From a virus (taxonomy: Duplodnaviria > Caudoviricetes): 24,109 nucleotides of DNA. The notes under the pieces were generated by a model that was not told the origin of the DNA, searched no databases, and saw nothing but the letters and a program-made list of their open reading frames with translations. The stretch lies in IMG/VR virus record IMGVR_UViG_3300023055_000116, positions 1-24,109 of that record; one strand, given 5' to 3'. The position numbers were made by a program, and so were the translations under genes. Numbering within the stretch: position 1 is the first letter of the stretch; each line of letters starts with the position of its first letter. This document shows positions 1-24,109 of this stretch, one piece after another.

Positions 1-1
1 G

Positions 2-226
2 GTTCAGGTTCGCAGCCTAATGCTGCACACGCTGGGCGGCAGCGGATTGCGCCTGCAATCACTGCACAGTGAGGATTTGGATCCGCCGCATCGCATGGAG
101 GTGAATGCTGAGGTGATTGGCAATCCAACATTAACCGATCAGCTGGAAAGCCTGGTGAGCCGCATCAGTCTGGAAAAGGGCGTAAGTTCGGTGCGGTGGC
201 AGGTGAATGAGTTGGAGCGTGATTGA
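2..226 (+). CDS. mgtC: MgtC/SapB family protein, C-terminal part (5'-truncated by window)
   Basis: Frame open from base 2 (VQVRSLMLHTL...LQSLHSEDL...LESLVSRISLEKGVSSVRWQ) resembles the soluble C-terminal domain of MgtC-family proteins; recognised from memory. Confidence 0.6.
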   Translation, partial: VQVRSLMLHTLGGSGLRLQSLHSEDLDPPHRMEVNAEVIGNPTLTDQLESLVSRISLEKGVSSVRWQVNELERD

Positions 227-285
227 TATTTAGATGTGCTTTAGAAAACGTATCGCCATTTGATCGCCACTATGAATGACAAACA

Positions 286-309
286 AAAAGCCACCTCAAA
301 AGGTGGCTT
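286..309 (-). terminator. Rho-independent terminator downstream of the tRNA 3' end
   Basis: Minus strand reads AAGCCACCT-TTTG-AGGTGGCTTTTT: stem, 4-nt loop, U-tract. Confidence 0.7.
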
Positions 310-335
310 AACTGCATGATTTTCATCGCTAAATT

Positions 336-382
336 TGGTGGCCCCTGCTGGGTTTGAACCAGCGACCAAGCGATTATGAGTC
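336..382 (-). other. Prophage attachment core: duplicated 3' half of tRNA-Ile2 (CAU anticodon, ileX/ileY type); not a complete tRNA
   Basis: Minus strand GACTCATAATCGCTTGGTCGCTGGTTCAAACCCAGCAGGGGCCACCA has anticodon loop, T-arm and CCA; similarity stops at 382, so no D-arm or 5' acceptor strand. Coliphage 186 integrates at this tRNA type. Confidence 0.9.
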
Positions 383-398
383 CCAATTCGAAGCGAGT

Positions 399-421
399 AA
401 AATCAGTAACTTACTGATTTT
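399..421. promoter_or_regulatory. Palindrome containing IHF-like sites in the att arm
   Basis: AAAATCAGTAA-C-TTACTGATTTT is a perfect 11-bp inverted repeat; each strand gives AATCAG-N4-TTA, one mismatch from the IHF consensus WATCAANNNNTTR. Confidence 0.55.
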
Positions 422-474
422 TATGTTTTCTTTAGGCCGAATAGTGATGAAAAGTGGCACATAGCGTTGCGCTC

Positions 475-493
475 TGCTGCCACTTTGCTGCCA
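475..493. repeat. Putative integrase arm-type binding sites
   Basis: TGCTGCCA direct repeat at 475 and 486 (11-bp period); AAAGTGGCA at 451-459 is an inverted copy of TGCCACTTT at 478-486. Confidence 0.6.
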
Positions 494-527
494 AAAATGA
501 AAAAAATTTTTGACGAATTGTTCAAAA

Positions 528-1382
528 TTAACTTAATACTTTGTTCAAATCGATGGAATAACCTTCTCTTGTTAACTCCTTTGCAAGGCTGATTTTCCAA
601 CCGCCAGCCTTATCCAATTCGGTGTAAACTAACCCACTTAAATCTCCTGGAATTTCTATGTCGGATTTAACTAAGGCTGACACTTTATTGCGACCAAGTT
701 TGCCAATTAGATAACCGTGTTCAAACACGACATTTTGTCTTGCTCTAGGTCTCGAATCACCGCTACCCTCCAACCCGCCATAATCACAAGGTGTATAGAG
801 CACTATCCCATAGCCAACATTAGTGTGCTCTTCTATTTTTTCAATAATAGTTTTCCCGCTATTATTTTGCTCGTGTAAAATAATTGCTTTCAAACCAAGT
901 TGTTCAATGAATCTAGCAACTTCGGTTTTTGAGAGATCATCACGGCCATGAACGATAAATATGTTGTTATTGGTTTCTCTATTCTTATTTATAGATTCTT
1001 TGATTTTGCGTGACTCAGTTTTAGTAATTTCCTCACCAGCTTTTCTAAGAGTTTCTTTAGTTATATCAGTTGTGTAGTTGTCAGTTAAAATATCCGTTCT
1101 GTCAAGAAAAATAAAAACGTTTGCAGGTACTTTTGATTGCGCTATTGATTGCAATGCATTTGTTGTTCTATCAGCCTTTTTAATTTTTATCATTCTTACT
1201 AATGAGGCATCAATGTGACGTCCATCAATAAATATTTCCTCTTTCTTAAGGTAAGGATATATAATATATTTTTTTACATCATCGAAGTCTTCATTGTCCA
1301 AGTCATAGCAAGTTAAATAATTTCCTTTTTTATCTTTTTCTTCAGTTTCAATAATCGTGTTGTAATACATTGGTAACCTCAT
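528..1382 (-). CDS. TIR-like domain protein (PF10137 / Cap12-PycTIR type) with uncharacterised N-terminal domain; probable start ATG at 1370
   Basis: Motifs IFIVHGRD, IILHEQ, GKTIIEKIE, IVLYTPCD, RARQNVVFEHGY, IPGDLSG; GAGG RBS 6 nt before ATG 1370; AT-rich. Confidence 0.88.
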   Translation of the reverse strand: MRLPMYYNTIIETEEKDKKGNYLTCYDLDNEDFDDVKKYIIYPYLKKEEIFIDGRHIDASLVRMIKIKKADRTTNALQSIAQSKVPANVFIFLDRTDILTDNYTTDITKETLRKAGEEITKTESRKIKESINKNRETNNNIFIVHGRDDLSKTEVARFIEQLGLKAIILHEQNNSGKTIIEKIEEHTNVGYGIVLYTPCDYGGLEGSGDSRPRARQNVVFEHGYLIGKLGRNKVSALVKSDIEIPGDLSGLVYTELDKAGGWKISLAKELTREGYSIDLNKVLS

Positions 1383-1422
1383 TTAGAAAATTTAACAATG
1401 ATTGTAATAAAAAGTTGCTATA

Positions 1423-1451
1423 ACATTATTTTACCGACCATTTTTTTTCAA
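1423..1451 (-). promoter_or_regulatory. Possible sigma70 promoter for the TIR gene
   Basis: Minus strand TTGAAA-17 bp-TAATGT; AT-rich context makes a chance match possible. Confidence 0.35.
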
Positions 1452-1476
1452 GGAAAACAGCATAATAAAAATGGCA

Positions 1477-2499
1477 TTAATAAATATCACCTTTATTCAG
1501 AGGATTAAGAAGTGAAGCTTCCACTAAATGATCTGGTGAAAAATGAGCATATCGCATAGTTACCTTGATATCCGTATGCCCTAGTATGCGTTGTAGCACA
1601 AGAATATTGCCTCCATTCATCATAAAATGAGAAGCGAAAGTGTGGCGTAAAACATGCGTCAACTGCCCAGCAGGTGTCTCGATGCCAGCACGTTGCATAG
1701 CTTTTCTAAAAGCTGAATAACATGGTTTAAAAAGCTCCTGTGCTTTCCTGCTGGATGGCAGATCGGCCTCTAATTTTTCAGTTATCGGCACCGCTCGGTT
1801 TTTCTTGCCTTTGGTTTTTACGTAGATGATTTGCCCAGCGCGAATCTGATTCCCTTTCAAACTTTCAGCTTCACTCCAACGTGCTCCAGTTGCCAGGCAG
1901 ATTTTGACGACTGTAGTTAAGTCCTTTGACCGGCTTTTCTCACACTCGGCGAGTAACGTGCGGATCTCATCAATAGTGAGATATGACATCTCAGACTCAC
2001 TGATTTTAAACTCGCGCACGTTCTCTAACGGATTTGGGGCGGTCCATTCATCTAACCGGCGCAGTTCGTTAAACATCGCCCTGAAATACGCCAGCTCTAA
2101 ATTGACCGTGCGAGGCGTTACCGTCTTCACACGGGTGGAGCGCGTGATCTTCCCGCTTAACCGCTGCTCGCGATAAGACGCAAAAATTTTTGCGTTAAAC
2201 TCTGTTGCGAGTGGGTTTCCCATCGCCTCGCAGGCGAACGCCATTGTGGTTCGCCGCTTCTCACCATCCGCCAACGTAATGCCATGCGTGTTGAACCACA
2301 ATTCAACCAGCTCAATTACCCGCCGCTTATCCGCTTTCTCTCCTAGCCAGGGCTTATCTTGAGCCTGTTCTTTTACGAACTTCTCATAGGATTGTGCTTC
2401 GCCCTTCGTCGCAAACTGGCGGCGAATCCTTTTGCCATCACGGCCGTTTGGGAAAACCTGTGCCTGCCATTTTCCATTGGGTAATTTGTTTATTGCCAT
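1477..2499 (-). CDS. int: Phage integrase (tyrosine recombinase, 186/HP1 type)
   Basis: TGARWSE (R), HVLRHTFASH (HxxR), LGH, TMRYAH (catalytic Y); N-terminal arm-binding region GKRIRRQFATKGEA. Confidence 0.97.
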   Translation of the reverse strand: MAINKLPNGKWQAQVFPNGRDGKRIRRQFATKGEAQSYEKFVKEQAQDKPWLGEKADKRRVIELVELWFNTHGITLADGEKRRTTMAFACEAMGNPLATEFNAKIFASYREQRLSGKITRSTRVKTVTPRTVNLELAYFRAMFNELRRLDEWTAPNPLENVREFKISESEMSYLTIDEIRTLLAECEKSRSKDLTTVVKICLATGARWSEAESLKGNQIRAGQIIYVKTKGKKNRAVPITEKLEADLPSSRKAQELFKPCYSAFRKAMQRAGIETPAGQLTHVLRHTFASHFMMNGGNILVLQRILGHTDIKVTMRYAHFSPDHLVEASLLNPLNKGDIY

Positions 2500-2507
2500 T
2501 CCATGCC

Positions 2508-3128
2508 TTAAAGGTATTCGGTTCGGGTGATCACTTTGCCTAAAACAACGATGTCACTTGATTGGCACTCGAATGAAGATTTCCCATTCTCGACACGTAT
2601 TCTTCCACCGGGAAAACGTACCAGTTCTCGGATGCTTACTAACTTATCAATCTCGATAAGCCACAGCCCATCGACGATCTCGCCTTCATAGGTATCAACC
2701 AAATAAGTGCTTCTATCTGCATTGATCACAAACGGGGCATTCAAGCCTTCGGGTAGTGATGCTTTATCCAGAATGAAATCATCCATAGGTTCTAAAATCC
2801 CATTTGAGATTTTTTTATGTGTCGCAATCACAACACGGGATTCCTCCACTTCCATAAAGCGTGCACCTTTACCTGTAGTAAGCCAGGTAAGTGATGCTCC
2901 CGTTTCTACGTGGCAGATGATCACCCAGTCAGCTGGGAAGGTATCGCGGGCTGAGCGGTTGGCTAACGTGCTTTGCGAAACGCCCAAATGGGTGCATAAC
3001 GCCTGACGGCTGCTGAATCCGTACGCTTCAACTAAACGAAGAATCGCGTCTTTACCGCCCCGGTTACTCTCTACCGCTTCACGAACCACTTTCGCATCAT
3101 GGCGATTTGTGTTTTCTTTCGTTGACAT
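2508..3128 (-). CDS. cI: 186-type CI immunity repressor
   Basis: N-terminal HTH RLVEAYGFSSRQALCTHLGVSQSTLANR, WLTTGKG, C-terminal DGLWLIEID; upstream of int and divergent from apl. Confidence 0.92.
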   Translation of the reverse strand: MSTKENTNRHDAKVVREAVESNRGGKDAILRLVEAYGFSSRQALCTHLGVSQSTLANRSARDTFPADWVIICHVETGASLTWLTTGKGARFMEVEESRVVIATHKKISNGILEPMDDFILDKASLPEGLNAPFVINADRSTYLVDTYEGEIVDGLWLIEIDKLVSIRELVRFPGGRIRVENGKSSFECQSSDIVVLGKVITRTEYL

Positions 3129-3150
3129 ATCCGATTTGTGATCCTATTCT
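3122..3150 (+). promoter_or_regulatory. Early lytic promoter (pR-like)
   Basis: TTGACA (3122-3127)-17 bp-TATTCT (3145-3150) upstream of apl. Confidence 0.75.
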
Positions 3151-3218
3151 TCGGTCTGTGATGAGATGAATAGCGTTTAATAGTGAGATCTAATACCTAA
3201 ACCGAGGAATACTGCATC

Positions 3219-3455
3219 ATGACCCGTAAACTTTCAATGCGCCCATCAATCAATCTGGTGATTTCGGAACCGTACATTACTGTCGAAGAGTTCTGCCGTC
3301 GCACAGGTTACAAGGAAGGCACTGTTCGCCAGATGTATCGCGAGAACCGTTTGCCCATCAGGAAGAAAGAGGGCTTAAACGGGCTTATCGAGATCAACAT
3401 GGTTGCTCTCACTATCGAAGCCGCTGCTGGCTGCGAAATCACAATGCAGGCTTGA
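3219..3455 (+). CDS. apl: Apl/Cox-like excisionase and repressor
   Basis: Small wHTH (PYITVEEFCRRTG...LPIRKK...INMVAL); first gene of the early operon; GAGG RBS. Confidence 0.85.
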   Translation: MTRKLSMRPSINLVISEPYITVEEFCRRTGYKEGTVRQMYRENRLPIRKKEGLNGLIEINMVALTIEAAAGCEITMQA

Positions 3456-3489
3456 TGCATTCATATTGGGATAACGTGAGGTATTAAGC

Positions 3490-3516
3490 ATGTTTGATTT
3501 CAGTGTCTCCACACAA
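3490..3516. promoter_or_regulatory. Possible CII binding site (pE-like) at the start of cII
   Basis: ATGTTTG-N13-CACACAA is an imperfect inverted repeat at the position where phage 186 CII binds, as I recall it; right half has 2 mismatches. Confidence 0.4.
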
Positions 3517-3999
3517 AGCCATTTTGATGAAGCGTGCCGTGCGTTTTCCGCAAAGCACAACATCATCCAGCTGGCTAAAAAGGCGGGACTTAATCCGCAA
3601 ACCATCCGTAACAAGCTCAACCCGGAGCAGGTCCATCAGCTTACCGTTCGCGAAATGTTGATTCTGACCGACCTGACGGAAGACTCAACGCTGGTTGATG
3701 GCGCATTGGCTCAACTGCAATGCCTGCCATGCGTGCCGGTTAACGAAATCGCTCAGGAGAACTTACCGGCTTATGTCCTCAAAGCTACCGCCGAAGTCGG
3801 GCAGTTAGCTGCGGGCGTTGTGAGTCAGAAGAAATTCACCTCGGCCTGTCGGCGCGGATTTGTGCAGAACGTTAATGCCGGCATTCGCTGCCTGACGTTA
3901 GCTGCGATAGCTGTTCAAACGCGCGTGCATTCAAACCCTGCAATGGCTGGCACTGCAGATGTGTTAAGCGGGATCGGCGCATCGATAGGGATTGTTTAG
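3490..3999 (+). CDS. cII: CII lysogeny-establishment activator (CP76 family)
   Basis: MFDF...HFDEACRAF, LRNKLNPEQ-like motif (IRNKLNPEQVHQLT), LTDLTED, CLPCVPVNE; 169 aa. Confidence 0.92.
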   Translation: MFDFSVSTQSHFDEACRAFSAKHNIIQLAKKAGLNPQTIRNKLNPEQVHQLTVREMLILTDLTEDSTLVDGALAQLQCLPCVPVNEIAQENLPAYVLKATAEVGQLAAGVVSQKKFTSACRRGFVQNVNAGIRCLTLAAIAVQTRVHSNPAMAGTADVLSGIGASIGIV

Positions 4000-4001
4000 T
4001 T

Positions 4002-4193
4002 ATGGCGTTTTCAGTAGCACCGCTTCTAAAACGGCAAAGCCCTTCACATGCATTCGGTCACGGCTGGATTGCAGCTGAAAATGGCAGGCGCTGGCACCCG
4101 GCAAACTCTCAAGCCGAATTGCTGGCAGGTTTAACTGGCAACAGGAAAAAAGCGACATGGCTTACAAAGCTGAAAGCATCACTGTTCAAATGA
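4002..4193 (+). CDS. fil: Fil-family (phage filamentation) early protein
   Basis: LLKRQSPS..GHGWI...GRRWHP motif; directly after cII as in 186. Confidence 0.7.
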   Translation: MAFSVAPLLKRQSPSHAFGHGWIAAENGRRWHPANSQAELLAGLTGNRKKATWLTKLKASLFK

Positions 4194-4495
4194 GCGCCGG
4201 GCAGCGAGTTAGCGCGCTTAATCATATTGCCGCACTTCGCACCATGATGTACGGCGATTGCGGTAATGAGCTAAAGCGGTTCATCAGTGAAATGCGTAAT
4301 ACTCGCGATCCAAAGTACGAACAAAATAACCGGGCGATGAGCGCCATTTTCTTTCTGGCAAACATCAATAAAGAACGTCACAACGTTGAATACAGTGAAT
4401 TGACGAGTGACGAAATTACCGCGCTGATAGGTGCAATGAATCACTTTCGCGCAGTCGTGAGTTTATTTCCCAAGAAGCTAACGCTTCCAAATTAA
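4157..4495 (+). CDS. Conserved P2-family early protein (DUF5347-like)
   Basis: ALNHIAALR, AIFFLANI, AMNHFRAVVSLFPK; position in the early operon. Confidence 0.65.
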   Translation: MAYKAESITVQMSAGQRVSALNHIAALRTMMYGDCGNELKRFISEMRNTRDPKYEQNNRAMSAIFFLANINKERHNVEYSELTSDEITALIGAMNHFRAVVSLFPKKLTLPN

Positions 4496-4513
4496 TTAAC
4501 CCGAAAAAATAAA

Positions 4514-4544
4514 TGGCGTAAACCCGCCGGGCATTTTTTTGCCC
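4514..4544 (+). terminator. Possible early-operon terminator or structured element (tR1-like)
   Basis: GGCG-TAAACC-CGCC followed by GGGCA-T-run-TGCCC in the intergenic gap. Confidence 0.4.
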
Positions 4545-4563
4545 AAATTCTGGAGAAAGTTAA

Positions 4564-4791
4564 ATGCGAAATATTGAAACCCGAAATTTTGAAGCCGATG
4601 CAGAAGTGCTAAACGCGATGCTGAGTAAGGCCAAAAGTGAGCAGCGATCAGATGATGCGCTGGCCGTATCCGTTCGCCTGGCTGCATTAGCGATTCATGC
4701 AAGAAACAAAGAAATGTCAGCTGCTGAAATTATCGAACTGCTGGACAAAGAATCCGTGCGCTTCGAGAACCAATCACGGGAGCTGCACTAA
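4564..4791 (+). CDS. DUF2732-family phage protein
   Basis: MRNIETR...RLAALAIHA...EIIELL; GGAG RBS; P2-family early-region synteny. Confidence 0.7.
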   Translation: MRNIETRNFEADAEVLNAMLSKAKSEQRSDDALAVSVRLAALAIHARNKEMSAAEIIELLDKESVRFENQSRELH

Positions 4792-5018
4792 TGGCCGACT
4801 CAATGGATCTGGTTCAGCAGCGCGTCCAGGAAGAATTGGCGCGCAACCTGGCAACGGCTATTCACCGTCCTGCAGGAGCGAGTGAGTTTTTCTGCCTGTC
4901 ATGCGATGCAGCTATTCCAGAAGCGCGTCGCCGAGCGTTGCCGGGTGTCGAGCTATGCGTTACCTGCAAAGAGATTAGCGAACTGAAAAGCGTGCATTAC
5001 AAAGGGGCCGCGCTTTGA
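4791..5018 (+). CDS. TraR/DksA C4 zinc-finger protein (P2 Orf82-like)
   Basis: MADSMDLVQQR, CLSC...IPEARRRALPGVELCVTC. Confidence 0.92.
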   Translation: MADSMDLVQQRVQEELARNLATAIHRPAGASEFFCLSCDAAIPEARRRALPGVELCVTCKEISELKSVHYKGAAL

Positions 5019-5332
5019 GAGTCCAGGTTGATGATCGCTATGCAGTGCGCGCGCTGAAATCCAGTGAGCCGGGCAAGCCGCAACAATTGGTGTTAGAGAA
5101 ATTCAGCTGGCTTGAGATTGATGGCGTCCGTCAGCGCGTGCCGCAAACCATGGCCGTGTATGAGTCGACAGTGCTCTTGATGCGCGATCTGGCTGCTGAT
5201 GTCATTGGTCGCCGTGTTTTGCGTGGCAAGATGAATACAACCGCGGGCTTTGTGGCGGAAACCCGCCGCATCGCCGAGTTGGTAGAGGCAGCACTGCAAG
5301 AGCTAGCTGAACTTCAGGCCGCGCATGTCTGA
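5015..5332 (+). CDS. Hypothetical phage protein upstream of A
   Basis: TTG start overlaps the upstream stop and the 3' end overlaps the A start, implying translational coupling. Confidence 0.65.
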   Translation: MRVQVDDRYAVRALKSSEPGKPQQLVLEKFSWLEIDGVRQRVPQTMAVYESTVLLMRDLAADVIGRRVLRGKMNTTAGFVAETRRIAELVEAALQELAELQAAHV

Positions 5333-7334
5333 AAGCCTTCCTGATCTCCTTACTGGTGAATATCACGCCGTAAATCAGCAGCGGCGTGAAGTCTTCGGCA
5401 TGTCCGCTCCGGCGGATATGTCCCTTTCTGAGCGCCGCCTCTGGAATGTGAATCCAGAGGACCACAACTGGCGCAGCCAGTATCTGCAAGACATGCCGGA
5501 TTATCTGGCCGGTTACTTTGCCGATCGCTACAGCAAAATCCTCTCAGCAAATAATGGCCGCCGTCGGGCCAATGCGTTTCTGCGCCAGACTATCGGCCAG
5601 AACGTATTGCCACGCCTGCAGCTGGTTCGCAGCCGCTATCGTCTCGATGATGCCGCTCAATATGAACTGCCGTTCATCAAGCAGCTTGATCGGCTGCCCA
5701 CGCTTGACCGGCAGGACGTGCGCGATCTGGCTTATAAAGTCGCATCCTATCTTTCGCTTAGCCTGGCTGAGTTTGTCGATAAAACCTCTATGCCGCAGGA
5801 AGCAGACGAGCAGACAGTAACCTGCATTGCGTATCGCTACGTTGCTGAGCTGGCCGCATTGACCGGCACGCAGCCGCCATATTGGGCGGAATTCAAAGCC
5901 TCCAAAGGTGAGCTTACGCTGCGCAAGGCACAATCGGGTTTATTGCGCATGATGGCGCCAGAGTGGTGGCGTGGCCGTCTTAAGCAGATGCGCGATCTCC
6001 AGCGTGAGCACATGGCAATAGCAGTAGGGCAAGTTCAGAAATCTGCATCACCCTACGTTTCACGCGGCACGCTGGCGGAATGGGTTGAGCAGAAGAAACG
6101 CAACCGTGATTTCTTCAAGCGTTACGACCTGATGAACAAAGATACCGGTGACCGTATCGCGATGGATGAGATGGTCAACCGCAGCACCGCGAACCCGGCC
6201 ATGCGCCGCCGCGAGTTGATGACTAGAATGCGTGGCTTTGAAGACATCGCCAACGAAACTGGCTGCGTAGGGGACTTTTATACAATCACCGCGCCGTCGC
6301 GTTATCACTCCGTTTATAGCCAGGGCGGTTTCATTACCAAATGGAACGGTTCAAGCCCACGCGATACGCAGCGCTATTTATGCCGCGTTTGGGCGCGCAT
6401 TCGCGCCGCACTGTCACGCGAAGAGATCCATGTTTTCGGTTTCCGCGTGGTGGAGCCGCATCACGACGGCACGCCACACTGGCACATGCTGCTGTTTATG
6501 CTGCCGGAACATCGCGAGCGTGTGCAGCAGATCATGCGTGAGCATGCCAGCAAAGAAGACGCCGACGAACTGAGCACGCCGCAGGCGCGCAAAGCGCGTT
6601 TTCACGCTGAGCCTATCGATCCCACCAAAGGCAGCGCCACGGGTTACATCGCTAAATACATATCGAAGAACATCGACGGCTTCGCAATGGACGGCGAAAA
6701 GGACGATGAAACCGGCTCAAACATGCGTGATATGGCTAAGGCCGTATGCGCGTGGGCATCGCGCTGGCGCATCCGTCAGTTCCAGCAGATCGGCGGAGCG
6801 CCTGTAACAGTGTGGCGCGAGCTGCGCCGCCTCGGCGATACACGTCTACCTAACGAGAAAATGGATGCTGTGCTGGCGTCTGCTTCTGTTGCCAGCTGCT
6901 GGGCGTCTTACACGATGGCGCAGGGCGGCCCGCTGGTTGCGCGCGAAGATCTGGTGATCCGCCTCTGCTATGAAATTACAGAAATGGGCAACGAGTACGC
7001 CGAGGACGTGCAGCGCGTGCAGGGCATCTACTCGCCTCACTATCAAGATTCTGAAGTATTCACTCGTCTGGTGAAGTGGGAAGCCGTTAGCAAATTAGCC
7101 GACGCGTCAGCGGAGGCTGGTCCTTCTGGCGGCATCGCCGCCCCTTGGAGTTCTGTCAATAACTGTACGGGGCCGGAGCGCCGACGGTTAGAGCTGGAAC
7201 TAAAAGCCCGTGGCTTTGAGGGGCATGAAGAGGAAATTAGCCTCCTTTCCAGAGGATGCAGCCTAAATTCAGGTGCGCGAATGCGGCTTTTTTACCGAAA
7301 CGGTAGGCTCCAGGAACAAAAGATAACCATCTGA
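5325..7334 (+). CDS. A: Replication initiation endonuclease gpA (HUH, rolling circle)
   Basis: FYTITAPSRYH, EPHHDGTPHWHMLL (HUH), GYIAKYISKNIDG (two catalytic Tyr), WRIRQFQQIGG. Confidence 0.96.
   Translation: MSESLPDLLTGEYHAVNQQRREVFGMSAPADMSLSERRLWNVNPEDHNWRSQYLQDMPDYLAGYFADRYSKILSANNGRRRANAFLRQTIGQNVLPRLQLVRSRYRLDDAAQYELPFIKQLDRLPTLDRQDVRDLAYKVASYLSLSLAEFVDKTSMPQEADEQTVTCIAYRYVAELAALTGTQPPYWAEFKASKGELTLRKAQSGLLRMMAPEWWRGRLKQMRDLQREHMAIAVGQVQKSASPYVSRGTLAEWVEQKKRNRDFFKRYDLMNKDTGDRIAMDEMVNRSTANPAMRRRELMTRMRGFEDIANETGCVGDFYTITAPSRYHSVYSQGGFITKWNGSSPRDTQRYLCRVWARIRAALSREEIHVFGFRVVEPHHDGTPHWHMLLFMLPEHRERVQQIMREHASKEDADELSTPQARKARFHAEPIDPTKGSATGYIAKYISKNIDGFAMDGEKDDETGSNMRDMAKAVCAWASRWRIRQFQQIGGAPVTVWRELRRLGDTRLPNEKMDAVLASASVASCWASYTMAQGGPLVAREDLVIRLCYEITEMGNEYAEDVQRVQGIYSPHYQDSEVFTRLVKWEAVSKLADASAEAGPSGGIAAPWSSVNNCTGPERRRLELELKARGFEGHEEEISLLSRGCSLNSGARMRLFYRNGRLQEQKITI
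7139..7168 (+). other. Rolling-circle origin (ori) inside gene A
   Basis: CGCCCCTTGGAGTTCTGTCAATAACTGTAC closely resembles the P2 ori GCGCCTCGGAGTCCTGTCAATAACTGT. Confidence 0.8.
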
Positions 7335-7395
7335 TTAATCCAGAGGATTTCTCACGGAAGGTAAAAAAACATTTCACATTTCGAAACTCATAATA

Positions 7396-7415
7396 TACTG
7401 TACGTATAACCAGTT
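7396..7415. promoter_or_regulatory. LexA (SOS) box
   Basis: TACTGTACGTATAACCAGTT = CTG-N10-CAG with AT-alternating spacer, about 20 nt upstream of ATG 7436. Confidence 0.88.
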
Positions 7416-7435
7416 GTTCATTGTGCGGAGGGAAT

Positions 7436-7624
7436 ATGCAGGATTATTTTTTGGAGTCGATGAAGCTCCAGCGTATTGATTTATTTATGAAACTTGTTGC
7501 TGCCAGTGATTGCACGGATGACGAGAAGCAGCTTGCCATTCAGTGGGTCTCTGAACTGACCGATGAGCTGATGCGAAAAGTCAGAAGCCACGAATATTCG
7601 CGCATGATGCACGCTTCAGATTAG
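7436..7624 (+). CDS. SOS-induced Tum-like antirepressor candidate
   Basis: MQDYFLESMKLQRIDLFMKLVAASDC...; GGAGG RBS before ATG 7436; same position (after A, behind a LexA box) as tum in 186/Fels-2. Confidence 0.6.
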   Translation: MQDYFLESMKLQRIDLFMKLVAASDCTDDEKQLAIQWVSELTDELMRKVRSHEYSRMMHASD

Positions 7625-7736
7625 TTTTTTCAGATGTCACGCGTAGCAAGATATGATCGGATGGAAGCTACATATCACGCCGGGATGCTTACGGAAGGTG
7701 AGTCCGAACATAACGAGAGTTGCGAGGCGTTAAGCC

Positions 7737-7994
7737 ATGGCTAAAAATCCCGAAAAATTCCAGATCGTTTACCGAGGTGAGGTACTCACTTACTATAAGC
7801 CAGGTGAATGGGTGTTTTTCCAACGGCCGAAAGAATGCGGCGGGGGTTACTGGCTCGGTAAAACCTACGACTTCGTTTTCATACTTGAGATTCCATATCC
7901 CATTTCTTTACGGCAGGGCATGGATTTTCTGAATGAAGCAGAAGGAATTGGCCTCCACAAGTCAGCTTCTGTGGACGACTTCAAGCTGGAGTGA
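7737..7994 (+). CDS. Hypothetical protein (85 aa, aromatic-rich)
   Basis: ATG preceded by GAGG; followed by a terminator; no family recognised. Confidence 0.6.
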   Translation: MAKNPEKFQIVYRGEVLTYYKPGEWVFFQRPKECGGGYWLGKTYDFVFILEIPYPISLRQGMDFLNEAEGIGLHKSASVDDFKLE

Positions 7995-8053
7995 AGAGTG
8001 CATGACTATGCCGCATGAATTCGCATGATCCGAAAAGGATCGCTTTACCCTAG

Positions 8054-8082
8054 GCCCGCCAGTTCTGGCGGGCTTTCGTTTA
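8054..8082 (+). terminator. Rho-independent terminator
   Basis: GCCCGCCA-GTTC-TGGCGGGC followed by TTTCGTTTA. Confidence 0.75.
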
Positions 8083-8112
8083 TGTCATGCAGGTGCATGA
8101 AAACCGCATCAT

Positions 8113-8148
8113 AAAGCGGGCAGGCGTGGCGGGGGTACGAGCGCGCGC
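8113..8148 (+). other. cos packaging site (predicted 19-nt cohesive end 8123-8141)
   Basis: AAAGCGGGCA-GGCGTGGCGGGGGTACGAG-CGCGCGC aligns with P2 cos GGCGAGGCGGGGAAAGCAC-TGCGCGC; expected position between A and Q. Confidence 0.85.
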
Positions 8149-8309
8149 TAAGGGCCTCATATGAACATTTGATTAGTCATGAATAAGGGGCTAATTTGAA
8201 GTATATTGTTACACTTGAGCGAAATACGAAGTTATAGTATTGGCGAAAGAAGTGTGAATTTTCATAATTCTAATGCCAGAATGTTACTCTGACACAGCTG
8301 GAGACTTGG

Positions 8310-8780
8310 ATGTCTATCGAAGAAAAGTTTTTTCGAGAAATTGATTTAACTGATAGTTTTTTCAACTCATTACGAGCCGATTATGATGGTTTCGATAAAT
8401 GGTTTGCTTCAAAAGCTTCAAACAAAGCCTATGTATCGCATAATGATCTAGGTGAAATGGATGGTTTTCTGTATCTTAAAATTGAAGATGATCCAATCAC
8501 AGATACCATACCCGCTTTCAACGCAAAACCTAGAGTTAAGCTTGGAACATTTAAAATTAATGCTCACGGCACCAGATTAGGCGAAAGGTTTATAAGATTA
8601 GTTTTTAAATATGCAATGAATAATGGTTTAAAAGAAATCTATGTGACAATTTTCGATAAACATGTTGGTTTAATCAACCTTCTTGAAAATTATGGGTTTG
8701 AATTAAAAGCAAAAAAAATAGTTGCAACTATTAATGGTCATGAAGGAATTTATTTCAAGTCATTAGAGTGGAGAGATTAA
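8310..8780 (+). CDS. GNAT-family N-acetyltransferase
   Basis: GFLYLKIE, KLGTFKINAHGTRLGERFI (acetyl-CoA-binding motif A-like), IYVTIF...LLENYGF (motif B); GGAG RBS. Confidence 0.78.
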   Translation: MSIEEKFFREIDLTDSFFNSLRADYDGFDKWFASKASNKAYVSHNDLGEMDGFLYLKIEDDPITDTIPAFNAKPRVKLGTFKINAHGTRLGERFIRLVFKYAMNNGLKEIYVTIFDKHVGLINLLENYGFELKAKKIVATINGHEGIYFKSLEWRD

Positions 8781-9362
8781 ATGAGCAAACATAATTATCC
8801 GCTGGTTAAGCTTAATAATCGTAATTTCTTATTAAGTATTTACCCTACTTGGCATACAAGACTTTTTCCAGAATCTAAGTTGCACAATGAGGATGGAACC
8901 TTAATTAAAGATGTGGCGCATACTAATAGTATCGAGAAAGTATATCTTACAAAAATGGGCGGAACTGAAACTCTTCGTGAAGGAGATAACATACTCATAT
9001 ACAGAACTTCTGATGGTCAGGGGCCTGCACGCTATAGATCGGTTGCGACTTCTGTATGTGTAGTTATAGATGTGAAAAATATTCATTCTTTCGATAATTA
9101 TGATGATTTCAAAAAACACTGCGGGCCCTATACTGTATTTGATGAAGATGAGTTGAGACTTTTGTATAACAAGAAAAACTATCCTCAAATAATTAGGTTT
9201 ACTTATAATTTTCCTTTAGAGAAGCGAGTTATAAGGGATGACATAATGACCATCACAGGATATACTGATGCGAATTATTGGGGTTTTCTGGAATTAAGTG
9301 ATTCACATTTTAAGCGAATAGTCACAATGGGCGGGGTAAATGAAGGTTATATTATCGATTAA
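8781..9362 (+). CDS. PUA/EVE/ASCH-like domain protein, in frame with the upstream GNAT
   Basis: LLSIYPTWHTRLFPES, LREGDNILIYRT (PUA-like xxGDxxxxY strand), SVCVV; ATG directly follows the GNAT TAA and has GGAGAG upstream. Confidence 0.62.
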   Translation: MSKHNYPLVKLNNRNFLLSIYPTWHTRLFPESKLHNEDGTLIKDVAHTNSIEKVYLTKMGGTETLREGDNILIYRTSDGQGPARYRSVATSVCVVIDVKNIHSFDNYDDFKKHCGPYTVFDEDELRLLYNKKNYPQIIRFTYNFPLEKRVIRDDIMTITGYTDANYWGFLELSDSHFKRIVTMGGVNEGYIID

Positions 9363-9711
9363 GCCTGAATATGCTGAGCGTATTTTGTCTGGTGAAAAAA
9401 AATTCGAATTCAGGAAAAACATCTTTAAAAATAAAGATGTCGATACTGTTTTAATTTATGCCACTATGCCTGTTGGCAAAGTCATTGGTGAGTTTAAGGT
9501 TGGAGATATCCTTATGCACACACCCACTGAACTTTGGCACAAAACAAAAAGATATGCAGGCATCAGTCACAAATTTTTTGAAGATTATTTTCATTGTAGA
9601 GAAAAGGCTTTTGCAATTACTGTAAAAAACCCTAAGCGCTATCTCTCACCATTAGATCTTAATGACATATCTCCCGGTGCTAAGGCGCCGCAATCATTCC
9701 GATATGTTTAA
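9340..9711 (+). CDS. ASCH domain protein
   Basis: LSIKPEYAERILSGEKKFEFRK (GxKxxExR), VLIYATMPVGKVIGEF, APQSFRY; overlaps the upstream gene by 23 nt. Confidence 0.9.
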   Translation: MKVILSIKPEYAERILSGEKKFEFRKNIFKNKDVDTVLIYATMPVGKVIGEFKVGDILMHTPTELWHKTKRYAGISHKFFEDYFHCREKAFAITVKNPKRYLSPLDLNDISPGAKAPQSFRYV

Positions 9712-9729
9712 ACATTATTGAGCGCTGCT

Positions 9730-10269
9730 TTAACGTTTGCGCTCAATTTCATTAACGCATCTTGTGAATTCTTCTATTGTGGATGATGATAATATTTTTA
9801 TTGGTATGTTCAAATCTTGGCATATTGAAAAAGCATTCTCTCTCTCAAACTTAATTAATGCGTCTATATCATAGGATGGAGCAGCTCCATCTCTTTCTAT
9901 AATTCTTTTTATTATTGTCTCACTGTCATTTTCTAATAATATCACTCCATCAATGCATAATGACTGGAAAGTGCTTTTATCTAAACTCTTTATCCCTCCA
10001 TTTTTTTGAAGCAAGCAAAAGTGACCGTCAAGCAAAATTTTTTTATGTTTATTTAAAAGACTTTCAAGGGCCGAAATTAAAATCAATTGATTTCGATCTA
10101 AGTTTGAGGCCAATTTATCTAAAGGTATTTCTATATCACCATGGTTACGTATAAGTTGGCTAGCACTCTGGTAGTTCACATCATTTTCTTCGCTGTATTT
10201 TTTACATAAGTAGCCCTTCCCAACACCGTGCACACCAGCTACAAAAATTAGCATCTTACTCATTTCCAC
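9730..10269 (-). CDS. P-loop NMP-kinase-like protein (AAA_17 / archaeal adenylate-kinase-like); start may be ATG 10263 or 10254
   Basis: IFVAGVHGVGKG (P-loop), SASQLIR, ILLDGHF, IIKRIIERD (lid-like). Confidence 0.82.
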   Translation of the reverse strand: MEMSKMLIFVAGVHGVGKGYLCKKYSEENDVNYQSASQLIRNHGDIEIPLDKLASNLDRNQLILISALESLLNKHKKILLDGHFCLLQKNGGIKSLDKSTFQSLCIDGVILLENDSETIIKRIIERDGAAPSYDIDALIKFERENAFSICQDLNIPIKILSSSTIEEFTRCVNEIERKR

Positions 10270-10280
10270 TATAGAATTTA

Positions 10281-10289
10281 TGATAGAAT
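10281..10289 (+). promoter_or_regulatory. Possible extended -10 promoter for ASCH2 and the AbiC-like gene
   Basis: TG-A-TAGAAT about 26 nt upstream of ATG 10316. Confidence 0.4.
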
Positions 10290-10315
10290 TAGGGAGTTAA
10301 CATAAGGCGAAAAAA

Positions 10316-10699
10316 ATGAAAATTCAAGCTCTTTCAATAGTTAACCCCGCGGTGAATTTGATTCTTGATGGAATAAAGACTCATGAGATAAGGTCTTGGC
10401 TTCCCTCGGAGATTCCGTTGATGAATATTTTATTAGTTCAAAATAATCGTTATCTTGAGTTTGATAAGGATGAAGATGAGGGGGTCGGATTAGCTATTGT
10501 TGACTTTACTAGATTTTCAACTTGGACGGAAGTTGAACACTCTAAAGCCGGATCAATCGTCACATTAGGTCGAGATTGGAAGAAGGGGTATTATAAGTGG
10601 GAAATAAATAATATAAGAATTCTTAAGAATCCTATTTTTTGCAAGGCTAAAAAGGGGATTTATGAAATTGAAGTCGATTCAATAGCTTTAAAGGATTAA
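10316..10699 (+). CDS. Second ASCH domain protein (different subfamily)
   Basis: ALSIVNPAVNLILDGIKTHEIRSW (GxKxxExR), GLAIVDF, YKWEINNIRIL..PI..KAKKGIY. Confidence 0.85.
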   Translation: MKIQALSIVNPAVNLILDGIKTHEIRSWLPSEIPLMNILLVQNNRYLEFDKDEDEGVGLAIVDFTRFSTWTEVEHSKAGSIVTLGRDWKKGYYKWEINNIRILKNPIFCKAKKGIYEIEVDSIALKD

Positions 10700-10701
10700 A
10701 A

Positions 10702-11487
10702 ATGTCTAACATACTTTTTCTAAAAGCCAAAAGATTTGCTGTAATACCGGTTGTATCATTATTAGCACTGTTTCTTATCGGTGCAGCTTTGATTATGTAT
10801 TATAATTTTTTTGGTGATCGTCAAATAAGTAATTCAGTTGAAAAGTGGGGCCAATTTGGAGATTATATAGGAGGGGTGCTAAATCCGGGTTTAAGTTTCA
10901 TATCGATAATTTTAGTTTGCTACACGCTTCACGTTACTTCTCGTCAATCCTCAATGCAATCATTCGAATCTGTCCTATTTGAATTGCTCCGTTATCATAA
11001 AGAACATCTTGAAAATGTTAAGGTAAAGTATGGGGAAAATACATATTCAGGTGTGGATGCATTAAATTGGTGCATTACCGAGGTGAAGTTTAATTTTCGA
11101 AATTTAAGTGATGATGAGCAGCCGGCACCGAAAAGATTAACCTCCTCTATTGATCGTTTCTATGATAATGATGTTTTTTTCTCTAGTGCAGGACATTATT
11201 TTAGGAATTTATATCACATATTTAAACATATTGATGAGTCGTATTTTCTTTCAAAGAATGAAAGGGTTAAATATGCTAAGCTTGTTAGGGCGCAACTTTC
11301 CTCCATAGAGTCCGGGGCTATAATGCTCAATGGTCTTTCAACTATAGGCGGCAGATCCAGAGTTTACATTCACAAATATTCACTTTTGCAAGAATATACA
11401 TTGGGAAGTGATTTTAAAAGTGAGCTGGAGGCCTCAGGAGCGCTTGTCTTATATTCTGCTGAGGCATATGGAGATAAAGGAAATTAA
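10702..11487 (+). CDS. Membrane-anchored putative abortive infection protein (putAbiC, PF16872-like)
   Basis: N-terminal hydrophobic helix, WGQFGDYIGGVLNPGLSFISIILV (second TM), FESVLFELL, GHYFRNLYHIFKHID, KYAKLVRAQLS. Confidence 0.82.
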   Translation: MSNILFLKAKRFAVIPVVSLLALFLIGAALIMYYNFFGDRQISNSVEKWGQFGDYIGGVLNPGLSFISIILVCYTLHVTSRQSSMQSFESVLFELLRYHKEHLENVKVKYGENTYSGVDALNWCITEVKFNFRNLSDDEQPAPKRLTSSIDRFYDNDVFFSSAGHYFRNLYHIFKHIDESYFLSKNERVKYAKLVRAQLSSIESGAIMLNGLSTIGGRSRVYIHKYSLLQEYTLGSDFKSELEASGALVLYSAEAYGDKGN

Positions 11488-11492
11488 AAATT

Positions 11493-12524
11493 TTAACCTA
11501 ATTCATAAGGTGAGAATCTTATAATCTCGCAATCTAACAATTCATTAATTTCCTTCATTCTTTCTTGTAAGGGGATTAGTTCATTGCGTACGAATACTTT
11601 ACAGGCTTTCTCAGCGTCACCAAAACCGCCAACGTTGTTAGGTATTATCCCCATCATCTGAGGCGGCACCCGGTGCGCGGCCATCATGTCGTCACGGCTC
11701 ACGTTTTTGATATTAAGAAACTCATCCTTAGCTGCCACCTCTGACAGCGGGATGATCTGAATCCCGTCCTTCTTCCCGTTCGGCGAGTACATAAACAGGT
11801 TGCGGAAGTTGCCCGGCCCCTTGGCGCTTTTCATTGCCTGGCGGATGTTGTTCACGTCTTCCTGATTTTGCGCCGCGTCGGTCATATACATGATGAAACC
11901 GGCGTGACTGCCGTTCAGGTAGTATTTGCGGCGGAACAGCGTTGCCGACTCGTTTAGCAGGGTGGACGGGATCGCCGAAAGGTATTCCGGCAGGCCGTAA
12001 ACCTCCTGATTCAAATCCGGCTCCATCAGGTGAAACACGCTGCCTTTGGTGAACTCGTAGGGCTGGGTGTTCATGCCATATTGAACAAACCAGTAGGTGT
12101 CTAAATCGGTGCCGCGTCGGGTGAATTTTGCCAGTGCCGGCTCAAGCGCCAGCACGCCGCCGAGCCTGTTGGTGCGCTTTTCCAGATAGGCGTTGCCGAA
12201 CACCAGATAGTCCTGCACAAAACGGCTAAACGCCTGCTGGCTCAGCAGCGGGTGAGGGATGAAAGTGCTGGTCAGGATGTTGCGCTTCACGTTGATCGGC
12301 GAGCTGTGATGCACTGCGGCGCGGAACGTGCGCGCCAGCCCGTCAAAGCTCACCGGCGGTTCATACCACTTGTCCATCACCACGCATTCCACGTAGTCCA
12401 GTAGCTCGCGGCGGTCCAGCACCGGCACCGGGTCGCCAAAGGTGAACGCTTCTGCCGCCGGGCCGCCTGTCATCTGTTCTTGCTGCACGTGCTGCGTGCG
12501 CGTACGGTTCCTGCGTTTGCTCAT
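11493..12524 (-). CDS. Q: Portal protein gpQ
   Basis: AFTFGDPVPVLDRRE, WYEPPVSF, YGLPEYL, KGPGNFRNLF, AHRVPPQMMG. Confidence 0.97.
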   Translation of the reverse strand: MSKRRNRTRTQHVQQEQMTGGPAAEAFTFGDPVPVLDRRELLDYVECVVMDKWYEPPVSFDGLARTFRAAVHHSSPINVKRNILTSTFIPHPLLSQQAFSRFVQDYLVFGNAYLEKRTNRLGGVLALEPALAKFTRRGTDLDTYWFVQYGMNTQPYEFTKGSVFHLMEPDLNQEVYGLPEYLSAIPSTLLNESATLFRRKYYLNGSHAGFIMYMTDAAQNQEDVNNIRQAMKSAKGPGNFRNLFMYSPNGKKDGIQIIPLSEVAAKDEFLNIKNVSRDDMMAAHRVPPQMMGIIPNNVGGFGDAEKACKVFVRNELIPLQERMKEINELLDCEIIRFSPYELG

Positions 12525-14291
12525 TTAAAAAATCTCCATAATGTTGCCGGTGTGGGCGGCTTCGCCCTGTAGCGGTTCGTTTGCCAGTGCGTGCATGGTC
12601 GCCCACGCCAGATCGGCGTGGCTCGCTTCTTCGCTGCGGCTGGCTTCGTAGGTCGGGCGGTTTCCGCTGGCCGTGGTGGCGCGGCGGATTGCCATGAATG
12701 ACTGCGCGATATCGAGGTGTCCGGCGTCGAACTCCAGGCGCCCGCTGCTGATGATGTCGAACGCCTTCAGCACCAGGGCATTTTTCACGTTCGGGTTATA
12801 AACAAACTCTTTCACCGCCGGATAAAACATCTTCACGTTTTCGTACACGCCGAGGCCGACGCCGGTGGAGTCGATGCCGATATAGGTCACGTTGTACTGC
12901 TGCGTCAGCTTTTTGATGGACTCGGCCTGCGCGCGGAAGTCCATGCCGCGCCACTGGTGGCGCTCGAGTATGCGGAACTTGCCGCCCGGCACGGCAGGCG
13001 GGGCGATCACCACGCACCCGGCGCTGTCGCCGTTCTGCGTCCCTTTCGCCGGGTCGTAACCGATCCACACTTCGCGCCAGCCAAACGGCCGCAGCGCCAG
13101 CGCTTCGAAGTCGCTCCAGATTTCCCAACTGTCCACCATGCACTTCTGCAGCAGCTGCAGCGGGAACACGGACGCTAAGTCGTCTACGAATTCGCACATC
13201 AGCAGGTTCTGATATTCCGGCGGGCTGTATTCGAGGCGCAGCTGGTCGAGGTCAAACAGGTTACAGCCACCGCGCACGGCGTCCTCAACGGTGACAATCT
13301 GGCGGAACTGGCCATCATCGCAGAAGCGGCCCGGCGACAGATTCATGTGCGACAGGTCGATGTCCACGCGGTCCGCCTTCGCGCGGCCCCGGTTGAACAG
13401 ACCGCCGGACCAGAACGGATAGGCGCTGTGCGTGAGGCTGGACGGGGTGGAAAAATAGGTTTGGCGCCACTTCTTATGCAGCGCCATGCCTGACGCCACC
13501 TTGCGCAGCTCCTGAAACTTCGGGATCCAGAAGTATTCATCAAGGTAGAGGTTGCCGTGGTAGCTCTGCGCGGTGCGGGCGTTGGTGCCGAGGAAGTACA
13601 GGCACGCGCCGTTGCTGAGCGTCATCGGATCGCCCTTTAGCTCAACATCAACCTCTTTAGCGAACTCGATGATGTACTGCTTGAAGACGTGCGCCTGTGC
13701 TTTACTCGCTGAAAGGAAAATCTGATTGCGTCCGGTGGTCAGCGCATCCAGCAGCGCCTCACGCGCAAAATAGTAGGTGGCACCAATCTGGCGCGACTTC
13801 AGCACGTTGCGGATGCGGTGCTTGTTTCCCGCGTCCCACCACTGGCGCTGGTAGCCGAACATCGAGCCGTGGAAAATCTCCTGTAATTTCTCCACTTGTT
13901 CGTCGCTAAACACATTCTTTTCCGGCGGCTTGCGCGGCCCGCTGTTGCGGTTCGTCACGTTCGGATTGAGATCCGCCTCGTTGCCGCCGTTGCTGAACTT
14001 GCCGATGCGGGCATGGCGCTCTGACTGGCGCGCCAGCAGGTCAATCTCCTTAAAGTCTCTTCCTTCTTTTGTCTCCTTCATGATCAGCTGGCAGTAGCGC
14101 GCGGCGGTGGTCAGCTGCATCTGGTCAAGCGGGCCATAGTCGCCCCATTTGTCGCGCTTCTTCCAGCTGTGAACGGTTGCGGGTTTCTCTCCCAGCATTT
14201 CAGCAATGCGGGCGATGCGGTATCCCTGAAAGTACAGCAGCATGGCCTGCCTGCGGGGATCGAGGTCTTCGGGGGCGAGTGTCGTTGTCAT
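12525..14291 (-). CDS. P: Terminase ATPase subunit gpP (start reassigned from 14396 to ATG 14291, 588 aa)
   Basis: DLDPRRQAMLLYFQG, LKSRQIGAT (Walker A), LYLDEYFW (Walker B), IGYDPA; the ORF-track extension overlaps the late promoter. Confidence 0.95.
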   Translation of the reverse strand: MTTTLAPEDLDPRRQAMLLYFQGYRIARIAEMLGEKPATVHSWKKRDKWGDYGPLDQMQLTTAARYCQLIMKETKEGRDFKEIDLLARQSERHARIGKFSNGGNEADLNPNVTNRNSGPRKPPEKNVFSDEQVEKLQEIFHGSMFGYQRQWWDAGNKHRIRNVLKSRQIGATYYFAREALLDALTTGRNQIFLSASKAQAHVFKQYIIEFAKEVDVELKGDPMTLSNGACLYFLGTNARTAQSYHGNLYLDEYFWIPKFQELRKVASGMALHKKWRQTYFSTPSSLTHSAYPFWSGGLFNRGRAKADRVDIDLSHMNLSPGRFCDDGQFRQIVTVEDAVRGGCNLFDLDQLRLEYSPPEYQNLLMCEFVDDLASVFPLQLLQKCMVDSWEIWSDFEALALRPFGWREVWIGYDPAKGTQNGDSAGCVVIAPPAVPGGKFRILERHQWRGMDFRAQAESIKKLTQQYNVTYIGIDSTGVGLGVYENVKMFYPAVKEFVYNPNVKNALVLKAFDIISSGRLEFDAGHLDIAQSFMAIRRATTASGNRPTYEASRSEEASHADLAWATMHALANEPLQGEAAHTGNIMEIF

Positions 14292-14335
14292 GGCCCCAAA
14301 ATACGGCCCCGACGATCCCTTTTCTGCCGCCTGCC

Positions 14336-14357
14336 GTTGTGTGGCTGCCCGCACAAC
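14336..14357. promoter_or_regulatory. Ogr/B late-activator binding site between divergent P and O
   Basis: GTTGT-N12-ACAAC matches the TGT-N12-ACA consensus. Confidence 0.82.
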
Positions 14358-14433
14358 GTGCCCGCGTTGTTTCGACCCCCTCTGAACCGCAAACATAAGG
14401 CTTCAAAGCGATTTACCCAACGGAGCCTGACCT

Positions 14434-15264
14434 ATGGCAGTTAAAGCAAAGCGTTTTCGTATCGGGGTGGAAGGTGCCACCACGGACGGACGCGAAATTT
14501 CCCGCGAATGGCTGGAGCAGATGGCCGCCGCCTACAACCCGGCGGTTTACACCGCGACCATCAATCTGGAACACATCAAATCGTACTCGCCAGACAGCAC
14601 CTTTAACCGCTATGGCACGGTAAGCGCGCTGGGGACGGAGGAGATCACCGACGGTCCGCTGGCCGGAAAGCTGGCGCTGTATGCCGACATCCTGCCGACG
14701 GATTCCCTCGTGGCGCTAGTAAAACAGGGCCAGAAGCTTTTCACCTCCATGGAAGTCAGCACCAAGTTTGCCGACACCGGCAAAGCCTACCTGGTTGGCC
14801 TGGCTGCCACCGACGACCCGGCAAGCCTCGGCACCGAGATGCTGGCCTTTAGCGCCAGCGCACAACACAACCCGCTGGCAAACCGCAAACAGCACCCGGA
14901 AAACCTGTTCACCGCCGCCACCGAAACCGCGATCGAGCTGGAAGAGGTGGAAGACAAACCCGCGCTGTTTGCCCGTATCACCGCGCTGTTCGGTAAAAAG
15001 CAGCAGTCTGACGATGCCCGCTTTTCTGACGTGCATCAGGCCGTGGAGTTGGTTGCTACCGAGCAGCAGGAATTCAGCACCCGCACCGATAAGGCGCTGG
15101 GCGAGCAGGCGGATCGCCTGAGCCAATTGGAAAACCTGCTGGAAACGCAGGTGAACGATTTCACCGAACTTAAGCAGCAGCTGGGCCGAGAAGACAGCCG
15201 CGCCGATTACCGCCAGCGCGCGCCGGGTGGCAATGCGCCAGCCGCAAACATGACCAACTGCTAA
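14434..15264 (+). CDS. O: Capsid scaffolding protein/protease gpO
   Basis: FRIGVEGATTDGREI, INLEH, GLAATDDPASLGTE. Confidence 0.96.
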   Translation: MAVKAKRFRIGVEGATTDGREISREWLEQMAAAYNPAVYTATINLEHIKSYSPDSTFNRYGTVSALGTEEITDGPLAGKLALYADILPTDSLVALVKQGQKLFTSMEVSTKFADTGKAYLVGLAATDDPASLGTEMLAFSASAQHNPLANRKQHPENLFTAATETAIELEEVEDKPALFARITALFGKKQQSDDARFSDVHQAVELVATEQQEFSTRTDKALGEQADRLSQLENLLETQVNDFTELKQQLGREDSRADYRQRAPGGNAPAANMTNC

Positions 15265-15280
15265 AGGAGCAGCATATCCA

Positions 15281-16336
15281 ATGAAAAAGAATACCCGCTT
15301 TGCCTTCAACGCCTACCTGATGCAGCTGGCAAAACTCAACGGCGTGCCGGTTGAAGAGTTGTCCAGCAAGTTCAACGTTGAGCCATCAGTGGCGCAAACG
15401 CTGGAAGACACCATTCAGCAGTCGGCGGCCTTCCTGACGCTGGTCAACGTGATCGGCGTGCCTGAGCAATCCGGCCAACTGCTGGGTCTTGGCGTCGGCA
15501 GCACCATTGCCGGCACCACCGACACCACGGCTAAAGACCGTGAGCCAACCGATCCGACGGTCATGACGGATGTTGAATACCGTTGCGAGCAGACCAACTT
15601 TGACACAGCGCTGACCTACGCAAAGCTGGACCTGTGGGCGAAATTTCAGGACTTCCAGACCCGCATTCGTGACGCCATCGTCAAGCGTCAGGCGCTGGAC
15701 CGCATCATGATCGGCTTTAACGGTATTGCCCGCGCGAAATCCTCCAACCGCACCGCCAACCCTCTGCTGCAGGACGTTAACAAGGGCTGGTTGCAGAAGG
15801 TACGCGAAGATGCGCCGGACAACGTGCTGGGCAGCGTGACCAAAGACGGCGAAACCACCGCCGAGCCGGTGAAAGTGGGCAAGGGCGGCGTCTATGCCAA
15901 CCTCGACGCGCTGGTGATGGATGCGGTTAACGAGCTGATTGATCCGATTTTCCAGGACGACGACGAACTGGTGGTCATCTGTGGCCGCGAGCTGCTGGCG
16001 GACAAGTATTTCCCGCTGGTTAACAACGAGCAGGACAACACCAACAAGCTGGCCGCCGATCTCATCATCAGCCAGAAACGCATGGGCGGCCTGCAGGCGG
16101 TGCGCGCGCCTTACTTCCCGGCTAATGCGGTGCTGATCACCCGCCTCGATAACCTGTCGATTTACTGGCAGGAAGAGTCCCGCCGCCGCTCACTCATCGA
16201 CAACCCGAAACGTGACCGCATTGAAAACTTTGAATCGGTCAATGAGGCCTACGTGGTTGAGGACTACCGCTGCGCCGCCCTGGTTGAAAACATCACCATT
16301 GGTGACTTCTCAGCAGACGCTGGCGCGGGAGCGTAA
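15281..16336 (+). CDS. N: Major capsid protein gpN
   Basis: TRFAFNAY, ALDRIMIGFNG, NPLLQDVNKGWLQK, NEAYVVEDY. Confidence 0.97.
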   Translation: MKKNTRFAFNAYLMQLAKLNGVPVEELSSKFNVEPSVAQTLEDTIQQSAAFLTLVNVIGVPEQSGQLLGLGVGSTIAGTTDTTAKDREPTDPTVMTDVEYRCEQTNFDTALTYAKLDLWAKFQDFQTRIRDAIVKRQALDRIMIGFNGIARAKSSNRTANPLLQDVNKGWLQKVREDAPDNVLGSVTKDGETTAEPVKVGKGGVYANLDALVMDAVNELIDPIFQDDDELVVICGRELLADKYFPLVNNEQDNTNKLAADLIISQKRMGGLQAVRAPYFPANAVLITRLDNLSIYWQEESRRRSLIDNPKRDRIENFESVNEAYVVEDYRCAALVENITIGDFSADAGAGA

Positions 16337-16339
16337 TCA

Positions 16340-16990
16340 ATGAGCCTGAGTCCCGCACGGCAGCACCGCCAGCGCGTCCAGGCTGAACAGGCCGCCCGTC
16401 AGGGCGGCAGTGTTCGCCACGCCAGCGGCTATGAGCTGATGCTGATGCAGCTCGGCGAAGACCGCCGCCGTCTCAAGGGCATTCAGTCCACCGTGAAGAA
16501 GGCCGAAATCAAGGTGGAAGTCCTGCCTAAATACGTGCCGTGGGTGGACGGCGTGCTGGCCGCCGACGGCGCGCAGCAGGACGACGTGCTGATGTACGTG
16601 ATGCTCTGGCGCGTTGATGCCGGTGACTATTCCGGGGCGCTCGCCATTGGCCGCCACGCTATCCGCCACGGCTGGTCGATGCCGCAGGGCTTTAACCGTA
16701 ACGTGCAGACGCTGCTGGCCGAGGAGATGGCCGACGCCGCCAAAAACGCCCTTGTGGCAAAAACCGACTTTGACCCCGGCCTGCTGATGCAAACGCTCGA
16801 CGTGATTGGCGATCTGGATATGCCCGATCAGTCGCGCGCCCGCCTGCACAAGTCGCTCGGCTGGGTGCTGCGCGAAAGCCAGCCCGTTGCCGCGCTGAAC
16901 CATCTGCAGCAGGCCATGCAGCTCGACGAGCGCTGCGGGGTGAAAAAAGACATTGAGCAGCTGGAGCGGAAAATCCGCAACGCCAGCTGA
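16340..16990 (+). CDS. M: Terminase endonuclease subunit gpM
   Basis: SPARQH, RRLKGIQS, QDDVLMYVMLW, DMPDQSRARLHK, GVKKDIEQLER. Confidence 0.95.
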   Translation: MSLSPARQHRQRVQAEQAARQGGSVRHASGYELMLMQLGEDRRRLKGIQSTVKKAEIKVEVLPKYVPWVDGVLAADGAQQDDVLMYVMLWRVDAGDYSGALAIGRHAIRHGWSMPQGFNRNVQTLLAEEMADAAKNALVAKTDFDPGLLMQTLDVIGDLDMPDQSRARLHKSLGWVLRESQPVAALNHLQQAMQLDERCGVKKDIEQLERKIRNAS

Positions 16991-17088
16991 TAACCGGACG
17001 TGCCCACGCGCGGGGCGGCACGGGGTGGCGACAGGCAGCGCCGCATCAAAACCCCGTCCACCGCCCACCTATTCAGGAGAAATAAGGC

Positions 17089-17553
17089 ATGCAGTTTGTA
17101 GCGTCGGAAAAGGCGACGGGAACGCCGGAAATTATCCCCAATAACTCATTCTGGCCGGACATCGATCTGGCGACGTTTCGCAGCGTGATGCGCGTTGACG
17201 GCACCGTGACGCCGCAGCGTCTGAAGCAGGTGGTGCTCACCGCGATGGCGGAAGTGAACGCCGAGCTGTACCCGTGGCGCGAACATCAGGAGCTGCGCGG
17301 CTTTAACAGCCTGGCGAATGTGCCAACGGAAGAGCTGGCCGGGCGCAGCGTGCGTCTGCATCACTATGAGAATGCGGTGTGGTGCTGGGCGCGCGCGGTG
17401 CTGAACGAGCGTTATCAGGACTTTGACGCCACCGCTGCCGCAGCGAAGCGCGGGGAAGAACTGGAAGATGCCACCGGCGATCTGTGGCGCGACGCACGCT
17501 GGGCCATCAGCCGCGTACAGAACGCGCCACACTGCACCGTTGAGCTGATCTGA
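17089..17553 (+). CDS. L: Head completion protein gpL
   Basis: FWPDID, RVDGTVTPQRL, LWRDARWAIS, VELI; AGGAG RBS. Confidence 0.94.
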   Translation: MQFVASEKATGTPEIIPNNSFWPDIDLATFRSVMRVDGTVTPQRLKQVVLTAMAEVNAELYPWREHQELRGFNSLANVPTEELAGRSVRLHHYENAVWCWARAVLNERYQDFDATAAAAKRGEELEDATGDLWRDARWAISRVQNAPHCTVELI

Positions 17554-17756
17554 TGAAGGTGCGCGCGCAGCAAAACGACACGGTAGACGAGATCTGCTGG
17601 CGTCATTACGGGCGCACGCAGGGCATGACGGAGCAGGTATTGCAGGCCAATCCGGGGCTGGCGGAGCACGGCCCCATTTTATTGCACGGGCTGGAGGTGG
17701 AGCTGCCGGACGTGACGGCGGCAGCCACCGTGCAGGCCGTCCAGCTTTGGGACTGA
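17553..17756 (+). CDS. X: Tail protein X (LysM-like)
   Basis: MKVRAQQNDTVDEICWRHYGRT, ANPGLA, VQLWD. Confidence 0.94.
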   Translation: MKVRAQQNDTVDEICWRHYGRTQGMTEQVLQANPGLAEHGPILLHGLEVELPDVTAAATVQAVQLWD

Positions 17757-17759
17757 ATC

Positions 17760-17972
17760 ATGTGGGAAAGAATCCGCGCCGGGATCGTCTGGTTTATTGC
17801 TGTCGGTATGGCATGGCTGGGCGACATGTCGCTAAAAGATGTTTCAACCGTGGCCGGGGTGTTAATCGGCCTGCTGATGGCAATTATCAGTTGGTATTAC
17901 AAACGCAAAACCTATCAGCTGCTTGCCGCCGGGCGCATCACGCGGGAGGAATATGAATCTGCAAACCGTTAA
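17760..17972 (+). CDS. Holin (HP1-family-like, two hydrophobic segments)
   Basis: Two TM stretches and basic tail ISWYYKRKTYQLL; directly before the endolysin. Confidence 0.85.
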   Translation: MWERIRAGIVWFIAVGMAWLGDMSLKDVSTVAGVLIGLLMAIISWYYKRKTYQLLAAGRITREEYESANR

Positions 17973-18468
17973 GCGCTGCACCGTTGGCGCTGTGCTGCTC
18001 ATTGTCGGTTCAATGCCGGGTTTCCAGCAGCTGCACACCTCCGTCGAGGGGCTGAAGCTGATCGCTGATTATGAGGGCTGCCGCCTGAAGCCATATCTGT
18101 GCGATGCGGGCAAGTGGACCGACGGCATTGGTAACACCGTCGGTGTGGTGCCGGGCCGGACCATCACCGAGCGGCAGGCGGCGGGGAATTTCATCACCAA
18201 CGTGTTACGCGTTGAGGCGGCACTGGCGCGCTGCGCTGCGGTTTCAATGCCACAGCCGGTCTACGACGCGCTGGTGTCGCTGGCGTTTAACGTCGGCACC
18301 GGCAACGCCTGCGGCTCAACGATGGTGGCGCTCATCAAAAAGAAGCGCTGGCGTGATGCGTGTTATCAACTGCCGCGCTGGGTGTACGTGAAAGGCGTAT
18401 TTAATCAGGGGCTGGATAACCGGCGACAGCGTGAATTGGCATGGTGCTTAAAAGGAGTAACAGCATGA
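17953..18468 (+). CDS. Endolysin (GH24 lysozyme, probable SAR type); start reassigned to ATG 17953
   Basis: GGAGG RBS; hydrophobic N-terminus; EGCRLKPYLCDAGKWTDGIGNT (E-x8-D-x5-T); FNVG; GLDNRR. Confidence 0.92.
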   Translation: MNLQTVKRCTVGAVLLIVGSMPGFQQLHTSVEGLKLIADYEGCRLKPYLCDAGKWTDGIGNTVGVVPGRTITERQAAGNFITNVLRVEAALARCAAVSMPQPVYDALVSLAFNVGTGNACGSTMVALIKKKRWRDACYQLPRWVYVKGVFNQGLDNRRQRELAWCLKGVTA

Positions 18469-18893
18469 TGCGCGCGCTGGCGGCGATAGTGCTCGTTCTG
18501 ATTGCCGCGCTTGGCGTGCAGTCGTGGCGGCTCAGTACCGCCCACAACAAAATCGACGCGCAGGTGAAGGATTTAGCCGCGCAGGGCAAAAAGCTGTCGC
18601 AGAAAAACGGCCAGCTGATTGCCCTCAACATTCTGACGCAAACCAGCAGCCGGGCGCAGACACAGCTTTTCGCCGCCGCCGAGCAGAACGGCACGCTGCT
18701 GCGTGACCGGCAGCGCACCATTGAGGAACTTAAACGTGAAAATGACGAGCTTCGCCGCTGGGCTGATGCCCCTTTGCCTGATCCTGTTATCCGGCTGCGC
18801 CAGCGACCAGTCCTCACCGGAGGTCAGTCTTACCGTGAGTGGTTGTCCGCGAATCACCCCGTGCCGCCTGGGCGGCCTGCGCCGATAAGGTAG
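18465..18893 (+). CDS. lysB: i-spanin LysB (Rz-like); last residues probably altered by a deletion
   Basis: AGGAG RBS; N-terminal TM, coiled coil, IEELKRENDELRRWADAPLPDPVIRLRQRP. Confidence 0.88.
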   Translation: MMRALAAIVLVLIAALGVQSWRLSTAHNKIDAQVKDLAAQGKKLSQKNGQLIALNILTQTSSRAQTQLFAAAEQNGTLLRDRQRTIEELKRENDELRRWADAPLPDPVIRLRQRPVLTGGQSYREWLSANHPVPPGRPAPIR

Positions 18894-18961
18894 ACACCAT
18901 CATCAGTTGTCAGGATAAAGACGATGAACAAGCCGCAGTCCTTGCGAAACGCCCTGAATAA
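18736..18961 (+). pseudogene. lysC: o-spanin LysC (Rz1-like), frameshifted by an apparent internal deletion near 18863-18871
   Basis: Lipoprotein signal and lipobox (VKMTSFAAGLMPLCLILLSGC) then CPRITPCRL, stop at 18888; the LysC-like tail AAWAACADKVDTIISCQDKDDEQAAVLAKRPE* lies in the +1 frame (18863-18961). Confidence 0.78.
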
Positions 18962-19364
18962 AGCCGTGCCCTACGTGGCCGACAACCCGGATCGCCTGCA
19001 TCTGTTCGTGGACAATGGCGCGGTGGTTGCCACCTCCGCCACGTCGATTTCATGGGAGTACCGCTACACCCTCAACGTGGTGGTGACGGACTTCACCGGC
19101 GATCAGAATCTGCTGATGGCGCCCGTTTTATTCTGGCTCGGCGTCAACCAGCCGGACGCGCTGCAGAACGCCACCGAGCGCGAGCGGCTTTTCACCTTTG
19201 AGGTGGACATACTCGGCAATGACCGCTGCGACATCAGCATGAACTTAAAGCTGACGGAGCGAGTGATTGCGAAGGAAGTTGACGGCGTGATGTCGGTTGA
19301 GGCCGTGCCGGAACCGGAAGCGCCGGATGATAGCGAAGAGGGCTGGACGGTGCGCCATGGCTGA
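18924..19364 (+). CDS. R: Tail completion protein gpR
   Basis: MNKPQSLR, NPDRLHLFVDNG, EYRYTLN, LKLTERV. Confidence 0.94.
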   Translation: MNKPQSLRNALNKAVPYVADNPDRLHLFVDNGAVVATSATSISWEYRYTLNVVVTDFTGDQNLLMAPVLFWLGVNQPDALQNATERERLFTFEVDILGNDRCDISMNLKLTERVIAKEVDGVMSVEAVPEPEAPDDSEEGWTVRHG

Positions 19365-19803
19365 ACTGCATGAAGTTGAGGCGTGGCTGGGTGCGCTGCT
19401 GTCGCAGCTCGAACCGGCGGCCAGAACAAAGATGCTGCGCGAAGTGGCGCGCGACGTGCGGCGCATTCAGCAGAATAACATCACGCTGCAGCGCAGCCCG
19501 GACGGCACAGCATGGGAACCGCGCCGCGTCACCGCCCGAACCAAACCGGGCCGCATTCGCCGCAAGATGTTTGCGAAATTGAAAACCACCAAATACCTGA
19601 AAGCGCAGGCAAACGCAGATATGGCAGAAATTGCGTTTGTGCCCGGCGTGCAGAAGCTGGTTCGCGTCCATCATTATGGCCTACGGGACCGGGTGAACCG
19701 GCGCGGCACCGAAGTGAAATACGCTGAGCGCACATTGCTGGGCATAAATAACGAGGTTGAAAGTTTTGTACATGAAACGCTATTACGCTGGCTCAAAGAA
19801 TGA
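19357..19803 (+). CDS. S: Virion morphogenesis/tail completion protein gpS (start ATG 19357)
   Basis: QRSPDGTAWEPR, KMFAKL, RVHHYGLRDRV, YAERTLLG. Confidence 0.93.
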   Translation: MAELHEVEAWLGALLSQLEPAARTKMLREVARDVRRIQQNNITLQRSPDGTAWEPRRVTARTKPGRIRRKMFAKLKTTKYLKAQANADMAEIAFVPGVQKLVRVHHYGLRDRVNRRGTEVKYAERTLLGINNEVESFVHETLLRWLKE

Positions 19804-19858
19804 GCTGGCGTAATAGTTTGTGGGTAATAAGGTGTTCATGTGAGATAATAGCGAAATA

Positions 19859-20740
19859 TTAAAACATTCTTGTTAGATTTTTATTGGGGGTCAATAGTTT
19901 AGATTTAACTATCTTATCATCTGGTATTCCGAACATGTTTAATATGCACTTAACACTGCTTGGAAAAGGCTCAGATGCATAGGGTGAAATGAAAACTTTA
20001 TGAATGAGCTTGTTAATGTCAACATCTATCAATTCAGGTATAGGCTTGGCTTCATCTAAGCTTATATATTTTTTCTTGGGGGTAAAGTATAGCCTTGCTT
20101 CGTTTTCATGCTCGAAAGCAGTCCTTTTAAGTAAAGGCCCTATATTACCATTCACTATGCAATCTTCTTTTTTGAGTTTTGGAGAGTCATAGTCGATGTA
20201 TTTTATCTCACTAAAGAAAATCGCGCTTGCTCTTGAATCAATCACTGATTCGACAAGCGATTCGGCTGTAGTCTGAATCGCTATTCCTTTATGCGAATCA
20301 GAATATAATTTCCACATAGCTTCGGATTCAAAATCATTTTGATGCCAGCAGTTAACAACGATGCAGCTCATAAGATTAAAATATACCTTTTCCATTCTTG
20401 CTGCATGGGATTCAGCATCAGCTCTTATCTTGGCAAACTCTATTGCTGCCTGGGCTTTTAATTCATCTGATAAAGGGCTATGTGATAAGGCATGCGATTT
20501 AGCTTTATCAATATTTTCTAATAACATTCCTTGAGTGTCATTGATAACTCCCGCAATTGCATCAAGAGCCGCTTTAGGTAAAAGCCCTTCAAATGGATCA
20601 CTAGATGCGTAGAATTTAACCGGAGTGAAGAATAGTTTTTTAGTATCAAGTAGGTTTATCAAACGATCTAATGTCATATAACGCCATAGTTTCTGACTTT
20701 TATCTATATTAGATGTGACATTTTCAGCCTTCATGCTCAT
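19859..20740 (-). CDS. DUF2971-like cargo protein
   Basis: LWRYM, DPFEG, NCWHQNDFESEAMWKLYS, GIAIQT, IKYIDY, KRTAFEHENEARL; AT-rich, antisense to the tail operon. Confidence 0.78.
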   Translation of the reverse strand: MSMKAENVTSNIDKSQKLWRYMTLDRLINLLDTKKLFFTPVKFYASSDPFEGLLPKAALDAIAGVINDTQGMLLENIDKAKSHALSHSPLSDELKAQAAIEFAKIRADAESHAARMEKVYFNLMSCIVVNCWHQNDFESEAMWKLYSDSHKGIAIQTTAESLVESVIDSRASAIFFSEIKYIDYDSPKLKKEDCIVNGNIGPLLKRTAFEHENEARLYFTPKKKYISLDEAKPIPELIDVDINKLIHKVFISPYASEPFPSSVKCILNMFGIPDDKIVKSKLLTPNKNLTRMF

Positions 20741-20756
20741 AGCAAACCTTTACGAG

Positions 20757-20816
20757 ATTGTGTGGTGAATAAAACAATAGCACGAGGATTCATTTAGGCA
20801 GAAAACAAAGCATGCT
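20757..20816 (+). promoter_or_regulatory. Late promoter pV with Ogr/B binding site
   Basis: ATTGT-N12-ACAAT (20757-20778) centred 55.5 bp before the V ATG; -10-like CATGCT at 20811-20816. Confidence 0.82.
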
Positions 20817-20822
20817 GAATGA

Positions 20823-21401
20823 ATGAACGACAAACTCACCGAAATCATGCGCCTTATCACCAACCTGATCCGCACCGGCACCGTGTCCGATGTAGATCCG
20901 GTCAGCTGGCTTTGCCGGGTGAAAACGGGCGACCTTGAAACAAACTGGATTAACTGGCTCACCTTACGCGCCGGGAATACCCGCACGTGGTGGCAACCCT
21001 CCATAGGCGAACAGGTTGTGCTGCTGAGCCTCGGCGGCAATCTCGAAACCGCGTTTGCGCTGCCGGCCATTTATTCCGACGCCTTCCCGCCGCCCGATTA
21101 TTCAGAGAACGGCAGCACCACCGTGTTCAAGGACGGCGGCTGGTTCCAGTACGAACCGGACACCGGCCAGCTGCTGATTAAGAACATCAAAAGCGTGCGC
21201 ATTGAGGCCGCAGACGGCATTCAGCTGATCACCGACCAGCTGGGCGTTGACGCCAGCCAGACGCTGATTAACAGCCAGACCGTGATGAACGGTGCGGTGA
21301 CGCAGGGCGGCGGCGATATGAGCTCAAACGGCGTGGTTGTTGATAAGCACAGACACGGCGGCGTGAAGTCCGGCGGCGACACGTCCGGAGGCCCGCAATG
21401 A
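20823..21401 (+). CDS. V: Baseplate spike gpV
   Basis: NLIRTGTV, WLTLRAG, PSIGEQV, C-terminal HRHGGVKSGG (HxH). Confidence 0.95.
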   Translation: MNDKLTEIMRLITNLIRTGTVSDVDPVSWLCRVKTGDLETNWINWLTLRAGNTRTWWQPSIGEQVVLLSLGGNLETAFALPAIYSDAFPPPDYSENGSTTVFKDGGWFQYEPDTGQLLIKNIKSVRIEAADGIQLITDQLGVDASQTLINSQTVMNGAVTQGGGDMSSNGVVVDKHRHGGVKSGGDTSGGPQ

Positions 21402-21754
21402 TGTATCTCGGCATGAACCGCGACACCGGTGAAGCCATCATCGACACCGAGCACATCCGCCAAAGTGTGCGCGACATTCTGATCACCCCTGAAGGCAGCC
21501 GCATCGGGCGTCGTGAATACGGCTCGCTGCTGTCGGTGCTGATTGACCAGCCGCAGAACGACGTGGTGCGCCTTCAGGTGATGGCGGCGGCGTACACGGC
21601 GCTGAGCCGCTGGGAGCCACGTATCCGCCTCAGTTCTTTGGGCATAACCAGCGCCTTTGATGGCTCCATGGTGGTTGAGCTGACAGGCCAGCGTGCCGAC
21701 GGCTCACCGCTCGCAATGTCTGTGCCTACGGGGGTAAACAGTGGCAGTAATTGA
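21398..21754 (+). CDS. W: Baseplate protein gpW (gp25-like)
   Basis: HIRQSVRDILITPEGSR..RREYGS, RWEPRI. Confidence 0.95.
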   Translation: MMYLGMNRDTGEAIIDTEHIRQSVRDILITPEGSRIGRREYGSLLSVLIDQPQNDVVRLQVMAAAYTALSRWEPRIRLSSLGITSAFDGSMVVELTGQRADGSPLAMSVPTGVNSGSN

Positions 21755-22655
21755 CCTTTCGCAGCTGCCCGCACCGGAAGTGATCGAGGTGCCGGACTTT
21801 GAAACGCTGCTGGCCGAACGTAAGGAAGCGCTGATTGCGCTCTATCCGACGGACGAACAGGCCGCCATGCGCCGCGTGCTGGCGCTGGAATCCGATCCGA
21901 TAGTGAAGTGCCTACAGGAAAGCGTGTACCGGGAAATCCTGCTGCGCCAGCGCATCAACGAGGCGGCGCAGGCGGTGATGGTGGCTTACGCGCTCGGCAG
22001 CGACCTCGACCAGCTGGCCGCGCGCAGTAACGTGCAGCGCCTGACCATCACCCCGGCCAGCCCGGACGCTGTGCCGCCGGTGGACGCGGTGATGGAATCG
22101 GACGACGCGCTGCGCGTGCGCGTGCCGGAAGCGTTTGAGGGCTTATCGGTTGCCGGTCCGACAGCGGCTTACGAGTTTCACGCCCGTAGTGCGGACGGAC
22201 GGGTGCAGGACGTGTCCGCCATCAGCCCGTCACCGGCGACGGTGCTTGTCACCGTGCTAAGCCGGGAAGGCAACGGCACGGCAGCCGCTGATTTACTGAA
22301 TACCGTGGACGCAGCGCTGAACAGCGAGAGCGTGCGCCCGGTGGCGGACCGCGTGACGGTGCAGGCTGCAACCATCAACGACTACCGCGTGCAGGCGAAG
22401 CTGCACCTGTTCGACGGCGTAGCCGCCGCGCCCTGTCTTGAGGCCGCAAACGAGAGGCTTGCCGCCTACCTTATCGAACAGAAAAAGCTGGGCCGCAGCG
22501 TGCGTCGCGAGTCTTATGGTGCGGTGCTGCGCGTGGCCGGTGTGGACTGGGTGGAAATCACCGAACCGGCTGAAGACATCATCATGGACCGCACGCAGGC
22601 GGGCAACTGCACCGGCACCGACGTAACGGTGGCGAGTGATGAGGTGGCGTCATGA
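21741..22655 (+). CDS. J: Baseplate assembly protein gpJ
   Basis: IDLSQLPAP, LRQRINEAA, GLSVAGPTAAYEFHA, VRPVADRVTV. Confidence 0.96.
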   Translation: MAVIDLSQLPAPEVIEVPDFETLLAERKEALIALYPTDEQAAMRRVLALESDPIVKCLQESVYREILLRQRINEAAQAVMVAYALGSDLDQLAARSNVQRLTITPASPDAVPPVDAVMESDDALRVRVPEAFEGLSVAGPTAAYEFHARSADGRVQDVSAISPSPATVLVTVLSREGNGTAAADLLNTVDAALNSESVRPVADRVTVQAATINDYRVQAKLHLFDGVAAAPCLEAANERLAAYLIEQKKLGRSVRRESYGAVLRVAGVDWVEITEPAEDIIMDRTQAGNCTGTDVTVASDEVAS

Positions 22656-23260
22656 GTAACAGCCTGCTGCCGCCCGGCTCATCCGCGCTTGAGCGCCGTC
22701 TGGCGCAGGCGTGCAGCGGGATTTCCGGGCTGAACGTGCCGCTGCGCGACCTGTGGAACCCTGACACCTGTCCGGTGAATTTTCTGCCCTATCTTGCCTG
22801 GGCGTTTTCGGTGGACCGCTGGGACGAGAGCTGGACGGAAAGCGTAAAGCGCAAGGTGGTGAAGGACGCGTTTTACATTCATCAGCACAAGGGCACCGTC
22901 AGCGCTATACGGCGCGTGGTGGAGCCGCTGGGCTATCTCATCCGCGTGATTGAGTGGTGGAAAACCAACGACGCGCCGGGCACGTTCCGGCTGGACGTGG
23001 GGGTGCTGGATACCGGCATCACCGAGGAAATGTATCACGAGCTGGAGCGCGTGATTGCCGACGCCAAGCCGTGCAGCCGCCATCTTACCGGGCTTTCAAT
23101 CACCCTGGACGCAAACGGCACGGTGCCGGTGGCCGTTGCCAGCTACAGCGGCGACGAGCTGACCGTTTATCCCTACACCCCTGAACTAATCAGCGTCGGC
23201 GGGCCGGTGTATTCCGGCGCGGCGGTGCATCTTATCGACCTGACGGAAGTGAGCGCATGA
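22652..23260 (+). CDS. I: Tail/baseplate protein gpI
   Basis: LLPPGSSALER, LWNPDTCP, LPYLAWAFSVDRWD, HKGT, AKPCSRHL. Confidence 0.96.
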   Translation: MSNSLLPPGSSALERRLAQACSGISGLNVPLRDLWNPDTCPVNFLPYLAWAFSVDRWDESWTESVKRKVVKDAFYIHQHKGTVSAIRRVVEPLGYLIRVIEWWKTNDAPGTFRLDVGVLDTGITEEMYHELERVIADAKPCSRHLTGLSITLDANGTVPVAVASYSGDELTVYPYTPELISVGGPVYSGAAVHLIDLTEVSA

Positions 23261-24109
23261 CGACAAAATATTTTGCCCTGCTGACCAATCAGGGCGCGGC
23301 TAAGCTTGCCAACGCTGCCGCGCTCGGCACCAAAGTGAACATCACGCAGATGGCGGTAGGCGATGGCGGCGGCGCGCTGCCCACGCCTGACCCGGCACAG
23401 ACGAAACTCATCGGCGAGAAGCGCCGCGCGTCGCTTAACTCGCTGACAATTGACGCCGCTAACGGCAGCCAGATTATTGCCGAGCAGATTATCCCCGAGG
23501 GCGAGGGCGGTTTCTGGATCCGCGAGATTGGCCTGTTTGACGCCGACGGCGTCATGATTGCCGTGGCTAACTGCGCCGAGACCTACAAGCCGCAGCTCGC
23601 CGAGGGCAGCGGGCGCACGCAGACGGTGCGCATGATTATCATCGTGAACAGCACCAGCGCGGTAACGCTGAAAATCGACCCGTCGGTGGTACTGGCGACC
23701 CGGCAGTACGTGGATGATAAAGCGATTGAGGTGCGCCAGTACGCCGACGGCCTGCTGGATGCACACATCAAGGCGGCAGACCCGCATACGCAGTACGCAC
23801 CGAAGGCCAGCCCGACGTTTACCGGCACGCCGAAAGCACCGACGGCAGCAGCGGGAAACAACTCCTCGCAGCTGGCAAATACGGCGTTTGTTCAGGCAGC
23901 CATTGCCCAGCTGGTTGCCTCTTCTCCGGAGGCGCTGGACACGCTGAACGAGCTGGCGGCTGCGCTTGGCAACGATCCGAAATTTGCCGCCACGATGACA
24001 AATCAACTGGCCGCACGGGCGCTGCTGGCCGGTAACGTGAATCAGCAGTTCTCGGCGAAAGACGCCACGCAGGACGGTCACGTGGTGAACCGGGGGCAGA
24101 TGAATACCG
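23257..24109 (+). CDS. H: Tail fibre protein gpH, N-terminal part (3'-truncated by window; absent from the ORF track)
   Basis: ATG 23257 overlaps the I stop; MTTKYFALLTNQGAAKLANA..MAVGDGGG, GGFWIREIGLFD, YKPQLAEGSGR, DPHTQYAPKASPTFTGTP, LDTLNELAAALGNDP. Confidence 0.94.
   Translation, partial: MTTKYFALLTNQGAAKLANAAALGTKVNITQMAVGDGGGALPTPDPAQTKLIGEKRRASLNSLTIDAANGSQIIAEQIIPEGEGGFWIREIGLFDADGVMIAVANCAETYKPQLAEGSGRTQTVRMIIIVNSTSAVTLKIDPSVVLATRQYVDDKAIEVRQYADGLLDAHIKAADPHTQYAPKASPTFTGTPKAPTAAAGNNSSQLANTAFVQAAIAQLVASSPEALDTLNELAAALGNDPKFAATMTNQLAARALLAGNVNQQFSAKDATQDGHVVNRGQMNT

Follow-up and report, generated by a model that had tools for sequence, protein, structure and literature searches.

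The window, by which we mean the whole stretch of 24,109 nucleotides analysed (IMG/VR virus record IMGVR_UViG_3300023055_000116), carries a cassette of six genes at positions 8310-11487, between gpA and the portal gene of a 186/P2-like prophage. The first three genes encode a split GNAT-EVE protein and an ASCH protein (ASCH1), and their sequence relationships suggest that they are likely to form a toxin-antitoxin pair. The kinase gene, a second ASCH gene (ASCH2) and putAbiC are likely to be later or optional additions to this core. A role of the cassette in defending the lysogen against other phages appears probable to us.

Organization of the cassette

The six open reading frames are separated, in gene order, by 0, -23, 18, 46 and 2 nt, and the portal stop lies 5 nt beyond the last of them. 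The GC content of the cassette is 0.342, as compared to 0.564 in gpA and 0.596 from the portal onward. The cos-like site upstream of the cassette is presumably of the P2/186 type. Phage_GPA (5325-7334) and the portal (11493-12524) flank the cassette and place it in the gpA-gpQ interval, the P2 hotspot in which Rousset et al. 2022 report anti-phage systems, with System 86 among those listed there. The preliminary description of this DNA, which had proposed six tightly packed AT-rich reading frames in this hotspot with the domain order GNAT, PUA-like, ASCH, NMP-kinase, ASCH and AbiC-like, holds in its positions, gaps, base composition and location, and its domain calls were upheld by Pfam, profile and fold searches. 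It gave neither the minus strand of the kinase nor the relation of GNAT and EVE as halves of one protein. The features are as follows.

8123..8141, plus strand: cos-like site upstream of the cassette, read from the sequence (phage context)
8310..8780, plus strand: GNAT acetyltransferase of 156 aa, equivalent to the N-terminal half of PDC-M11A / GevT; predicted catalytic subunit of the toxin
8781..9362, plus strand: EVE/PUA-fold protein of 193 aa, equivalent to the C-terminal half of PDC-M11A / GevT; predicted to read modified bases
9340..9711, plus strand: ASCH1, 123 aa, with GxKxxExR (K20, E23, R25); homologue of PDC-M11B / GevA; predicted antitoxin
9730..10254 (ATG start, 174 aa) or 9730..10269 (GTG start, 179 aa), minus strand: AAA_17 NMP-kinase-like protein, inverted
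10280..10289, plus strand: TGnTARAAT, predicted from its conservation in spacers to be a promoter element of the extended -10 type for ASCH2-putAbiC
10316..10699, plus strand: ASCH2, 127 aa, EOLA1/TRIP4-like (S7, K21, E24, R26); predicted deacetylase
10702..11487, plus strand: putAbiC (PF16872), 261 aa; predicted abortive-infection protein

The kinase lies on the opposite strand in the window, as it does in all 26 split loci that carry it, and the six-gene block is therefore not a single operon. The kinase accordingly faces ASCH1 tail-to-tail across the 18-nt gap and ASCH2 head-to-head across the 46-nt gap, and the latter gap would measure 61 nt with the aligned ATG (10254) as the kinase start. 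Median dN/dS per gene ranges from 0.04 to 0.18 over all six genes, which indicates purifying selection and, together with the conserved gene order, rules out a pseudogene or a random accretion. None of the six proteins was named above cut-off by NCBIfam. The cassette is present in 21 soil metatranscriptome runs; in the four runs examined, reads fall in 22-28 of the 30 bins along the prophage, which leaves DNA carry-over possible, and no claim of expression is made. In one run (X5) coverage is missing at 10260-10316, in the spacer between kinase and ASCH2, where two others (X1 and X10) have reads.

Natural forms of the cassette

Of the 29 distinct split-type loci for which sufficient flanking DNA is available, 18 carry all six genes arranged and oriented as in the window, which is more than chance would give. 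Genes of the window itself served as the seeds of all searches, and these 18 loci share a single origin. One identical contig aside, their DNA is 60-69% identical to the window, and the gene order is kept across phage backbones whose gpA is only 33-45% identical to that of the window.

The relatives form a natural deletion series with two-, three-, four-, five- and six-gene forms. Among the 18 fused loci whose downstream sequence extends to 1.5 kb or more, the two-gene core, a fused GNAT-EVE followed by ASCH, stands alone in 16, and therefore no membrane protein is needed for the core to be kept. The loci with putAbiC form one clade (FastTree 0.98; UFBoot 93) with the five-gene forms outside it, and bootstrap support is moderate, at 81 for the clade of split loci and 84 for that of six-gene loci. 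The first tree left out 8 of the 57 loci, and the bootstrap tree was built from 29 of the remaining 49.

Comparison with catalogued systems

System 86 in Table S5B of Rousset et al. 2022 (42 E. coli loci) contains all six proteins (putAbiC, AAA_17, GNAT, an EVE-like hypothetical protein and two ASCH proteins) in the same hotspot. An E. coli locus carrying the Table S5A accessions for System 86 (L053) has the order and orientation of the window, with protein identities of 69, 74, 74, 46, 50 and 54% in gene order; System 86 and the window differ by sequence divergence only. The six-gene version, put forward as new in the preliminary description, had thus already been catalogued. In the accessible parts of that study System 86 appears as an entry in a table, to which neither a name nor a gene order, mechanism or test is attached, and the terms GNAT, ASCH, acetyltransferase and AbiC are all absent from the main text.

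The core is also known in other settings. The (PIN-)GNAT-EVE + ASCH + AAA_17 operons described by Bell, Wolf & Koonin 2020 (PMC7641849) bring the same four domains together, as the prophage of the window does. As far as the available text of that study describes them, the window has in common with these operons an EVE/PUA fold (fold Z 9-11) and adjoining ASCH and AAA_17 genes (by Pfam), and differs in having GNAT and EVE as two chains in place of one, an inverted kinase, an additional EOLA1-like ASCH2 and putAbiC, and no PIN domain. The PADLOC candidate PDC-M11A/B corresponds to this type; the window matches M11A in two halves with M11B adjacent, and PDC-M11 has been mentioned in passing as a candidate in the literature. 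GNAT, ASCH, PUA, EVE and AbiC are all absent from the accessible main text of DefensePredictor. The core has the PDC-M11 and GevT/GevA labels, and System 86 is catalogued but, in the table, unnamed.

In GevT/GevA (GenBank PV340567.1, Escherichia phage PhiR47_2), the genes have the same order and the same EVE/ASCH overlap as in the window, with homology over the full length of the proteins. However, GevT is a single 357-aa chain in a lambdoid phage whereas the window's toxin is split in two, and no homologue of the kinase, ASCH2 or putAbiC lies nearby. 'GevT toxin' and 'GevA antitoxin' are the depositor's labels in a single GenBank record, and our literature search found no GevT/GevA paper. The GNAT-EVE/ASCH pair lies directly after cI in the lambdoid phage and also follows cI in a P2-like prophage of E. 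coli, positions which suggest expression in the lysogen rather than in lytic growth.

The split GNAT/EVE core

The GNAT protein matches Pfam GNAT weakly (E 0.003), and its profile matches solved GNAT structures (E 2e-5). It aligns to positions 11-160 of the 357-position PDC-M11A profile (E 6e-57) and is 42% identical to GevT residues 13-156, while the EVE protein aligns to positions 166-357 (E 6e-68) and is 46% identical to GevT. By these alignments the two genes are the two halves of a protein which is usually one chain. For the EVE half, sequence search of Pfam and the PDB gave no match, and an Atlas lead consisted of EVE in 13% of one cluster. Its structural model (pLDDT 72) resembles ZmASCH (Z 10.8, rmsd 3.7, 138 aligned), the EVE protein 2gbs (Z 10.6, rmsd 3.2, 126 aligned) and THYN1 (Z 9.2).

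In the window the TAA stop of GNAT is followed directly by the ATG of EVE, and we predict that EVE is translationally coupled to GNAT. Read-through of the GNAT stop was considered and rejected: EVE is out of frame with GNAT in 10 of 31 split loci, which makes them two genes. Two loci (L037 and L105) have a broken GNAT. The best reading of GNAT/EVE is that of a toxin, as inferred from these relationships.

ASCH1 as the putative antitoxin

ASCH1 is supported by Pfam ASCH (E 9e-8) and PDC-M11B (E 4e-50), is 52% identical to GevA and has ZmASCH as its nearest solved structure (E 8e-18). Residues K20, E23 and R25 are invariant in 33 of 33 aligned sequences. The GxKxxExR motif with these K/E/R residues is common to both ASCH proteins of the window, the ac4C amidohydrolases YqfB, EOLA1 and TthASCH, and ZmASCH; in the accessible parts of the sources these four act on housekeeping ac4C or RNA, and none is described there as an antitoxin. 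A preprint, as far as its available text goes, reports that all 19 proteins tested remove ac4C from tRNA in vitro and shows that K and E are required for this removal by ASCH proteins of the GKER type. From its sequence ASCH1 is therefore likely to be a deacetylase antitoxin. The motif is no guarantee of amidohydrolase activity, since ZmASCH and TRIP4 are inactive on free ac4C. ZmASCH, in the partial accounts available, also does not lower tRNA ac4C in cells and was originally described as a single-strand RNase; because of this, ASCH1 may instead neutralise by binding or cleavage.

The kinase, ASCH2 and their spacer

The kinase is recognized by Pfam AAA_17 (E 2e-15) and matches adenylate and UMP/CMP kinase structures (E 1e-6 to 2e-5), with the P-loop GVHGVGK and LDGHF conserved. 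Kinase and ASCH2 are both present in 26 of the 29 split loci and both missing from the remaining three, and a kinase beside GNAT-EVE + ASCH recurs in at least five gene orders. All seven phage or plasmid matches of the kinase adjoin (PIN-)GNAT-EVE genes. Twelve fused loci with a kinase were examined, and in four of them the kinase adjoins a second, non-orthologous PUA gene, DUF3850 (two calls confirmed by Pfam, two by motif), a pairing which may be due to chance because DUF3850/ASCH genes are common in prophages.

ASCH2 matches Pfam ASCH (E 4e-4), and its best solved match, a weak one, is EOLA1 (E 0.005), in which S7, K21, E24 and R26 fall at identical numbers; the K/E/R motif is invariant in 12 of 12 sequences. 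On this basis ASCH2 is predicted to be a deacetylase. EOLA1 is reported to deacetylate free ac4C, an activity that is disputed in the part of the literature available. A (recent) duplication of ASCH1 does not account for ASCH2, as the two profiles align over 25 columns only and the nearest structures differ (EOLA1 vs ZmASCH). The kinase and ASCH2 are likely to constitute a clean-up arm.

The spacer between the two genes carries TGnTARAAT in 18 of 18 six-gene loci, none of 8 five-gene loci and 44 of 5200 shuffled segments. Seven of the eight five-gene spacers carry AGTATCAT, and the five-gene motif matches the 18-bp geometry of Warman et al. in 7/8. From its conservation, TGnTARAAT is predicted to be a promoter element for ASCH2-putAbiC, and possibly a bidirectional one shared with the kinase. 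Eleven of the 18 six-gene loci have A2 and T6 in the hexamer of the bottom strand, which is weak support for a bidirectional promoter because the top-strand motif forces this A2. A generic promoter scan was uninformative (17 sites vs 14.3 ± 4.4 by chance).

putAbiC as a probable separate layer

putAbiC is assigned by Pfam (E 3e-18). Hydrophobic stretches near residues 4-38 and 55-76 are predicted as two membrane helices, and the model (pLDDT 93) is nearly all helix with a predicted helical cytoplasmic domain. Among 107 family members 95 match PADLOC AbiP and 73 match AbiC. The window's own protein matches AbiC over about 70 residues only (E 3e-5) and AbiP weakly (E 0.0035); it is predicted to be membrane-anchored like lactococcal AbiC and AbiP, with a likeness that extends to a partial profile match. 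Sequence search of solved structures yielded no homologue, and the matches from fold search were generic helical ones confined to residues 1-90 (best match: Z 8.2, rmsd 3.9, 89 aligned), in which the N-terminal helices dominate and residues 88-261 are barely covered. A HEPN-like Rx4-6H motif is not supported, being present in only 54 of the 107 members. No paper naming putAbiC or PF16872 was found in our literature search.

The membrane protein had earlier been proposed as the executioner of the system, a role which is not supported in that form. putAbiC is missing from 8 of the 29 split loci (the five-gene forms) and from all 25 fused loci (7 of these with short flanks), its family, with 1518 homologues, occurs apart from the other cassette genes in 9 distant viral loci and in System 157, and the two-gene core is by itself labelled toxin and antitoxin in GenBank. 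The same observations, and the separate promoter motif before ASCH2-putAbiC, weigh against an integrated cascade in which GNAT/EVE would respond to infection by making an acetylated nucleotide or mark, its level would be set by the ASCH proteins together with the kinase, and putAbiC would kill the cell on sensing it. On the other side, all 21 loci of the putAbiC clade keep the gene, its dN/dS is 0.09 and it directly follows ASCH1 in the four-gene form (three loci without kinase and ASCH2), which fits a real functional link, and the invariant Y166, R168, Q198, S200 and E203 of its cytoplasmic domain could form a ligand site. We consider such a cascade unlikely. putAbiC was likely acquired once and late, and is best read as a separate abortive-infection layer.

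Proposed mechanism and alternatives

We propose that the separately made GNAT and EVE halves reassemble and would acetylate a nucleic-acid target, most likely tRNA, which EVE may select or gate through a modified base. In the lysogen, ASCH1 would keep GNAT/EVE harmless, likely by N-acetyl removal through the K20/E23 dyad. Infection by another phage would tip this balance, either by depletion of ASCH1 or by presentation of modified nucleic acid, and translation would stop. The kinase and ASCH2, likely from their own divergent promoter, would deacetylate and re-phosphorylate acetylated nucleotide by-products as an optional clean-up arm, and putAbiC, likely gained later, would add a membrane abortive-infection protein as a second layer dispensable for the core. 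The chain as a whole, from toxin, eraser and trigger to clean-up arm and putAbiC layer, is put forward tentatively, at slightly below even chances. It preserves from the writer/reader system first envisaged the co-conserved cassette in the hotspot, a putative GNAT writer, PUA-fold proteins that may read or erase the mark and a probable part in defence, and dispenses with the membrane executioner.

The GNAT-EVE protein may alternatively acetylate a base of the prophage's own DNA against host restriction, with the ASCH proteins reading or reversing the mark, the kinase recycling the modified dNMP and putAbiC an unrelated passenger. The available text of Bell et al. 2020 cites a proposal of DNA-base acetylation by Iyer et al. 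and suggests that GNAT-EVE may shield phages from host restriction. The EVE-fold matches include the modified-DNA readers THYN1, McrB and VcaM4I, and a dedicated NMP-kinase partner fits the handling of modified nucleotides. However, many phages have the pair without a kinase, and both the toxin/antitoxin label and the position after cI, with the lysogen expression it suggests, speak against this role, which seems improbable to us.

GNAT toxin-antitoxin pairs often stabilise mobile elements, and the core might likewise serve only to stabilise the prophage, without an anti-phage role and with the other three genes as hitch-hikers in the hotspot. Homologues on plasmids, the broken GNAT genes and a kinase frameshifted in 2 of the 18 six-gene loci would agree with such an addiction module. 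The purifying selection on all six genes, the order kept across divergent backbones, the kinase found only beside the GNAT-EVE core in its seven matches and the listing of the core as a defence candidate in PADLOC make it about as improbable. An acetyl-nucleotide immune circuit, in which the split GNAT/EVE would write an N-acetylated nucleotide on infection, two distinct ASCH deacetylases with a kinase dedicated to the task would set its level as enzymatic antitoxin and off-switch, and a putAbiC recruited in this lineage would read it as a new kind of second messenger, has in our view a slim chance of being correct.

Implications

The existence of the cassette was known from its earlier cataloguing, and the present analysis chiefly makes it testable. 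It links the core to a pair labelled as toxin and antitoxin, and the natural forms of two, three, four, five and six genes can show directly what the kinase, ASCH2 and the uncharacterised putAbiC family each contribute. Both ASCH proteins carry residues recently shown to remove acetyl groups from tRNA cytidine, which suggests that the antitoxin may act as an enzymatic eraser of the mark made by the GNAT toxin. DarTG follows a writer/eraser toxin-antitoxin logic, and the logic proposed here would be similar, with acetyl groups. If this eraser model is true, it would give a function to a widespread family called uncharacterised in the accessible text of Bell et al. 2020.

Organization and setting of the cassette

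The six-gene block of the window is a real and conserved cassette of a catalogued but unnamed kind, which extends a core labelled elsewhere as a toxin-antitoxin pair. Its setting is a P2-like prophage, the repressor region of which we take to be 186-type, with gpA (5325-7334) on one side and the portal gene (11493-12524) on the other. The six ORFs, gaps and low GC reported in the preliminary description were all borne out by re-reading of the window sequence. Purifying selection acts on each of the six (14-23 unsaturated pairs per gene), and the kinase is frameshifted in two of 18 six-gene loci.

Genes of the cassette, with median dN/dS
8310-8780 (+), GNAT, 0.13
8781-9362 (+), EVE half, 0.04
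9340-9711 (+), ASCH1, 0.06
start ATG at 10254 by alignment (-), kinase, 0.16
10316-10699 (+), ASCH2, 0.18
10702-11487 (+), putAbiC, 0.09

The kinase reads from the minus strand, towards ASCH1 and away from ASCH2, so that the block requires at least two, probably three, transcription units. DNA near-identical to window 8200-11500 occurs in 21 soil metatranscriptome runs of 2018-2019, possibly through a shared source or DNA carry-over. Two upstream features are present in some related loci only:

7737-7994 (+), 85-aa ORF, function unassigned (phrog_2100, E 8e-33)
8052-8075, terminator-like hairpin after this ORF and before cos

The same prophage carries other cargo, with the TIR-domain gene placed just past the integrase and the AT-rich DUF2971 gene inserted among tail genes; the tRNA part, recognized by eye, is likely the attachment site.

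528-1382 (-), TIR-domain gene, second defence candidate (Pfam CAP12/Pycsar TIR, E 2e-36; PADLOC PDC-S35, E 1e-106)
19859-20740 (-), DUF2971 gene, third cargo (PADLOC PDC-S31, E 3e-26)
about 335-390 (-), 3' part of a tRNA with CAT anticodon

Core genes and earlier records

GNAT (E 6e-57) and the next ORF (E 6e-68) match the two halves of the PADLOC profile PDC-M11A, and ASCH1 matches PDC-M11B (E 4e-50). The model of the second ORF (pLDDT 72) resembles EVE/ASCH/YTH folds in a fold search (best Z 10.8, rmsd 3.7, 138 residues). In the GenBank record of Escherichia phage PhiR47_2 (PV340567.1), a homologue is labelled 'GevT toxin' and the adjoining ASCH 'GevA antitoxin', with identities of 42% (GNAT), 46% (EVE) and 52% (ASCH1); literature searches for these names found no paper. 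GNAT and EVE are fused in one chain in GevT, whereas they are separate genes in the window. EVE is out of frame with GNAT in 10 of 31 split loci, and the split is therefore a genuine two-gene state.

Bell et al. (2020, PMC7641849) describe GNAT-EVE with ASCH, often with AAA_17, as frequent in proteobacterial prophages and uncharacterised. The six-gene version, which the preliminary description put forward as a candidate system, had already been catalogued as System 86 (42 occurrences, all six proteins) in Table S5B of Rousset et al. (2022). Its accessions are those of an E. coli locus with the window's gene order and 46-74% protein identity. As GNAT, ASCH and AbiC go unmentioned in the main text and putAbiC was not found in further supplementary files, no test of System 86 was found in the portions of that work consulted.

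Distribution and history

A cassette-spanning match is present in 8 of 5426 complete E. coli genomes, and another 9 match the core only. For the survey of loci the queries came from the window's own genes, and the following counts are therefore not population frequencies. Of 197 sequences (repeats included), 154 contained the EVE half; they reduce to 57 distinct EVE sequences, of which 25 are fused, 31 are split and one is cut by a contig end. The split loci comprise 18 six-gene forms (two cut at one end), eight five-gene forms without putAbiC, three four-gene forms with putAbiC directly after ASCH1 and neither kinase nor ASCH2, and two too short to assign. The neighbourhood survey thus bears out the joint occurrence of all six genes, in 18 loci of one lineage that includes the window. 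Among fused loci, a same-strand kinase is present in 3 of 25, and ASCH2 and putAbiC in none of the 25, seven of which have less than 1.5 kb downstream. In a separate draw of 401 genomes from a single order, PDC-M11A was found in 15; among 14 regions taken from these, five contained the kinase, in other gene orders, and none contained ASCH2 or putAbiC. A (PIN-)GNAT-EVE gene adjoins the kinase in all seven kinase matches from phage and plasmid records. One fused locus (L222:3877-5971) has both kinase and ASCH inverted relative to GNAT-EVE, an inversion different from that of the window. Near two others, KwaB-like (Kiwa; L215:1878-2849) and SLATT_5 (L217:5830-6456) genes adjoin GNAT-EVE and ASCH, consistent with defence clusters.

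Trees of GNAT, EVE and ASCH1 covered 49 of the 57 loci, and the bootstrap tree 29. Split forms make one clade (support 1.0; UFBoot 81), within which putAbiC-bearing loci are nested (0.98; UFBoot 93); the five-gene forms also take in the fused SopEPhi-type proteins (UFBoot 86 and 68). On the most economical account, which has moderate support, the split, the inverted kinase and ASCH2 came first, putAbiC was gained once, and kinase and ASCH2 were lost jointly, once in the four-gene lineage and perhaps a second time in a lineage that re-fused. Fused GNAT-EVE with ASCH inside the split clade, in SopEPhi (L051:4458-5922) and an E. coli P2-like prophage (L052:3887-5297), suggests such re-fusion with loss, again with moderate support.

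Kinase, ASCH2 and putAbiC

Profile comparison rejected ASCH2 as a copy of ASCH1. Among solved structures EOLA1 matches ASCH2 best (E 0.005), and residues S7, K21, E24 and R26 of ASCH2 are numbered as in EOLA1. In an unrelated phage, an ASCH2 homologue (42% identical) stands alone, surrounded by tail and lysis-like genes (L107:4899-5345). A candidate promoter element, an extended -10 motif, lies ahead of ASCH2 in 18/18 six-gene loci, 0/8 five-gene loci and 44/5200 shuffles. Seven of eight five-gene loci keep another motif, the symmetry of which agrees with bidirectional promoters as described by Warman et al. Of 12 fused loci with a kinase that were inspected, four have a different PUA gene, DUF3850, next to it:

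L003:7438-7674, small DUF3850 (ASCH-like) gene
L021:7442-7720, the same
L079:6442-6720, the same
L217:5406-5666, the same

These genes are possibly stand-ins for ASCH2, and the pairing is a hint only, since three of the four loci belong to a single clade and prophages often carry genes of this type.

Two membrane helices are predicted for putAbiC, and its model is confident (pLDDT 93) and helical almost throughout; Y166, R168, Q198, S200 and E203 are invariant. Its family is large (1518 matches), and members match the AbiP profile (95/107) and the AbiC profile (73/107). It occurs without the cassette in nine loci and also in System 157 (Rousset et al. 2022, in the tables consulted). In a four-gene locus, a 316-aa HNH gene (L038:5823-6773, minus strand; HNH_2, E 2e-12) faces putAbiC, and L037 and L171 have similar genes.

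Proposed mechanism

A defence role for the cassette is probable. The mechanistic chain that we favour, inferential at every step, is tentative and taken whole stands slightly below an even chance. Its centre would be a toxin-antitoxin core. The target that GNAT/EVE acetylates would be a nucleic acid and most likely tRNA, as likewise suggested by Bell et al. (2020, PMC7641849); neutralisation would fall to ASCH1, which likely works as a deacetylase. According to a 2026 preprint, all 19 ASCH proteins tested strip ac4C from tRNA in vitro via a K/E dyad, which is kept in 33/33 ASCH1 sequences. For ZmASCH, the closest solved relative of ASCH1 (E 8e-18), the same preprint reports no activity on free ac4C and no effect in cells, and an earlier paper describes it as an RNase; ASCH1 may thus act by binding or cleavage instead. 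The kinase and ASCH2 would remove acetylated nucleotides, in analogy to the salvage that a preprint describes for EOLA1, an enzyme of disputed activity. PutAbiC would form a second layer, and its retention in 21/21 loci of its clade, even where kinase and ASCH2 are missing, counts against reading it as a separate one.

A cascade along the lines of the preliminary description, in which ASCH proteins and kinase set a GNAT/EVE mark or nucleotide that putAbiC senses before killing the cell, is unlikely. DNA self-protection and plain addiction are each a shade less probable still. The cassette itself is unsurprising as a discovery; the eraser-antitoxin idea, together with the natural deletion series, makes this open family directly testable.
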